NCBI GenBank assembly: GCA_963705155.1
Contig: CAVPJC010000001.1
Location: 431,088 to 495,087 of the forward strand
Direction of reading: 5' to 3'
DNA length: 64,000 nucleotides
DNA from: an uncultured Chloroflexia bacterium
GTDB taxonomy: Bacteria; Chloroflexota; Anaerolineae; Anaerolineales; UBA4823
Of the stretch, positions 1 to 64,000 are shown in pieces. Both the position numbers and the translations under genes were made by a program. The number at the start of each line of letters is the position of its first letter. The stretch's first letter is position 1. The notes beneath the pieces are model-generated. The model saw only the letters and a program-made list of their open reading frames with translations, was not told the origin of the DNA and did not search any database.

Positions 1-288
1 GCCGTCACACGCCTGCTGCCGGGCGCGCTGGGCGATCCGGATGGCGCCGCCGATGACTCGCACGCTATGGGGCTGCTCGAATACCCCCACTATACCCGCC
101 CGCCCGAGTTTCGCGGCTGGCGCGTACCCGATGTGCTCACCTCCGGCGACCATGCCCGCGTGAGGCGCTGGCGGCGAGAGCAGGCGCTCTTGCGCACCCG
201 CCGGCTGCGACCCGATCTGCCTGGAAAAAGCCGACCTGAGCGAGGCCGACCGCAAATTCCTGGCAAAACAAGACGATCCCGAAGCTGA
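1..288 (+). CDS. trmD: tRNA (guanine37-N1)-methyltransferase TrmD, C-terminal end (5' part upstream of window)
   Basis: Frame 1 is open from base 1. Translation ...[40 protein letters not shown] is the conserved TrmD C-terminus. Stop at 286-288. Confidence 0.8.
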
Positions 289-305
289 ACAATGAGGAGG
301 CGATC

Positions 306-1574
306 ATGAAGCTGAATTATGGCAAGACCTTTCTGCTGGGTTTTGGTTTCTTCGGTGTGAGCGTGATCTGGGGGGTGTACAACGCCTTTGTGCCGGTCTT
401 CCTTGCTCAAAAATTTGGCCTGGATGTGGTCTGGATCGGCTTCTTTATGACCCTGGATAACATCGCCGCGCTGCTTATCCAGCCGCCAGTAGGTTCGTGG
501 TCCGACCGGCTGCGCACACCCATCGGGCGGCGTATGCCATTCATCTTGATCGGCGCCCCGCTGGGCGCGGTGGCGTTCGGCATTATCCCCATCGCGGGTG
601 TGCTGCCGCTGTTTGTCGCCTGCACGTCCACCCTGTTGTTGAGCATGGCCCTGTGGCGCACACCGGTGGTAGCGCTCATGCCAGATATCACTCCTTCGCA
701 GTTTCGCTCGCAGGCCAACGGCATCATCAACTTTATGGGGGGCGTGGGAGCGATCATCTCTTTCCTGGGCGGCTCGGCACTGTACCGCATCAACCCGGCT
801 TTCCCTTTCTGGTTGGGTTCGGTGCTGGTTGTGGCTGCCTCCCTGCTGGTGTTTGCCTTCATCAAGGAGCCGGAGGTTTACGAACACGGCGAGGCGCAGC
901 CGGGCATGCTCGCAAGCCTGCGTGAAGTTCTGGCAGATAACGATAAGAGCGCTTTGCGCATCCTGCTGGCTATCTTTTTCTGGTTCCTGGGCTACACCGC
1001 CGTTGAAGCCTTTTTCAATTTGTATGCCATCAACCACCTCGGGCTGGATGCCGCCGACGGCGCCGGCCTGCTGGGCCAGCTCTCGCTGATCTTTGTGCTG
1101 TTTGCGCTGCCATCCGGCTATATCGGCGGCAAAATCGGACGGCGTCCAACCATCCTCACCGGCATCCTGCTGATGAGCGCCGCCATGCTGGCAATGTTCG
1201 TATTACCGGCTGCCACCCTCACCATCCCGCTGGCGAAACTGCCCGTTCTGGGGCAGGTGCCGGTGGTGGGCCTGATCTTGATGTTTGCCGGCGCCGCCTG
1301 GGCGCTGATCAATATCAACTCGCTGCCCATGGTGGTAGATATGACCACCACCGCCCGGCTGGGCACTTACACCGGGCTGTACTACCTGTTTTCCACTTTT
1401 TCAGCCATCGTTGGACCGAACGTCAACGGCTGGGTCATCAAATTAACTGGCAATAACTATAACTCGATCATGATTGTGGCGCCTGTTTTTATGGCTGTGG
1501 CGCTGGTGATGATGTTGGGTGTGCACCGTGGTGAAGCAGCCCCGCAGGTGAAAACTGTTCCAGCCACCGATTGA
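306..1574 (+). CDS. MFS-type transporter
   Basis: Intact 422-aa ORF, hydrophobic throughout with about 12 helix-like segments. GAGGAGG sits 6 nt upstream of the ATG. Confidence 0.7.
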   Translation: MKLNYGKTFLLGFGFFGVSVIWGVYNAFVPVFLAQKFGLDVVWIGFFMTLDNIAALLIQPPVGSWSDRLRTPIGRRMPFILIGAPLGAVAFGIIPIAGVLPLFVACTSTLLLSMALWRTPVVALMPDITPSQFRSQANGIINFMGGVGAIISFLGGSALYRINPAFPFWLGSVLVVAASLLVFAFIKEPEVYEHGEAQPGMLASLREVLADNDKSALRILLAIFFWFLGYTAVEAFFNLYAINHLGLDAADGAGLLGQLSLIFVLFALPSGYIGGKIGRRPTILTGILLMSAAMLAMFVLPAATLTIPLAKLPVLGQVPVVGLILMFAGAAWALININSLPMVVDMTTTARLGTYTGLYYLFSTFSAIVGPNVNGWVIKLTGNNYNSIMIVAPVFMAVALVMMLGVHRGEAAPQVKTVPATD

Positions 1575-4005
1575 TGCCGGGCAGCGCACAGAATAAATTA
1601 TCAACTACCATGCAGCTTCAAAAACACCCGCCCCGGGTAAACCGGGGCGAATTCCTTTTCACAGTTTACCTGGGCTTATTGATCCTGGCCGGGGTAGCCA
1701 GCCGTTTCCTGTGGGTCAACTGGAGCCAGGGGGCTAACCTGCACCCCGATGAGTACGGCCTGACCAATACCCTCACCCAACTGGCTCTGCCAGAAAACCT
1801 GGATGGTTATTTCAACACGCGTCTTTCGCCGCTCAGCCCTTACCAGCGCTACGATGCCTCCGGGCAGGTCATTGCCAACGGCCCCGATAACGGCATGCGT
1901 TGGGGGCAATGGCCCATCATCCTCATCCGCTTTGCCGCACAGGCTTCAGGAAACACAGGCTACGACGAACTGCGCCTGATGGGGCGCACGCTGTCAGCCT
2001 TCGCCGACGCCCTTTCGCTTCTCCTGATCTACCTGACCGGGCAAGCGCCTGTACAATTCCAAAACCGGGCTGCTGGCAGCCGCATTGAGCGCTCTGGCGG
2101 TGATGCAGATCCAGCAGTCGCACTTTATGACCGTGGATAACTTCGGTGTGCTGTTCACCAGCCTGGGGATGTACGCTTGCGTGCGCATTGCCCAACAGCC
2201 GGTTGTCTTGCGTTCACCGGCCGTCACGGGAGTCCAGGGCGGCTACCGCCTCAATCGCCGGGTGCTTCCATGGTATGCGCTGTTCGGGACTGCTTTTGGC
2301 ATGGCGCTGGCTATCCAGGATCAACCTGCTCCCTCTGGGCGGCATGCTCTTTGTCGCCGCCTTTATCAGCGCCGCAGATTTGAAGCTCAAAACCCGCCAG
2401 GATCTGCAGCACATCCTTACCGGCAGCGCCATCTTCGTTGCCGGCGCCGTTTTGCTGTCGCTGGTCACGTTCCGCCTGACCCAGCCGATGAGCTTTCGGG
2501 CCGAGACCGGGGAGACCAGCCTCTTCACTTTGCATCTCAACCCCGATTGGGTGCGCAACATGACCGCCGCCCGCACCGAATTCGAATGGAATTGGCGGCG
2601 GGCCGCCGGGAGAGCAGTGGGCCCACCGCCCGGTCATCCTCTTCCCGCTTGCCAACATGCTGCTGTGGGGTCTGGGGCTGCCGCTGGGGGTGATGGCTGG
2701 GCCGGTCTGCTGCTGGCAGGCTGGCGAACGTTCAGGTTTGGGGAAGGCTGGAAAGCGCACCTGCTGCCCCTGGTTTGGACAGGCGGCTACTTCCTTTTTA
2801 TGGCAACCCGCTGGGTCAAATCGATCCGTTACTTTTTGCCGATCTACCCCTTTTTGTGCCTGTTTGCGGCCTGGGGTCTGCTGGAGCTGTGGCGGCGTGG
2901 GCGAACAACCCAGAACGGAGTGTCGAAACCGGCCCGCCTGATTCTGCCCGCAGCCCTCATCCTGCTGGTCACACTGGGCACGCTGGCCTGGGCCGGCGCT
3001 TTTGTCAATGCCGTCTACCGCACCGACCATACCCGTGTGCAAGCCACACGCTGGATCTATGAGAACATCCCGGCGCCGCTGCACCTGACCCTGTACGGAC
3101 GGGATGGCGCCGAGCTTCACCTGCCGCTGGCTGCCCCCGATGGGCTGCTGGTCAACGCTGCCGCGCCATATGTGCAGCCTTTCAGCCTGCCAACCGGAGC
3201 GAAGTTGGCAAGCGTGACGATCCCGCATGCATCTTCCGTAACCGGCGGCGGGTGGCTGCGCCTGGTGGTGGCAAGCGATGCCGGCGGGCTTTCGATACTC
3301 GATGAAACCGAAGTGATCCTGAATAACAAGCCTGGGCTTTTGCCGGGGCCATCGGTCCAGGCGCTCTTCCACCAGGTAGGGCTTGCCGCCGAGCAAATCT
3401 ACTACCTGATCGTATCGTCACCTGATGAACAGGGCGCCATCCTGTCTCGCAGCGTGATTGCCAACGAAAATTGGGATGAGGGTCTACCCTTCCCCTTTGA
3501 TGGGCGCGACCCGTTTGGGCAGCTTTACCGCGGCGCAACCATGGAAGTGCGCTGGTACGATGCCGAGAACAAACGCCAGATGTTTTTGGAAACCATCGCC
3601 CAGGCCGATTATATTATCCTGCCCAGCCAGCGCGGCATATGGACTACCTGCCGCATCCCGCGCACTTATCCCATGACCATGAACTACTACCGCGCCCTTT
3701 TTAACGGTCAGCTTGGTTTTGACCTGGCGGCGCAGTTCAGCTCCCCGTTTAAGTTGGGGGCGCTCTACATTTCGGATATTGGCGGCACCTGGGCCTGGGA
3801 TCGAGTACCACAGCTGCCGTTGTTTAACAACAGTCTACTCGCCGCGGAGGAGGCCTTCAGTGTCTATGATCACCCGCCCGTGTGGATCTTCAAAAAGCGG
3901 GCTGATTTCGACCTGGCACAGGTGCGCCGCCTGCTGGATGCAGTCGACCTGAGGCAGGTGGTGGTGCAGTCGCCCCGCAATGCAGATGGGGTTCCCTGCC
4001 AATAA
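1571..4005 (+). pseudogene. Large membrane glycosyltransferase (GT39/ArnT-like), broken by at least 3 frameshifts
   Basis: Track pieces 1571..2140, 2085..2693, 2657..2941 and 2146..4005 read as one protein when joined (...LLIYLTG|KRLYNSKTGLLAAALSALAVMQIQQSHF...). The first junction lies at a GGG run near 2040. The N-terminal half has many TM segments and the C-terminal half is soluble. Confidence 0.6.
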
Positions 4006-4041
4006 TCACTCCAACAGTCACCGATCCCTTTAGCATCGGCC

Positions 4042-4959
4042 TTACATGAATTTGGCCCAGTTTTCAACGCTTTCCTTATGCTCGTCTATGATCTGCTGAT
4101 CTGGCGTGTCAAAAGCATGGCCTATTTCAAAGAACAAGGGTAGATCTGGGAACGGTGAGCTTTTTGCAATTTCGATAACCAGATGGGGATCGATGATCCC
4201 CATCTGGTTATAAACCCTGGTAAAGGGCCAGTGGCGATCGGCTTTACCGTCGGTCTGCTGCAAGTGTATGACACGCGTCCAGGGCAGCAGGGTTTCCAGC
4301 CATACCATGGGGTCTCCTGGTTCAGGCAGATCAAACGAATTACAGTGACCCAGGTCGAAACACAGATGGACTGGGATCGGCAAGCCTTGATTAACTTCTT
4401 CCATTAAGTCAATTGCTTCTTGAGGCGTATGGGGAATCTCGCGCGGGGTTGGCATCGGCTCCCAGAGGAAATATTTTTGACCCAACCCTGCGGCAATCAT
4501 GGCCAGGCTGCGCACCGATTCCACCATTAAGGATCGGATCAGTGCGCGTCTCTCCGGATCGGCGTAGTCGGCGGCGCTCATCGCTCCAATAGCACCACCA
4601 CAGGCCTCCACTCCCAACCGTCTGGAAATTTCCAGAGCAGATTCATACCAGCGAAATGCATGCTCTCTCACATCCTGGTCAGGATGAGCCAGATGATTCT
4701 GGACATAAACGATAGTTCCTGTAAAAGAGGAATGCAAAAGCAGGCCATAGCGGTTAGCTGCTTCTGTTATCTCCGCACAGATTTTGCTGCGACCGGGTTC
4801 TGGCAGGGTTGGATCAAGCAAATCAAACGAGAATTGTACGTGTTTTAAACCCAATTCATCGGCGATGATTCTTGCCCACGCATCGGGTTCGGGCCATGTC
4901 TTTGCTGAAAAACCGTTGTTCACCCCTAAATGCAGTTTTGCAGACATTTTCCCCTCCAC
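4042..4959 (-). CDS. Sugar phosphate isomerase/epimerase (xylose-isomerase-like TIM barrel)
   Basis: Intact 305-aa ORF with the family-like pattern ...VQFSFD...HLCFDLGH...FFEIGH. Confidence 0.55.
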   Translation of the reverse strand: MEGKMSAKLHLGVNNGFSAKTWPEPDAWARIIADELGLKHVQFSFDLLDPTLPEPGRSKICAEITEAANRYGLLLHSSFTGTIVYVQNHLAHPDQDVREHAFRWYESALEISRRLGVEACGGAIGAMSAADYADPERRALIRSLMVESVRSLAMIAAGLGQKYFLWEPMPTPREIPHTPQEAIDLMEEVNQGLPIPVHLCFDLGHCNSFDLPEPGDPMVWLETLLPWTRVIHLQQTDGKADRHWPFTRVYNQMGIIDPHLVIEIAKSSPFPDLPLFFEIGHAFDTPDQQIIDEHKESVENWAKFM

Positions 4960-4985
4960 GTTTTCAGGGACTGCACATCGCTCTC

Positions 4986-6245
4986 TTACTCCGGGCTTAT
5001 CGTTGTTCCTGGATGCAAAATCGTGCTCTTTGGGATCACCACAATCCCATCCTGCACCACCCAGTTGCCCGCATCCAGATCGGTGCCGCGCGGGAAAGGC
5101 CGGATGACCACTCCTTCACCCATGCGCACATTCTTGTCGATGATCGCCCCTTCGATCTGGCAGTTCTTGCCGATCCCCAGCGGGATGCCGCCGCGCGGCG
5201 GGATGCCGGGCTCATCGTAGTAATCCGCCCCCATCAGGATCGTCTTGATCATCGTCACCCCGTCGTTGATCTGGCTGCGCAAACCAACAATGGCATCACT
5301 GATTTCCGCCTGCTGGATCTGGCAGCCGTCCGTCAGCAGCACGTTGTGCAGCCGCGCCCCATCGATCACCGATCCTGGCAGAAAGCGTGAGCGTGTATAG
5401 ATCGGGCGCACCGGGTCATAAAAATTGAACGGCGCATGCGGGCGCGTCAGGCTCAGGTTGGTCTCGTAAAACGAGCGAATCGTCCCGATATCCTCCCAGT
5501 AACCGTCGAAGTCAAAGCCAAACACGGTGTGGCTGCTGAGAGCGTTGGGGATGATCTGCCCGCCGAAGTCGTCGAAGGTGGAGCTTTCCAGCAGATCAAC
5601 CAGCACATCGGTGTTGAAAGCATAAATGCCCATCGATCCCAGGAACGGGCGCACCGGATCATCCCGGCTCACAAATTGCGCCTGCACGTCGGGGTCGCGC
5701 GGTTTTTCCACAAATGCTGTGATGCGCCCATCGTCGCCGCGTTTCAACAGCCCAAAGCGGGTAGCATCCACCGCCGCCACCGGCTGCACCGCCACTGTGA
5801 TATCGGCGTTGTTCTGCCAGTGGTACTGCATCATCTTATCGTAATCCATGCGGTAAAGATGATCTCCCGCCAGGATCACCACCTGCTCGGCTCCCGTGGC
5901 TTTGATTTCGAACAACTGCTTGCGCACCGCGTCAGCTGTGCCCTGGTACCAGTCTGAGCTGCGCAGCGTTTGCTCGGCTGCCAAAATTTGCACCCACCCC
6001 TGGTGGAAATCGTCGAAGGTGTACGTTTGCGTGATGTGCCGGTGCAGCGATACCGAATTGAACTGTGTCAGCACTGCAATACGGTGGATGCCCGAATTGA
6101 TACAGTTGCTGATCGGCACATCAATCAGCCGGTATTTACCGGCGATGGGCACCGCCGGCTTGGAGCGCTGTTTGGTCAGCGGGTACAGGCGTTTACCCAC
6201 CCCGCCCCCTAAAATAACTGCGACAACGTTACTTAAAGATGGCAT
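4986..6245 (-). CDS. glgC: Glucose-1-phosphate adenylyltransferase
   Basis: Intact 419-aa ORF. N-terminus [44 protein letters not shown] is the GlgC signature. AAGGAGGAG RBS upstream. Confidence 0.9.
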
Positions 6246-6262
6246 AGTATCTCCTCCTTAAC

Positions 6263-6291
6263 AAAAACGCCCTGCCTTTTCTGGAAGGGCG
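6263..6291 (-). terminator. Hairpin plus T5 downstream of tRNA-Leu
   Basis: On the minus strand: CGCCCTTCC-agaaaa-GGCAGGGCG (9-bp stem, one mismatch) followed by TTTTT. Confidence 0.45.
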
Positions 6292-6320
6292 CCGTGCTAT
6301 AATGAGTGGGTCTTTTTGTG

Positions 6321-6402
<82 letters not shown>

Positions 6403-6469
6403 GTTACAGGTAAAGTATAATCAAAGATAGATGTAGGGTCAAGAGACAGGAGTTTTGTAAAAGACCACC

Positions 6470-7540
6470 ATGCGCCTTGGTATTATTGGCTTACCCCAAT
6501 CTGGCAAAACCACAATATTTAACGCCCTCACCCGCGGCCACCAGCCCACCACCATGAGCGGCGGTCGCTTCGAAGTCCACACAGGCGTGGTGGATGTCCC
6601 CGACTCGCGCGTTGATATCCTCTCTGGCATGTTCAAGCCCCAGAAGACCATCTACGCCAAAGTCACCTATGCCGATATCGCCGGCCTGGAAGGCTCAACC
6701 TCCAAAAGCGCCATCTCGGGCCAGATCCTCAACCAGCTCACCCAGATGGATGGCTTTGTGCACGTGGTGCGCTGCTTCGAAGACGCCAGCGTACCGCACC
6801 CATCTGGCAGCATCAACCCCGCCCGCGATATCGCCGCCATGGATGGCGAACTGTTGATCAACGACCTCATCTCGGTCGAGCGCAAGATGGAGCGACTCAA
6901 CGACGAGAAGCGCAAAGGCGGCGGCCGGGAAAAGTCTGTCATCGAGCGCGAGATCGTCCTCTTTGAACGCATGCACGCCGCCCTCTCCCAGGAGATCCCA
7001 CTGCGGGATATCGATTTCTCGCCCGAAGATGAGAAGGGTGTTTCCGGGTTTGGTTTCCTCACCCGCAAGCCGTTTCTGGTCCTGCTCAATCTCTCCGATG
7101 GACAGGCGCCCCCCAACCTGGAATATCCCCACAAGCGCTCGGCTGTGGTGGGTCTGCAGGGCAAGTTGGAGATGGACCTTGCCCAACTTTCACCGGATGA
7201 TGCCGAAATGTTTATGGCCGAGTACGGCATTACAGAATTGGGCCTGCTCAAAGTGATCCGCCTCTCGTACGACCTGCTCGGCCTGCAATCTTTCTTCACC
7301 GTGGGCGAAGATGAAGTCCGAGCCTGGACAGTGCGGCGCGGCGCGCCGGCATTGGAAGCCGCCGGCGTCATCCACACCGATCTGCAGAAGGGCTTTATCC
7401 GCGCAGAGGTGGTCACCTACGACGACCTGGTGAACCTGGGCGGTCTGAGCGAGGCCCGTTCCAAAGGCAAACTGCGCCTGGAAGGTAAGGAGTACGTCCT
7501 CACCGATGGCGAGATCATGCATGTGAGATTTAATTTGTAA
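6470..7540 (+). CDS. ychF: Redox-regulated ATPase / GTP-binding protein YchF
   Basis: Intact 356-aa ORF. P-loop GLPQSGKTTIFNALT and a conserved YchF C-terminal TGS-like end (...GEIMHVRFNL). Confidence 0.9.
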   Translation: MRLGIIGLPQSGKTTIFNALTRGHQPTTMSGGRFEVHTGVVDVPDSRVDILSGMFKPQKTIYAKVTYADIAGLEGSTSKSAISGQILNQLTQMDGFVHVVRCFEDASVPHPSGSINPARDIAAMDGELLINDLISVERKMERLNDEKRKGGGREKSVIEREIVLFERMHAALSQEIPLRDIDFSPEDEKGVSGFGFLTRKPFLVLLNLSDGQAPPNLEYPHKRSAVVGLQGKLEMDLAQLSPDDAEMFMAEYGITELGLLKVIRLSYDLLGLQSFFTVGEDEVRAWTVRRGAPALEAAGVIHTDLQKGFIRAEVVTYDDLVNLGGLSEARSKGKLRLEGKEYVLTDGEIMHVRFNL

Positions 7541-7572
7541 AATTCAATATTTCTGCAACAAAAGGTGAAAAT

Positions 7573-9354
7573 ATGACCCTCCCGTACACCCTGTCCCGTT
7601 GGAGCCTGGCCGATCTGTTTACCGGTTTTGAAAGCCAGGAAGTGAAAAACGCCTTCACCCAGCTCGATGCCTGTGTATCCGAGTTTGAGAACCGCCGCAA
7701 GCAGCTTTCAGCCGGGATTTCCGCTGAAGACTTTATGGCCATCATTCGCCAGTTGGAAGAGATCCATCACCTGGCGCACCGCGTCTATGGTTTTGCCGGC
7801 TTGAGCTTTGCCGCCGACACCCAGGATCAGGCCGCTCAGTCGTTTCTGGCGCGCGTCGAGCAGTTCATGGCTGGCCTGGAAAACCGCACCCTCTTTTTTA
7901 GCCTGTGGTGGAAAGACCTGGATGAGAACAGCGCTGCCCGCCTGATGACCGGCTCGGGCGATTACCAGTATTGGTTGGAAGAAATGCGCCACTTCAAGCC
8001 TCACACCCTCAGCGAGGCCGAGGAAAAGATCGTTAACATCAAAAACGTTACCGGCGCCAGCGCCCTGCAGAACCTGTATGACGCCATCACCAATCGCTAC
8101 GTCTTTAAAATCAACGTCAACGGGGAAGAAAAAGAGCTGACCCGCGGCGAATTGATGGTTTTTGCCCGCCAGCATGACCCCGATTTGCGGGCGGCTGCTT
8201 ACCAGGAGCTTTACCGTGTCTATGCTGATGATGGCCCCATCCTGGGCCAGATGTACCAGACTATCGCCCGTGACTGGCACAACGAACAGCTCGACTTGCG
8301 CCACTTCGCCACGCCCATCGCCGCCCGCAATCTGATCAATGATATCCCCGACCAGGTGGTAGATACACTGCTGCAGGTTGCCGAGAGCAATGCCCCGCTT
8401 TTCCAGCGCTACTTTGCTCTAAAAGCCCGCTGGCTGGGACTGGAACGCCTGCGCCGCTATGATATCTACGCTCCGGTGGCCAAATCTGAGAAAACCTATA
8501 CTTTTGACGCTGCGACCAGCATGGTATTCGAATCCTTACAGGAGTTTGATCCGCATCTCACCGGGCTGGCAAAGCGTGTCTTTGAAGAGAACCACCTGGA
8601 TAGCGAAGTCCGGCGGGGCAAACGCGGCGGCGCCTTCTGCTCCACCGTGGTGCCAGACATGACCCCCTGGGTACTGGTGAATTACCAGGGTCACCCGGAT
8701 GACATCGCCACCCTGGCGCATGAGTTGGGGCATGCCATTCACTCCATGCTCGCTTCTCATCACAGCCTGTTTACCGCCCATTCTTCCCTGCCGCTGGCCG
8801 AAACTGCTTCAACTTTTGGCGAAATCATGCTTATCGACCGCTTGATGGCTACTGAGGCCGACGAGCGTGTTCGCCGCGACCTGCTTTTCCGCCAGGTGGA
8901 TGACTCTTACGCCACTATCCTGCGCCAGGCGTTCTTCGCCCTCTTCGAACGCCAGGCTCACGAAATGACCCGCCAGGGCGCTTCGGTAGATGAGCTGGCC
9001 GAGGCCTATCTGCAGAACCTCAAACGCCAGTTTGGCGACGCCGTGGAAGTCAGCGATGAATTTCGCTGGGAGTGGGTCTCTATCCCGCATATCTACCAGG
9101 TGCCCTTTTACGTGTACGCCTATGCCTTTGGCCAGCTCCTGGTGCTCTCCCTTTACCAGCAGTATAAGGCCGAGGGCGAAGCATTCAAACCCCGCTTCCT
9201 CAAAATCCTGCAGGCGGGTGGTTCGCAAGCCCCCGCCAAAATCCTGGCGGATGCCGGCATCGATATCTACAAAGCCGAATTCTGGCAGGGCGGTTTTGAT
9301 GTGATTGCCGTCATGCTCGAAAAACTGGAAGCCATCCCGGTAACCCGCTCCTGA
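7573..9354 (+). CDS. pepF: M3-family oligoendopeptidase F
   Basis: Intact 593-aa ORF with the zinc motif HELGHAIH and PepF-like length and layout. Confidence 0.8.
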   Translation: MTLPYTLSRWSLADLFTGFESQEVKNAFTQLDACVSEFENRRKQLSAGISAEDFMAIIRQLEEIHHLAHRVYGFAGLSFAADTQDQAAQSFLARVEQFMAGLENRTLFFSLWWKDLDENSAARLMTGSGDYQYWLEEMRHFKPHTLSEAEEKIVNIKNVTGASALQNLYDAITNRYVFKINVNGEEKELTRGELMVFARQHDPDLRAAAYQELYRVYADDGPILGQMYQTIARDWHNEQLDLRHFATPIAARNLINDIPDQVVDTLLQVAESNAPLFQRYFALKARWLGLERLRRYDIYAPVAKSEKTYTFDAATSMVFESLQEFDPHLTGLAKRVFEENHLDSEVRRGKRGGAFCSTVVPDMTPWVLVNYQGHPDDIATLAHELGHAIHSMLASHHSLFTAHSSLPLAETASTFGEIMLIDRLMATEADERVRRDLLFRQVDDSYATILRQAFFALFERQAHEMTRQGASVDELAEAYLQNLKRQFGDAVEVSDEFRWEWVSIPHIYQVPFYVYAYAFGQLLVLSLYQQYKAEGEAFKPRFLKILQAGGSQAPAKILADAGIDIYKAEFWQGGFDVIAVMLEKLEAIPVTRS

Positions 9355-9378
9355 GCGCAAAAGCGGTACACCCATGCA

Positions 9379-9412
9379 GGGGTGTGGTGAACAACACACC
9401 ACACCCCTTTTT
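9379..9412 (+). terminator. Rho-independent terminator after pepF
   Basis: Perfect 11-bp stem GGGGTGTGGTG/CACCACACCCC with a 7-nt loop, followed by TTTTT. Confidence 0.65.
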
Positions 9413-9429
9413 ACCCCCATCTCCTCACC

Positions 9430-10086
9430 ATGAGTGATACTTTCCCCCTTTCCGATCTCTTTCAGCCCGCACTCGACCTGCTGGTGGAGAACCGTGAGGA
9501 ATTTAACCGCCTGGATTCGATCAACCAGAACCATGGCGATCATATGTTGGCTATCTTTCAAGCCGCCCGGCGCGCCACAATGGAGAAAACCAGCCTGCCG
9601 GCTGCCATGGCTTATGCTGGCGAACTCCTCCAACAAATGCAGGCCAACGCCTCGGCCCAGGTCTATGCCCGCGGCTTGCAGGCCATTGCCGCACAGTTCC
9701 AGCAGCGCGGCATTGAGATCGACGCTCTGGCGGCATACCTGCGCCGCCACCTGCTGGCGCCTGGTGAGCTGCCGCCTGCGCCACTCGCCGGCGAAGAGCT
9801 CACTTCAGGGGAAATCTTGAAAGCGCTGCTCAACGCCCTCACTACCTGGGAGCAGGCCGAGGTTGCTGCAAAGCAAAACGGCCCGTCTGCGCCTGCCGGC
9901 TTGGACCTGGGCTACCTGCTTGGCATCGGTATGGCCTACATGCAGGCAAAACAGGGCGGCGGCGATAAACTGGACGTGTTGGCCGAAACCATCGTCGCTT
10001 CCAGCCCGCTCGGGCAGGTGCCGCACCGCCTGGAAACGGGCAAGCAGGTGGTGCGCGCCGTCTTGAGCGCCCTGAAAGGCGCCTGA
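9430..10086 (+). CDS. Hypothetical protein (weak DhaL/DAK2-like N-terminal motif)
   Basis: Intact 218-aa ORF. The segment NRLDSINQNHGDHM resembles the DAK2 LD..GDGDHG motif only loosely. Confidence 0.4.
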   Translation: MSDTFPLSDLFQPALDLLVENREEFNRLDSINQNHGDHMLAIFQAARRATMEKTSLPAAMAYAGELLQQMQANASAQVYARGLQAIAAQFQQRGIEIDALAAYLRRHLLAPGELPPAPLAGEELTSGEILKALLNALTTWEQAEVAAKQNGPSAPAGLDLGYLLGIGMAYMQAKQGGGDKLDVLAETIVASSPLGQVPHRLETGKQVVRAVLSALKGA

Positions 10087-10154
10087 CGGGTTGCGTACAA
10101 GTTCAAACGCTGGTATCCTTAGCACATTCTCCACTGCATGAGGAGCACCCACCT

Positions 10155-10805
10155 ATGTATATTGCCATCGAAGGGGTCATCGGCGTGGGCAAAACCACGC
10201 TGGCGCGGCTGCTCCAGCCGGTATTCCAGTCTGGCTTACTGTTGGAAGTCTTTGAAGAAAACCCGTTCCTCTCGGATTTTTACGCTGACCGGGAGCGTTA
10301 CGCTTTTCAGACCCAAATTTTCTTCCTGCTCAGCCGCTACCACCAGCAGCGCCAGGTGGTGCCCGAAGTCCTGGCAAGCGGCGGCAGCCTGCTGGCCGAT
10401 TACACTTTCGAAAAGGATGCTCTGTTTGCAGGTATCAACCTCAAAGGCGATGAGCTGGAGATGTACCACCGTGTCCATGCTGCTCTGGCGGAAAAAATTC
10501 CCCTGCCTGGCCTGATCGTCTACCTGCGCGCCGAAACCGACACCCTCATGCAGCGGATCGCTTTCCGCGACCGCTCCTACGAGCGCAATATGCAGCGTGA
10601 TTATATCGATGAGTTGAACCGGGCCTACGACCTGTTCTACAGCGACGCTCACCGCGCCAGCCATCAGCTATTCGTGCCGGTTTTAACCATCGATACCGAT
10701 GACCTGGATTTTGTTCGCCGTCCCGGGGACCTCAAATGGGTCGAAAACCGCATACGCCAGGCTTTGCGCCTCTCGCCTTTCCAGGCCGAGCTGCCCATTC
10801 CCTAG
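10155..10805 (+). CDS. Deoxynucleoside kinase family protein
   Basis: Intact 216-aa ORF with P-loop IEGVIGVGKTTLARLL and a dNK-like layout (ERS-type segment DRSYERNM). Confidence 0.7.
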   Translation: MYIAIEGVIGVGKTTLARLLQPVFQSGLLLEVFEENPFLSDFYADRERYAFQTQIFFLLSRYHQQRQVVPEVLASGGSLLADYTFEKDALFAGINLKGDELEMYHRVHAALAEKIPLPGLIVYLRAETDTLMQRIAFRDRSYERNMQRDYIDELNRAYDLFYSDAHRASHQLFVPVLTIDTDDLDFVRRPGDLKWVENRIRQALRLSPFQAELPIP

Positions 10806-10871
10806 GACATTGTCGTTCAATGGCGGGTTCAGCCCGGCGGACCGGTGAGATAAGAAACGAGGGCAGCATCC

Positions 10872-11873
10872 ATGCGCATTAATCGAGATACCCTGATCAA
10901 AATTGCTGAAGATGCGATTAACCAGCGCACGCGCAAAGACAGCGGCATCGTTTCTATTTACCTGTGCGGGGCCCTGTTGGGCGATGACTACCTGCTGGGC
11001 GGTACCGCCGATATCGACCTGGCCTTTATTCACATTGATCTTCCGCAAAGCAGCCGGGAGATTGTGCGTGTCTCGGATGAGATTCACCTGGATATTGCCC
11101 ATTACGCCCAAAAAGAATTCCGCCAGGGGCGCAACCTGCGCCAGCATCCCTGGCTGGGCCCCACGATATTTGAATGCAAGGTGCTGCACGACCCGCAGCA
11201 TTTTATGGATTTCATCCAGGCCAGCGTGCGCGGCCAGTTCGACCGCCCCGATTTCGTGGTTGGACGATCCCGCCAGCAGTTGGAACACGCCCGCCAGATC
11301 TGGCTGGGTTTTGCCACTCAACTTCCAGAACAGCCCACCCCGCAGCACATGGGCAAATATCTGCGTGCTGTCGAACACGCAGCCAATGCCGTTGCCGGTC
11401 TGAACGGGCCGCCCCTCACCGAACGGCGCTTTCTGCTGCGATTCCCTGCCCGGGCCGAGGCAGCCGGTCACCCTGGACTGCATGCCGGGCTGCTGGGCAT
11501 GCTCGGCGCCCCCCACGCCGATGCGCCTGCTCTGCGCTCCTGGCTGGATGGCTGGCAGTCTGCCTGCGAAGCGCTGCCCCAGGCCGCTTCCTCCCGCCTG
11601 CACCCGCACCGCCTGCACTATTATCGCCGCGCCTTCGAAGCTTTGTTAGACAACCCCCAGCCCCTGGCCGCCTTGTGGCCCCTGCTGCACACCTGGACGC
11701 TGGCGGTCAGCCTGCAGCCAGAGGACCACCCGGTTCAGGTGGGTTGGCAGTCTGCCTGCGAGCGCCTGGGCCTGCTGGGTTCGGGCTTCGCTGAGCGCGT
11801 GGAAGCCCTGGATGCTTACCTGGACAGCGTGGATGAAACCATCGAGGGCTGGGCGCAGGAGCGCGGTGAGTAA
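10872..11873 (+). CDS. Nucleotidyltransferase-fold (Pol-beta superfamily) protein with helical C-terminal domain
   Basis: Intact 333-aa ORF. The N-terminal pattern LCGALLG...GGTADIDLAFI resembles the G-x-G...DxD pattern of minimal nucleotidyltransferases. Confidence 0.4.
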   Translation: MRINRDTLIKIAEDAINQRTRKDSGIVSIYLCGALLGDDYLLGGTADIDLAFIHIDLPQSSREIVRVSDEIHLDIAHYAQKEFRQGRNLRQHPWLGPTIFECKVLHDPQHFMDFIQASVRGQFDRPDFVVGRSRQQLEHARQIWLGFATQLPEQPTPQHMGKYLRAVEHAANAVAGLNGPPLTERRFLLRFPARAEAAGHPGLHAGLLGMLGAPHADAPALRSWLDGWQSACEALPQAASSRLHPHRLHYYRRAFEALLDNPQPLAALWPLLHTWTLAVSLQPEDHPVQVGWQSACERLGLLGSGFAERVEALDAYLDSVDETIEGWAQERGE

Positions 11874-11969
11874 ATCGCTGGCAATGTTTCACGTGAAACA
11901 TTACTCCGTTTTTCAAAAAAAAGCCCCCCTTCCCATGTGGAAGAGTGGACTTTTATGATGTGACAGGCG

Positions 11970-12188
11970 TTAGCCGGGCCAGTCACGCTGCCGGCGGACG
12001 CTGCTGCTCAAGGGTCGCTTGGCGACCACCCGGACTTTATTGTTGCCGTAGTGCGTCATCGCACTCACCACTTCCCAACCCTCTGCCCCCAGCTCATTCA
12101 GCGTGTTTTCCAGCTGCTCATCTTTTGGCTCACTCCAAAAGCTGCCCACGCTGATCGCCCGGTATTCCCACTGTGTCGGTTCAGCCAT
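11970..12188 (-). CDS. DUF4177-like small protein
   Basis: 72-aa ORF. WEYRAI...LNELGAEGWEVVS is the typical DUF4177 pattern. Confidence 0.55.
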   Translation of the reverse strand: MAEPTQWEYRAISVGSFWSEPKDEQLENTLNELGAEGWEVVSAMTHYGNNKVRVVAKRPLSSSVRRQRDWPG

Positions 12189-12191
12189 GTG

Positions 12192-13137
12192 TCACTCCTT
12201 ACTCTGCGAGGCCCTGACTGTCTCTCCCAATGCCACCATGCCGGTCATACCCCCCAGGTTCATGGTATCCACCGCCGAGCTGGGTACGATCACCAGGGCG
12301 CCTTTTTCTTTCAGGCCTTCAAACAGCATGTTCATCGCCCGCAGATGCAGGGCGGTGGGATTATTGAGATAAGACTGCGAAGCCTGCGCAAAGCTGTGCG
12401 CAATCTGCTCTTCCGATTCGCCCAGGATCACGCGTGCCTGGCGCTCGCGTTCGGCCTGCGCCTGGCGGCTCATGGCATCTTCCAGCGCCTGCGGGATGAT
12501 CACATCTCGAATCTCCACGCTTTGCACCGATACACCCCAGGGCGTCGTGCGCTCATCGATGATTTTCTGCAGGTCAGCATCCATTCTGGCCCGCCCGATC
12601 AGAATATCTGCCAGCTCCATCTGCCCGATGATCTCACGCAGCGCCGTCTGTGAAGCCCAGGCAATCGCCGCCCGGTAATTTTCCACTTCCATGGCGGCTT
12701 TCTCGGCATCCCACACCAGCCAGAACAAGACCGCATCCACATCCACCGGCACCGTGTCTTTGGTCAATGTCTTTTCTGCGCTGAAGGGCGTCACCATCAC
12801 ACGGTGATCGATCCATTGGGCAATATTGTCCACCACCGGCACTACCCAGAATAACCCCGGTCCGCGCAGCCCGTGAAAGCGCCCCACGCGCAATACAACA
12901 GCTTTTTCCCATTGGGAAGCCACCTGCAAGCCAAACAGAATGTAAAACCCCCACCAGGAGCATCACTACCGTGAAAACGCCGATGACGGTATCCGCCACA
13001 CCCGCGTTTGCCATCCAGATGGCCCCCAGGAACGCCAGCGTGTACAGGATAACCATCAGCGTGAGACCGATGCTGCTCACACGCAGGGTGGTTTTTCCAA
13101 CTGTAATTGCTTCTTTGCCAGCCAGTTTCTTGTTCAT
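12192..13137 (-). pseudogene. SPFH/band-7 (stomatin/slipin-like) membrane protein, one frameshift
   Basis: Pieces 12634..13137 (two N-terminal TM helices) and 12192..12929 (SPFH core QWEKAVVLRVGRF...) join as ...VVMLLVG|GFYILFGLQVASQWEK. The junction is a GGGGG run near 12950. Confidence 0.75.
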
Positions 13138-13152
13138 TCATTCCTCACATTG

Positions 13153-13584
13153 CTATGCTTCAGTTTCAGAAGCCGGCACCGTGCCAGCCTCCAACCATTC
13201 TTCCAGGGCCTTTCTAATATTTGCAGCCACCTCCGCCGGCGAGCATCCCAACCGCGCCGCTTCCGCCATATAACGCCGAGTCAGACCATCCAGGGCTTGC
13301 GTGCGCAGCAGATGCACGGTCTCTTCGCTGGGCGCCTCCCAGATATAGGTGCCGCGCCCCTGCTGGGTCGAGATCAGTCCTGCCTCGTCTAACAGACGGT
13401 ACGCCCTTGCCACGGTATTCCAGTTCACCCGCAGGTCGGTCGCAAGCTGCCGCACGGTGGGGAGCTGGTCGCCCTGCTGCAGCGCTCCCGATCCGATCTG
13501 CTGGCGGATTTGATCCATGATCTGGATGTAAATCGGCAGCCCCGACCGAAAATCTAACTTGAGTTGAATTTCTTTTACACCCAA
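13153..13584 (-). CDS. GntR-family (YtrA-like, short) transcriptional regulator
   Basis: Intact 143-aa ORF with winged-HTH segment GDQLPTVRQLATDLRVNWNTVARAYRLLDEAGLISTQQGRGTYI. Confidence 0.8.
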   Translation of the reverse strand: MGVKEIQLKLDFRSGLPIYIQIMDQIRQQIGSGALQQGDQLPTVRQLATDLRVNWNTVARAYRLLDEAGLISTQQGRGTYIWEAPSEETVHLLRTQALDGLTRRYMAEAARLGCSPAEVAANIRKALEEWLEAGTVPASETEA

Positions 13585-13595
13585 GATGGTTCTCC

Positions 13596-13645
13596 AATTG
13601 TATCTTTGTGCTATTGTATAATTGTCTTATTGCACCAATTGTACA
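13596..13645. promoter_or_regulatory. Candidate GntR operator repeats upstream of the gntR-like gene
   Basis: Three copies of A(A)TTGTA(T/C)A within 50 bp (13596-13603, 13613-13625, 13637-13645), immediately 5' of the minus-strand start at 13584. Confidence 0.3.
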
Positions 13646-13793
13646 TCAGCACTCCTCGTCTGTCAAGAGGCTGGTCAGGTTCAACGCCGGCATTTTCGCA
13701 GAGCGCACTCCTGGCGTTAACTTCCCTGGCTGGGATATAAAAAAGAACCCCCGGCGGGCGTCCGCCAGGGGCTGAATATCAGCATGGATTTAG

Positions 13794-15555
13794 TTACTTG
13801 ACAACGGGCAGTTCGGCCGTCGTCCAGGCGCCCATCCCGCCAGCCAGGTTGCGCACATCGGTGTAACCCAGCATCTTCAGGGCCAGCATAGCCATCCCGC
13901 CGCGGTGACCCGGACTGGCACAGGATCACAATCTTGGCAGCCTTGTCGGGCAGTACACTCAGGTTGGCAATGAACTCATTGATCGGGATATTGATGGCGC
14001 CTTCCACGTGGCCTTCGGTGTAATTTTCAGGCGTACGCACATCCACGATGGTCAGGCCGCCGGTCGCAATCTCGGAGTTCAAATCAGGAGCCTTGACGGT
14101 GCTGAAGCCATCGGGCAGGGCGCTGATGGCGGCGTCCAGGTCAGCCAGCAGTTTGGCATCCACTGCGGGAGCAGCGCCGGCTGTGGGAGCAGCCGGAACG
14201 CCGGTTTCGACCGGGAATTCAGCTTTTTTCCAGGCAGCCAGACCGCCAGCCAGGTTGACCACGTCTTTCCAGCCCAGCAAGCGCAGGGCGGCGGTAATGA
14301 AAGAACCACGGTGCGCTGAGGCGCAGTAGACCACGATGGGCTGGTCGAAGGCCGGCAGCTTGTCCAGGTTTTTCATCACATCGCGCGTCGGGATATTAAC
14401 CGAGCCGGCAATATAGCCGTCTTTCTCAAGCTCAGCGGCTTCGCGCACATCCAGCAGGAAGGGCGGTTTATCCACCAGGGCGGTGTTGAGAACATCGGCC
14501 TTGATGGAATAGTAACCCTGGTCGGCCGGCAGGGCGCTCAGGAAATCGCCCCACAACTTGGTCCAATCCAGGGCGCCGCCCACCACGGGCATGCTGGCGG
14601 CTTTCCAGGCAGCGGTACCGCCGCCCAGATTGGTGACATTGGTGTAGCCCAGCATGCGCAGGGCCATCATCACCACCGCGCCGCGATGTCCGGAGGCGCA
14701 GGTGACTACAATGGCAGCATCTTTGGCGGGGAGCTGGTCCAGCTTGCCCAAAACCTCATTCAACGGCAGGTTGAGCGAGCCCTCGATATAACCGTCTTTC
14801 TCAAATTCGGCCGCGGCCCGCACATCCACGATGACAGGCGGGGTTGCACCGGTCAGGGCTTCGCCCAGTTTGTCGGCCTTGATGGTGTAGAAGCCTTTAT
14901 CGGCTGGCAAATTGCTGAGGAATTCATCCAGCGCGGTGAAGAGGGCGGCGTTCTCCACGATCGGCTTGCTCATCGCAGCCGGAGCAGCGGGCATGGATCC
15001 GGTCACAACCGGCAGCTCGGCCTTTTTCCAGGCGCCCAGACCCCCACCCAGGTTGCGCACATTGGTGTAACCCAGCAGGTGCAGCGCGGCAAACGCCATT
15101 CCACCGCGATGCCCCGAGGCGCAGTAAATGACGATGGGTTCGTCCAGACCAGGCAGCTTATCCAGATTCTTGAGAAGATCGCGCACCGGGATATGGACCG
15201 CGCCTTCGATGTAGCCATCCGCTTCGACTTCAGCCGGTTCACGCACATCCAGCAGGTAGGGAGCCGCGGTTGCAAGCTCTTCGCTCAATGTGGCTGGCTT
15301 GATGGTGCCGTAGCCTTTATCACCGGGCATGTAGGCGTCGATCATGCCCTGGAACAGCACCCCCCAATCGGGAGGCGGTTCGGGGGTAGGCTCCGGCGGA
15401 ACTGCCGTAGGCGGGACGGCGGTCGGCGCTTCGGTGACCACCGGTTGGGGAGCTTCAGTGACGACTTCCGGGGCCGCCGCGGGACTGGCGCATGCGCCCA
15501 GGATCATGCTCAAAATGATGAGCAGGGCAGATATGAGTTGGAATTTCTTGATCAT
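13794..15555 (-). pseudogene. Secreted lipoprotein with four tandem rhodanese (sulfurtransferase) domains, one frameshift near the 3' end
   Basis: AGGAGA RBS 8 nt before the ATG at 15555. Lipobox signal MIKKFQLISALLIILSMILGAC. Four repeats of ~130 aa each end in YCASGHRG, TCASGHRG, YCASAHRG and LCQSG(H)RG. An extra G at the GGG run near 13910 shifts the last ~40 codons. The corrected reading ends ...AWTTAELPVVK* with stop 13794-13796. Confidence 0.75.
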
Positions 15556-15617
15556 TGGGTTATTTCTCTCCTGTTTTTGGTTGGATATGACGCCCTTATG
15601 GGGCCTGGGTTGATGGG

Positions 15618-17055
15618 TTAGTTGTTCAGGCTCTTCCACAGCTGCCGGTATGGTTTGGATGATCACGTCCTGGTTCGCATCCAGTTCTTCAGGCCGAACT
15701 TTGTCGGCTGTCAGGAACAAATCCGGGTTGCCGTGGCACGCATTGCAGGTTTCGGCCTGCGGCGTTTTGGTCTGGGTATTATGCGGTGTGGCATAGGCCC
15801 AGGTGGGTAGCAGGTTAAAGTTGGGCAGCAGGTTCTCGCCGTAGAAGGCGTAGCTGTCCTGGGCCACCGGGATGTGCCGCACCGGGACGAATGCGTAAGG
15901 CCGGTCGTAGGTGCGGTCAGGGTTGCGCCCGATCAAGAACGTGAAATAGGTATTTTCGGTCTCGAAGAAGGGGTTGCCGGTCTTGTCACTAATGGCCACA
16001 TGGCAGCCATCGCAGCTGGTATAGGTGATGGAGTGGCACACCTGGCAGGAAAGATCGGTGCCGTGCTCGGCGTGCATGGCGATGCCGTCCTGCCCGGTGG
16101 TGACCGCTGAATGGCACGCTTCGCAAGACGGCAGCTGCACGCCCGAATAGCGGTGATCGGCCGGGGGCATCTCGGCAGCTTCCGGGCCTTCATGGCAGGC
16201 GCTGCAGTTAGAGTCCTGACCATGCAGCTCGTGGCTGCTGTGGCAGTCAATGCAGTTCATACGCCCCTCGCGGAAGTGCACATCGCCGGGGAATTCCTCA
16301 TTCTTACCCAGATATTCGTTGCCCACCCGGCTGCCGTGGCAGGCCGTGCACGAGCGTGTCATCGGCGGTGTCTTTTCAAAAAGATGCCCGCTGAACAAGC
16401 CGCCGCCCACGCTGGCCGGCTGGCTCACATGGCAGTCGCCGCAGGTTGTGTGGCAGCGCTCACAGTGGTTAGCAAACATTGTATCCAGCACGGGGTGGTT
16501 TTCGGGTACGCTGCGGGTGTACATGGTTGTGAAATAGCCGCGCTGCGTGGCGTGCAGGCTGTTGGCATATACGCCCGCAACATCCGGATGGCAGTCCTTG
16601 CAGACCGAATCTGGCCCATCGCTTGGGCGGGCGATGATGCCCGCGTGGGCGCTGTCTTTATCCGCTGATTGCACACCGCCGTGACAGCCGGTGCACGGCG
16701 TTTGCCCGTGAACGTTCTGGCTGAATTCCTCGTAATTAACGATCGCTTTTTCCCAGGGCTCCAACGGAGCCACATCGCCCCCTCAGCCAACCCCTTTGGA
16801 TTCAAATTCACCGGCTTCTTCCGGTTTAGCCGTATCGGTCAGGCGCTGCTGGTCCACATGGCAAGCCACACACTCATCCACCGGAACCGGGGTGGGCTCT
16901 ACGGCCAAGGCTGCTTGCAAAGCAGTGGGCGTGGGCTCTCCCTGCTGGCCGGCCGGAAAAGCCTGCTCGGCGGGTTGCAGGGATGCGTTTACGCCGCAGG
17001 CTGTCAGCAGCAGGGCACTGAAAAGCATAGCGATCACGTGTTTGTAAAAACTCAT
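15618..17055 (-). pseudogene. Multihaem c-type cytochrome lipoprotein (12 CxxCH), interrupted by an in-frame TGA and lacking a stop in its main frame
   Basis: Lipobox signal MSFYKHVIAMLFSALLLTACG starts at 17055. There is one CxxCH before the TGA at 16783-16785 and eleven after it (CTGCH, CKDCH, CERCH, CGDCH, CTACH, CIDCH, CSACH, CEACH, CQVCH, CDGCH, CNACH). The main frame runs without a stop into the rhodanese gene (track ORF 13717..16773). Alternative frames stop at 15618-15620 (...LWKSLNN*) or 15626-15628. Confidence 0.7.
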
Positions 17056-17151
17056 CAATACGCGCCTTTCGCTTGTAACGTTTTTCACGATTAGATTATA
17101 AAAGAAAATGTCATGCAAACAAGTGATAAACATAACATTTACTTATAGGTT

Positions 17152-17172
17152 CTGCTTATCCCATTTATAAGC
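17152..17172. promoter_or_regulatory. Candidate LysR-type box in the divergent intergenic region
   Basis: TGCTTAT-N7-ATAAGCA inverted repeat (T-N11-A architecture) in the AT-rich 195-bp spacer between the cytochrome gene (start 17055) and the lysR-like gene (start 17250). Confidence 0.3.
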
Positions 17173-17249
17173 ATAAACTATGCTAAAATGGCAAATATCA
17201 CTTGAATTACTTATTCATCTTGTGTTAAACTTCACAAGGAGAAGAGTCC

Positions 17250-18195
17250 ATGCTAGATATCCACCAGCTCAACGTTTTCCTGGCAGCCGCCGAAACCCTC
17301 AGCTTCACCCGGGCCGCTCAGAGGCTGCACATGACCCAGCCCAGCGTCAGCCAGCACGTGCAGGCGTTGGAACGCCGTTTTGGCAACGAATTGTTCATGC
17401 GCAACGGGCGCAGCCTGGAGCTGACCGATGCCGGTCTGGCCCTCGTCCCGCTTGCGCGCGAGGCCGTTTCCCTATCGGTGCGCACTGACGAAGCCATGAG
17501 CTCTGTCAAGGGTGATGTGGTCGGTCACTTGATGGTAGGCTGCAGCACCACCCCGGGCAAATACGTGCTCCCGCAGCTCCTGGCGCGCTTTCACCAGCGC
17601 TTTCCCCAGGTGCGCGCCACCTGCCAGGTGTCTTCCCAGCACATTGCCATGCAGCTTCTCAACGATGGCGGGGTACATTTTGCTCTCACCAGCATGCCAG
17701 AGGGCGCTCAGCCCGACCTGGAAATGCACCGCTTCCTGTGCGACCACGTCATTTTGATTGCTCCGCTCGACCATCCCTGGGCGCAGCAGGGTGCGATCGC
17801 CCCTCAAGAACTTCTCCAGGCGCCCTTTATCCAGCGCGAAGAAAGCTCTGGCACCTATGCCGCTGTCCGCGACGCCCTGGCTGCTGCCGGTATCTCGATC
17901 CATGACCTGGACACCCTGCTCACCCTGGGAAACTCTGAGGCCATTGCGATGGCTGTGCAGGAAAGCCTGGGGGTGGGGTTCATCTCTGAAATGGTCATCG
18001 ATCGGTTGGGAGCCGGACGTGTGGCCCGCATCGAGATCCGCGGCGTCCAGATCCAGACGCGATATCTACATCAGCCGTAACCTGCGCCGCCCGGCCACCG
18101 TTGCGCAGAATGCTTTTTGGGCTTTCATCCACAGCAAAGATAATCCGATTTATTGTGATGATATCCGTTCAGAGATATCTCCCGTTACCGAGTGA
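17250..18195 (+). pseudogene. LysR-family transcriptional regulator, one frameshift near the 3' end
   Basis: N-terminal HTH LNVFLAAAETLSFTRAAQRLHMTQPSVSQHVQALE. Piece 17250..18080 continues in the frame of 17758..18195 (...IRGVQI|RRDIYISRNLRRPATVAQNAFWAFI...) with the junction near 18050. Confidence 0.75.
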
Positions 18196-18202
18196 GGCAC
18201 TG

Positions 18203-19255
18203 ATGAAAAAACCCAACCCAGTTGTTCCACTGCGCTGGCCGATCCTGGCAGGCTGCCTGGTAGGGCTGCTCTCCATGCTCCTTACCATTGGGATGGCGAC
18301 CGCAGCCCCTCTCTCGCAGGATGCTCAGCCCACTCCCACCTTGCCTGCCGAGCTGGCAGACCAGGACTGCAAGCAATGCCACCTGGATATCGCCAACACC
18401 TGGAATTCCAGTCCGCATGCCCATGCCTTCGATGACCCCAATTTTCAGGCAAGCTGGACCGGCCAGGGCAGCCCCGGCGAATGCCTGCTCTGCCATACCA
18501 CCAACTATAACGCTTCGAATAACCTGTACACGGCTGAGGGTGTTTCTTGCGAGGCCTGCCATGGCAAGGTCGATGCAGGTCACCCCCCGTCCGTCGTGCC
18601 AATCCGCGCTGATACAGAATATTGTGGCTCGTGTCATACCACAACTCTGCACGAGTGGCGCCTCACCGGGCATGCCGGCGCCGATGTGGGCTGCATGGAT
18701 TGCCACGACCCGCACAGCCAGGATCGACTTTTTGAAGTCTCTGACGAATTGTGCATCAACTGTCATAAAGATTCGATGGAAAAATACCTGGAAGATTTGC
18801 ACATCCAGAAAAATATCGGTTGTGTGGATTGTCACGCCCTGGTCATCCCTCCTGAAATACCGCCTGCCGATGGCATCGTCCCCACCGGGCATACCTTCAC
18901 CATCACACCCGCCACCTGCGTGGCCTGCCACACCGACGCCCTGCACGCCGGCTTTTCCCTGCCCGGATATGAAAATGGCGCTAAAGCCGCCGTTACCACC
19001 ACGCTGACAGGCACGCTCACCACCACTCTGGAGACCAGCAGCGTGATCATCCCAGCAGCTGTCGAGGGGAGCGGGGCGCTCTCGGCCGAACAGCGCATCC
19101 AGGCCCTGGAAAGCACCCTGGCCAGCCGCCAGCTCGCCACCCTGTTCCAGGGCGGCATCATCGGCCTGGTATTGGGGAGCACCACCGCCTGGTTTGTGGC
19201 CCGCAATGTGCGCCGCTCGCTGGAGCTGGCCGAAGCCGACGAGGCTGGCTCGTAG
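18203..19255 (+). CDS. Octahaem c-type cytochrome with signal peptide and C-terminal TM anchor
   Basis: Start chosen at MKKPNPV (ATG 18203), followed by a hydrophobic signal ending ATAAP. Eight CxxCH motifs (CKQCH, CLLCH, CEACH, CGSCH, CMDCH, CINCH, CVDCH, CVACH). C-terminal helix LFQGGIIGLVLGSTTAWFVA. Confidence 0.8.
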   Translation: MKKPNPVVPLRWPILAGCLVGLLSMLLTIGMATAAPLSQDAQPTPTLPAELADQDCKQCHLDIANTWNSSPHAHAFDDPNFQASWTGQGSPGECLLCHTTNYNASNNLYTAEGVSCEACHGKVDAGHPPSVVPIRADTEYCGSCHTTTLHEWRLTGHAGADVGCMDCHDPHSQDRLFEVSDELCINCHKDSMEKYLEDLHIQKNIGCVDCHALVIPPEIPPADGIVPTGHTFTITPATCVACHTDALHAGFSLPGYENGAKAAVTTTLTGTLTTTLETSSVIIPAAVEGSGALSAEQRIQALESTLASRQLATLFQGGIIGLVLGSTTAWFVARNVRRSLELAEADEAGS

Positions 19256-19272
19256 AACCCGGGAGCACCGAT

Positions 19273-20130
19273 ATGGCTGAAGAACAAAACAAACCAGAGC
19301 CCAAACCCGTCCCTCCTAAAAATAAAAAAACGGCGCTGCTCACCCGTTCCGATTTTCTAAAAATTGCAGGGACTACGGCCGGCGCTGCCCTGGTTACCGA
19401 GCTGGTCATCACCGGGCCGCTCTCGGCCGAGGCCATCCGGGGCATCGGCGCTGAAGCGCACCCCCACCAGGGATCCACCGATCACGAATGGCACATGGCG
19501 ATTGACCTGTCGGAATGCATCGGCTGCGGTTACTGCATGAGCGCCTGCCAGGCGGTCAATGATGTTCCCGAGGATGAGATGCGCTGGAACATTGTCTTCC
19601 CTGAGCGCATGGAAGACGGCGTCGAGTTCTTTATGAACCGTCCCTGCCAGCACTGCCAGGAAGCCCCCTGCGTGCGCGTCTGTCCGGTGGGAGCCACCTG
19701 GGTGCGCCCGGATGGCATTGTTGCCATGGATTACACCCGCTGTATTGGCTGCCGCTATTGCGAAGTGGCCTGCCCCTATGATGTGCGCCGTTTCAACTGG
19801 AAAGACTCCGAGACAGCCAATCCCTACCAGCCGACCTGGGGTGAACCCGAAGTAGACCGCCGCCCACGCGGCGTGGTCGAAAAGTGCACCTTCTGCGTTC
19901 AGCGCATCGACCGCGGCTTGCAGCTCGGCCTCAAACCCGGCGTGGACCGGTCGGTTACTCCGGCCTGTGTGGAAATCTGCCCGGTGAATGCACGCGTGTT
20001 TGGCGATATCCTCGACCCCGAAAGCCCCGTCTCACGCTTCTTGCGCCAGCATGACACTTTCCGCCTGCGCGAAGAATGGGGCACACAGCCAAAAGTGCAT
20101 TATGTGCGCCCGCAGAAAGAGGAGGCCTGA
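19273..20130 (+). CDS. 4x[4Fe-4S] ferredoxin-type subunit (NrfC/PsrB-like) with Tat-like leader
   Basis: Intact 285-aa ORF with four cysteine clusters (CIGCGYCMSAC, CQHCQEAPCVRVCP, CIGCRYCEVACP, CTFC...CVEICP). The leader ...LLTRSDFLKIAGTTAGAALV resembles a Tat signal but has a single Arg. Confidence 0.85.
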   Translation: MAEEQNKPEPKPVPPKNKKTALLTRSDFLKIAGTTAGAALVTELVITGPLSAEAIRGIGAEAHPHQGSTDHEWHMAIDLSECIGCGYCMSACQAVNDVPEDEMRWNIVFPERMEDGVEFFMNRPCQHCQEAPCVRVCPVGATWVRPDGIVAMDYTRCIGCRYCEVACPYDVRRFNWKDSETANPYQPTWGEPEVDRRPRGVVEKCTFCVQRIDRGLQLGLKPGVDRSVTPACVEICPVNARVFGDILDPESPVSRFLRQHDTFRLREEWGTQPKVHYVRPQKEEA

Positions 20131-20131
20131 C

Positions 20132-21367
20132 ATGGCAGCCAGTGCAAGTGTCTTTTCGCGTCCCGGCAGCCGGCCGTTTTTGCTCTGGCTGGTGGCTCTG
20201 GGGGTGGTCTTCCTGGCCGGTGTGTACGGCATGTCGCAGGTACTGCTGCATGGTCTGCAGGTCACCGGCCTCACCGACCGGGTTCCCTGGGGATTATGGA
20301 TTACGCTCGATCTTTCAGGGATCGGCCTGGGCGCCGGCGCCTTTACCTTCTCGGCAGCCGTTTACCTTTTCCGCATTAAACGATTGGAATCATTAGCACG
20401 CCCGGCCGTCTTCATCGGTTTTCTGGGCTACACCGCGGCCATGCTGGCTCTCGCCATGGATATCGGCCGTCCCGACCGCTTCTGGCACCCCCTGGTATAC
20501 TGGAACGTTCACTCTGTATTGTGGGAAATCACCTGGTGCGTGGTGCTCTATTCCACCGTGCTCATGCTCGAAGTGCTGCCCCTGGTGTTGGAGAGCCGCT
20601 TCTTTGACCGCTGGCCTGGTCTGCGCAAAGCCAGTCATAACCTGCACCGCCTCACCCCGATCCTGGCGGTGGTGGGCATGGGCCTCTCCCTGCTGCACCA
20701 GTCATCTCTGGGCGCCACCTATGGCGTGCTCAGCGGCCGCGCCATCTGGTTCAAGCCCTCCCTGCCCATTATGTTCATCATCTCCGCGGTTGCCGGGGGC
20801 ATGTCCCTCACCCTGCTGGCAACCATGATCACCTCCACACTCACCCATCGCTCCCTGGTGAGCGTGGAGGTCAAACGTGAAGTAGCCCGCGCCATCGGGT
20901 ATACCACCCTGGCCTATCTCTACATCAAACTGTGGGATTGGGCGGTCACATCCTATTACAGCCATTCCCCGGGCGCCGCCAGCGCCCTGGAGCGGCTGCA
21001 ATCCACCACCCCCTATACCACCACTTTCTGGGGATTGGAAATTCTGCTGGGGGGGGTTATCCCGGCGGTCATACTGCTCTACCGCCCCCTGCGCCGTAAT
21101 AACAAGGCGCTTGGCGTGGCCCTGGCGCTGATCGTCTTCAGCCTGGTGGTCAACCGCTGGAATGTCACCCTTTCGGGGCTGGTGGCGCCTCCCGATTGGT
21201 CTCCCGGTGTGTTGGGAGACGTGGTATCCGCCACCTACCTCCCTACTGGCATCGAAATCCTGGTTGCGCTGGGCATCATTGCCTACGCCCTGCTCGGTTT
21301 TACCCTGGGAGCGCGCTTCCTGCCGATCTTCTCCAGCAAGAAAACAACCCACGAGTCCGCCGATTGA
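20132..21367 (+). CDS. NrfD/PsrC-type polytopic membrane quinol-interacting subunit
   Basis: Start at ATG 20132, one nt after the preceding stop (the track ORF 19988.. begins in the upstream gene). About 410 aa and hydrophobic throughout, with the NrfD-family-like N-terminus ...HGLQVTGLTDRVPWGLWITLDLSGIGLGAG. Confidence 0.8.
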   Translation: MAASASVFSRPGSRPFLLWLVALGVVFLAGVYGMSQVLLHGLQVTGLTDRVPWGLWITLDLSGIGLGAGAFTFSAAVYLFRIKRLESLARPAVFIGFLGYTAAMLALAMDIGRPDRFWHPLVYWNVHSVLWEITWCVVLYSTVLMLEVLPLVLESRFFDRWPGLRKASHNLHRLTPILAVVGMGLSLLHQSSLGATYGVLSGRAIWFKPSLPIMFIISAVAGGMSLTLLATMITSTLTHRSLVSVEVKREVARAIGYTTLAYLYIKLWDWAVTSYYSHSPGAASALERLQSTTPYTTTFWGLEILLGGVIPAVILLYRPLRRNNKALGVALALIVFSLVVNRWNVTLSGLVAPPDWSPGVLGDVVSATYLPTGIEILVALGIIAYALLGFTLGARFLPIFSSKKTTHESAD

Positions 21368-21387
21368 TCACCTCGCCTTAAAAATCA

Positions 21388-21424
21388 AGCCTGCCCGTTT
21401 CTCGCGCCGGGCAGGCTTTTTTTT
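21388..21424 (+). terminator. Rho-independent terminator closing the cytochrome-nrfCD operon
   Basis: Perfect 10-bp stem AGCCTGCCCG/CGGGCAGGCT with a 10-nt loop, followed by T8. Confidence 0.75.
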
Positions 21425-21463
21425 ATCAGGGACACTCTCCTGAATTTGTTCTATGTGAATGAT

Positions 21464-21859
21464 TTAGTTGGTAGTTTCAACCACCTGGGTGTAGATGTTG
21501 AACTTGGGTGGTTTTTCAAAGTGCTTTTTGACAGCACATTGATCCGCAGCCCGCACCAGTGAAGGCAGGTACTTCTCGGGAAAAGTTGGAGGGGCCTGGA
21601 TTTCGAGATCAATCTTGCCAACCATCCCGCTGAAGGGGTCGGTGTGCATACGCTGGATGATCCGGATGCCCTCAGTGGACAGCCCGCGCTGCTGGCAGAA
21701 ACCCAGTACGTAAATGCCGGCGCAGGTGCCCAGGGAGGCAAGGAAAGTTGCAAAGGGGGTCGGCGCGCTGGCCACGGGGGGTTGGTCTGTTGTAACAGTG
21801 AAGGTGCCAAAGTGTGCGTCTACGCGGGCGCCGCCGGGGAAGTCGATGATCATTTCCAT
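21464..21859 (-). CDS. OsmC-family peroxiredoxin-like protein
   Basis: Intact 131-aa ORF with two conserved Cys contexts (LGTCAGI and DQCAVKK) typical of OsmC/Ohr. Confidence 0.75.
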   Translation of the reverse strand: MEMIIDFPGGARVDAHFGTFTVTTDQPPVASAPTPFATFLASLGTCAGIYVLGFCQQRGLSTEGIRIIQRMHTDPFSGMVGKIDLEIQAPPTFPEKYLPSLVRAADQCAVKKHFEKPPKFNIYTQVVETTN

Positions 21860-21960
21860 ACTCTTTTCTCACTCTTTCCTTTAGAAGTTATTGGTTTATT
21901 TGTCGAACATTCTCAGTCCTTTCTTTTGATGCAGTTTTGGCAAAAAGGTGACATACAGTC

Positions 21961-22003
21961 ATAAAACAGCCTCTCTCCGGCGAAGGCAGATCCGGAGAGA
22001 GGC
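21961..22003 (-). terminator. Rho-independent terminator after the MFS gene
   Basis: Perfect 12-bp stem GCCTCTCTCCGG/CCGGAGAGAGGC. On the minus strand it is followed by TGTTTTAT. Confidence 0.6.
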
Positions 22004-22029
22004 AAAAGTAAGGAGGAGATTGGTTGAGT

Positions 22030-23341
22030 TTAGTCCCCGGGCATGGGGAGAGGCCGGGTCTGCCTGGCGGGTTTCCAGAAAAATACCCAGTAAAGGAATA
22101 CGGAAACGATATACAGCAGGATGGTGCCTATGAAAGGCGGGCCAAATCCATATCGCACCTGCATCCAGCCGCTGATGGTGGGGCTGAAAGCCCAGCCAAA
22201 GTTCCAGGCCATGCTCACCAGGCTGGCAACGGTGGCGCGGGCAGAAGGCTCGACATGCTCCATCACATAGGTCTGGTAAACCGGGCCGCTCATATTCATC
22301 AGGGCCAGGCGCACATAATAAGACAGCGCGCTCATCCAGAAGAGCGGAGAAAAACCGAGCAGGATCAGGAATGGAATGGAGAGCCCCTGGGTGATCACCA
22401 CGAACTGGATTTTACCCATGCGGTCCGCCAGGGGTGGGGCGATCAGCAGGCCGATCCCCATCGCCAGAGAACCCCAGGCAAATAAAGAACCAATCACAGG
22501 ATCAGGCTGGTTGTGCGCCACGCGGAAAAAGACATTCATAAACGGCATGATCAGCCCGGCGCCAATGGAAGTGACCAGCATGGGCAGTACCAGCCGGCTT
22601 AGCAGGGCGGGATGCCGGGAGGCATAAGAAATGGGCGCAAATACCGTGCGCCCGGCGGCCTGTGATTGCCCGGAGCGCAGGAAAAGCAGCGGCAGGATGG
22701 CGGTCGCGGCCACTACGGCAATTACCAGGAGCGCCCCGCCGTACGCCGTGCTGTCAGTGGGCTGCACCTGCCGGAAATGCGCCACCCAGGTGGGCAGGTA
22801 GCCCCCCAGCCAGTTGCCGGCGGAGGCCATGGCCATTTGCAAACCTGAGCTAAAACTGAAAAGATAGGTGCGCTCTTCTTCGTCGCTGTTTTCCATCAGG
22901 AAAGGGGCGTTCGTGACCGCCGCCAGGCTTTGGGCCAACCCGGAAATCACGTTCATGGCATAAAAGTTGAGCTCGCCCGGCCACAGCACCATCGAGAGGA
23001 CGGAAATGGCCACACCCCCACCAGAAATGACCAGCGAGCGCTTTCTTCCGAGAAGATCCGCCAGGTAGCCCACGGGCAAAGCCGCCAGCAGTGCGGTGAG
23101 GCTGCTCACCGTGATCAGATTGCCCAGCATAGCTTCATCATAGCCCAGGCTGAGCACGTAGAAATTGAACAACAGGCGGAACACCCCCATAGCGGCCCCG
23201 GTAATAATAACGTTGAACAGGTACAGGCGCGCGTTAGGCTTGAATGCGCGCAGGCGGGCGGCGTAGGTTTTTATGACGCCGCGCGCGGGTCGTGTTGTGA
23301 TCGATTCATAGGGGCGGTGTTGACAGGCGTTTGTTTGTCAT
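22030..23341 (-). pseudogene. MFS transporter, one frameshift in the first ~12 codons
   Basis: Track ORF 22030..23190 is open upstream to a TGA. An ATG at 23341 (MTNKRLSTPP) joins it after a 1-nt slip in a CCCC run near 23311, giving MTNKRLSTPPYESITTRPARGVIKTYAARLRAF... Confidence 0.7.
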
Positions 23342-23378
23342 CTGCCCGCAATGGTTCTGCAGACAAATCGATGTTTTC

Positions 23379-24480
23379 TTATTCAGAGTGGGTTTTCTGC
23401 AGAAATTCTTGCAGGTGAGCGAAGGTGGATTGGACCGCTTCCAGGCGGGCAGCATAGCGTTTTTCATCACATTCATTAACGCTCACATGCACCAACCCGG
23501 CCAGCCGGAGTGCACTCAGGTGGTGGGTGATGGTAGGAGCGCGCAGGCGCAGAGAACGGGCGAGCTGCGCCTGGGTCATTTCTTCGCCGCTCAAAAAGCG
23601 CAGAATCTGAATCCGGGTCGGATCCGACAGGGCCTTGAGAGCGCGCAGCAGCCCATCGGGCACATTTTCCCCGGGGATGAGCGCCATATCCACCGGACGC
23701 ACACCGAAGATCAGCAGCATGCGCTCCGCCCCAAGGGGAGAGTATAGGATCAAAGGCGTGTTCCAGTAGCCCGGCACCAGGATCAATTCATGGACTTCGG
23801 CGGGAATATCCATGTGAACGCCTTGAGAAAGCTCTGCCAGCAGACCGGGCAGGGGCAAACTGGCAGACAGGCTCTGAGCATGCTCCAGCCCTCGGCGCAA
23901 TACCGGCGCAATACGCCGCTCTTCTTCTTCGAAGAAAGACTGGTAGTACGTTTGCAGGGCAGAGAGGTACAGCTCGCCAAACTCTTCCGGGTGAGCCCAC
24001 CACTCCAGATAAGGGGGAAGGAGCTTGATCAGCTCTGTTTCCTTGTATTTTTCAAGGATTTTCTCGATCGCTTCCAGATCGCTTTTATTCCACGACCGGC
24101 GCGCCGCAATCTCTTGCAAAATTGCAGCAATTTCCGGGATCTTTTCAATATGCAACTGGGAAAGCATACGCTCGGCGGGAGGGGTTTGGCGCAGCGTATA
24201 AAGCGCCGTGGCGGCATCCTTAGGCTCAGGCAGGGCCTGAAATCCAGTGAATTGGCACCCAGATAAACGGGCTGATTTCTTCCAGCAGCTTGCGCTCGGC
24301 GGCAGGCAGGCGCGAACGTACACCCGCCGCCCAGGAAGGCCGCAACCCGTAGGTGTCCGGATTATGCAGCACTAATAGGCTGAGGAAGAGATCGTACGCG
24401 CTGCCCATATCCCAGGTCAGGGCAACGCTTCCGGCTGCCGCCGGCGTGGTGGGCGTCTCGGCGATCATTACCTGGCTCAT
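23379..24480 (-). pseudogene. ArsR/SmtB-family wHTH regulator with long N-terminal (DUF5937-like) domain, one frameshift
   Basis: C-terminal LKALSDPTRIQILRFLSGEEMTQAQLARSLRLRAPTITHHLSALRLAGLV is an ArsR HTH. Pieces 24226..24480 and 23379..24323 join near 24240-24320. Confidence 0.7.
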
Positions 24481-24686
24481 AAGCGCTCGTCAACCAGGTG
24501 GTAGACAACCACACGCTGCTTCATTTTTTGGCCCAGGGCGATGAGGGTGTTACCGGTGAAAAGCAAAGCCCGATCGAAAAGGGAAGTCTGCCGGCCAAAT
24601 GCCGACTTCAGACGGCGGGCCTGCTCTGAAATTCGCACCAATTCAGCATGGTATTCTTTGGCTCGGTCATATTCACGGGTATCCAT
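24477..24686 (-). CDS. Small hypothetical protein, first gene of the ArsR-MFS operon
   Basis: 69-aa ORF with a GAAGGAGGA RBS. Its stop overlaps the ArsR-like start (ATGA). Confidence 0.45.
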   Translation of the reverse strand: MDTREYDRAKEYHAELVRISEQARRLKSAFGRQTSLFDRALLFTGNTLIALGQKMKQRVVVYHLVDERL

Positions 24687-24738
24687 ACGATCCTCCTTCG
24701 AACTATAGACACCAATCTAACAAAGGCAACTGTCTAAC

Positions 24739-24787
24739 TTAGACTATCATCTAATTAGATGATAGTCTAATATCTTCGTTTTGTCAA
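24739..24787 (-). promoter_or_regulatory. 32-bp perfect palindrome (operator candidate) overlapping a TTGACA-17-TATCAT promoter
   Basis: TTAGACTATCATCTAATTAGATGATAGTCTAA (24739-24770) is its own reverse complement. On the minus strand, TTGACA (24782-24787) lies 17 nt upstream of TATCAT (24759-24764), which sits inside the palindrome. Confidence 0.55.
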
Positions 24788-25422
24788 GTACCTTTAATCT
24801 ATGCATCATGGGTTTTACAAAGCTGAAGGTTGCTGTTAGTACCTCTCTACAGCCCTACGGCGCTCTTCTCTCGGTGGAAATAGCGGTGCGAGACGGGCGT
24901 ACTTCCCGCCGGAGCAATCAAGGAATCTTGCAACCCGGTGAGCTTTTTCAATACCCCCATATATAGCGATGCCTGAATTCAGACAATCCCCCTCTCTTAA
25001 GCCCAACCTGTGGAAAACTTGTGCAAAACTGTGGATAAAGTAGTTAAAGTGGGGAAAACTCGCTCTTTTGTGCGAATTATCCGTTTCTTACACACCCCCA
25101 TATATGGGGGTGTGTTTCTGTCATCCCCTAAATATTTGAAAGGGGTTTGTGGGTTGAGAAAAGCCCTCTTTTTGCCCGGGTTTTATCCCGTATCCGATGG
25201 GGATATCTTAATCCGCTTTTGCCGCCATATAGAGGGATTATTTCAGCTAACCCCCTGTATGCAGGGCAGCCGCATTCCCATATGCTGGTTTCTCCACTTA
25301 TCCCCAGCCCCTACGACGACTACGATAATAGATATAAATCTTATACAAGGGATAATTCATCTTAAAGGGTACTAAGATGTGATCTTCGTATGTCCTGGCG
25401 AACGACCGAAGGCAGTATTACT

Positions 25423-26760
25423 CTAGCGTACCTTCAGCCATTCCGAAATTATCTGCCGGGCCAATTCAACTGCTTCATCGGGAACTGAGATGCGCTTAAT
25501 GGTGGAACTGAGCGACAGCGTAGCATCCACGATCATCTTTGGCTCCCATACCATTTTCTGAAGATGGATCCAGTTGGTTACACAGCACCCCTGGCAAGAT
25601 CATCACATCTTTGTCCGCCTGCATTCGGGTTGCTACAGACCACCAAACTGCCTGGTCATTGCTCGGGTCAATGTCGCCGTCCACCACCACCACCAGCTTC
25701 AGGTAATGATCTAACCCCAACAGCAAGATCGCCGCTTGCTGCGCTTGCCCTTCCGCGGTTTTGTTGATCTGCAGGATGCAAATGGAAATGCGTGCCCGAA
25801 GCCGGGTAGTAAATGCTACTGTAATAGGGCAGTACTTCTCTCATCTGCTTGTGCACCCACGCCTCTTTCGACGCCCGACCCAGGTTCAGGTGGTCGCTGG
25901 AATTCCCCGGCGCCAAATCAACAAAGATCGGGTCTACCCGCCGGGTGATGGCGGTCACTTCCATCACGTTTTGAGTAGACCAGCTCGAGCGCGTAGCCGG
26001 TATACTCCCCAAACGGGCCTTCTGGCTCACGGGCAATTTGCCCTCAAAAAGCCTTCGATGACGATCTCCGCATAGGCCGGCACATCCACATCTACCGTCT
26101 TCGCCCGACAAATATCAAGTGGCACGTCGGCAAGGCCCCTGCCAATTCATATTCATCCTGGTCCATTCCCATTTTGGCCGCAGCGGCCAACATCACCGCC
26201 GGATGCCCGCCGATCACCACACACACTGGCAAGTCTCGGCCGGCCAGCTCAGATCGCCGGAAGTAATCCCATAAGTGCTGACGGCTGTGAAGGCTGGCTC
26301 CCATGCGTCTCGGACCTTTCACCTGCAAGCGCATGTACGACAGGTTATTGCAGCCAGTGTCTTCGGATACTCGCCGCGGCCATCCCCGCTGTGATATACG
26401 GGCCTGCGTCCTGCTCAAAGTGAACGGGAATGGGAAGCTGGGTCAAATCAGCTTGCTCTCCTAACAGCACCACATCCTGCACCGGCCCGCCATCCCCACG
26501 TTTGGGCGCCACCAGATGGTCCAGGGCATGTCCAAGGCGGTCATAAAAGCCGTGAGGCACTACTCCCACGGCAAAGGACATGATCTCCCGGCTGGCAAAA
26601 AGGATTCGCTGCCATACGGTGGGGTGAATTGCCCATCTGTTCGAAAAAGAACAGCGGGATCTGGCGCTGATCCTCCAATTCCATGGCCATTGCCATCGAT
26701 GTGTAGCCAGCACCACCGATACTAAGACATCAAGAATAGGTGAGGAGAGTCTATTCCACA
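25423..26760 (-). pseudogene. UbiD-family (prFMN-type) decarboxylase, at least 4 frameshifts
   Basis: Pieces 26345..26890, 26092..26418, 25668..26111 and 25496..25726 carry UbiD-like segments (GPVQDVVLLGEQADLTQLPIPVHFEQDAGPYITAGM; VCVVIGGHPAVMLAAAAKM; YYPASGTHFH; LVVVVDGDIDPSNDQAVWW). The C-terminus re-reads as ...AKMIVDATLSLSSTIKRISVPDEAVELARQIISEWLKVR* with stop 25423-25425. The 5' end is approximate. Confidence 0.7.
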
Positions 26761-26765
26761 AGTTT

Positions 26766-27570
26766 TCAGGAATGAGCGTAAGTCTGGCTGCGGTTGAAGT
26801 AGTTAGGGGCTTGTTCTCTCGCTTCTCGTACTGAAGCGATGCCTTCCAGGGCAACTTGAATGGCGTTCTCCCATCCCTGAACCGACCCATAGTTTACATC
26901 TTCGTAGATTACATCGTTTTCCACCAGGTTCCCGGAAACGGCGCACACCATCACGGCATTCAGACCGCGTAGATGGGCGATGATAAAGATCGCTGACGCC
27001 TCCATTTCTAGATTCAAGATCTTGCTGCCGATAGCCTGGCGATGAATTCGGAATTATCGCCATAGAAGGCATCGTCCGAGGCGCTTAAGCCCACGTGTAG
27101 CGGGTAGCCGCCATCCTTTTGCAGCCTGCGTGCGGCCTGGGATCAGCTCGTGTGTTAGGAAATGGTCGGGCACTGCCGGAAAACCCTCACCGGCATAGAA
27201 ACGTGTCGTGCCTTCGTTGCGCATCGCCCCGGTGGCGATCACCAGATCGCCGATGCGCATGCCCGGCTGGAACGCACCGGTGCTGCCCACACGGATGAAA
27301 TGAGTGGCGCCCACGTTCGCCAGCTCCTCGACGGCGATCGCCGCAGATGGGCAGCCAATCCCCGTGGATGTGGCGCTGACCGGGATACCTTTATAAGAAC
27401 CTGTCCAGGTACAAAATTCGCGATTGTAGGCGATTTCCCGGGCTTCATCCAGATATTTGGCAATGCGAAGCACCGATCGGGGTCGCCTAAAAGCAAGACG
27501 TAATTTCCACATCTCCAGGCGCCACTTGCAGGTGATACTGTTTTCTACCCAGTGTTTTTGATGCTTTATC
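26766..27570 (-). pseudogene. Nucleoside phosphorylase, Udp/DeoD (PNP_UDP_1) type, paralogue 1, at least 4 frameshifts
   Basis: Core STGIGCPSAAIAVEELANVGATHFIRVGSTGA...GDLVIATGAMRNEGTTRFY lies in 27054..27572. The C-terminal part NLEMEASAIFIIAHLRGL... lies in 26766..27017. N-terminal YHLQVAPGDV / YVLLLGDPDR segments sit in other frames. Confidence 0.7.
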
Positions 27571-27606
27571 AAGGATTGTGATACAGCTTACCTCTTGCAA
27601 TCCAGT

Positions 27607-28287
27607 TCAATTTAATTCTTGTACGCCACGGATAGCCACCTGGCACAGCAGTTCCAGCGGGCGGTCATCTTTCAGAGCGATGACCAATCCCCCGACCCTT
27701 TTTCTTAGCTTACCGCTCCCACTGCCATCATCGCCGCCAACTCCATCTCAGAGCATAACACACCTGCAGCTACCCAGGTTTGCCAGTTTTCTTGTAATTG
27801 GGCCGACACAGGCTTCCGCTCAGGTTCCCATTCTGCATATAAAAAATCTGTCTGAATGCACCACGCCTACGTGATGCCGGCATCCAGATAGCAGACAGCC
27901 GGCGGCCAGAGCTGCCACAATTTTCTGGATGGGCAGCAGCCGGGTAAGCCAGCGGCAAACAACCCCGTGAGGCGCCCTCCGTCGCGCACCGCCCCCATTA
28001 CAACTACCAGATCTCCGACTGCACCCAGGGCTACATTGCCCGGAGATGCATACCCGGATGAATGTATGTGCACCGAGTACGCTCAGCGTTTCAACCACCG
28101 CCGCCGCCGCCGGCCGCCGATCCCAGAGGAAACCACGAATACCTGCACGCCGCTCAACCAGCCCGATATGCCGCCAGCCCTCCCCACCGTGAGACCTTTT
28201 GCGGCAATTCCAGCATTTCCGCAATCATGCCAGCCCTATTCAGGTCTCCCGGCATAAGCACATAACGGCCTATCTGAGACAGGCTCA
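27607..28287 (-). pseudogene. Nucleoside phosphorylase, PNP_UDP_1 type, paralogue 2, multiple frameshifts
   Basis: ATG at 28287 gives MSLSQIGRYVLMPGDLNRAGMIAEMLE. Later segments (...AAAVVETLSVLGAHTFIRV..., ...GDLVVVMGAVRD..., ...EMELAAMMAVGAV..., ...VAIRGVQELN*) lie in shifting frames. Stop at 27607-27609. Confidence 0.6.
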
Positions 28288-28326
28288 TTTGTTACTTGAA
28301 TTAAATAAAAAGGATCGCCTATCGGA

Positions 28327-29063
28327 TCAAGGCTCATTCAGTTCCCCCTTGGCGCTGGTGATTAGCCAGATTTCCCCGCTTTGCAGGTGCTCCAGCGTAC
28401 TCAGGCAGACCTGCATGAGCATATTATAAGTCACAGAATTACGCCCTGCCATCCTAAGCAAAGCTCCTGCACGCAGGTCCAACAAGCGCGCTGTAACAAA
28501 CAGCGATGAAATAGCCATCTCACTCCCCAACACTTCAGCCTGGCGGTAGGCTTCCACCACCGGCCCGCCGGGAGAGAATTTTAAAGCTCTTGTTGTTGGC
28601 AAATGTGTCGTGAGTACGACCCCGAGCTGACTCTTCAGCGCGTTCTCTCCAGTCACCCGTTCAAGCACCATCGCTATCCTGTGATCGGCCAACGCCGGGT
28701 AAGCGAGCGGTACATATTGCCAGGTTATATATTCTTCTCGCACCGCTGCCCAGGCGACGAATCACATCCGAAAGCTCCACAGAGAGGATCAACATGCGCA
28801 AGCGGATGGATTTCTCCCAGCCAGATTAAGGTCTCCCCCTCCTACCATACGGATTTCTTCCACGGCGATCGCCAAAGGCGGGGAGCCAAACCCGGTGAAA
28901 AAGATACTGAACGAACGCCCGTTGTAAATCCCAGTGATTGTGATGTACTCGCGCCGGGAGGCGACCGTGTGGACGTTATCGAGATACTTTGACAGTTGCT
29001 GAGCCTGCTCACCGCGGCAACTAATACCACGGCTGGGGCAATATCGCCCCGCCGGCAGCTCAT
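28327..29063 (-). pseudogene. Nucleoside phosphorylase, PNP_UDP_1 type, paralogue 3, at least 2 frameshifts
   Basis: ATG at 29063 gives MSCRRGDIAPAVVLV. Then EQAQQLSKYLDNVHTVASRREYITITGIYNGRSFSIFFTGFGSPPLAIAVEEI follows in a second frame. The C-terminal half is track ORF 28327..28743. Confidence 0.6.
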
Positions 29064-29098
29064 ATGCCAGGTAGTTTCACTCGGTGGCGCCGGGCACA

Positions 29099-29953
29099 TT
29101 ACAGGATTTCGGAGAGTGTCAGCCGCCAGGAGTTTGCTAAAAACAGTCCGAAACGTACGTTGCAGGGTCGTGGTCTGTACTCGGGAAGCGGGCCCTGTTG
29201 CAGACCGGCAGCCCGGTTGCCCACCTGGGAAATCCCCAGCACCTCCATATTCATATGCCGGGCTACGATAACATCCGGCACGGATGACATCCCCACCAGG
29301 TCGCCTCCCAGGCGATAAGCCATCATCGTCTCCGCAGGCGTATAGTAGGTTGGGCCGATATTGGCGACGTAAATTCCCTCCCACAGGTGGATATCTTGAT
29401 TAGCCGCAATTCGTTCGGGCAATTGTACGCAGCCGCGGGCTGTAGGCGTCAGTCATATCTGGGAAGCGCGGCCCTATCTCATCATCATTGATCCCGACCA
29501 GGGGGTTGCCCCACAGCAGGTTGATATGGTCCTGGATCAGCATCAGATCTTCAACCCGGTAGAGCGGGTTGACTGAACCGCCTCCATTGCATACCACCAG
29601 GATTGGCACACCCAGTTCGTGGAACACACGCACCGGAAAGGTGACCTCTTGCAGCGTATAGCCTTCGTAGATATGCAGCCTGCCCTGCATGACAAGCACA
29701 GGCTTGCCGTCCAAATTCCCATACACCAGCCTCCCGGCATGATAAGGAGCGGTGGATGTTTTAATCGAGGAATTTCGTGATATGGAATTACTTTTTCATG
29801 CTCAAAGGTGTTTGCGAAGCCGTTCTGACCGGTTCCTAACTCCACAACCGCCTTTGGAATACCCGGCAGACGGTCGCTCAAGAAGGCTGCTGCCTCCCGG
29901 CGTTTCTGGCGTTGGGTTTCAAGGGTTGCTTCACGTTCATTTGACGATAACAT
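29099..29953 (-). pseudogene. Purine nucleoside phosphorylase, PunA/MTAP (trimeric PNP) type, at least 3 frameshifts
   Basis: GGAGCG RBS plus ATG at 29953 (MLSSNERE...). Pieces 29543..29974, 29400..29726 and 29099..29422 contain KPVLVMQGRLHIYEGY, VVCNGGGSVNP and GPTYYTPAETMMAYRLGGDLVGMSSVPDVIVARHMNMEVLGIS. Confidence 0.7.
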
Positions 29954-30029
29954 AGACGCTCCTTGGATCAACAACTCTCTGCTAAAACATCAAAGACAAT
30001 CTTTTTCTGGTGGCGAGTATCGCGGCTCT

Positions 30030-31717
30030 TCATGCTTCCCACGACGGAACCCTCGTACTCACCCAATCCACCATCTTCGGAACGGTAATAGCCTCATGCG
30101 GGGCGCCAATGTCATGAGCGAGCTGCGCAATGGCAGACGGCTTGACATAGGTGGTCATCAGCACGTCGGGCTGGCTGAATACCTGCCGCGGTCGGTCCAT
30201 CCAGGATCACTTCTCCCTGGCGCATAACCACGGTGCGGTCGAAAAACTCCGCCACAAAATCCATATCATGGGTAATTGTCACAACCGTTTTGCCCGAAGC
30301 CAGCAGTGCGCTCACAATCTGACCGAGTTGGCGAACGCCCATTTGATCTTGTGCGGTGGTTGGCTCATCTAACACAATAACTGATGGCCGGATAGCCAGG
30401 ATCGAGGCCAGGCAGAGCAGCTTGCGCTCGGTGATGGTGAGATCGTAGGGATGCAACTCCTGGTATTTGTCGAGATGCACCAGCTCTAAAACTTCTTGCA
30501 CACGGGATTTGATTTCAGTCTCTGAGCATCCCATGTTGCGCGGGCCAAAAGCAACTTCGTCGTAAACCCGGGTGGAGAAGATCTGGTCATCGGGGTTCTG
30601 AAAGACCAACCCCACGGTAGCGGCAAGCTCGGACGGCTCTTTGTCGCCGGTAGGCTCGCCATTTACGAGCATCCGCCCGGAGGCCGGCTTGAGCAAACCG
30701 TTCATATGCTTGACCAGCGTGGTTTTCCCCGAGCCGTTGCGGCCAATGATCCCTACCAAATTTGCCCGGCTCAATCGACAAAGTGACGCCGTTTAAAGCC
30801 TTCACACCCCCCGGGTAAATATAGTGAAGGTCCTCGGCCATTAAGATTGCCATCCAACACCTTCCGGAGGCCAACCTGCGCCTCAGACAATGACAGCGGA
30901 TAAGATCCATTCCAAATCCCACGCTCGCTCAGGCGGAAAGCCAGCTCCGAGTAGCGTGGCGGCAGAATACCGAAGGATTTCCAGGTCTGGCCGGGTGAGC
31001 ACTTCGCCGCGGTGTTCCGACCAATTGGATACAGCCATCTTTAAGAACGACGACTCGCGTCGCCAGGTTTGCGATTGCGTCAATCTTATGCTCAGCGAGA
31101 ATAATGGTGATCCCTTGCTGGTGAAGCCGCCGGATCACATCGAGCACTTCGTCTGTCCCAACCGGGTCTAGCTGCGAGGTTGGCTCATCCATCACCAGGA
31201 TGCTCGGTCGCATGGCAAGTACTGAGGCGATCGCGACACGTTGCTGTTGGCCTCCAGAGAGCTGAAAAGGCGCCCGTTGGGCCAATTCGCGAATATCCGT
31301 GTCGTCAAGCGCCTGTTCAATGCGGGCGATCGAATCCTGGCGCAACAAACCCAGGTTTTCTGGCCCTATGGCCACTTCGTCGTACACGGTGCTCGCCGCG
31401 CCGGTAATCTGGTCAAATGGGTTCTGGAAGACTACGCCCACCTCTGCTACTAAATCCGTCACCTCCAGGTCTGTTGTGCGCCGGCCGTTGACGATTACCT
31501 CGCCGCGCATCTTTCCCTTGAAGAAGTGTGAAATCAGCCCATTCATTAGCAGGCACAGCGTAGATTTCCCGGAGCCATTCTGCCCCAGGATCACCAGCAG
31601 CTCGCCGTCCTGCACATCCAGGTCTATGTGCGAAAGCGCCCAACCTCCTCGGGCCGAGTCCACACGTTCATCTGCTGTTGGGTATCGATAAGAGACATCT
31701 TTGATTTGAATTCCCAT
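30030..31717 (-). pseudogene. ECF-transporter ATPase with two fused ABC domains (EcfA-EcfA'), at least 3 frameshifts
   Basis: First domain is 30929..31717 (Walker A GQNGSGKST, signature LSGGQQQRV, Walker B ILVMDEPTS). Second domain is in 30587..30922 and 30112..30774 (GRNGSGKTT). The C-terminus re-reads as ...AAVFSQPDVLMTTYVKPSAIAQLAHDIG... with stop 30030-30032. Confidence 0.75.
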
Positions 31718-31744
31718 ATAGTTCTCGCTTTCCTTTGTTGCACT

Positions 31745-32531
31745 TCAGCGGACAATCCGGAAATAAATCGACGCGGCCAGGACAATAAAGGCAGCGATCA
31801 TGATGCCGCGCCGCAAGTACCTGTCACGCACAGTGTCAGCCACTTCTCGGATGTAGATCCGCTTGTTGGTGAGATTAAAACCGCGGACTTCCAGCGCCAT
31901 CGCTCGAATTTCCAGAGATGCAAAACTTCCCATGACAACCGGCGACATCAGCGGCAGGTAAGATTTGAGGCGCTTTATCACACTGCCTTTAAGGCTTAAT
32001 CCCCGAGAGCGTTGGGCGTCGAGGATACGTTCAGCAGTCTGCTGGATATAAGGGATCAGTTGAAGGGTGGCTAAAACCAGATAGCCAACTTTCGGGGAAA
32101 CGCCGCGTTGACCCAGTGAAATCATAAGAGTCGCGCGGGTGAATCACCAGCACCATCATGAAGTAGGCGCTGAGGATTGCTGATAGCCGAGAGACAATCA
32201 TTGATGCAAACATAAATCCTTCCTGCCGGATAGCCAGGGGGCCAAGATGGAACAGGATGGTTTTCGAGCCGGGGTAAAAGAGTGAGTCTATCACGAACAT
32301 CATGACAACGATCGGTGTAGTGACGCGCAGAAACATCCAGCTAAATTCGCGCAGTACACCTGCTTTGATCACCAGGATCAAATTAAATGCAAAGATCACC
32401 AGCAGCCATCCAATTTGCCCGACCCCAATTCCCAGCAGCGTGACTGCTAATGTATAGGTAAGTATCGTGATGGGGTTGAGTTTGTGGATGAAAAAGTCGC
32501 CAGCAACGTAAGCTAAAGCGCTTTTACGCAT
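31745..32531 (-). pseudogene. ECF-transporter transmembrane (T) component, one frameshift
   Basis: Pieces 32031..32531 and 31745..32125 join near 32110. The protein is hydrophobic with the EcfT-like C-terminal segment AERILDAQRSRG...ALEVRGF. Confidence 0.7.
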
Positions 32532-32602
32532 GGGTTACTCCAAGTTGTGAGAAAAGGTAAGCGAGGGGAACCAGTGACAATTCCCCTCGCGACGACAGGT
32601 CC

Positions 32603-33257
32603 TCACCGAACGGGCGCCGCCACCGGTTCGGTGATTTCTTCCTTCGTTTCACCCAAGACCGTGAACGGAGCCCGGCTGAACCGGTATAATGTGCGCTTTG
32701 GCAGCGCCTTTATGATGAGAAAGGCAATGATCGCCGAGAGCACTTTATCTGAGCCATCAACCAGCAGGCTGGTGGTCACTACAGATTGCCAGATGTTGGT
32801 ACCCGTTGCCATGAGGAATGCGGTAAATGCACTGGAAGCGCCGGTGCTGATGCCGCCAAACATGAGTACCACAATGGGAGCGCCGATGGGAATATCCACC
32901 AGTTTCCCAACGAAGCCGGATATAGCAGCTTTCCAGATCGTGCGGTAGTATCCCTTTCCGGCCATGAAGCCTGCCACAAGCCCATGCGCGCCATTGACAA
33001 TGGCAAAAGCCAGGGCAGTCGGGCCTTCAATCGTGAAGGAGGCCACCACGTTGGTCAGAATGCCAGTGGCAAATCCTACCCACGGCCCAGCAACGACACC
33101 TGCAATCATCGTGCCGATCACGTTCAGCCAAAAGAGGCAGACGCAGCGACTGGGTAAAAAACTGTCCGACAATGTTGATGCCAACGCACAAGGGGATCAT
33201 CACGAGAGCCGTGGTGTTGAAATCCTCTTTCAGTTGTTGAGAAAACGTCTTCTTCAT
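32603..33257 (-). pseudogene. ECF-transporter substrate-capture (S) component, one frameshift
   Basis: MKKTFSQQLKEDFNTTALVMIPLCVGINIVGQFF (from 33257) joins 32603..33184 near 33140. The small hydrophobic (~215 aa) protein sits directly upstream of EcfT and EcfAA'. Confidence 0.6.
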
Positions 33258-33330
33258 TTTAGGTCTCCAATGAAAAAAATGCACTTGGCAGAGTCGTTAC
33301 CACATTGGCTTCCGGCCAAACGTTGGGGAA

Positions 33331-34600
33331 TTAATCACCTCCTTCCAACCCTTGAATTTGCTTGCCCTCCTGAGCAGATCTCAAAAATAACAACAAACAT
33401 CCAACGATAAGAAGAACGCCAGCCAGCAAGAAATAGATCAAACGGATCGACCCGGTCTGGTCGATCACCACACCTAAGAGAAACGGAGCGACCAAAATCC
33501 CAAGGGCTTTATTTTGCTGGAACAGGCTAAGCCGCAGGCCACACGTGCTCCGGGCTGCCAGCGTGCATGGCATCATGGTCAAAGACGGTCAACCAGTAGC
33601 CCAGCGCTACACCAGTGGCAATCAGACCGGTAGCAGACATCCACGGGACCGGTGCATATCCGAGCAGCGCCAGCCCGATGATTGCAAGGAGGCCCAGCCA
33701 CCCGAGTGTGCGGGTAGGGATCTCTTGGTGTTCACCATGTTTGCCAGCGAGGGCAGCCCCAACGGCCATCGCAAGAGGGGCGATCGCCAGCATGATACCA
33801 ATTTTCCGGCTGTCAAAGCCGAACAGGCTGGATGAATACGATCCAAGGAAAGTGTGGATCGACACCAGGGTGCCCATTACCAGGGCCGCGCCCAGGTAGC
33901 TGAAATGGAACTGGAATCTCTCTCGCACATTCGGTTGAGCCTGGCTTGGGCTTTCCGGTGGGCTCTTGAGATTGGGGATGATGACTGCAGCCAGAGCGAG
34001 GGCGAGTAGCGCAAAGACTGTGCTTGCCAGGAATGGTAGCTCGAGAGCGATGGCTGCCAGCGTTCCTCCCACAACTGGAGCCAGAACCGACCCCAGGCTG
34101 GTGACAAATTCCATCCATCCCAGCACTCGCTGACGGCTGCTCGCAGGGAATTTCTGGTGGATGATGGCGAGATAATGTGGAAACGCGCCAAGCTCGCCGA
34201 GACCCGATAAGCTGCGCCCCACCAGTACCAGAAAATAACCTCCCCAGCCTAGCCACAGAACGGATGCAACCAGCAGGCCACCTAACGCATAAGCCAGCAA
34301 CCCTAGAATGATGACCGACTTCCTGTTCACACGGTCGGAAACCCATCCCACCACAGGCTGGAGGCTCAGGCTTACCAGAGCCGGCAGCGAGGCCATTAAG
34401 CTGAGCTGTGCCACGCTAAGGTGGAACTTCTCCTGCAACCCGGGAAGAGCCGGGAAAATGACGGTCCCCATGAGCGTAGAGTTAAAGCCCAGGAAGAGTA
34501 AGAAGACACTAAGCGGGGTAGACAGGATCGACTTGTTACCGGGTTGGGCAGGTTGACTTCGCGGATGACGAGTTCGACATTTAAGACCTCGATGCTGCAT
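33331..34600 (-). pseudogene. MFS transporter, at least one frameshift
   Basis: Pieces 33527..34726 (real coding begins about MQHRGLK..., ATG 34600) and 33331..33582 join near 33560. Hydrophobic throughout, with a DRVNRK loop motif. Confidence 0.6.
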
Positions 34601-35541
34601 TTTCGTTGAGGTTTTGCGATGCGCTTGATCAGGGCTTGCGCTGCACATCTTCCTAATTTGTAGATCGGGACATGGATCGTCGTAATCCTGGGTGAAAAAC
34701 AAGCACTCATCGGCAGGTCTTCGCAACCAACTACCGAGATATCTTCCGGCACCCGCCAGCCATTTGTTACCAGCTCGCCCACTGCTCCATATACCATCAT
34801 ATCGCTGGAGAAGAATACAGCAGTCGGCGGGTCCGGCAGGCCTATGAGTTGCTTTGCCATTTCAACCCCGCATTCCAGCTTGAAATTGCCGTTCAGGATA
34901 TACTCGTTCGGCAGGGGAATGTGGTGGGCGGAAAGAGTGTCTACAAATCCCCGGAATCTCTCTCGTCCGGTGATTGTTTTCATCAAGCCGGTCACGATCG
35001 CTATTTTGCGGTGGCCAAATTTGATCAGGTGCTCGGCTGCCAGACGAGAAGCAGCCAGGTTATCGACCATGATCGAGTCGATAAACGGGCTGTCCGACTC
35101 GCGCTCGATATAGACGGTGGGGGTTTGGGTTTCGGGCAGGATATCGACCACTTCGGAAACGGAGGCGGCCTCGCTCATAATAATCAGCCCGTCTGCGTGC
35201 CCCTGGTTGACCAGCGAGCGGATAGAATATTCGAGCGACTCCTGCTCATCCGTGTTATACAGAGCGATACTGAGCTGCTTGTGGTTGAGTTCGTTCGAGC
35301 ATCCGCTGGCGATATAGCTGAAATAGGGGTTGGTAATATCGGGGATGATCAGACCAACGATTCCGGAGCGCCCGGTGACCAAACCTCTGGCAATCGGATT
35401 GGGAAGGAAGTGCAGTTCTTTGGCTACAGCTTGCACTCGTTCTAGGGTTTCAGGCCTCAGCGAGTCCGGCTGGTTGAAAGCACGTGACACAGTAGCTTTC
35501 GAAACACCTGCTCGTTTGGCTACATCCAGGATATTGGCCAT
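34536..35541 (-). CDS. LacI-family transcriptional regulator (3' end uncertain)
   Basis: Start at MANILDVAKRAGVSKATVSRAFN (ATG 35541), followed by a periplasmic-binding-like core. The frame as given stays open to 34396, running through the MFS start. A 1-nt slip near 34555 would end it at 34536 (about 335 aa, the usual LacI size). Confidence 0.75.
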
Positions 35542-35667
35542 AATCCCTACGTATATGAAAACGGTTTCTGAAATCGGTTTCATTTATAATATATCAATCA
35601 TTTCTCCATGTCAATAATTAAAAAAATTTAAATACATTACATCAAATAATTACGGGGAAGGTGCAGC

Positions 35668-36060
35668 ATGGATAAAATCCTATTGAACAATCTGCGATTT
35701 TTTGGGATATTGGGCGTAAACCCCGATGAGCGTATCAACCCTCAGAGAATATTGGTAAGCCTGGTAGTGTTCACTGATATCCACCGCCCTGGTCTGACCG
35801 ACGATATATCCGACGCGGTCAACTATGCCGAGCTGGCAGATAAGCTGAAGGAATTCGTCGAAACCTCATATTTCTTCACTGTCGAGGCTTTATCAACGAA
35901 CATCGCTGACCTTGTATTAGCCCAACCGGGGGTGTCTGGAGTGCGTGTGCGCGTGGAGAAGCCAGACGCCATCTCGTTTGCGGGATCTGTAGGCGTAGAA
36001 ATTAACCGCTGGCAAGGCAGCTTGCTGCAAGCACCCTTATCGGATGAGATTGAATGCTAA
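35668..36060 (+). CDS. folB: Dihydroneopterin aldolase
   Basis: Intact 130-aa ORF. LRFFGILGVNPDERINPQRILVSL...VNYAEL matches the FolB pattern. Confidence 0.8.
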   Translation: MDKILLNNLRFFGILGVNPDERINPQRILVSLVVFTDIHRPGLTDDISDAVNYAELADKLKEFVETSYFFTVEALSTNIADLVLAQPGVSGVRVRVEKPDAISFAGSVGVEINRWQGSLLQAPLSDEIEC

Positions 36061-36142
36061 GCGCCCAGACCCCAGAAGGTACCTTATGGATTGGAAAAAT
36101 ATTCGGACAGCAACGGAGTCAGATCGACCTGGGTATGCTCTC

Positions 36143-37570
36143 TCAGCAGAGAGAAGAAGGTCTCGTTGTAGCAATTCTACCGGATTGGCTCGCGACATAA
36201 TCCTGGATAAATGCGAAAAAGGCCGGGTCGCCTGTCAGCGTCCGTAGATCTTCCAGGAAGAGCGCCCCGTTGAGATAGATGGCATCCCGGTAGGCGCGGT
36301 AACCGGACGGATTGTAGATACTGCCGTCTACAGGGCCCTGCGGGGCGTAATACTTGATGCGATATTCCCACCACCATGCCAGTGCATCAGGATAAGCGCG
36401 TTCGAAAAACAAGCGCTCGCTGTAGGTGCACAGGGCCTCATCCAGCCAGGGCTGCAGGGCCTGGTCATTTCCCACCTGGGCGTAAAACCACTGGTGGGCA
36501 GTCTCGTGAACGGCGATTGCCACCAGGTATTCCCCCGGCGTTCCCTGGTACAGGTTGTAAAACCCGTTGCTGAGGAAATACAACCCATCGTATTCCATTC
36601 CGTCCAGAAAATCGGCTTCAACCACGCTCAGCAGTTGGCGCGGGTAAGGGCTAAACAATTCATTGTAAATTGCCAGCGATTTGGCGGTGGCATCCAGCAC
36701 GGCCTGCCCTGCCGCCCGGTGCACCGGGAAGGTATAACTCATGATGGTGACATCGCCTACGGTGGTTGTGGCAACCTCATATTCGGGGCTGACCGAAAAA
36801 ACAAAATTACGGGCAGCTTCATGCTCGTAACGGCGCCAGTCATCTTCGATGCGAGCCGGCGTGCTGGCTGCGATGGTGAGATCGGGGCGGGAATTGGTCA
36901 GGCTGATGTTGACGGTGTAGTCTGAAATTTCGTAAACCAGATGCTCGCCAAAAAAGCCGGCTTGATGGGCCAGCCAGCCTTCCCCGGCACGATACGGCGG
37001 AATGAAAGGATACCAATCCACCAGGTTGGTCTGGCGGGCGGTATAACCGAAGGGGATCGGCCGGACTTCAACTGATGCTGTGGGAGAAGGGAGCTGCAGG
37101 GCGAAAGAGACGCCGATCTTCAGGCTGTCGCCGGGTAACAGCGAAGTAACCAGAGGCAGGCGCAGCCTCCCGGTTTCAACCGTCATATTTTGCACGGTTG
37201 TGCCGTCCTGCCAGGTCAGGCTTTTGAGGGTAAAAACCCCCGGGTAATACAGCGCGTCTACCATGAGCAGCAATTCGTTGAGTGCATCTCCTGTATGATT
37301 GGTGTAGGCGATCTGTTCATCCACCTGCAGGTAGTGCAGGTCGTAATCCAAAACTGCCGTCAGGGTGTAATGGGTGCGCGGGACAATGCTTTCCCCGGGG
37401 GAGGGTTCAGGTGGATGCGTGGAAGCGGGCGGGCCGGGTTGATTTGTGGCGGTCGCAAAGGCAGTTGCCGCTGGTATGGGAGCGGGCAGGGCTGTCGGGA
37501 CGGCGGCCGGCGCCTGGCTTCCGCAGCCGGCCAGGTACAGCAGGAAAATCACACTGAGCGCAATCAACAT
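36143..37570 (-). CDS. M1-family zinc metallopeptidase lipoprotein
   Basis: Intact 475-aa ORF with lipobox LYLAGCGS and the gluzincin motif HETAHQWF-x18-E (WLDEALCTY). Confidence 0.8.
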   Translation of the reverse strand: MLIALSVIFLLYLAGCGSQAPAAVPTALPAPIPAATAFATATNQPGPPASTHPPEPSPGESIVPRTHYTLTAVLDYDLHYLQVDEQIAYTNHTGDALNELLLMVDALYYPGVFTLKSLTWQDGTTVQNMTVETGRLRLPLVTSLLPGDSLKIGVSFALQLPSPTASVEVRPIPFGYTARQTNLVDWYPFIPPYRAGEGWLAHQAGFFGEHLVYEISDYTVNISLTNSRPDLTIAASTPARIEDDWRRYEHEAARNFVFSVSPEYEVATTTVGDVTIMSYTFPVHRAAGQAVLDATAKSLAIYNELFSPYPRQLLSVVEADFLDGMEYDGLYFLSNGFYNLYQGTPGEYLVAIAVHETAHQWFYAQVGNDQALQPWLDEALCTYSERLFFERAYPDALAWWWEYRIKYYAPQGPVDGSIYNPSGYRAYRDAIYLNGALFLEDLRTLTGDPAFFAFIQDYVASQSGRIATTRPSSLC

Positions 37571-37599
37571 CGCCCGGCGCGAGGGGGGGGAAATTCCGT

Positions 37600-38616
37600 T
37601 TATGCGCTCATCTCCTCGCGCACTTTCTGGTACAGGGCTTCAGCTTTAAGCTCGTTGAGGGTGTAGCAGGGTGCATCCAGGTGCTCGGCCAGGGTCTGCG
37701 CCAATCCCTGGTCAAAGGCGGCGTGTTCCATATTGATCACCACGCTGCGGATCTCTTCTTCAGCGATTTGCTCGGCGATGCGGTGGGCTTCTTCCTGGGG
37801 GGGCAGGTGACCCATGGAAACGTTCCCCGCCCCATCTGTAAGCAGGATAATGAGCGGCATGACGTCCGGGTGAACCATGCGCTCTTTCTGCACCACCTGC
37901 TGGGCAAGGAACAACCCTGCGGAAAGGGGCGTCTTACCGCCCACCGGGATATCCGCCAGGGCGCGCTGCGCCAGTTGCACCGAGTTGGTGGGCGGCAGCA
38001 CCAGCGTGGAGCGATCCTTTTGAAAGACCACCAGGCCCACACGGTCGCGGCGCTGGTAGGCGTCGGTAAGCAACGACAGGATGGCGCCCTTGGTGGCCGC
38101 CATGCGCTCGGCAACCGCCATCGACCAGGATGCATCCACCACAAAGAGCACCAGGTTGGCAGTTTTTTTGATGCGGATCTTGCGCTGGTAATCGTTGGAT
38201 CGAATAGCGAAGGCAACGCGCTTGCGCTGCTCGGTGCGCTGTTTTTGGAAGGGAGCCGCTGCCCGCAGTGTGGCGTCGAAGGCCAGGTCATCCACTTTCC
38301 CCGGTGAAGGCCGGGCCTGGATGTAGCGCCCGCGCTTGCGCTCGGTGTGGGTGCGCGAGCGCCGTCCGGCATGCCGGCGGCTCATTTTATCCAGCGGGTT
38401 TTCAATTTTACGCGGTATAAATGCCTGCCCCACCTGAACTTTTTGCCCGCCATCCCACCAGTTTGCGCTGCCGCTGTCAAAGACGTTTTGCGGAGCCGGA
38501 TCAGACGGAGCTTTTTTAGGGTCTTGTTCGACCGCCTCGTCAACCGCGCTATCTACCGCTTTTTTTTTCCTGGTTCGACGGGTCTTTCTGGGGTGTGGGT
38601 TCAGGCTCGCCCGCAC
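37600..38616 (-). CDS. von Willebrand factor A (VWA) domain protein, ChlD C-terminal-half-like
   Basis: 338-aa ORF with a basic/Pro-rich linker, then a VWA fold with MIDAS-like DASWSM. It overlaps the upstream AAA+ gene by 68 nt across a T9 run and may in reality be fused to it. Confidence 0.7.
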   Translation of the reverse strand: MRASLNPHPRKTRRTRKKKAVDSAVDEAVEQDPKKAPSDPAPQNVFDSGSANWWDGGQKVQVGQAFIPRKIENPLDKMSRRHAGRRSRTHTERKRGRYIQARPSPGKVDDLAFDATLRAAAPFQKQRTEQRKRVAFAIRSNDYQRKIRIKKTANLVLFVVDASWSMAVAERMAATKGAILSLLTDAYQRRDRVGLVVFQKDRSTLVLPPTNSVQLAQRALADIPVGGKTPLSAGLFLAQQVVQKERMVHPDVMPLIILLTDGAGNVSMGHLPPQEEAHRIAEQIAEEEIRSVVINMEHAAFDQGLAQTLAEHLDAPCYTLNELKAEALYQKVREEMSA

Positions 38617-39652
38617 TGGATGCCGCTCCCTGCAGCTGCTCGATGCGCTCCTGCAGATCTTCCATGCTCATTTCGGCCTGATGGAAAGGACCGCGTTTGA
38701 TACGGTGCGGTAAAGCCAGCTCGGCGGCCAGGGCGATATCCCGGTCGGTAATCGCCTGCCGGCCTTCAAAGGCGGCGTGAGCCCGGGCGGTTTTCAAGAT
38801 CACCAGGTCAGACCGATGCCCATCCACATTCAGTGAGGCGCTGAGAGCCGCAATCGAGAGCATATCGCGGCGGGTGTAGCTGACATCGTCCACCAGAGTG
38901 CGGCCCTGCTCGATCTGGCGCGTGAGCTCCTGCTCTCTGGGGATCCAGGTCTGGCGAAAGTTCTCGGCGTCGCTTTCAAAGCCCAGGTTGCGCTCCATGA
39001 TCAAGACACGCTCACGTGCATCGCGGATGCCGTGGATTTCCACCGAAAGGGCAAAGCGGTCCAGCAGTTGGGGACGCAGGTCGCCTTCTTCGGGGTTCAT
39101 TGTGCCCACAAGTATGAAGCGCGCCGGATGGGAGAAGGAAATGCCCTCCCGTTCGACGATGTTCATGCCCATCGCCGCCGAATCCAACAGCAAATCGACA
39201 ACATGATCGTCCAGCAGGTTAACTTCGTCAATATACAGCAGGCCGCGATTAGCCGCCGCCAGCACACCGGCGTCGAAATGGCGTTCACCTTTCTGGATGG
39301 CTTTTTCGATATCCAGCGTGCCCACCACACGGTCTTCGGTTGCCGAGACCGGCAGGTTCACAAAAGCTGTCGTGCGCATTTCCATCGGCAGCGTTTCACC
39401 GCCTGCAGAACGCTCCCGGCACTCGGTGCACCAGGTGGCGGGGCGGTCAGGATCGCAGCCGAAACGGCAGTTGCGCACCACCGCTACTTGAGGCAGCAGG
39501 GCTGCCAGGGCGCGGGCAGCCGTGGATTTTGCGGTACCCCGCTCACCTCGGATGAGCACCCCGCCAATGCGGGGATCTACGGCATTCAAAACCAGCGCAC
39601 GTTTCATGCGCTCCTGTCCAACAATGGCTGTAAATGGGTAAATAGGCGGCAT
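38549..39652 (-). CDS. ChlI/BchI-type AAA+ ATPase (Mg-chelatase subunit I family)
   Basis: 367-aa ORF. FTAIVGQERMKRALVLNAVDPRIGGVLIRGERGTAKST (Walker A), LLYIDEVNLLDDHVVD (Walker B) and the ChlI-typical RFILVGTMNPEEGDLRPQLLDRF. Confidence 0.85.
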   Translation of the reverse strand: MPPIYPFTAIVGQERMKRALVLNAVDPRIGGVLIRGERGTAKSTAARALAALLPQVAVVRNCRFGCDPDRPATWCTECRERSAGGETLPMEMRTTAFVNLPVSATEDRVVGTLDIEKAIQKGERHFDAGVLAAANRGLLYIDEVNLLDDHVVDLLLDSAAMGMNIVEREGISFSHPARFILVGTMNPEEGDLRPQLLDRFALSVEIHGIRDARERVLIMERNLGFESDAENFRQTWIPREQELTRQIEQGRTLVDDVSYTRRDMLSIAALSASLNVDGHRSDLVILKTARAHAAFEGRQAITDRDIALAAELALPHRIKRGPFHQAEMSMEDLQERIEQLQGAASSAGEPEPTPQKDPSNQEKKSGR

Positions 39653-39767
39653 TTTTTCCCTCAGTTGCGATTATAACCGAGTCCTAATCTTATCATAAAG
39701 GTTGCCAACTTACCTTATCCGCTTTATAATGTACACTATCTCAATCCGCATTGGAGTAAGTAATTAT

Positions 39768-41153
39768 ATGGATCAAAATAATGCCCTCACCGGGCAGGGG
39801 GTCGAGCCCGAAGCCAACCAGCCTATTGAAAAAAAATCCGAAGATCGTCCCACTCAAGAACACAATTCGATGGAAACGCTTCTGGAAGAACAGGGGCTTT
39901 CCCTGGAAATCCCCAAACCCGGCGAAGTCCGCACGGGTTTTATCGCTTCAATCGGCGATAACGAGATTTTGGTGAGCGTCGGCACCAAATCCGAAGGGGT
40001 AATCTCGGGACGTGAATTGGAACAGATCCCCGCAGAAGAACGCGCCGCCTTCACCGTGGGCGCCGAGATACCCGTGTTTGTGGTGACGCCCGAAGACGCC
40101 AACGGAAACGTGGTGCTTTCGTATATCCGGGCCCGCGAGGAAAAGGATTGGTTGGATGCAGAGCACTTGCTGGAAGCTGCTGAACCCTATTCCAGCAAGA
40201 TTGTGGGTTACAACAAAGGCGGTTTACTGGTGCCGTTGGGCAGCCTGCGCGGCTTTGTGCCTTCTTCGCAGATCAGCCTTTCACGCCGGGCAGCCCTGGG
40301 CGGTGATACGCCTGATCAGCGCTGGGCCAAGATGGTGGGTGAGCCGGTGCGTGTGCGCGTCATCGAAGTGGACCGTGAGCGCCGCCGCCTGATCCTCTCG
40401 GAGCGCGCCGCTGTGCAGGAAACGCGCGAATCTTTGAAGGACCGCCTGCTGGGCGAGCTGAAGGAAGAAGATGTGCGCGTCGGGCGTGTGACCAGCGTGG
40501 CCGAGTTTGGGGCTTTTGTCAACATTGACGGCGCCGATGGCCTTGTCCATCTCTCGGAGATCTCCTGGGATCGCATCCAGCACCCCAATGAGGTGCTGAA
40601 GGTCGGGCAAGAGGTGAAGGTCAAAGTGATCAGCATTGATCACGACCGCCGCCGCATCGGGCTTTCCATCCGCCAACTGCAGGAAGATCCCTGGATGGCG
40701 CGGGTGAAACACCTCAAGGAAGGCCAGCTCATCGAGGGCAAGATCACCCACCTCACCAAGTTTGGGGCCTTTGCCCGCCTGGATGAAGACCTGGAAGGCC
40801 TGATCCACATTTCCGAGCTGAGCGAAAACCGCATTGCCCACCCGAAAGAGGTGGTGAAAGAAGGCGACCAGGTTACACTGCGCATCATTAAGGTGGACCC
40901 GGAACGGCGCCGCATTGGTTTGAGCCTGCGCAAGGTGGATTCGCCGGCCTATTCTGACCTGGACTGGAAGATGGCCCTGTCAGAAGAGGTGCACGGTGCA
41001 GATGCTGAGGTAGAGGCCGAAGCCGAAGCCGAAGTTGAAACCGAAGTAAAGGCCGAAACCGAAGTTGAACATGAAGTAGAAGTTGATGTTGAGCCCGAAG
41101 CTGATGCTCGTCCTGTAGCGGATGAAGAAACCGGCGAGCAGTCCGAAGCTTAG
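39768..41153 (+). CDS. rpsA: 30S ribosomal protein S1
   Basis: Start chosen at MDQNN (ATG 39768, GGAG upstream). Repeated S1 domains (G.V..V..FGAFV...DGLVH.SE.S) and an acidic C-terminal tail. Confidence 0.9.
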   Translation: MDQNNALTGQGVEPEANQPIEKKSEDRPTQEHNSMETLLEEQGLSLEIPKPGEVRTGFIASIGDNEILVSVGTKSEGVISGRELEQIPAEERAAFTVGAEIPVFVVTPEDANGNVVLSYIRAREEKDWLDAEHLLEAAEPYSSKIVGYNKGGLLVPLGSLRGFVPSSQISLSRRAALGGDTPDQRWAKMVGEPVRVRVIEVDRERRRLILSERAAVQETRESLKDRLLGELKEEDVRVGRVTSVAEFGAFVNIDGADGLVHLSEISWDRIQHPNEVLKVGQEVKVKVISIDHDRRRIGLSIRQLQEDPWMARVKHLKEGQLIEGKITHLTKFGAFARLDEDLEGLIHISELSENRIAHPKEVVKEGDQVTLRIIKVDPERRRIGLSLRKVDSPAYSDLDWKMALSEEVHGADAEVEAEAEAEVETEVKAETEVEHEVEVDVEPEADARPVADEETGEQSEA

Positions 41154-41181
41154 TCAATACTTCTTCTGATGGTGAATTGTG

Positions 41182-41210
41182 ACCGGCCAGGAAATCACCT
41201 GGCCGGTTTT
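41182..41210 (+). terminator. Rho-independent terminator after rpsA
   Basis: Perfect 10-bp stem ACCGGCCAGG/CCTGGCCGGT with a 6-nt loop, followed by TTTT. Confidence 0.7.
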
Positions 41211-41404
41211 GCTTGTATTGCCTGTGCTCACTCCTTACCTAAGAATTTCGTTAAATTCTCCCTGCTGCCATGATGATTACGCCTGCGCGTGGGCTTTTCT
41301 CTGGTAGAATTGCAATTGGACGAAAAGTCTCTTAATCGTATATGCATCTCGCTTTAGTAGCGATGGTTGTTGTTTGCTAGTTAGGAGGTAAACCCTTGGC
41401 TGGG

Positions 41405-43896
41405 ATGGAACGTTTTACACAACGAGCGCGCCGCGTACTGAGCCTGGCACACCAGGAAGCAGAGCGCATGCGTCATAATTACATTGGTACCGAGCACCTG
41501 CTTCTCGGGTTGATCCGCGAGGAGGGGGTGTCGCCGGACGTGTACTGCGCGAGCTGGGCCTGGAAGCCGAGCGTGTGCAGGAAATTGTTGAGCGGCTGAC
41601 CGGAACAGGCCAATCGCGCGGCGGCAAGCTGGACCTTTCCCCTGGCACCCAGCAGGTGCTGGAATTTGCCGTCGAAGAGGCCCGGCGTATGGGCCATCAC
41701 TACATTGGCACCGAACATCTTCTGTTGGGGCTGGTGCGCTATGGCGAAGGTGTGGCCCTGGATGTGCTGCGCAAGCTCGGCGTTACGCCCGAGCAGATCC
41801 GCCGGCAGACACGCCGTGTCTTGCAGGAATTGACGGCTTCACGCCGCACCAGCGCTACCCCCGAGACGCCCAAGACGCCCGCCAAACAGGAACAGCAAAA
41901 AGCCAAAACCCCCATGGTGGATCAACTGGCAACCGACCTGACCACCCTGGCAGAGGAAGGCAAGCTGGACCCGGTCATCGGGCGGCAAATGGAAATCGAG
42001 CGCGTCATCCAGATTCTGGCGCGCCGCACCAAGAACAACCCCGCCCTGATCGGCGAGCCGGGTGTGGGCAAGACCGCCATCGTGGAAGGCCTTGCGCAGC
42101 GCATTATGGATGCCGATGTGCCCGCCCCCCTTCTGGGCAAGCGTGTCTTGCAATTGGATGTGGGTTCGCTGGTTGCAGGCACTATGTACCGCGGCCAGTT
42201 TGAAGAGCGCCTCAAGCGCGTGATCGAAGAGCTCAAATCTTCAGGCTCGATCCTGTTCATCGATGAAGTCCACATGCTGGTGGGCGCCGGCGCTGCCGGT
42301 TCTTCGGTGGATGCCGCCAACATCCTCAAGCCCGCCCTTTCGCGCGGCGAGCTGCAGGTGATCGGCGCAACCACGCTCGATGAGTACCGCAAGCACATCG
42401 AGAGCGACGCCGCCCTGGAGCGGCGCTTCCAGCCCATCATGGTGGAAGAGCCTTCAGAAGAAGAGGCCATCGAGATCCTGCGCGGCATCCGCGGCGCCTA
42501 CGAAGAGCACCACCGTCTCACCATTTCGGATGAGGCCCTCAATGCCGCCGTGCGACTTTCAGCCCGCTATGTCACCGAGCGCTTCCTGCCGGATAAAGCC
42601 ATCGACCTGATCGATGAATCATCCTCGCGGGTGCGCATGTACAAAAGCCCGGCGGCGCGCAACGCCAAAGAGCTGATGCGCGAGCTGCGCGAGGCCCGCC
42701 AGAACCTGGCTATGGCTACGGAAGACAGCCGCAACGACGACGCCCAGGATTTTATGGAGCGCCAGGAAGAGCTGGAACGCCAGTTGGAACGTATGCGCAC
42801 CGTGTGGGATCGCTCCAACAGCCCGGTTGTTTCGGCGGAAGATATTGCCGAAGTGGTCTCAATGTGGACGGGCGTTCCGGTGATGCAGATTGCCCAGGAA
42901 GAATCGCAGCGCCTGCTGCAGATGGAAACCGAGCTGCAATCCAGGATCGTGGGGCAGGAAGAGGCTATCCAGGCCATTTCCAAGGCCGTGCGCCGCGCCC
43001 GTGCCGGGCTCAAAGACCCACGCCGCCCGATTGGCTCGTTCATTTTCCTCGGCCCCACTGGTGTGGGCAAAACCGAGCTGACCAAAGCCATGGCGCAGTT
43101 CCTCTTCGGCAGCGAAGACGCCCTGGTGCAGCTGGATATGTCGGAGTTCATGGAGCGCCACAGCGTCAGCCGCCTGGTGGGCGCGCCTCCCGGTTACGTG
43201 GGCTACGAAGATGCCGGGCAGCTCACCGAAGCGCTGCGCCGCCGGCCTTATTCCATCGTGGTCTTCGACGAGATCGAAAAGGCCCACCCCGAAGCCCATA
43301 ACATGCTGTTGCAGATCATGGAAGAAGGTCACCTCTCGGATGCCCGCGGCCGCAAAGTGGATTTCCGCAATGCCATAATCGTGATGACCTCCAACGTGGG
43401 CGCCGATATGATCAAGCGCCAGACCGCGCTGGGCTTCACCATGAAGAAAGACGAGGCGCTGCAGGAGAGCCAGGCCTACGATGAGATGCGCAAGAAGCTG
43501 CTTGATTCGCTCAAGCGCGTTTTCAGGCCCGAGTTTATCAACCGCCTCGATTCGGTCATCGTCTTCCGCTCACTCAGCCGGGATGATATCAAGAAGATCG
43601 TCGAGCTGGAGCTTAGTAAAGTGTCTACGCGCGTGGTCGAGCACGAGATCAAGATCTCTGCCACACCCGCTGCGCTGGAACTGCTGGCAGAGCAGGGTTA
43701 CGACCCCGATATGGGCGCCCGCCCGCTGCGGCGTGTGATCCAGCAAAAGGTGGAAGACCCGCTTTCCGATGCGCTGCTTTCGGGCCAATTTGTGGATGGC
43801 GATACCATCCTGGTGGATGTGGTCGAAGGCGAATTCTTGCTGCGGCGGGAGGCCAGGGAAGAGACAGCCTCTTCCGAAGTGGTCGCCGCGGCGTAA
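41405..43896 (+). pseudogene. clpC: ATP-dependent Clp protease ATP-binding subunit ClpC, one frameshift in the N-domain
   Basis: [41 protein letters not shown] (41405..) shifts at a G-run near 41523 into the frame of 41575..43896 (two AAA+ modules, GEPGVGKTA and GPTGVGKTE). Confidence 0.9.
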
Positions 43897-43938
43897 ATAC
43901 GGTCAGGTTCTAACCACCGCTTTCGCGGTGTTCTCCCA

Positions 43939-43988
43939 GGCTTCTGGATGCCCTGCCCCTGTGGGCGGTGGCTCCGGAAGCCTTTTTT
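43939..43988 (+). terminator. Possible terminator after clpC
   Basis: GGCTTCTGG ... CCGGAAGCC (9-bp stem with one G-U pair and a long 26-nt loop) followed by TTTTTT. Confidence 0.4.
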
Positions 43989-44089
43989 GTGCTAGAATTT
44001 AGCTGGTTATTCAACCAACGCGCCAGACAATATTCACTGTCCTATTCCACCGGCGGGAAGGCAACCTGCCAGTAACCGGGAACACGCTC

Positions 44090-44878
44090 ATGTCCACTCC
44101 AATTCCCTTGATCCATATCCAAAATCTGGTAAAACGCTACGGCGAGAAGACCGCCGTGGATGATGTCAGCCTGCAGGTCTATGGCGGTGAGATCTTCGGC
44201 TTTCTGGGGCCGAATGGCGCCGGCAAGACCACCACGATCAAGATGATCGTGGGGCTGCTGCAGCCAACCTCCGGCACGGTGCGGGTGGGAGGGTACGATG
44301 TGCTCGCCCAGCCCTTGCAGGCCAAGGCTGTCAGCGGCTATGTGCCCGATACCCCCAACCTGTACCCCAAGCTCACCGGCCGCGAACTGCTGCGCTTTGT
44401 GGGCGACCTTTATGGTTTGGAATCAAGCCAGGTGGAGCGGCGCATCGATGAGCTGCTGCGCTTGTTTGACCTGGCCCAGGCCGGCGATGACACCATCGAT
44501 TCGTACAGTCACGGCATGCAGCAAAAGACCGCCCTGGCAGCCGCGCTGGTGCACGACCCGCGCCTCCTGGTGCTGGATGAGCCCACCGTGGGGCTGGACC
44601 CCAAGTCGGCGCGCCTGATCAAAGATATCCTGCGCCAGATGGCTGAGCGCGGCGCAGCGGTTTTCCTCTCCACCCACATCCTTGAAATTGCCGAGCGCAT
44701 GTGCGACCGGATCGGCATCATCAGCCGCGGGCGCCTGATCGCCTCGGGCAGCATGGATGAACTGCGCCTCCTGGGTAAAGAAGGCGGCGGAGAGCAGGTC
44801 GGCGCCAGCCTGGAAGACATCTTCCTGGGGCTTACTGGCGGAGCGGAGTATGCCGAAATTGCTGAGGTGCTGAAGTGA
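44090..44878 (+). CDS. ABC transporter ATP-binding protein (ABC-2 exporter type)
   Basis: Intact 262-aa ORF with Walker A GPNGAGKTT, signature YSHGMQQK and Walker B LLVLDEPTVGLD. Confidence 0.85.
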   Translation: MSTPIPLIHIQNLVKRYGEKTAVDDVSLQVYGGEIFGFLGPNGAGKTTTIKMIVGLLQPTSGTVRVGGYDVLAQPLQAKAVSGYVPDTPNLYPKLTGRELLRFVGDLYGLESSQVERRIDELLRLFDLAQAGDDTIDSYSHGMQQKTALAAALVHDPRLLVLDEPTVGLDPKSARLIKDILRQMAERGAAVFLSTHILEIAERMCDRIGIISRGRLIASGSMDELRLLGKEGGGEQVGASLEDIFLGLTGGAEYAEIAEVLK

Positions 44879-46674
44879 TCCCCGCCGCGGTGGGGCCATC
44901 CCTCCAAGAGACGCCGGCAGCCCTGCCGCGCCTGTGGCCCACGGTCTGGAAGCTGCTGCGCCTGCGTTGGGTGATCTTTTTCAGCGCCTTCCGGCGCGCC
45001 CGGCTGCGGCGCAAGATCGGCATCATCGCCCTGGTGCTGGTCACGCTGGCTTTTTTGGGGTTCATCTTTTTTCTGAGCTGGACGCTGCTGGGCTTCTTGC
45101 GCTCGCCGGAGCTGGTGCAGGTGGTGGGCGATGTGACACCCTTTCTGGAGAGCGTGCCGGTGCTGCTGGTGGGCGGGGCCTTCCTGGGCATCCTGCTCAC
45201 CAGCTTTGGTGTGCTGCTGCAGGCCCTCTACCTGGCGGGCGATATGGACTTTCTGCTCAGTGCGCCGGTGCCCATCCGGGCTGTATTTGTCAGCAAGCTG
45301 CTGCAGGCCATCCTGCCCAACTTCAGCCTGATCTGCGTCTTTGCCCTGCCGGTGCTCTACGGGCTGGGGGCCGCCGGGGGTTACAACCTGCTGTATTACC
45401 CGCTGGCGCTGGTGGTGATGGCGGCGCTGGCCCTGGCGGCGGCAGGGCTTTCCGGCCTGCTGGTGATGGCGGTGGTGCGCATCTTCCCGGCGCGGCGCGT
45501 GGCCGAGGTGCTGGGGTTTGTGGGGGCGGTGTCGTCCTTCATCTGCTCGCAGACGGGCCAGTTTGCGCGCTTCAGCGATGTCTCCGGCGACCAGGCCGCC
45601 CAGGCGCTGAGCGCCCTGCAGCGCTTCAACGCGCCCTGGTCGCCGCTGGCCTGGGCCGGGCGCGGGCTGGTGGATCTGGGCGAAGGGCGCTGGCTGCCGG
45701 GTCTGGGCTTCCTGGGGTTGGCGCTGGGGCTGGCGGGGCTGGTCTTTGCGGTGGCGCTGACCAGCGCCGAGAAGCTGTATTATTCCGGTTGGGCCAGCAT
45801 GCAGGGCAACTTGCGCAAGAAAAAGGCGCCCAGGGCGGCGGCCACTGGCGTACCAGCCGCCGGGCGGTTGGCCGGCCTGCGCAGCCTGTCAGCACGGGTC
45901 GCCCGGCAGATCCCGCCGGCAGTGCGGGCCATGGCGGTCAAAGATTTCTACGTGCTGCGGCGTGACCTGCGCAATATGTCGCAGCTGGTTACCCCCCTGA
46001 TCCTGGGCATCGTCTACGCCTTCGCTTTTCTGCGCAGCGGGGGCGAAGCCCCGGCGGGGCGCGGCGAGGCGCCGGTCTGGTTTATGGAAATCGCCCGCAA
46101 CGCCATGCTGTACGGCAACGTGGCCATTTCGCTCTTCGTGGGCTGGATGCTGGTGGCGCGCCTGGCGGGGATGGGTTTTTCACAGGAAGGCAAGAGCTTC
46201 TGGCTGCTGAAGACCGCTCCGGTGAGCGCCTGGCAGATGCTGGCGGCTAAATTTCTCGTGGCGTTTTTACCGTCGCTGGCGCTGGGCTGGGCCTTTTTGC
46301 TGGGCATCTCGCTGATGCAGCGCACCGGCCTGGGGGTGCTGCTGTTCAACCTGCTGGTGGTGGCGCTGTGCGTGGCGGGCAACAGCGGGCTGAACCTGGC
46401 TTTTGGCGTGGTGGGGGCGCGCATGGATTGGGAAGACCCGCGCCAGATGCAGCGGGGCAGCGCCGGCTGCCTGGGGGCGCTGGCCAGCATGCTCTACCTG
46501 CCGTTGAGCCTGGTGCTGTTCTTCGGCCCGCCGGTGCTCTTCCTGGCGTTGAGCTGGCCTGAGGCGCTCGGGCAGGCCGCCGGGCTGGCGCTGGGCGGGG
46601 CCTTCAGCCTGACCTGCACGCTGCTGCCGCTCTGGCTGGTGCGCAAGCGCGTGCCCCGGCTGGGAGAGGGATAA
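44875..46674 (+). CDS. Polytopic membrane protein, putative permease partner of the ABC ATPase
   Basis: Intact 599-aa hydrophobic ORF whose start overlaps the ATPase stop (GTGA). Confidence 0.6.
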   Translation: MIPAAVGPSLQETPAALPRLWPTVWKLLRLRWVIFFSAFRRARLRRKIGIIALVLVTLAFLGFIFFLSWTLLGFLRSPELVQVVGDVTPFLESVPVLLVGGAFLGILLTSFGVLLQALYLAGDMDFLLSAPVPIRAVFVSKLLQAILPNFSLICVFALPVLYGLGAAGGYNLLYYPLALVVMAALALAAAGLSGLLVMAVVRIFPARRVAEVLGFVGAVSSFICSQTGQFARFSDVSGDQAAQALSALQRFNAPWSPLAWAGRGLVDLGEGRWLPGLGFLGLALGLAGLVFAVALTSAEKLYYSGWASMQGNLRKKKAPRAAATGVPAAGRLAGLRSLSARVARQIPPAVRAMAVKDFYVLRRDLRNMSQLVTPLILGIVYAFAFLRSGGEAPAGRGEAPVWFMEIARNAMLYGNVAISLFVGWMLVARLAGMGFSQEGKSFWLLKTAPVSAWQMLAAKFLVAFLPSLALGWAFLLGISLMQRTGLGVLLFNLLVVALCVAGNSGLNLAFGVVGARMDWEDPRQMQRGSAGCLGALASMLYLPLSLVLFFGPPVLFLALSWPEALGQAAGLALGGAFSLTCTLLPLWLVRKRVPRLGEG

Positions 46675-46780
46675 AGACGCTGAAGAGGGGAAAACAAACC
46701 ACAGATCACCACAGATGCACACAGATATAGTATAGATAAGCACAAATTTGGGAAATTGAACTAAAAAAAACGAGTTAAAA

Positions 46781-46846
46781 GTAGCCGATATTCCGTAACC
46801 CTGCAGCGGTACCGTTAATCGAGATTGCGATAATCTCGTTGAGCAG
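46781..46846 (-). pseudogene. 66-bp relic homologous to the 3' end of ppc
   Basis: Aligns without gaps to 53848-53913 with 57/66 identical bases. It translates LLNEIIAISINGTAAGLRNIGY, against LLNEIIAITINGIAAGLRNTG* in the real gene. Confidence 0.55.
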
Positions 46847-47042
46847 TCGTAGGTTGGGATGGTGGGCAAAAAAGATGCTCTTTTTGAAGGAGCAGCCTGC
46901 CCACCAACCCAACATCACTTCCATGCCGAATATCAGCGCTGAACCATCAGCCGCTTCCCAATTCGCCGGGTAAATCGTTGGGTCTCATTGAGGGAATATC
47001 AGATGGGTGACCGAACAGAACCACCCAGACCAATCTACCCGA
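46847..47042. repeat. MITE-like palindromic repeat, copy 1 (subfamily a)
   Basis: Begins TCGTAGGTTGGGATGGTGGGCA. The 16-bp arms at 46853-46868 and 46898-46913 have one mismatch. The right end CCCAGACCAATCTACCCGA is an imperfect inverted copy of the left end. Confidence 0.75.
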
Positions 47043-47083
47043 CTGAAGTTATGAACTTGGTAAGGTACAGGTTGAGTATAATT

Positions 47084-47239
47084 CTATCGAACTATTAAAT
47101 TCCCGGTTCGAAATCCGAGGAGCAATAACCAAACGGCTATGAAAGTCATTATTAAAACAGTGAAGCCAATTATTCTTGTCCATATTATCAAGGCTGTGAA
47201 TTCATATGGCCTCTCTTGTTGTGCTTTCAAGCGTTTTGA
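47084..47239 (-). pseudogene. 3' part of a small two-TM membrane-protein gene split by the IS256-family insertion
   Basis: Continues the frame of 50405..50623 across the 9-bp duplication: ...DYSKR|LKAQQERPYEFTALIIWTRIIGFTVLIMTFIAVWLLLLGFRTGNLIVR*. Confidence 0.65.
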
Positions 47240-47361
47240 TAGTGCAAGATCGTTTCTGTAAATTCCTGTTGGTATCCTTTGTGAACGTGCAGAACCTTAA
47301 GAATTGAAAACCCGGTTGTGGATAAGTGGACAGAAAATCGCTGCCCACTTACCCACAACCG

Positions 47362-48570
47362 CTACGACTGCGACGGTTCATCATTCTCGAAGGTCAGATA
47401 AACCCGACCGGTCTGCCACTCCTCGTCATACTCCATCAGAACAGCGCTAATCAAGCGTAAACAAGCTGCTTCGTTGGGAAAGATGCTCACCACGGCGGTT
47501 CGCCTGCGAATTTCGCGGTTCAAGCGCTCGATCGGGTTGGATGTGCGCAGCTTGCGTTGGTGCTTGAGCGGGAAGGCGAATACGGTCAAGCCTTCAGGAA
47601 TGTTCTTCTCCATCCAGTCCGCCAGCCGCGAAGCGCTTTTGGCATACTTCTCGACCACTTTTTTCAGATAGGCCTCAGCCATCGGACGATCGGGAGCATT
47701 GAAGATGGTGCGAATATCGGCTGCGACTTCGGCTCGCATATCTTTGCGGGGCACATAAGCGCTGGCGTTTTGCTGCAGGTGAAACTGGCAGCGCTGCCAG
47801 GGAACTCCACCGAAAACCGCCTTGCGAGCCGCCTTCAGTCCGGCGTGGTCGTCACTGGTGATGAGCTGCACACCGCACAAGCCACGGGCGATCAGGCTCT
47901 GCAAGAAAGTACGCCAGTGGATTTCCTGCTCGCCCAATGACACCGAGAGCCCTAAGAGATGACGTTTTCCGAGCCGGTCTACTCCGGCAGCGATCAAGAT
48001 GGCTGCATCTCGGATCTGGCCATCCTGGCGGATTTTCTCGTAGCGAGCATCCAGAAACAGGTAGACGATCTCTCCTAGAGGGCGGCTGCGCCAGGCCTGC
48101 AAGCCTTCGTCAAGGGCTGCGGCAGCCCGGCTGACTGTACTGGAAGACACCCCAGAACCACACAGCTGCTCAACAATCGCCTTCACTTTGCGAGTAGAAA
48201 CGCCCTGAACATACATCTCTGCCAGCGTAAGGGTCAAAGCGCGCTCACTGCGCTGCCCTTTTTCAAGTGCTTGTGGGTAGAAACCACCGTCGCGAACTTG
48301 TGGAACTGCAAAGGTGATTTCACCCATCCGGGTTTGGACCGTCTTCGGTTTGTAGCCGTTCGCATGCCCCTGTCGTTCATTCGTGCGTTGGTAAGGTTCA
48401 GCGCCAAGATAGTTTTCACGCTCGGCTCGCATGGCTGCATTGACCAGGATCCGCACGAGTTCTGGAATAAAGTCGAGGCCTTGTGAGGCGATTTGCTCCA
48501 GAAGCTCGGCAGGTACGGTAAAATCGGATTGGTAGGTCATGGTGTCATCTCCTTTGTTTAGTTTGGCCAC
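47362..48570 (-). CDS. IS256-family (mutator-type) transposase
   Basis: Intact 402-aa ORF with typical segments YLFLDARYEKIRQDGQIRDAAILIAAGV...ITSDDHAGLKAA...WQRCQFHLQQN. Confidence 0.9.
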   Translation of the reverse strand: MAKLNKGDDTMTYQSDFTVPAELLEQIASQGLDFIPELVRILVNAAMRAERENYLGAEPYQRTNERQGHANGYKPKTVQTRMGEITFAVPQVRDGGFYPQALEKGQRSERALTLTLAEMYVQGVSTRKVKAIVEQLCGSGVSSSTVSRAAAALDEGLQAWRSRPLGEIVYLFLDARYEKIRQDGQIRDAAILIAAGVDRLGKRHLLGLSVSLGEQEIHWRTFLQSLIARGLCGVQLITSDDHAGLKAARKAVFGGVPWQRCQFHLQQNASAYVPRKDMRAEVAADIRTIFNAPDRPMAEAYLKKVVEKYAKSASRLADWMEKNIPEGLTVFAFPLKHQRKLRTSNPIERLNREIRRRTAVVSIFPNEAACLRLISAVLMEYDEEWQTGRVYLTFENDEPSQS

Positions 48571-48630
48571 TTCAAAGGATACACCAGACCTACTCTTTTT
48601 TCGAGAGATCAGATTTTACAGAAACGATAA

Positions 48631-50390
48631 GAGTTTGTTGGCGAAGTCAGGTTAGGGCAGCTAATGCCTGGAACGGTGAAATCCGTGTTGGTTTGGGGCG
48701 TTCGCCACTCAACCAGGCGAATAATCGAGATCAGGTTTATCGCTGCGGCTGAAGCCGATCTGTTGCAGATGAGTGCGAGCCAGGCCAATATAGCGGGCAT
48801 AGCGGATACTTGGTTCTTCTGAACTCCTTGAGAAATGGTACTCTCAATTCCGGCTCGTTCTCCATACGAGCTTTTTAAAGTCTTCCGTTTGCTGACGCTG
48901 CCGGGCGGCCAATTGGGCTTCGTACTTCTCTTGCGGATAGAGCGTCAGTGTCCGACCGACATTCTTGGCTCGTGAACAAGCGCTGACGGAAGGGGCAAGG
49001 CAGGCAATCTTCTTTGCTAAAGACAAACGTAAAGCTGGGAGTTCCTCGCCAGGTTTTGCGTTTTGTACAAGTGAGCGCTGGTTTTTCCATTCGGGCAGGT
49101 GACCGATCTGGTTTTCCCAATCAATCTGAAATTGGGTATGATCGAATGCACCTTCTACCCGATCTTGCCAACTTTTGCTGGTGGGGACCGGGCCAACCAA
49201 GTCAATGCCTCGCTTTTGGCTGTCCACCAGCAAATCAATCTCCATGTAACCTTCATCCACCAACTGGATTTCAGGTAACCGTCCTTTCTCTTGCAGCTCA
49301 TCCTGAATCTTGGCCGTGACTTTCACATCATGAACCGTTGCAGGCGTCGTTTCGACCTGGGTTATCAGGCGGGGATATTCGGCCTGGCAGGTTTCGGTGA
49401 AATGGACTTTATATCCGTGCCATTCCGTGCTCCGTTTGACGCAGTAGCGCGCCTCCACGTCATCGGGGGAGCCGATCATTTTCCCGGCTGGCGGTTGCCC
49501 CCATTTCTCCTTCGTCCGCCAATAGACTTTGCCGTCACACCAGTAATACTGCTGCACCCAAATCCGCCGTAAAATTTCGATTTTCGGTGAGGTTTTTAGT
49601 TCTGGTGGGCCGGCTTCCGAATAAATGGTCTGGAGAAGATAGAAGCCATCTTCTCCAATCGCAACCGCTAATGCTTCTCGCTTTGGCTTTACTGGTGGGC
49701 AACTGGTATCCATCAAACCGCCGTCGCATATCGTTTGACCCATTCTGGTTTCATGTGCTGACGCAGCCAGGCTGGAGCGAGTTGCGCGGCTTCATCCAAA
49801 ACTCGCCTCATCGTTTCACCGACCAGCTCCAACAGGGTGAGGGATCGGATCGCCGCCACGACATGGGTGGAATCCGTTCGCTGTTTCTTTTTCCCCTTGA
49901 GAAAACCTAGGCTCTCACAGCGTTCGAGCAGCTTTTCAAGCAGGATGGCTTCCGATTTCCCTGCCAACAAACGCTGCCGAAACTCACTCAAAACCGAGAA
50001 ATCAAAGCCGGGATCTTCGAGCTTGAGACCCAGCATGTATTTCCAATCGATCCGACTGCGCACCGCTTCTGCGGCTTGTCGATCGGACAAGTCTTCTAGA
50101 TACTGCATCAATCGTAATGAGAGCCAACCGCCCTGGACTTTCAGCCGGCTGACCAAGGGTCGGGTAGAGATCCTTGAATTGATCGTCTTCAAAGATCTGA
50201 CCGAGTGTATCTCTCAGAGTGAGATAGATATTCCCGTTTGGAAAGGCGGCTTTGGCAACTTTGACGGTTTCCTCTGGGATTGGATAATCATTTTCTGGTT
50301 TTAGCATCTTCGCTTACTCCTGAACGTTTCCTTATTCAAGAGTATAAACCTACTGGTAAGATCATCCTTTTCGACTTCGCCAACAAACTC
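48631..50390 (-). mobile_element. IS1182-family insertion sequence inserted 14 bp inside the IS256 right end
   Basis: Perfect 18-bp terminal inverted repeats: GAGTTTGTTGGCGAAGTC (48631-48648) and GACTTCGCCAACAAACTC (50373-50390). Flanked by the 7-bp direct repeat ACGATAA (48624-48630 and 50391-50397). Length 1760 bp. Confidence 0.8.
48844..50307 (-). pseudogene. IS1182-family DDE transposase, at least 2-3 frameshifts
   Basis: Pieces 50002..50307, 49713..50192, 48844..49743 and 48875..49120. N-terminal MLKPENDYPIPEE...LSDRQAAEAVRSRIDWKYMLGL and the C-terminal Cys-rich CLPCPFRQR...GRTLTLYP pattern. Confidence 0.7.
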
Positions 50391-50404
50391 ACGATAATAC
50401 ACTA

Positions 50405-50623
50405 GCGTTTTGAGTAATCTTTACCAAACAACGCGGATTGTATAGGCAATTTATCAATATCTTCATCACTGAAATTCTGCGAATAGAACATACTTTGTTC
50501 AATCTTTGCACGAATTTGGATCACTTTGTGAGGAAAGAACCCAGCAACTATACCGATTATGAGCAACGGAAGGGATAAAAATATCCACAAGTATGAGCTG
50601 CCTGATTCCATATTTATCTCCAT
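50405..50623 (-). pseudogene. 5' part of the small membrane-protein gene split by the IS256-family insertion
   Basis: Track ORF 50402..50623. Its stop codon (complement of CTA at 50402-50404) is supplied by the IS end. Confidence 0.65.
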
Positions 50624-50817
50624 GACCTCTTCTTATCTTCGAAAGAGTTCCTTTGCCGTCGTGATTTGCTTGTCATAGGTTACCTAATTTGACACACATA
50701 TTGTGTGTGATGAACGTTTATCCTCCCTATTATTACGGAAAACAAAAATATTATGTAGATTTACTGTCAGAGGTACCCAAGTACAATTTACACCAACGTG
50801 ACCTTCAGCGAAAGAAG

Positions 50818-50973
50818 TCGTAGGTTGGGATGGTGGGCAAAAAAGATGCTCTTTTTCAGGAGCAGCCTGCCCACCATCCCAACATCTTTTTCAGGCCAAT
50901 TTCCTGACAAAAAACCACAAGTCGCTTCCCAATCCGCCGTGTAAATCATTGGGTCTCGTTGATGCAATACCAG
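50818..50973. repeat. MITE-like palindromic repeat, copy 2 (subfamily b, right end diverged or truncated)
   Basis: Perfect 16-bp arms at 50824-50839 and 50868-50883. It matches copy 4 up to GTTGATGCAATACCAG. Confidence 0.7.
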
Positions 50974-51005
50974 CTGGCGTAGGATTCGCAAACGCACAAC
51001 CCTTC

Positions 51006-51393
51006 TTACGGAACTTTCTCTTCTTTATGAATAATGAATCGATTTCCAGAAACATAATGCTTTGATACATACGATACTATCACAATAGTAAAAAGCACAC
51101 TAAGGGCAAAGCCTGCTACGTTTTCATAGGTAGTAGCTTTTGATATAAAAGATAAAACCGAAAATAATCCCAATGAAACTCCACCCATTTGTGCCTGAAA
51201 TGCAATTACTCTCATCGTTCCTTTTGGAAATTCTTTGGATACTAGGAGCCCCACATAAATAATACAACCACTTAGGAGGAGAAATAATTTTTTCCAAATT
51301 ATCTGAGGTAAAACCAGTAGTTGACATAAAGCGTGCTGTCATAAAGTAACCACCGAACCACAGAAATATTGCCAGTAAAGGAAAGTAGATCAT
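51006..51393 (-). pseudogene. AT-rich small hydrophobic protein gene, one frameshift
   Basis: Pieces 51124..51393 and 51006..51254 overlap and would join into a membrane protein of ~128 aa. No recognisable family. Confidence 0.4.
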
Positions 51394-51443
51394 CTCTTCA
51401 CCTTAAATCCAATAATGTTTGAATATCAGATTACATTCTTAGT

Positions 51444-51637
51444 TCGTAGGTTGGGATGGTGGGCAAAAAGGATGCTCTTTTTACAGGAGCAGCCTGCCCA
51501 CCATCCCAACATCTATTCCATGCCGGTTACCAGCGCTGAACCATCAGTCGCTCCCCAATCCGCCGGGTAAATGGTTGGTTTCTGTCCAGGAGATCAGATG
51601 GGCGATCGATTAGAACCACTCGACCCACCCTACACAA
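51444..51637. repeat. MITE-like palindromic repeat, copy 3 (subfamily a)
   Basis: Perfect 16-bp arms at 51450-51465 and 51495-51510. Collinear with copy 1 through ...GACCCACCCTACACAA. Confidence 0.75.
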
Positions 51638-52147
51638 CTGGAGATTGTACACCGGCGTGCTCACCTGGTTGCGGCAGGTCATGCTGCCGTTTCATTGGGG
51701 ATGTCGACTTGATCTTCGAGAAAAAATATACATAAACAAACTCGCAAGCACAACCAATAGTGGAAAATATAAGTTGGTAGCAACAAGCACCTGAATTTTC
51801 CTCACAGAACACAAGGATGGATTTAACCCAAAATAACACCCTCCGATGAGAAGTAAGGAAGCCCCAGGAACTCATCATTAAGCTAATACCGGGCATTAAG
51901 CATAATTTTTTAACCTGTGTTGAATTGGCCAACTCATCCAAATTCTCTGTACGAAAATACCATGCCCTGTAAGATAACCGATGATCATCACACCGAATAA
52001 CGCGGCCTTCTCCGATAAAAAAAAGCCCACACCGGCCATGATCGTTCCAAAAACAACAATCATTTTTACTGCATCCAAGATTAACGGGTGGTGAGTTTTA
52101 TAGTTATTCCTACAATTTGTTATTAACCCACTGTTGTGATTTAGCAT
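51630..52147 (-). pseudogene. AT-rich small hydrophobic protein gene, frameshifted, with its 5' end inside the neighbouring IS terminus
   Basis: Pieces 51896..52147 and 51630..51941. The first ~6 codons (MLNHNS) are encoded by the IS inverted repeat, so the native 5' end is probably lost. Confidence 0.35.
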
Positions 52148-53643
52148 CTGGCGGATCGAACATCATGATGGTAGAGCCGCCTGCTGCTTAGCAAACAGGT
52201 AAGTAAAGATGCTCTCCAAAGATTGACCTTGCAGTAGCTGCACATTAACATACCCAATCAACTTCTGAATAAGGGCTTGACCTTGCTGCCGACACGCCTC
52301 TCCGATGGTTTTGATCGGGAGCTGGCCTTTCTCCGGTGATGGCGGCAAACAATCCAGGTGCAGAAGGGAGTAAGCTGTGAACACCAGACACCAATGTTTT
52401 CCAATGGCTTTAGCGTCTCGCATGCGATACTCATCCAGCCCGAGATGTTCTTTCCCATCCTGATAAAAGGTCTCAATCGGCCAGCGCAGCAAGTACGTGG
52501 CAATGATCTTCTGGGCGTTCCAGTCCACTCGATTGGTCACCAGGGTGAGGTAAGTGCCGGACAAATCCGCATGTTCATAGCTGATGACGATGCGGACTTT
52601 GCCCAAAGACGGGATGCGCAGGCTGAGGGTGAAGGTCCAACAGCTCTTCTGGCCCACTTTGACTTCTCGGTAAGCGTTGGCGGGGATGAGCGCTACCAGC
52701 TCCTGCACGGCGATATGCGGCCCTTCCAGGCTGGATCGGTTGACCCGTCGCATCCTTCAAGGACGAAGCTGTTGGTCTCCAGGTTGCGGTTCTTCTTCAA
52801 GATGCTGATCCAATCCTTTTTGCGGCGTTTGGCCACCTGGATCAACTCGTCCGCCAGATACCAGCCATCAAACAGGAGCACACTGAAGCGCAGCTTATGA
52901 GCAATAGCCGCTTCGATCAGCTCGATGCCCAGTTCGATTTTGGTGCGAAATTGCTCGTGCAGCGCCATAAACTCCGCATCTTGGAGCAAAATGGGATCGA
53001 CTTCGCGATGCATACGATTGCGGTCTTTCTTCTTGGTCGGGATTTCCCGCTCTGGAAGGTGCTTGTGGACAAACTCTTCCCAGCGGGTCAGTTCTTCATA
53101 ACGCCGGTAAATGCGTAAATCAACCGGAAAGCGGACCGGACCGCTGACATAGTGGCTGGTGACGGGATTATGCGCCAGGGGATAGCTATTATCCCCGTGA
53201 TCATAGTGACGGGCCACATAATCGAACAGGCTCCCTACATGCTTGCACAAAGTGTCGTCCAGGATCAATACCGAGCCCTCTTTGCTCTGACGCACCGCTC
53301 TCGTCTGCTCCAGCAGATAGTGGATGCGCCGCTGGTTGACCTGTTCTTCAAACCACGGCGCTTCCGAAAAGTAACGCGAAAGATTGGTCTTGTCGGCGCT
53401 GTCCACCACACAGCGAGCAATGTTGGCCATGCTCTTGTTGGGCAGTACGATCAGCCCCGTCAAGTAATTCTGGAAATGCTGGAACTGACGCCGGTTCTCG
53501 AATAAATCCCGGAATGCCCCAGCATGTGCAGCCACTATCGGAGCAGGCGCCACAATCGGAAGTTGCATGGGTTTGGCCCTCCACAAGATGTCCTGAGTGG
53601 GCTAACCGTATCATGACCGACCTAAATTGTCAAAGTACAACAG
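52131..53643 (-). mobile_element. IS4/IS701-type insertion sequence (boundaries +/-10 bp)
   Basis: Imperfect inverted termini CTGTTGTGATTTAGCA... (52131) and ...TGTCAAAGTACAACAG (53643), with further matches about 40 bp inward. No clean target duplication seen. Confidence 0.6.
52163..53586 (-). pseudogene. IS4/IS701-family DDE transposase, one frameshift
   Basis: Pieces 52693..53586 and 52163..52753 join near 52740. Segments VLILDDT...FDGWY...YLLRWPIETFYQDGKEHLGLDEYRMR (the YREK-type end of IS4-like enzymes). Confidence 0.7.
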
Positions 53644-53660
53644 TCGAGTTATAAATCTAG

Positions 53661-53841
53661 TCGTAGGTTGGGATGGTGGGCAAAAACTATGCTCTTTTTG
53701 AAGGAGCAGCCTGCCCACCATCCCAACATCTATTCCAGGCCAATTTCCTGACCAAAACCACAAGTCGCTCCCCAATCCGCCGGGAAAATCGTTGGGTCTC
53801 GTTGATGCAGTACCAGTGCCCTTACCGATACAGCCAAGCGA
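53661..53841. repeat. MITE-like palindromic repeat, copy 4 (subfamily b)
   Basis: Perfect 16-bp arms at 53667-53682 and 53712-53727. The right end CCCTTACCGATACAGCCAAGCGA is an imperfect inverted copy of the left end. It ends 6 nt before the ppc stop codon. Confidence 0.75.
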
Positions 53842-53847
53842 CTGAAG

Positions 53848-56590
53848 CTATCCGGTATTGCGTAACCCGGCAGCGATACCGTTGATCGTGATGGCGATAA
53901 TCTCGTTGAGCAGATCCGCTTCTGCTGAACCGGCATCGGAGAGGGCTCTTAGCCGGTGGAGCATCTCGACCTGCAAATAGTTCAACGGATCGACATAGGG
54001 GTTGCGCAGCTGCACCGAGCGCTGGATGACGGGTTCGCTCTCCATCAGCTCGCTGTGCCCGCTGACCGCCAGAACAGCCTGGCGTGTGCGCTCGTATTCG
54101 GTCTGTATGGCGGCGAAGATCCGCCCGGCCAGGTCTTGATCTGGAACCAGGGCCGAGTACAGGGCGGCTATCTGCATATCGGCCTTGAGCAGCGACATCT
54201 CGGCGTTGTCGAGCAAGGATTTGAAGAACGGCCAGCGCGTGTACATGCGCTGCAGCCTCTCCAGGCGGCCTGCCGGGGGGTGTGCGTCGAGATAGGCCAG
54301 CAAACCGCTGCCCAGCCCGTACCAGCCCGGCAAATTACAGCGGCTCTGCATCCAGGAGAATACCCACGGTATGGCGCGGATTTTATCGAGATCGCCCGGC
54401 TGCGCCATCCCCGGCAGCCTGGCGCGCCGCCGGGCGCGAACCGATCGAAAGGCGGGAAATCTGCGCCAGCGGGGTGGCTGTTTGCCAGTATTCCAGGAAG
54501 CCCGGTGTTTCGTAGACCAGCCCCCGGTACGCTCGGTAGGCGGCGTCTGCCATGATCGACATGGCGCTGCGCCACTCATCCGGCAGGTGGGCCGCGCCTG
54601 CCGGCTGCGGCGCCGAAGCAAGCAGCACGGCGCTGGCGATCTGCTCCAGATGGCGGTGCGCCAGCTCAGGGTTGGCATAGCGGGACGAGATGATCTCTCC
54701 CTGCTCGGTCAGGCGGAAGTGCCCGTTGACCGTGCCGGACGGCTGGGCGCGGATGGCCCGGTTGGCGGGGCCGCCGCCGCGCGCCACCGTCCCGCCGCGC
54801 CCGTGGAACAGGGTAAAATCCACCCCGTGCTCGCGGCAGGTCAGGTGAATATTCTCTTGCGCCTGGTATAACGCCCAGTTGGCGGTGAGATAACCGCCGT
54901 CTTTGTTGCTGTCGGAATAGCCGATCATCAACATCTGGTGGTTGGCGCAGGTTTGCAGGTGGGCATTGTAGGCGGGCAGATTGGAACAAGGTGTGCAGAA
55001 TATGCGGGGCATCTGCCAGGGCCTGCATGGTTTCGAACAGGGGCACAAGATCCATCCCATCTGCGCAGCCGGTCCAATGCGCCAGCAGGAGCACGCTGAG
55101 CAGGTCGGCGGCGTGCTTGGTCATCGATACCACCACCGGACCCAACAGGGCGCTTCCGTAGACTTTGCGTGCCCGGGAAATGAGCTGGAAGAGCGCCCAG
55201 GTTTCAGCAGTTTCAGGGGTGACGCCAGGGTGCGGGGCCAGGTCGGGCGGATCCCGGGTCAGCAGGTGCTGCAAGAGCGCCAGGCGTTCCTCGCCGGGGG
55301 CGTGCTCGAAAGCCGGGTGGATGCCCAGGCCCCTTAGAATTTCGCCCACGGCAGCGTTTAAGCGTGAAGCGTCTTCGCGAATATCCAACCGGGCAGCGTG
55401 CAAACCAAATATTTGCAGCTGGCGACCGAATTTGAGAATATTACCCCGGTTCAAAGGCTCCGGCATCGCCTGGCGGACCAGCTCCACAGAATGGGTAATC
55501 TCTTCCAGCCGGGCGCGGGCGGGAGCAGGCTGCATGGAGAGCAGGTTGGCGCGCATATCTTCGCGCGAAGCATGCGCCAGGTCTTCTGCCAGCAGGGCCA
55601 GCGCCAGGCGGTAAGGCTCACGGGCATAACGTTTTTCCAGGAAGGCCACGTGCTCTGGCAGGGGGCGGCGGCGCTCGAACCAGGCCTGGAGAGATTTCGG
55701 CGGCGGGACACGCCCGCTGCTGAGGCTCAACTGGCGGGCGAGATCTTGCAGGGAGGCGCGGTGTTTTTCCACGGCGAGACCCCGATGCAATCGCAGGGTT
55801 TCGGCGGTGAATAGAGGTGGTCAAATTGGGGTTGCCATCCCGGTCGCCCCCGATCCAGGAGGCCAGGCGCAGCCAGGGGTGCTCAACAGTCAGCCCGGGG
55901 TAGTGTTTTGCCAGGGCGGCATCCATGTCGGCATAGATGCGCGGCAGCGCTTCCCAGAAGATCGAATCGATGGTGTACAGGCCGGTGCGAACTTCGTCGG
56001 TCACCTCGGGCCGGGCTGTCCGGGTGCGATCCGAAAGCCAGAAGGCGCTGATCTCGATGTGCAAAGCCTGGCGGTATGCCTCGACCTCGACCGGCAGCAA
56101 ATCGGTGCGATTGAGGTTTCTGAGGATCTCGGAGATGCGCTGTGTTTTGGCCAGGATCGTCCGGCGCTTGGTTTCCGTGGGGTGGGCGGTCAATACCAAT
56201 TCGATGGATAACCGCTGGAGCAAGGCTTGCATCTGCGCAGCGCTGACCCCATTTTGTTTCAACTGGGACAACGCCTCTTCGATGCTGTCGTGGCCGGGGG
56301 CGTTTTCACGGTTTTGCTGGCGCAAGGTCTGGACGCGCGAATCCTCTTCCGCCAGGTTGACCAGATCAAAATACAGGCTGAAAGCAGAAGCCACGGCGCG
56401 TGCGGCGCCATCCGGACAGGCCGGCGACTTCCTGCGCCAATTCCTGTGCATCACCATCCGGTGTGCTGCGGCGCTGTTTGGCCAGCCCGCGAATTTTCTC
56501 TACCAGCAGAAAGATCTGAGGGTCTTCACGCTCGGTAATCACCTGCCCGAGCAGATCGCCCAGCAAATGAATTTTTTCGGTCAGGTCCAT
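53848..56590 (-). pseudogene. ppc: Phosphoenolpyruvate carboxylase, at least 4 frameshifts
   Basis: Pieces 56366..56590, 55618..56457, 54666..55790, 54383..55060 and 53848..54678 are collinear with PEPC. Landmarks are VLTAHPTE, MIGYSDSNKDGG, FHGRGGTVARGGGP and the invariant C-terminus NGIAAGLRNTG*. Confidence 0.9.
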
Positions 56591-56710
56591 GCATCAGATT
56601 ATAACTTGGTTCTATTTCGCCCTCGGAGTTTTTGTACCTGACCGGAGATGAGCGTGTGGCAACGCTGCTCCGCATAGGCCCTGTACACGAACTCTGGAAC
56701 GCTGCCGTAA

Positions 56711-56857
56711 CTAATCCTTACGGGCGAATCGATAGATGCCAAATGCCGCCAGCGCAACGACCGACACCGCCACCGAGATGCGCGGATCCCACATTGCACT
56801 GAGCAGGACAAGCAAGGCGGCGACAATGGCTGTAGTACCTTCGGTTTTAGCGTTCAT
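56711..56857 (-). CDS. Possible 48-aa membrane peptide (below the track's size cut-off)
   Basis: GGAGA RBS 5 nt before the ATG at 56857. Translation MNAKTEGTTAIVAALLVLLSAMWDPRISVAVSVVALAAFGIYRFARKD*. Confidence 0.3.
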   Translation of the reverse strand: MNAKTEGTTAIVAALLVLLSAMWDPRISVAVSVVALAAFGIYRFARKD

Positions 56858-56937
56858 TTCAATCTCCATATGGTTGGATAGGGTAAAGTGAACTCTGTGG
56901 GCATCCCGTATGAATGGTTTGCCTGAGTAGTTTCATC

Positions 56938-57491
56938 TCAATTCTGCCGGGACAAAACCCTTTTAATTCGTGGTGTGAGTTGCACGAACACAACAAAAGC
57001 CAGCAGGATGGCGCTGGTGATCCAGCCGCCAATGGCAAAATTGTGCGGCAGCATTTGGCCAATTGCTACACCTCCGCCAAACAGCAAAGCAGCCAGCAGG
57101 CCAAACTCCCACATCCCGTAAAGGAAAACAAACGGCATGTAATGCACGCCGATCACGATCATGAAGGCAGGGAAAAACCAGTTGATGTTATAGAGAGCGG
57201 CGGCTCCCACCAAAGGCATACTGAGCGGGGCAATAAAAGCCACTTGCATTGCCAGCGCATTCATCGGGTGATTGCGGGGCAATCCAGCGGGGCGGCCAAG
57301 CAGCCGCAAAACAAGCTGGGTGAGGGAAAGATGAAAACTCCTCCCAGCACGAGCACCAGGATTGCGTATTTCTGATTGCCCTGGGTACCCAGGGCGGCGG
57401 AGACCAACCAGATCATACCGGATACGGCCTGTCCAACGGAGCCGCGGAGAAAAGTTTTTTGCACATCGAGTTGAGCGGTTTTAATTTCCAT
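56938..57491 (-). pseudogene. Hypothetical polytopic membrane protein, one frameshift
   Basis: Pieces 57261..57491 and 56938..57309 join at a CCC run (...GGVFIFP|LTQLVLRLLGRPAGLPRN...). Confidence 0.5.
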
Positions 57492-57495
57492 TTAT

Positions 57496-58357
57496 TTACT
57501 CCACTAGCAGCAGTTCAGCGACCGGTTTCTTCGATAAATGACGGGGACCAAATATGAATACAGCCGCGACGGTAACCAGGCCCAGCAGCGATCCGGCTAC
57601 CATATAGAACAGCATGGGGGGCATCAGGCCCAGCACACCGGTCAGAAAACCGGTCAGGTTGAAGAAGAAGTGCGCCAGGATCGTGATGATGAGACTGCCG
57701 CGGGTGTTGTTATACAGCCAGGTCAAATAAATCGTTATCGTGGTCACCAGCACCAGGTAGATCGGAAACGGGATGCTCATCTGGGCAGCGCCGGCAGTGA
57801 AGAATAACGGGATATGCCAGAAAGTCCAGATCACCCCCAGAATGAGACTGGAAACCAGGGCGTTATATTTTGTTTGCAAACGCGGCAGGGCGAACCCGCG
57901 CCAGCCCAGTTCTTCGGAAAATGGGCCGGAGAACAGGGTAAAAATGATCGTTCCCAACATGCTTGAAATTGTTTCGCCTGGCTTGAGACTGGCGCTCGGA
58001 TTACCCGAGCGCCTTGTAGATCAGCGTGATCACAAGCGGGGCGAGAAATAGAAATGCCGCCGCGAAATACCAGCGAAAACCCACCTTCCAGCGGGTAAAC
58101 CCGGAAAGGAGACGCCTGACGCCCGGCGCCCCACCGGTGATCCATGTCACGATCAATGCACTGAAGCTGGGGCCGAAAACGGAGAAGAACCAGGCCGCCG
58201 ACCAGGGCTGCAAGGGTTTGCCTGGATTGAAGTAGATGAAACTGAATTGCACGCCAAGTGTGATGGCATAAGAAATACCAAAGAAAGTGATGAGCTGGTG
58301 CTTCTTGATCCAATTTCCAAGAGCGGTATTCATCATATTTTTCCTTGAAAACAACAT
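57496..58357 (-). pseudogene. CPBP-family intramembrane glutamic endopeptidase (CAAX protease/Abi-like), frameshifted
   Basis: Pieces 58001..58357 and 57496..57960. Motifs SEELGWRGFALPRL, FWHIP and AHFFFN. Confidence 0.7.
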
Positions 58358-58394
58358 TTTGTCCTATTATCTGCCGCGCTAGCCCAAGATCAGT

Positions 58395-59387
58395 CTAAAG
58401 ATGAGCTCGTAACCACGAAGTAATGCCATCAACTGCATCCGAGTTCAGCATCACGTCATCCGAACCATAAGTAACCATGACATCGGCAGGGGTGAGCTGT
58501 GAACGGGGTTTGGGCTCGAATTTTAAAACATGGTTGGCGTTTTCCGAATAAGCAATGGTGATATTGTCGTGCTCTCTGGCGACTGCTTCGAAAAGCGAAC
58601 CATCCGTTTGCCAGTCAACCTGGATATCTTTCTTACCCAGAACAATTAAGACCGGAACCATGATTTCGGCCAGCTTCGCAGCCGGATTAAAACTCCACAA
58701 TTCTCGGGAAAAAGGTTGGTTGGCAGGTTGGGTGATTGCCTGGATTACCTGCTGCAAGCCTGCCGGTAAATTTTCATTGATTCGCACAGGACGCCCCGCC
58801 ATGAAATCACCGATAGCTTCGTCGTACGCTGACAGGATCACGTCTCCGCCCGGAACGGCTCCTAATTGGGCGGCAATCTGACTGTGGGCCAGCTCGCCTG
58901 CCGACCTGGCGAACGCGGAAGTCAGGATCATTCCGGCAGAAGGAAGATTTTCGCTCTGGGTTTGATAGTTGAGGGCGTGAACACAGCCTTCACTGTTGGT
59001 CAGGACAAAAATTTTGACCGGATTTACATCCGCATCGCCGGCCAGCAGACTCACCCCGCCGGCCAATTCCGCAGCATGGCCCTGCAGACTGATCTTGCCC
59101 GCCATGCGTTCTACGTATTCTGGAGCATGCTGGCCTGAGGCGCGTTTATCATAGCGCAAGGTGATAAAGCCCTGTTCGGTTAACGCGCGGGCAAGCAAGG
59201 CCCCGCTGCCATTGGTTCCTGGAAGCAGGGGTGTGTTCCAATTGCGGTCCGTCGGGCCGCTCCCCGCCACAAAAATGACTGCGGGAAAGGGACCGGCGCC
59301 CGCCGGGCGGGTCAGGGTCGCGGAAACTGAAAGTTCATCTACTTTCCAGGATACCGGCTCTTCGTTGCTAATGTGATTTGTAGTCAT
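58395..59387 (-). CDS. Alpha/beta-fold hydrolase
   Basis: Intact 330-aa ORF with a nucleophile-elbow-like VLTNSEGC and a C-terminal His context (ANHVLKF). Confidence 0.6.
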   Translation of the reverse strand: MTTNHISNEEPVSWKVDELSVSATLTRPAGAGPFPAVIFVAGSGPTDRNWNTPLLPGTNGSGALLARALTEQGFITLRYDKRASGQHAPEYVERMAGKISLQGHAAELAGGVSLLAGDADVNPVKIFVLTNSEGCVHALNYQTQSENLPSAGMILTSAFARSAGELAHSQIAAQLGAVPGGDVILSAYDEAIGDFMAGRPVRINENLPAGLQQVIQAITQPANQPFSRELWSFNPAAKLAEIMVPVLIVLGKKDIQVDWQTDGSLFEAVAREHDNITIAYSENANHVLKFEPKPRSQLTPADVMVTYGSDDVMLNSDAVDGITSWLRAHL

Positions 59388-59391
59388 CTTT

Positions 59392-60613
59392 TCACTCCTT
59401 GAATTGCATAATGTTCAAATTTAGCTTTTCCACTTCATCCATCCAGCCATAACACGTGGCGCAAGTTTTCATCGAGTTTGGCAGGATCTTTTCATACCCT
59501 TTGGCCAGCTCAGCCAGATGAGCGTAATAACCTGCGAGTTTTTCCAGGGGTGGGTGCGTAATCGAGGTATTTGTCTGGATTTCTTTTTGCAGGCTTGAGA
59601 GGGCGTCCAGCCATTCTTCCACGGGCATCCCCGCTGTTTTCTTGAAATCCCGGATGACCCATTGCCGTTCGAACAGCGAGCGGCGTTTCCAGCCGTCTGA
59701 TTGATCCTTGAGAGTCGTGCGAACGCGTTCACATAACTGCCATGCCTGCTCCCGGTCTTCTGCATTCATGGAGTTTATCTGGAATTTAATCTCCTCAGCG
59801 CCGAAGTTAATATCGGCGGCTTTCAACGCCTGCATGGATGAAATCTCTTGCCCACGGAATTTCTCGGCAAAGACAATGGAGACAGCAAAACCCGCTCCGG
59901 CTTCTTCAATGGTAAGTACAGCGTTCTTGTTCATCGAGAAGAATTCGTCCACAGACATACCCATAGACGGTGCAAGCTTTGCGATTGCATTGGATGCAGT
60001 TTCAGTTGGCACAAGGCCAGGGCCAATACTGAAGGCAATCACCCCGCTGTCTTCCAGTTCAGCATCGAGTGTATTGGCAAGATGCACCTGTGCGGCCTTG
60101 AAAGTTTCGTATCCGCCCAGAAAAGCTGTCCCGGTTGATGAAACACACACAAAGGCGCCGTGCTTCGCGCGCAATCATATCAGGCAGAAAAGTCTTCGCC
60201 ATGAGCACAGGCCCGCGGAGGTTGACGTGATAACTGGCATCCCATTCTTCAATGGGCAAATCCTTGACAGCGCCCACCACGGCAATCGTAGCATTGTTGA
60301 TGACTCCATCCACTTTCCCGAATGAGCGGATGCTCTGGTTATATAATTCTTGCACATTGGCTTCATCACCAACATCGGTTCGGACAAACAAGATGCGTTC
60401 CTCGCTGAATTCATCTCCGAGTGTCTGCGCAGTTTAGCACCAGTTTACCTGGTTAATCTCCGCAATGATCACATTGGCGCCCAGGTAGAGCAGTGCGCGG
60501 GCGGTTTCGTATCCGATGCCTCCACCCGCACCGGTAACCAGAACCGTTTCTCCATGCAGAATATTGGCAGCAAGCCCGAGTTGGGCAATAATCATTGAGT
60601 TTCCCTGTGTCAT
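59392..60613 (-). pseudogene. SDR-family oxidoreductase with extended C-terminal domain, disrupted (in-frame TAA plus frameshift)
   Basis: AGGAG RBS plus ATG at 60613. N-terminus ...ETVLVTGAGGGIGYETARALLYLGANVIIAEIN is a Rossmann TGxxxGIG motif. A stop occurs near 60435. Continuation lies in 60059..60391 (NNATIAVVG) and 59392..60174. Confidence 0.6.
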
Positions 60614-60623
60614 ACAAACTCCT

Positions 60624-61389
60624 TCAGCGCGTGCTTAAATCTTGTTGGCCCTCTCTGGTCTTCGCGGCCATCATCGACATCAGCCTGCCCATCTGAACCC
60701 GCAGGTGATAACTCATCCAGAGCTGGATGCTGTTGATCACGCCCGAGACGAGCACAGGCCGGGTCTTCCCGACCAGTTTTGCCAATCCGCGCCCGACAGT
60801 TTCGGGGTCGGCCATCATCTCGGGTGGGACTCCAAAACCGGCTGAGGAGCGGGTACGTGTCAGCGGTGGGTGCATCACGTTGAAGGTGATGCCGCGCGGT
60901 GCGTATTCCAGGGCCAGCGTGCGGGTGAGCGATTTAATAGCGCCCTTGCTGGATGTGTAACCTGACATCCCGGGCATGCCGGTATACCCCACACCCGAAC
61001 TGATGTTGTGGACAACACCGTATCCCTGCTTTTGCATGACAGGCAGAACAGCTTGAATTGTGTTTAGATAACCATAGAAATTCACTTCCATCTCGCGGCG
61101 GATATCGTCAATGCTACGTTCGTCAAAGACCCTGAACAAAGCCAGGCAGGCATTGTTGACCAGCACATCCACACCCCTGCATTTGTGGACGACATCATCC
61201 ACAACGGATTGGACGCGCTTCGGGGTCGGTGACATCACAGGTGAACGGGAGCAGGTTGGGGAGAGACGGGTCGAGGTTGCCTGTGGTCAGGTCAAGGGCG
61301 GCGACGCTGTCGCCCATGTCCAGCAGGCTTTTCGTCATCGCCAACCCAATGCCATTGTTAGCGCCCGTGATGAGGATGGTGCGATTCAT
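60624..61389 (-). pseudogene. Classical SDR-family oxidoreductase, one frameshift
   Basis: Pieces 61195..61389 (MNRTILITGANNGIGLAM) and 60624..61238 (NNA...SSGVG...YTSSKGAI, i.e. the S-Y-K catalytic pattern) join near 61215. Confidence 0.75.
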
Positions 61390-61399
61390 GATTACTTCC

Positions 61400-62181
61400 T
61401 TACCCCACCTGAACCATGAAGAGAACCGAAGCCAGGTCCATTAACCAGTGCCCGATGATGAGCGGCGTAAGGCGGTGGAGGCGCAGGTAGATGAGCTGCA
61501 GGGCAATGGTCAGGGGTACGAAGGTGATGAAAAGATAAACTGCATGCTGGAAATTGATCCACGGCAGGAAGCTGTGCTGGAGTGACCAGCCAAAACAGAC
61601 CAGCGCCACCGAGAGCCAGGTGCGTCTGGTGAGCGCCTGCAGGCGTGGTAAAGCGTAACCCTGATAGGTCAGCTCCTCCGTGAACGACCAGAGCGGCCAC
61701 CACAGGACACGACTGTAAAGCACCGCCAACAGCGGGAGGGTGCGGATGAACGCGCCTTCGGGAAGCGCAGGCTGCAGGCTGCCGTAAGCGAGCCAACTGG
61801 CAAGCATTCCGCCGCCGAAAACAGTCAGGGGGAAAACAATGATAAAAATGCCCAGGCCGGTCAAAATATCGGTTTTGAGCCTGCTTTTCTCAAAAGAGAC
61901 CAGATCCAACAGCCGGATGCCTTCGCGCGGACCAGCCACAAAAGCAGCGCCAGGCAGCCGAGATCGACCAGCGTGCCAGACACCGTCCACCAGTTGCGGA
62001 CGGTGACAGCGGGAGATGGCATATTCCATTGCAGAAAAATCAGGGTGGTCAATCCCTGGGCCAGGAGGGCGAGAGCAGGGCGAGCCAGCAGCGCCAGCGC
62101 CGGGGCGAAGCGCGGGATGCGCCCACCACCCAGGCGGTTTTGAATGGCTTCAGGTGAGTTAGCGGATGCGAAGGTTGTCAT
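61400..62181 (-). pseudogene. Second CPBP-family intramembrane protease, one frameshift
   Basis: Pieces 61861..62181 and 61400..62029. Motifs TEELTYQGYALPRL, LQHSF and GHWLMD. Confidence 0.65.
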
Positions 62182-62393
62182 GCCGGATTATTCTGTACAG
62201 CTTTGCTTGCGTTCAGCGGAGCTCTCCTTCCCAATATCAGGATAACCTGCACCCAAAAAAACTCCCCCTGCAGATGGGGGAGTTTTTCACTATCCGGGTG
62301 GACAGTTTTTTCAAATCCTGTTCTGAGCCCCGTGTGTCATCTGTGCCAGCATTCTTGATACAATATCTCCATCCCCCCACACAGGAGCCGCAC

Positions 62394-63581
62394 ATGGATA
62401 CGAACCAGGCCTCCCAACTGCTCAGCGATCTTGTTGCTATCAATTCGATCAACCCCGACCTGACGCCCGGCGCACCCGGCGAAGGCCAGATTGCCGCATA
62501 TATCGCCGCATGGCTCGAAAAGGCCGGGCTGGAAGTGCACCTGCAGGAAGTTGCGCCGGGACGCCCGAATGTGACCGGCATCGCCCGCGGCACGGGCGGC
62601 GGCAGAACGCTGCTGCTCAACGGGCACATCGACACCGTGGGCGTGGCGGGCATGCCCGATGGGCACCGGCCCGCCATCCGGGGTGGGCGCCTGTACGGGC
62701 GCGGAGCTTACGATATGAAAGGCGGCGTGGCGGCCTGCATGCTGGCGGCTGCTGCGGCAAAACGGGCCGGGCTGCGCGGCGACGTGATCTTCACGGGGGT
62801 GGTGGACGAGGAATACGCCGGGCTGGGCAGCACGGCGGTGGCGCGCCGCTACCATGCCGATGGCGCCATCATCGCCGAGCCGACCGAGCTGCGCCTGGTC
62901 ATCGCCCACCGTGGTTTTGTCTGGCTGGAGGTGGAAACCATCGGCGTGGCGGCGCACGGTTCCTTGCCGCATCTGGGCGTGGATGCCATCGCCAAAATGG
63001 GCGGCGTGCTGACCGCCGTCGAGCAGCTTGACCGGGATTTGCGCGCCAACCCAACGCACCCGCTGCTGGGCAGCGGCTCGCTGCATGCCGCCCTGATCAG
63101 CGGCGGGCAGGAGCTTTCCAGCTACCCGGAGCGCTGCCTGCTCTCGGTGGAGCGGCGCACCCTGCCCGGTGAAACCTCCGAGATGGTCGAAGCCGAGCTG
63201 CAGCAGATTGTGGATCGCCTGCAAGCCGCCGACCCGGCCTTCAAGGCGGTGGTGCGGCGTGGCATCGAGCGCGCCCCGCTGGAAACCCCGCCAGACGCCG
63301 GGGTGGTGCAGGCGGTGCGCTCCGCCGCGCATGGCGTGCTCAAGCGCCTGCCCGAGACGGCCGGAGTGCCCTACTGGACGGACGCCGCCACGCTGTGGGC
63401 TGCCGGCATCCCCACCCTGCTGTTCGGCCCGTCGGGAACTGGAGCGCATGCCGTGGAAGAGTGGGTGGATCTGGAAAGCGTTACTGCCTGTGCGGAAATT
63501 TACCTGGCGGCGGCGCAAGGTTTTGCGGTTTGTGAGTATAATACCCGGCATGACCACTCCCATCATCGAATGCATCCCTAA
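62394..63581 (+). CDS. M20-family metallopeptidase / ArgE-DapE-like deacylase
   Basis: Start chosen at MDTNQ (ATG 62394, AGGAG upstream). LLLNGHIDTVG, GRGAYDMKGG and GVVDEEYAGLG are M20 metal-ligand motifs. The last ~15 codons overlap the next gene and may be frame-shifted. Confidence 0.8.
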   Translation: MDTNQASQLLSDLVAINSINPDLTPGAPGEGQIAAYIAAWLEKAGLEVHLQEVAPGRPNVTGIARGTGGGRTLLLNGHIDTVGVAGMPDGHRPAIRGGRLYGRGAYDMKGGVAACMLAAAAAKRAGLRGDVIFTGVVDEEYAGLGSTAVARRYHADGAIIAEPTELRLVIAHRGFVWLEVETIGVAAHGSLPHLGVDAIAKMGGVLTAVEQLDRDLRANPTHPLLGSGSLHAALISGGQELSSYPERCLLSVERRTLPGETSEMVEAELQQIVDRLQAADPAFKAVVRRGIERAPLETPPDAGVVQAVRSAAHGVLKRLPETAGVPYWTDAATLWAAGIPTLLFGPSGTGAHAVEEWVDLESVTACAEIYLAAAQGFAVCEYNTRHDHSHHRMHP

Positions 63582-64000
63582 TTTTTCAGACGCCCGCCGG
63601 CCCGAAGTGATTGATGCCATCCTGGCGGCGATCGCCGCTGTGCCCGGAAGTGCACGTCCTGGACCGCCACTCCGACCTGGATCACAACCGCACCGTGATC
63701 ACCTTTGTCGGCCCGCCGCAGGCAGTGGAAGAAGCAGCCTTCCGCGCCATCCGCAAAGCGCGCAACTGATCAACCTGGACCAGCACACGGGCGAGCACCC
63801 GCGCATCGGCGCCACCGATGTGGTGCCCTTTGTGCCCATCCGCGGCGTCACCATGCAGGAATGCGTGGAGATGGCCCGCCGCCTGGGCAACCGTGTGGGG
63901 AGCGAGTTGAACATCCCGGTTTACCTGTATGAAGAAGCCGCCACCCGCCCCGAGCGGGCAAACCTGGAAAACATCCGCCGCGGCCAGTACGAAGCGCTGA
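63550..64000 (+). pseudogene. Glutamate formimidoyltransferase (FtcD N-terminal domain type), 5' part, two frameshifts; continues past the window
   Basis: MTTPIIECIPNFSDARRPEVIDAILAAIAAVPG | VHVLDRHSDLDHNRTVITFVGPPQAVEEAAFRAIRKA | QLINLDQHTGEHPRIGATDVVPFVPIRGVTMQECVEMARRLG... is read across three frames, with junctions near 63645 and 63766. No piece reaches the track's size cut-off. Confidence 0.8.

Follow-up and report, generated by a model that had tools for sequence, protein, structure and literature searches.

Which chemistry is served by a locus in which a 12-haem lipoprotein and a lipoprotein built of rhodanese domains face a cytochrome-NrfC-NrfD trio, and is the TGA that splits the 12-haem cytochrome a defect or a codon? 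All six genes of the locus (rhodanese, cytochrome, LysR, octahaem, NrfC-type and NrfD-type) have been found in the window, the whole 64-kb stretch of Chloroflexota DNA analysed. The observations of an earlier note on this DNA were partly confirmed. Its interpretation, a conduit from quinol to the 12-haem lipoprotein with sulfane sulfur as end chemistry, was partly supported. On balance we favour a multihaem reductase system at the cell surface that depends on selenocysteine and acts on chalcogens, with sulfane sulfur as its most likely target.

Organization of the locus

The features of the locus are the following.

13746..13773, minus strand: intrinsic terminator at the end of the cytochrome-rhodanese operon (12-bp stem with 9 G-C pairs, then a T-run)
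13794..15555, minus strand: tetra-rhodanese lipoprotein gene (586 aa with the extra G at 13909-13911 removed)
15556..17055, minus strand: 12-haem lipoprotein cytochrome c, as assembled (ATG 17055, lipobox LLTAC, exactly 12 CxxCH)
16757..16771, minus strand: SECIS-type hairpin GGCUCC-GUU-GGAGCC, its stem beginning 11 nt past the UGA
16783..16785, minus strand: in-frame UGA, very probably selenocysteine (residue 91), in the motif ESKGVG-U-GGDVAPLEPWEK
17056..17249, no strand: AT-rich divergent control region between cytochrome and lysR
17250..18195, plus strand: LysR-type regulator, HTH_1 and LysR_substrate (314 aa with the extra A at 18057 removed)
18203..19255, plus strand: octahaem cytochrome c (8 CxxCH, N-terminal signal, C-terminal TM anchor)
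19273..20130, plus strand: NrfC/PsrB-type protein (16 Cys set for 4x[4Fe-4S]; Fer4_11, Fer4_7)
20132..21367, plus strand: NrfD/PsrC-type integral membrane quinone-interacting subunit (PF03916, E 3e-30)
21387..21428, plus strand: intrinsic terminator at the end of lysR-octahaem-nrfC-nrfD (GCCTGCCCG...CGGGCAGGC stem, then eight T)

As the earlier note had described, the minus strand encodes a lipobox cytochrome with 12 CxxCH motifs and a lipobox protein made of four rhodanese repeats. PF00581 matches the latter four times (Pfam, E 7e-80), and all four catalytic loops (CASGHR, CASGHR, CASAHR, CQSGHR) are intact. The rhodanese gene starts with ATG at 15555, downstream of an AGGAG ribosome-binding site; a linker rich in Pro, Thr and Ala comes after its lipobox (ILGAC), and the terminator lies 21 nt past its stop codon. 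The divergent spacer measures 194 bp, close to the 195 bp first given. On the opposite strand the order lysR, octahaem, nrfC, nrfD holds, with gaps of 7, 17 and 1 nt, within the range (1–17 nt) formerly reported. The terminator announced at the end of this operon was read by eye, because its loop exceeds 8 nt and the automatic scan missed the stem. A tblastn search of the 64-kb window, queried with the Psr-like Mo enzyme from a related locus (L120), turned up no molybdopterin subunit, in agreement with the earlier note.

As assembled, the cytochrome gene has no in-frame stop before the rhodanese gene. The true stop is probably the TAA at 15620-15618, one base out of frame, and the spacing of about 60 nt earlier assigned to the two genes depends on this codon. 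The cytochrome stops in all relatives 364–434 codons past the TGA. Among the frame breaks previously listed as sequencing problems, the extra G in the rhodanese gene, which falls inside the fourth catalytic loop, and the extra A in lysR stand as such. The TGA at 16785-16783, which interrupts the cytochrome ORF, is instead a conserved recoding site; the selenocysteine and its hairpin had been overlooked. The rhodanese, LysR and cytochrome-stop defects look like 1-nt insertion errors, and are found in none of the relatives. Since three genes of the window carry 1-nt defects, the locus could also be decaying in this strain.

A conserved UGA codon followed by a hairpin

Homologues of the cytochrome are 65–83% identical to it, and are annotated as two ORFs broken at the TGA. 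The codon is TGA in 95 of 101 distinct related loci, TAA or TAG in none, and elsewhere in these loci TGA is an ordinary stop. The peptide is conserved on either flank, and in the 95 loci the context is always ESKGVG-U-GGxVAPLEPWEK. The position is occupied by TGT (Cys) in L040 and by TGG (Trp) in L041, L109 and L056; L029, in which the frame is broken there, was left unclassified.

The RNA following the codon is constrained as well. Third-position variation is zero in codons +4 to +8 (GTG GCT CCG TTG GAG) in 94 loci, and measures 1.2–1.4 bits in nearby Gly and Pro codons that are equally conserved. Pairing of the hairpin involves 99.8% of cells across the alignment, and one pair, G-C in 90 sequences, is C-G in 3 and G-U in 1, denoting a compensatory swap. 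The hairpin is absent from the Trp-type L041 and L109; the Cys-type homologue has lost neither hairpin nor rhodanese. The structure conforms to the bSECIS rule as quoted in PMC13188914. Because the TGA is conserved, and the hairpin is fixed, compensatory and bSECIS-compliant, the 12-haem cytochrome is, judging from sequence, very probably a selenoprotein. Sec-insertion genes and tRNA-Sec were found neither in the window nor in some 60 flanking loci.

A nonsense mutation or sequencing error at the TGA, in a set of pseudogenes, would be in line with the frameshifts of 1 nt that the rhodanese gene and lysR carry, the missing cytochrome stop, and a fragmented UbiD gene in the window. However, identical TGA, peptide context and hairpin recur in 95 independent assemblies, and the three true defects resemble single-base insertions, typical of assembly error. 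We regard a pseudogene set as highly improbable; for the TGA itself, error or nonsense mutation is refuted by this conservation.

Of the 12 haem sites of the cytochrome, 11 lie past the UGA, in a part that must therefore be exported yet lacks a separate signal peptide, which again speaks for a selenoprotein. The cytochrome has no NCBIfam model, no solved structural relative and no entry in a 2026 selenoprotein catalogue, and features no conserved haem-ligating Cys. In the predicted structure the Sec loop is modelled with low confidence.

The closest functional parallel is MccSep (ExtKL), encoded within the extHIJKLMNOPQS cluster of Geobacter sulfurreducens, a pentahaem Sec enzyme essential for S0 respiration, which is a demonstrated polysulfide reductase and also reduces selenite (PMC13510729; PMC5877670). 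It sets an experimental precedent for haems standing in for a Mo subunit (PMC13510729). Both proteins are exported multihaem cytochromes c with one catalytically placed Sec, specified by UGA and a downstream hairpin, and both were first annotated as two ORFs. Both have a rhodanese-like lipoprotein as neighbour (ExtH in Geobacter), and next to both are encoded multihaem cytochromes together with a quinol-oxidising module of the membrane. In contrast, the cytochrome described here has 12 haems rather than 5, carries Sec close to the N-terminus, in a G-V-G-U-G-G loop that separates haems 1 and 2, rather than in a D-G-U-P loop of a C-terminal Ig-like domain, lacks a conserved haem-ligating Cys partner, and does not match NF040886. 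It is a lipoprotein of a cell that is probably monoderm, whereas MccSep is a soluble periplasmic tetramer; the rhodanese has four domains; the quinol module is of the NrfCD rather than the Rieske/cytochrome b type; no porin is present, and the phylum differs. As homology at the Sec site and a conserved haem-ligating Cys are both missing, the analogy is functional only.

Linkage of selenocysteine, rhodanese and trio

Wherever the sequence of a Sec- or Cys-type locus reaches far enough downstream (about 95 loci), the cytochrome and rhodanese genes stand side by side, and in all Sec-type loci a rhodanese of 570–615 aa, orthologous to the one described, lies downstream of the cytochrome. In the loci with Trp, Leu or Phe at the Sec position the rhodanese gene is missing (6/6), and the cytochrome-NrfC-NrfD trio is kept (6/6). 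The linkage of Sec and rhodanese is obligate, and strongly supports the earlier proposal that the 12-haem lipoprotein acts with the rhodanese. Since the Trp-type L056 shares 82% identity with a Sec-type protein, Sec and rhodanese have been lost together at least twice.

The trio adjoins lysR in 34 of 68 loci with 6 kb or more of sequence upstream, so the two arms are physically linked in about half of the species, whereas the earlier note would have been refuted by arms never linked; half of the Sec-type loci have no adjacent NrfCD trio. Neighbours of a sulfur type, which agree with the sulfane sulfur reading, also occur: HdrD/DsrK-like CCG proteins in 27 related loci, and YeeE/YedE transporters plus a Mo-oxidoreductase in 5. 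The arrangement recurs in about 100 species-level loci, far beyond chance, and the locus is present in >400 species-level genomes. Most MAGs carrying it come from groundwater, sludge or sediment.

Homologues of the Trp/Leu/Phe type keep the 12-haem lipoprotein along with the quinol trio but have no rhodanese; a bare conduit version clearly exists. The whole system might then do no more than carry electrons out of the cell to Fe(III), humics or partner cells, with Sec and rhodanese as accessories that serve, for example, maturation or protection. This is quite unlikely, as the costly Sec is conserved in about 95% of the loci, strictly tied to a catalytically intact multi-rhodanese, which points to chemistry at that residue, not simple electron transfer.

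The rhodanese domains match NF041203, the rhodanese-related (seleno)protein model. They share with this family and with the single-domain PspE/GlpE proteins the rhodanese domain and the six-residue CxSGHR catalytic loop, but number four, fused behind a lipobox and linker, and have Ser in place of the Sec of the C-A-U form.

The octahaem-NrfC-NrfD trio

The octahaem cytochrome matches the Pfam families Cytochrome_C554, C7 and Paired_CXXCH, and its orthologues (54–73% identity) occupy the equivalent position in trioA loci. The NrfC-type protein has a Tat-like leader (TRSDFLK), and scores 204 bits with DsrO (cut-off 200) and 173 bits with QrcC (cut-off 400); DsrM, K, J and P are absent despite the DsrO match. 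Its nearest solved relatives are the ActB Fe-S domain of alternative complex III (ACIII), ArrB and PsrB. The NrfD-type protein best matches QrcD (283 bits, cut-off 570) and HmcC (180 bits). No profile model places the trio in a characterised complex; such a placement would, according to the earlier note, have undone its interpretation.

Wolinella succinogenes makes a polysulfide reductase, PsrABC, that works with the sulfur transferase Sud. There too an NrfC-type four-cluster protein and an NrfD-type anchor link quinol to an extracytoplasmic sulfur reductase, and a rhodanese-like carrier presents polysulfide sulfur. The locus differs in having no molybdopterin catalytic subunit, which haems and Sec would replace, and an octahaem cytochrome between NrfC and the terminal enzyme. 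In composition (cytochrome c, NrfC-like and NrfD-like proteins) the trio matches Qrc, Nhc/Hmc and Geobacter Cbc, and its top NCBIfam matches are QrcD, HmcC, QrcC, DsrO and HmcB. However, all scores except that of DsrO fall far short of their cut-offs; the locus lacks QrcB, HmcD-F and the remaining Dsr subunits, and the trio cytochrome carries eight haems and is anchored at its C-terminus. ACIII (ActABCDEF) is also known from Chloroflexota. The ActB Fe-S domains are the nearest solved relatives of the NrfC-type protein (E 1e-39 to 1e-34), but the locus has one NrfD-like subunit rather than two, and neither the Mo-like N-domain of ActB nor ActA- or ActE-type cytochromes.

Electrons might flow in reverse: the Sec-cytochrome and rhodaneses would oxidise sulfide, persulfide or thiosulfate and reduce the quinone pool through octahaem, NrfC and NrfD, by analogy with Qrc-type quinone reductases or with the haem-thiol chemistry of the TsdA/SoxAX type. 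NrfD is nearest to QrcD, a subunit of a menaquinone reductase working in the direction opposite to the reductive reading; DsrO and QrcC score highest with NrfC. HdrD/DsrK-like CCG proteins recur near the relatives, and the mechanism of MccSep may, according to its authors, be TsdA/SoxAX thiosulfate oxidation reversed (PMC13510729). Yet the QrcD- and QrcC-type scores are well under the cut-offs, so that direction cannot be read from them, the sole characterised haem-Sec enzyme is reductive, and the locus has neither a terminal oxidase nor any other acceptor module linked to it. We hold the oxidative direction to be unlikely.

Control region and LysR

Alignment of the control region from 20 loci reveals a conserved TTGTGAA-N8-CACAA dyad, repeated LysR-type CTTAT-N7-ATAAG dyads, a TTG...TATAAT promoter pointing to the cytochrome, and a GTGA-N-ACAA box ahead of the cytochrome start. 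The conserved dyads would fit joint control of the two arms.

The best NCBIfam model for the regulator is NF040786, the selenium-metabolism-associated LysR (218 bits). The match agrees with a selenocysteine-dependent system, but the locus might also be dedicated to selenium. Extracellular selenite or Se(0) would be reduced for detoxification, respiration or acquisition, and the rhodaneses would carry perselenide. The NF041203 match of the rhodanese domains and the YedE-type transporters in some related loci agree with this, as does Geobacter, where selenite is a substrate of MccSep and its handling has been linked to ExtI/ExtH (PMC13510729; PMC5877670). Against it, the LysR score is below the model cut-off (250), MccSep favours polysulfide about sevenfold (PMC13510729), and Se is scarce in most of the MAG habitats, despite the wide occurrence of the locus. 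Dedication to selenium appears improbable.

Proposed function

In the sulfane sulfur reductase that we favour, menaquinol would be oxidised by NrfD in the membrane, and electrons would move through the four [4Fe-4S] clusters of NrfC and the membrane-anchored octahaem to the 12-haem lipoprotein. The four tethered rhodanese domains would catch sulfane sulfur as Cys-persulfides and offer it to Sec91. Attack of the selenolate on sulfur would give a Se-S intermediate, for which a rhodanese Cys may serve as in-trans thiol partner, as the cytochrome has no conserved partner Cys, and haem-delivered electrons would release sulfide. Both divergent operons would be controlled by LysR through the common spacer. 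The likeliest substrate would be polysulfide, S0-derived sulfur or protein persulfide, with selenite as alternative or side substrate. By analogy, the Chloroflexota system looks like an undescribed counterpart of the haem-selenium polysulfide reductase of Geobacter.

Organization of the locus

The locus is made by two divergent arms. The 12-haem lipoprotein cytochrome and the tetra-rhodanese lipoprotein are encoded on the minus strand, a LysR regulator and a trio formed by an octahaem cytochrome, an NrfC-type and an NrfD-type protein on the plus strand. All six genes are present as described in the earlier note.

Features of the locus (window coordinates)
ATG at 17055, minus strand: 12-haem lipoprotein cytochrome ORF; signal peptide, lipobox LLTAC, exactly 12 CxxCH
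ATG at 15555, AGGAG ahead, minus strand: tetra-rhodanese lipoprotein; lipobox ILGAC, four PF00581 domains (E 7e-80)
17056-17249: divergent spacer, AT-rich, 194 bp
17250-18195, plus strand: LysR regulator
18203-19255, plus strand: octahaem cytochrome; signal peptide, C-terminal TM helix
19273-20130, plus strand: NrfC-type protein; 16 Cys
20132-21367, plus strand: NrfD-type membrane protein

The lysR, octahaem, nrfC and nrfD genes are separated by gaps of 7, 17 and 1 nt, each of the two operons ends at an intrinsic terminator, and the flanks are occupied by housekeeping genes unrelated to the locus, with dNK, Band 7 and GntR at one end and OsmC, MFS and ArsR at the other. Both lipoboxes, conserved in homologues, were called as matches to the bacterial pattern [LVI][ASTVIG][GAS]C. 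All four rhodanese domains feature the PF00581 fold and a catalytic Cys in a six-residue loop (CASGHR, CASGHR, CASAHR and CQSGHR, the fourth restored by deleting one G). Long Pro/Thr/Ala linkers tether both rhodanese and cytochrome. The leader of the NrfC-type protein (19273-19440) is Tat-like, with a single Arg (L-T-R-S-D-F-L-K) in place of the canonical twin-arginine, and is conserved in the orthologue of L056 (L-numbers denote related loci in other genomes, P-numbers homologous protein matches).

Four irregularities of two kinds mark the sequence: three 1-nt insertion-like defects, falling within 4.5 kb, and an in-frame TGA at 16785-16783, residue 91 of the cytochrome. An extra G at 13909-13911 lies within the fourth rhodanese loop, and an extra A at 18057 in lysR. 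The third defect (15618-15640) has cost the cytochrome its stop, the TAA at 15620-15618 being one base out of frame, and the assembled ORF continues into the rhodanese gene. The spacing of 60 nt between the two genes given in the earlier note evidently relies on this out-of-frame TAA; its 12 CxxCH motifs, four rhodaneses and trio are confirmed. In relatives the same genes are all intact, with the cytochrome stop 364-434 codons past the TGA. Because of this, and because a UbiD-family gene (25496-26890) is also broken, into four same-strand ORFs, assembly error is the simplest reading of the three indel-like defects, the alternative being a strain which accumulates frameshifts. A genuine cytochrome-rhodanese fusion was rejected, as a stop is present in every relative.

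The in-frame TGA as a probable selenocysteine codon

The TGA, regarded in the earlier note as a frame break, is instead a conserved recoding site. In protein searches, the closest cytochrome homologues (65-83% identity) all measure ~385 aa and start exactly past the TGA position; more distant homologues are full length. Three contigs encoding close homologues carry the same six-gene arrangement in differing genomic surroundings, and in all three the cytochrome is split into a 94-111-aa and a ~390-aa ORF, the junction being a TGA in the context ESKGVG-TGA-GG[DE]VAPLEPWEK. The peptide around residue 91 in the window cytochrome would read GVG-U-GGDVAPLEPWEK.

Collections holding one genome per species were scanned twice, with the rhodanese and with the cytochrome alignment as query. 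The cytochrome scan yielded 432 stretches encoding a relative; together with contig look-ups, it provided a set of 101 distinct loci, nearly all from MAGs of Anaerolineae or other Chloroflexota. Loci are called below Sec-, Cys-, Trp-, Leu- or Phe-type according to the residue at the position of the TGA. The codon is TGA in 95/101 loci, TGT in one (Cys-type L040) and TGG in four (Trp-type L041, L042, L109 and L056, the first two being near-identical contigs from two samples); TAA or TAG never occur. The frame is broken at this position in the remaining locus (L029), the codon class of which is not assignable. Coding conservation flanks the UGA on either side, as in selenoprotein genes (ES[KE]G[VA]G before, GGxVAPLEPWEK after). 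A Cys homologue also exists: P0118, encoded at L040, has TGT (GPGCGG) and keeps both hairpin and rhodanese. Homologues lacking Sec mostly carry Trp, Leu, Phe or Ser.

TGA serves as ordinary stop for the window lysR and for several orthologous cytochromes; recoding must thus be site-specific, and an alternative genetic code was rejected. The same holds for a pseudogene lesion, as the TGA is conserved in 95 assemblies. The part of the cytochrome past the UGA is devoid of a signal peptide and bears 11/12 haem sites, and must therefore be exported as a single chain together with the N-terminal part. Searches of 60 flanking loci and of the window detected no tRNA-Sec; the sole tRNA of the window is a Leu tRNA. 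On these comparisons, the 12-haem cytochrome is very probably a selenoprotein.

A SECIS-type hairpin, GGCUCC-GUU-GGAGCC, is located at 16771-16757, 11 nt past the UGA. Counting from the U of UGA, the 6-bp stem is formed by nt 15-20 and 24-29, and the GUU loop spans nt 21-23. Bacterial SECIS elements are stem-loops found just downstream of the UGA, 16-37 nt from it, with a small apical loop featuring G in the first two positions (PMC13188914); the small, G-first loop of the hairpin, about 17 nt past the codon, conforms to this rule. Among 94 loci, the hairpin codons GTG GCT CCG TTG GAG show zero third-position variation; neighbouring Gly and Pro codons, equally invariant as residues, vary at third position by 1.2-1.4 bits. 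Pairing holds in 99.8% of pair cells; at one stem pair, 90 sequences have G-C, 3 have C-G and 1 has G-U, the C-G swap being a two-sided change by which the peptide becomes VPPLEAW. The hairpin is destroyed in Trp-type L041 and L109, kept in Cys-type L040, and also retained in L056, a Trp-type locus of recent conversion, where a compensated change is seen. No SECIS family of Rfam matches it, and its folding energy is not exceptional relative to shuffled sequences (z = -0.03), so that the case for the hairpin rests on conservation rather than energy.

Co-occurrence of selenocysteine and rhodanese

A lipoprotein rhodanese gene directly follows the cytochrome in every Sec-type locus with enough downstream sequence. 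Four rhodanese catalytic loops were counted in 73 loci, and the remaining complete downstream genes are rhodaneses with fewer motif matches, such as the two-domain CYTGHT form in L045. The Cys-type L040 also has a downstream rhodanese. The gene is absent in all six distinct Trp/Leu/Phe loci (L041/L042, L109, L056, L122, L123 and L124), which all keep the divergent cytochrome-NrfC-NrfD trio. Apart from this, three of them (L041, L122, L123) share the gene order of Sec-type L001, with HTH-cupin and AspRS genes following as they do there. The L056 cytochrome is 82% identical to that of Sec-type L005, and the L056 lysR has decayed, which points to a recent joint loss of Sec and rhodanese; L041 and L109 share at most 57% identity with anything else in the set, and joint loss must thus have occurred at least twice. 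The rhodanese scan detected the four-domain form at 25 species-level loci, all with a Sec-type cytochrome directly upstream; the other 10 matches were weak and outside Chloroflexota.

This co-variation, counted irrespective of kinship, is the strongest evidence that the rhodanese may serve the chemistry of the Sec residue. A plain electron conduit, one of the rival explanations, clearly exists in the Trp/Leu/Phe forms, but leaves the Sec-rhodanese pair unexplained. Functional coupling of cytochrome and rhodanese in sulfur or selenium redox chemistry is judged probable.

A Sec-type homologue was also identified outside Chloroflexota, in a MAG labelled Acidimicrobiaceae (L030, about 8.8-12.3 kb). 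There, a shorter rhodanese-domain match sits upstream, not downstream, and a variant hairpin (GCCUC-AGGUA-GAGGC) is found at the same place. Many truncated cytochrome ORFs of 380-415 aa (P0002, P0003, P0006, P0018 and others) bear the JGI name 'thiosulfate/3-mercaptopyruvate sulfurtransferase' and contain no rhodanese domain; the name is probably annotation spill-over from the adjoining gene.

The quinol module and the control region

Linkage of the two arms was assessed in the 68 Sec-type loci whose upstream sequence extends for 6 kb or more. In 27 of them the octahaem-NrfC-NrfD trio has a close orthologue, which in 25 adjoins a divergent lysR; 7 others, such as L121, carry a trio of equal composition but greater divergence, and in the remaining 34 none lies within 10 kb. 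The conserved core is hence Sec-cytochrome plus rhodanese (plus LysR), and the quinol module is a frequent, not obligatory, neighbour. The arms, which the earlier note had read as one system, are thus linked in related genomes (trio in 34/68), and the coupling to rhodanese that it proposed is supported by the co-variation; what it missed is the conserved selenocysteine.

Loci without a trio often have three further traits: a 13th, C-terminal haem in the cytochrome, a lysR placed after the rhodanese gene, and a membrane CCG Fe-S protein of HdrD/DsrK-like type. The latter, a membrane-anchored CCG-domain protein of 661 aa, is encoded just downstream of the cytochrome-rhodanese(-LysR) unit in 27 loci, including L006, L007, L013, L015, L026, L065-L071 and L121 (13319-15304). 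It resides mainly where no NrfCD trio adjoins, and the cytochrome there has a 13th, C-terminal CxxCH. In L120 (634-5339), as in L085, L104, L105 and L109, the trio adjoins a gene cluster. Its products are an ArsR-type regulator and a CxxCH protein, a YeeE/YedE-type transporter (Sulf_transp) encoded in split form, a small membrane protein, and a Psr-like molybdopterin oxidoreductase together with the Fe-S subunit of the latter. These occasional neighbours (YeeE/YedE with Mo-oxidoreductase, or DsrK/HdrD-like) fit sulfur or selenium chemistry.

Alignment of 20 spacers revealed a conserved TTGTGAA-N8-CACAA dyad (CRP/FNR-like) next to lysR, repeated LysR-type CTTAT-N7-ATAAG dyads, and, oriented towards the cytochrome, a TTG/TATAAT promoter. 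A simple search of the spacers for perfect T-N11-A dyads gave nothing consistent. The conservation is compatible with joint control of both arms. A GTGA-N-ACAA box lies just ahead of the cytochrome start in the window (17056-17249) and in the equivalent spacers of L001-L053. A deletion removes the first CTTAT dyad block from Trp-type L041 and L109.

Comparison with known families

The closest functional precedent for the 12-haem Sec-cytochrome is Geobacter MccSep (PMC13510729), a selenoprotein with five haems whose gene was for a long time annotated as two, extK and extL. Its neighbours are the gene of the rhodanese lipoprotein ExtH and a quinol-oxidising cluster rich in cytochromes. MccSep was shown in August 2026 to be a Sec-dependent polysulfide reductase, essential for S0 respiration, which also reduces selenite (PMC13510729); a Sec-Se-S-S-Cys intermediate, reduced by haems, has been proposed. 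MccSep features five conserved CxxCH and carries Sec in a loop, D-G-U-P, within an Ig-like domain at the C-terminus; the cytochrome analyzed here features 12 CxxCH, and Sec91 in G-V-G-U-G-G, between haems 1 and 2. A strictly conserved non-motif Cys ligates the active-site haem of MccSep but is absent here, Sec being the sole conserved Cys-class residue outside CxxCH in 85 full-length Sec-type sequences. The 12-haem protein does not match the MccSep/ExtKL model NF040886, to which the octahaem alone shows a weak N-terminal match, of 24 bits. Membership in the MccSep/ExtKL family was rejected on the HMM result, the different place and motif of Sec, and the lack of a conserved non-motif Cys.

No NCBIfam model matches the 12-haem protein at E <= 0.01, and Pfam assigns only generic cytochrome domains. 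Sequence and profile searches of PDB returned no significant relative, only marginal NrfA/ONR-like segments. Among solved structures, 28pb_A, a 278-residue PDB 'Cytochrome c', gives the best match to the octahaem (E 3e-7) as well as to the 12-haem profile (E 4e-7), each match covering only about 100 residues. The AlphaFold2 model of the Cys-type homologue P0118 is mediocre (mean pLDDT 66.8, <50 around the Sec loop), and Foldseek against PDB with this model found nothing below E = 1.8.

The trio carries the four-cluster NrfC/PsrB protein (Fer4_11, 16 Cys) and the NrfD/PsrC anchor (PF03916) typical of Psr/Phs/Ttr. The closest solved relatives of the NrfC-type protein are the ACIII ActB Fe-S domain, ArrB and PsrB (2vpw, E 3.5e-34); NrfD has no PDB sequence match. 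In Psr/Phs/Ttr, in contrast, a Mo-bisPGD catalytic subunit is co-encoded with NrfC/NrfD. No such gene is present between 13.7 and 21.5 kb, and tblastn of the whole window with the Psr-like Mo enzyme of L120 gave no match, in agreement with the earlier note. That note recognised no characterised system of this composition, and profile searches assign the trio to none. Scores fall far below the cut-offs for the menaquinone reductase Qrc (QrcD 283 bits vs 570, QrcC 173 vs 400), with no QrcB-like gene present, and for HmcC and HmcB. DsrO is just over its cut-off (203.8 bits vs 200), DsrP is not (69 vs 350), and DsrM, DsrK and DsrJ are missing from the locus. The top match of LysR is NF040786, a selenium-metabolism-associated LysR model, at 217.8 bits, below the cut-off of 250.

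A catalogue of prokaryotic selenoproteins of May 2026 contains four entries that are related to cytochromes or carry CXXCH (ExtKL, a CXXCH protein of the GSU2204 family, UshA-like proteins, and an octahaem cytochrome of the OTR family) and does not mention Chloroflexota. No description of a 12-haem Sec-cytochrome family was found in the literature on Ardenticatena cytochromes or on multihaem, rhodanese and NrfD proteins of Chloroflexi. The Sec 12-haem cytochromes apparently form a family of multihaem selenoproteins that has escaped cataloguing, with a multi-rhodanese as obligate partner.

Proposed function

The analogy with MccSep and the Sec-rhodanese co-variation suggest a path in which electrons would flow from menaquinol to NrfD, to the four clusters of NrfC, to the anchored octahaem and to the 12-haem lipoprotein. 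The rhodanese domains would load sulfane sulfur as Cys-persulfide; Sec91 would attack the bound persulfide, and haem electrons would release sulfide. As the cytochrome lacks a conserved partner Cys, the rhodanese Cys may act as thiol partner in trans. The chances of this full reductive sulfane-sulfur model are put at about even. The same hardware may alternatively work in the reverse, oxidative direction, or have a selenium-specific role. Under the reductive model, the 12-13-haem G-x-G-U-G-G family, carried by several hundred Anaerolineae species and at least one Acidimicrobiaceae-labelled MAG, could tentatively be viewed as an independent, convergent case of haem-Sec sulfur reduction, in which, unlike in MccSep, a membrane-tethered multi-rhodanese, obligately encoded alongside, would supply the thiol in trans.

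The locus is classified as encoding a putative chalcogen reductase of the haem-Sec kind, accompanied by a rhodanese and a quinol module. Geobacter MccSep provided, in August 2026, the first demonstration of haem-Sec polysulfide reduction, and the locus suggests that the same chemical solution may have been reached, from unrelated parts, in Chloroflexota. Joint loss of Sec and rhodanese is a natural experiment, which makes testable the idea that a rhodanese hands sulfane sulfur to a redox enzyme, and separates the catalytic from the bare electron-conduit version of the module. Sec-cytochromes are mis-annotated in hundreds of genomes, as two hypothetical ORFs or as 'sulfurtransferase', and selenium dependence and a likely role in sulfur/selenium cycling are thus invisible to metabolic reconstructions. 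Chloroflexota rank among the most abundant bacteria of anaerobic digesters, activated sludge, sediments and groundwater; little is known of how they respire. If the model is true, the abundant, physiologically obscure Anaerolineae would respire S0/polysulfide (or selenite) at their surface.

Follow-up and report, generated by a model that had tools for sequence, protein, structure and literature searches.

The window (the whole stretch of 64,000 nt that was analysed) carries on its minus strand a run of genes in the order LacI-family regulator, MFS transporter, ECF components S, T, A and A', a PunA-type phosphorylase, three Udp-like phosphorylases (Udp1, Udp2 and Udp3) and a UbiD-family decarboxylase. 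Families, order and strand had been described in an earlier note made from the letters alone and agree with the Pfam matches (LacI with Peripla_BP, MFS_1, ECF_trnsprt, CbiQ, two ABC_tran, PNP_UDP_1 in four genes, UbiD with UbiD_C), but in the window they were seen on fragments only. The features are:

35586..35614, minus strand: putative sigma-70-like promoter (TTGACA-17-TATTAT, 11/12) upstream of LacI; consensus match only
34558..35541, minus strand: LacI-family regulator; Pfam LacI, Peripla_BP_1, Peripla_BP_3
33331..34535, minus strand: MFS transporter; Pfam MFS_1 and guided alignment; 2 frameshifts, about 34496 and 33547
32606..33257, minus strand: ECF S component (QrtT/CD3073-like); PF12822 at 30.2 bits on a fragment; 1 frameshift near 33170
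32561..32590, minus strand: putative hairpin between S and T, 13-bp stem and T-rich tail; pattern match only
31745..32531, minus strand: ECF T component (CbiQ); PF02361 on both fragments; 1 frameshift near 32129
30852..31717, minus strand: ECF ATPase A; ABC_tran; 2 frameshifts (31006, 30978)
30033..30853, minus strand: ECF ATPase A', a separate gene; ABC_tran; 2 frameshifts (30760, 30186)
29102..29953, minus strand: PunA-type purine nucleoside phosphorylase; PNP_UDP_1 on fragments; 4 frameshifts
28327..29099, minus strand: Udp1, degenerate Udp-like paralogue; 4 frameshifts
27588..28339, minus strand: Udp2, Udp-like paralogue, approximate ends; 9 frameshifts
26804..27582, minus strand: Udp3, canonical Udp-like phosphorylase (S. 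pyogenes UP type); PNP_UDP_1 at 75 bits; 5 frameshifts
25423..26802, minus strand: UbiD-family decarboxylase of the phosphorylase-linked clade; PF01977 and PF20696 on fragments; 8-9 frameshifts

The LacI gene is the sole one without a frame break and aligns to the L025 LacI fragments in one frame; its open frame continues to 34396, beyond the stop of the orthologue. The cassette is kept in three lineages, represented by the window with its sibling contig L162 (96.5% identical), by L025 and by L163/L164. The alignment of L025 to the window runs from 35633 to 25431, i.e. exactly from LacI to UbiD, at 72-75% nucleotide identity with unaligned flanks, and the putative promoter stretch lies within the block that aligns to both L025 and L162. 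Read-through products of the window are 89% (S), 89% (A), 82% (PunA) and 76% (UbiD) identical to their L025 counterparts. The short-read contigs L163/L164 show the same order with all genes intact, at identities of 67% (A'), 74% (PunA), 36% (Udp1), 54% (Udp2), 75% (Udp3) and 58% (UbiD). The four phosphorylases and UbiD, whose co-location in orthologous loci the earlier note had proposed as a check, are thus found together in all three lineages, and all five genes are intact in the short-read assembly L163. The assignment of one PunA-type and three Udp-like phosphorylases and a UbiD-family protein is borne out by NCBIfam on the intact L025 orthologues, and UbiD does adjoin the last phosphorylase; in L025 its ATG shares bases with the stop codon of Udp3 (TAATG). 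The fused AA' component of the note is not supported: L025 has two separate genes overlapping by 20 nt, and in the window the start of A' can be seen. The locus, ten genes in the note's count, is a genuine operon that is both rare and conserved.

Frame breaks in the window's copy

Frameshift-aware alignment placed about 39 frameshifts of 1 nt in the window, interrupting every gene but LacI, and detected no in-frame stop in the window's locus. The earlier note had mentioned neither these dense frame breaks nor the degenerate phosphorylase paralogue. By long-ORF cover the 9-kb stretch is the 11th lowest of 5044 windows of the genome, and other low-GC patches of the genome are fragmented too. In the eight genes aligned with guidance, 36 breaks were counted in the window and 37 in L162. 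Eight of these are common to both assemblies in type and position, which exceeds the 2.9 expected by chance (P about 0.01), and 28 of the 36 window breaks are without counterpart in L162. Of the 39 window break sites, 24 are in frame at the corresponding position of L162; the MFS break at 33547, both A breaks and all five Udp3 breaks are not present there, and the S gene of L162 is intact.

One explanation is that the lineage of the window and L162 is truly losing the operon, a few real frameshifts having arisen before the strain split with assembly noise on top. The common breaks, located in A', PunA (two), Udp1, Udp2 (two) and UbiD (two), could be such real mutations, and substitutions between the window and L162 give an omega of about 0.67, indicating weak purifying selection; yet by the same pseudogene criteria the majority of breaks are unshared and no nonsense codon occurs in 2238 codons, where real decay predicts 4-24. 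About 90% of the indels are of 1 nt and show no deletion bias, the locus being 13 nt longer than in L025. The relative-rate test revealed no acceleration at the amino-acid level, with symmetric rates against outgroups, and the UbiD read-through retains 118 of 122 clade-invariant residues. The coincident breaks could also stem from context-specific consensus errors of one sequencing platform, as both contigs come from noisy assemblies. We consider real loss unlikely. Because few breaks are common to L162, the genome's only ppc gene is also broken (by four +1 breaks), nonsense codons are missing, rates are not accelerated and the UbiD residues are kept, we attribute at least three quarters of the about 39 breaks, and probably nearly all, to consensus indel errors of the assembly; the operon is therefore most likely intact in the organism itself. 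Accessory operons of this genome with dense frame breaks mostly show consensus noise, which should not be taken for gene decay unless reads are at hand.

Importer, phosphorylases and decarboxylase

The S, T and two ATPase genes (PF12822, PF02361, two ABC_tran) lie in one operon in the order S-T-A-A', as is characteristic of a dedicated (group I) ECF importer. The ATPases match ECF ATPase models best, at scores below the cut-offs (232 versus 315 and 229 versus 330 bits). For the S component of L025 the nearest named family is the CD3073 family (NF045596), at 99.4 bits below the cut-off of 180. The earlier note had named a firm placement with a known vitamin carrier as an argument against its reading; the nearest family is instead of the QrtT/CD3073 type, putatively with nucleoside-like cargo (queuosine precursors), and no classical vitamin family, and the closest homologues adjoin IU-nucleoside hydrolases and a ribokinase-like gene. 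Among the 20 closest S-component loci, IU nucleoside hydrolases stand next to S in 12 and a PfkB kinase in 13, and in three relatives the ECF genes are followed by 2-4 Udp-like genes. This gene context points to nucleosides as the predicted cargo.

PunA-type phosphorylases are delimited by the inosine/guanosine/xanthosine phosphorylase families TIGR01697 and NF006054, and L025 PunA passes both (282 bits, cut-off 197; 313.6 bits, cut-off 218). L025 Udp1, Udp2 and Udp3 score 110, 216 and 225 bits against the uridine phosphorylase model TIGR01718, below its cut-off of 280.3. The residue roles of the phosphate and ribose site motifs are established from the E. coli UP and DeoD structures, and we scored GDPxR, the R-E dipeptide donated to the neighbouring subunit, RVG-T/S-G and EME. 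Udp3 retains all of them. In Udp1, GDPxR, RVG-T and the second Glu of EME are gone but R-E is retained; the losses occur in all three lineages, with the same motif states in the window, L025 and L163. The closest solved structure by sequence belongs to the S. pyogenes uridine phosphorylase subfamily (PDB 3QPB; 161 bits for Udp3, 95 bits for Udp1), and the phosphate-binding residues of 3QPB are absent from Udp1. Judging from these motifs, Udp1 is a conserved paralogue and probably a non-catalytic partner subunit. Udp2 retains its own site motifs; its R-E dipeptide is replaced by G-G in the window, absent in L025 and present in L163. The R-E kept in L163 Udp2 makes it less likely that Udp1 and Udp2 form an obligate heteromer.

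The UbiD-family match extends over the N, Rift-related and C domains: the UbiD fragments of the window pass PF01977 and PF20696, and P0002, a close homologue, scores 315 bits on TIGR00148 (cut-off 245). A UbiX, which the earlier note had suggested seeking elsewhere in the genome, is present and unlinked to the locus (C17:196-657; NF004685 at 216.8 bits, cut-off 188), the second flavoprotein match of the genome being CoaBC. The closest solved structures to UbiD are HmfF (2,5-furandicarboxylate decarboxylase, PDB 6H6V; 272 bits) and AnInD. In the tree, UbiDs linked to phosphorylases group in a single clade (97/96) whose sister is a clade linked to an Amidohydro_2 pair; the L031 UbiD falls inside the phosphorylase-linked clade, yet it has no phosphorylase upstream. 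UbiDs of the sister clade sit behind an Amidohydro_2 pair with the DHLI alpha/beta asymmetry in metal ligands, usually together with a Mo-hydroxylase trio. This context matches a Cupriavidus cluster (PMC12391406) and, as gene context only, is the basis of the sister clade's putative orthology to Cupriavidus LA1_0150 (records AP031387-AP031390). The prFMN-dependent Cupriavidus enzyme (XCDC) converts xanthine-8-carboxylate to xanthine and is inactive on furandicarboxylate (PMC12391406). Its neighbourhood, an adjoining DHLI alpha/beta pair and lumazine dehydrogenase, was seen in the sister clade only and was absent from the locus itself. The xanthine-8-carboxylate decarboxylase context of the sister clade makes it plausible by analogy that UbiD decarboxylates a purine-like base.

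Proposed pathway and related systems

On the basis of these predictions we lean towards one LacI-controlled operon for nucleoside uptake and breakdown, in which UbiD would decarboxylate a purine-like base. A LacI-type repressor would control the whole operon. The dedicated S-T-A-A' importer, with an S component related to queuosine-precursor carriers, would import nucleosides, and the MFS protein may carry a related substrate or product. The four NP-I family paralogues would then cleave the glycosidic bond: PunA is predicted to take 6-oxopurine nucleosides, Udp3 would be a canonical uridine-phosphorylase-like enzyme, Udp2 may act with a distinct site and Udp1, having no phosphate site, would probably serve as a non-catalytic partner subunit. 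With prFMN supplied by the unlinked UbiX, UbiD would decarboxylate a purine-like heteroaromatic base, either before the glycosidic bond is cleaved or afterwards, yielding a salvageable purine such as xanthine. The uptake, cleavage and decarboxylation outlined in the earlier note have held up in part, in that the phosphorylases and UbiD stay together, the family nearest to the S component is no classical vitamin family and the sister-clade context agrees. What was observed is which genes are present, that the cassette is conserved across three lineages, that S-family genes occur in a nucleoside context and which motifs each paralogue keeps or has lost; the substrate, the order of the steps and the heteromer are what we infer from this. 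More tentatively, the operon may encode an undescribed pathway for a nucleoside with a ring-carboxylate purine-like base (of the xanthine-8-carboxylate or 7-carboxy-7-deazapurine type), with a nucleoside-dedicated ECF carrier, a heteromeric NP-I phosphorylase built around a dead Udp1 and a new UbiD subfamily sister to XCDC. We know of no natural nucleoside with a xanthine-8-carboxylate-type base.

A salvage route for queuosine or another 7-deazapurine nucleoside would combine the same parts, namely QrtT-like import, base release by phosphorylases and UbiD action on 7-carboxy-7-deazaguanine-type compounds. The S component finds its best family match in CD3073. Among ECF carriers, only QrtT and QueT are known to take nucleoside-like cargo, and QueK, which hydrolyses queuosine, belongs to the IU-type hydrolases (PMC11130926). 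The comparison of UbiD enzymes in PMC12391406 includes TubF, a UbiD-family protein of Streptomyces tubercidicus, which produces tubercidin. However, the S score is well below the family cut-off, neither TGT nor QueL was found in any of the loci, the ribokinase-like gene and doubled hydrolases of the relatives suggest that nucleosides or ribose are used in bulk, and the UbiD sister clade has a pterin/lumazine-to-xanthine context, which makes this route improbable. That UbiD is a mere neighbour, a decarboxylase for an unrelated aromatic-acid pathway next to a plain nucleoside scavenging operon, would suit the three relatives with ECF genes and Udp arrays without UbiD and the 85 other UbiD-homologue loci, and L031, without phosphorylase, but is very improbable given an adjacency that persists in three lineages at protein identities as low as 36-58%, with genes that overlap or lie close together, the single clade of phosphorylase-linked UbiDs and a window-L025 block that ends exactly at the UbiD stop.

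If the nucleoside pathway that we favour is correct, it would extend the ECF transporters, so far known almost exclusively for vitamins and queuosine precursors, by a branch specific for nucleosides, show the recently discovered UbiD decarboxylases of purine carboxylates in a second setting and place a conserved dead-subunit paralogue within the well-studied nucleoside phosphorylase family. The intact L163 or L025 genes make the ECF, UbiD and dead-subunit readings directly testable.

The E. coli CytR regulon groups repressor, phosphorylases and importer. The locus resembles the CytR/deo-udp regulons and Bmp/Nup transporters in combining a repressor of the LacI family with phosphorylases of the purine and uridine types and with a nucleoside importer of its own, but it has no deoB or deoC, its importer is of the ECF type, its phosphorylases comprise four paralogues including a degenerate one, and it contains a decarboxylase. 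With QrtT/QueT and QueK of C. difficile (PMC11130926) it shares a PF12822-type S component linked to a nucleoside-cleaving enzyme; in contrast to that system, its S component scores below the family cut-off (99 versus 180 bits), Q-salvage genes are missing, and the cassette links four phosphorylases and UbiD where the relatives link 1-2 hydrolases and a ribokinase-like gene. The likeness to cluster I of Cupriavidus sp. LA-1 (lumazine dehydrogenase, DHLI alpha/beta, XCDC; PMC12391406) lies in a UbiD of the heteroaromatic branch. By gene context, the sister clade shows the arrangement of that cluster, with a pair of one degenerate and one active Amidohydro_2 protein followed by UbiD and then the Mo-hydroxylase trio; the locus itself has neither the pair nor the Mo enzyme and carries four phosphorylases and an ECF importer in their place.

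Content of the cassette and the state of its genes

Pfam matches on the minus strand of the window, from 35583 to 25423, run from a LacI regulator through an MFS transporter, an ECF S component, an ECF T component (CbiQ), two ABC ATPase domains and four PNP_UDP_1 genes to UbiD with its C domain. The earlier note was right about the content and order of the locus, while the fused AA' ATPase that it described was not supported. It was incomplete on the state of the genes: the Pfam matches lie on gene fragments, and in the ORF lists all cassette genes but LacI are spread across at least two frames. Open frames elsewhere in the window are long and reach 1018 aa, and in cover by ORFs of at least 200 aa the 9-kb cassette stretch is the 11th lowest among 5044 sliding windows of the 5.27-Mb genome. 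The source genome has five other stretches, each about 10 kb long, that resemble the cassette in having a low GC content (0.48-0.53 vs about 0.58) and no ORFs beyond short fragments. The rRNA operon lies on contig C20 at 71-76 kb.

Low-GC fragmented patches in the source genome (contig, positions)
C14, 27000-39000
C12, 90000-104000
C7, 71000-82000
C3, 19000-33000
C22, 235000-246000

A strong hairpin of 13 pairs with a T-rich tail (window 32561-32590) is located between the genes for S and T, where it may determine the proportion of S to T/A transcripts. Downstream of UbiD, a non-coding stretch of 1.1 kb contains a perfect palindrome with 14-bp arms (24739-24770), which has promoter-like matches on either side. 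Rfam gave no riboswitch in the window locus, in the orthologous metagenome contig L025 or in two further loci, L015 and L017.

Breaks were counted in a frameshift-aware alignment of the window with the intact proteins of L025. Frameshifts were found in MFS (2), S (1), T (1), A (2), A' (2), PunA (4), Udp1 (4), Udp2 (9), Udp3 (5) and UbiD (8-9), Udp2 and UbiD having the most. The read-throughs are 58-89% identical to the L025 proteins and their alignments contain no in-frame stops. Breaks are sparser at 30-34.6 kb, with about 1.3 per kb, than at 25.4-29.9 kb, with about 6.9 per kb, and their density thus does not track gene or operon borders.

Several tests, on homopolymer runs, the read-throughs, the housekeeping gene ppc, the sibling contig L162 and nonsense codons, point to assembly noise as the source of the breaks. 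The UbiD read-through keeps 118 of 122 clade-invariant residues, and a relative-rate test against outgroups gave no surplus of window-specific amino-acid changes, barring Udp2 and slightly UbiD. The only PEP carboxylase gene of the genome, ppc (window 53851-56584, minus strand), carries four +1 frameshifts and no stop, indicating that the assembly makes this type of error in a housekeeping gene.

Frameshifts (+1) in ppc, minus strand
near 56422
near 55818
near 54980
near 54427

In the same eight genes L162 contains 37 breaks and the window 36, of which only 8 coincide, and at 24 of 39 window break sites a frame-restoring state was present in L162 within a few bases. The two sequences differ at 109 gap positions and by 267 substitutions, and no nonsense codon was found in 2238 codons, vs 4-24 expected had the indels been genuine mutations under neutrality. 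A real, partial decay of the locus is possible: the 8 coinciding breaks exceed the 2.9 expected by chance (P ~0.01 for the excess), and purifying selection between the two appears weak, with 88 synonymous substitutions vs 67 +/- 7 expected under neutrality and an omega of about 0.67, values that the noise of the two assemblies confounds. Simple slippage or homopolymer error was rejected, as the mean longest homopolymer run is 2.82 at break sites vs 2.80 at random positions. Among public runs a single sediment run matched (5% of words) and gave short contigs of relatives with 90-97% identity. Favoring assembly noise as the origin of the breaks, we consider it probable that the operon is intact in the cell.

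Orthologous loci

L025 encodes the closest homologue of the UbiD, P0001 (83% identity over a fragment), and carries the ten genes of the window cassette in unchanged order. The only alignment between contig and window, with 72-75% nucleotide identity, covers window positions 35633 to 25431, and this common block extends exactly from LacI to UbiD. In L025 the Udp3 stop codon overlaps the UbiD ATG. From this ATG, UbiD reads MDRPSPDLRSF before the frame shifts at a T5/A4 run (L025 9882-9920), meaning that L025 carries one frame break beyond what its gene calls suggest; further breaks were seen in its LacI (2), MFS (1) and T (1-2) genes.

Udp1 is distinctive, with only 14 relatives in a set of 5.8 billion proteins, and its use as a query led to two further loci. 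L162 matches window 36085-25327 at 96.5% identity, FolB flank included. L163/L164, short-read contigs from other samples, comprise the genes from A' to UbiD, every one intact and tightly spaced, with an M20 peptidase after UbiD; identities to L025 are 67% for A', 74% for PunA, 36% for Udp1, 54% for Udp2, 75% for Udp3 and 58% for UbiD. Together with L025, these loci show that the block of four phosphorylases and UbiD is conserved in three lineages, which bears out the co-location on which the earlier note had built. A DNA search in 40 relatives gave no orthologous locus, and a search with a second UbiD homologue, P0002, gave none among genome contigs and two weak loci among metagenome contigs. 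A Udp3 homologue in genome G023 (62% identical) was rejected as a cassette member because it adjoins NMT1/ABC genes instead.

Phosphorylases and the ECF importer

PunA of L025 scores above the curated purine nucleoside phosphorylase model (313.6 bits vs 218), and a second PunA is present in the source genome. For Udp1, Udp2 and Udp3 of L025 the best match is uridine phosphorylase, under the cut-off, and the nearest solved structure is Streptococcus pyogenes uridine phosphorylase (3QPB). Among 13 aligned array members, GDPxR, R-E, RVG-T/S-G and EME are kept in Udp3 and all relatives' copies. In Udp1, R-E is retained but GDPxR, RVG-T and the second Glu of EME are lost, and Udp2 keeps its own site with G-G in place of R-E. 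The window read-through copies have identical motif states; in L163, Udp1 is degenerate likewise and Udp2 retains the Arg. In NP-I enzymes such as E. coli UP and DeoD, the Arg of R-E extends into the phosphate site of the adjacent subunit, which, judging from these motifs, would make a heteromer containing Udp1 a reasonable idea. Distant Udp1-like proteins at L165/L166 are paired with a second PNP_UDP_1 gene beside Oxidored_molyb and a phosphopentomutase-like metalloenzyme.

The only family match of the L025 S component is the CD3073 family of putative ECF S components (99 bits vs a cut-off of 180). A sample of 401 genomes of the phylum yielded homologues with 30-41% identity in 68, and the best 20 all lie in S-T-A-A' modules, as in the cassette. 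Among these 20 loci, one or two IU-type nucleoside hydrolases adjoin S in 12 and a PfkB kinase in 13, counts that are not independent since many of the genomes are kin. In three relatives, S-A-A'-T is followed by 2-4 Udp-like genes and an MFS gene, and NP-I phosphorylases accompany the S family in two separate arrangements. The neighboring genes thus tie the S family to nucleoside-cleaving enzymes of two unrelated families, the IU-type hydrolases and the NP-I phosphorylases. QrtT/QueT are the only known ECF carriers of nucleoside-like cargo (PMC11130926), and a literature search gave no relevant match for CD3073 or for ECF with nucleoside phosphorylase. An operon recurrent in the phylum (L143, L144, L145, L146, L151 and others) begins with a PfkB kinase and continues through one or two IU nucleoside hydrolases to ECF S-T-A-A'; it looks like an ECF-based scavenging unit for nucleosides and ribose, and no description of it was found in the literature. 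A second S homologue in the source genome (C13:400456-401028, minus strand, 30% identity) has five stop codons within the match.

The UbiD decarboxylase and the proposed pathway

A UbiX is present in the source genome, as are two distant UbiD paralogues. The solved structures nearest to the cassette UbiD are HmfF and indole-3-carboxylate decarboxylase. Phosphorylases lie near UbiD homologues only on L025 among 86 loci. Literature searches gave nothing relevant for UbiD with nucleoside phosphorylase, and no description of the combination of ECF, four phosphorylases and UbiD. The pathway proposed in the earlier note, in which a putative unusual nucleoside would be taken up, cleaved and decarboxylated, fits all context evidence gathered.

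In a maximum-likelihood tree the UbiDs of the window, L025, L163 and a further locus, L031, form one clade (support 97/96), with an Amidohydro_2-linked clade as its sister (100/99 for the two jointly). The genes for these nearest other UbiDs, which are 58-63% identical, lie downstream of two Amidohydro_2 genes, and in most cases a Mo-hydroxylase trio and a Bmp-type ABC transporter accompany them. Four Chloroflexota contigs (L026, L028, L032, L033) carry such a cluster, with a degenerate and an active Amidohydro_2 protein, UbiD, the trio and the transporter, often with MtmB-like and corrinoid proteins, and likely serve pterin/lumazine degradation. L042 (Herbaspirillum) was discarded as a bridge to the Cupriavidus cluster, as it carries luciferase-like monooxygenases instead. 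In each Amidohydro_2 pair the metal ligands H-x-H and Asp are missing from the first protein and kept in the second. The asymmetry is the same in DHLI alpha/beta from Cupriavidus sp. LA-1, in which the adjoining UbiD enzyme, the xanthine-8-carboxylate decarboxylase XCDC, turns xanthine-8-carboxylate into xanthine (PMC12391406).
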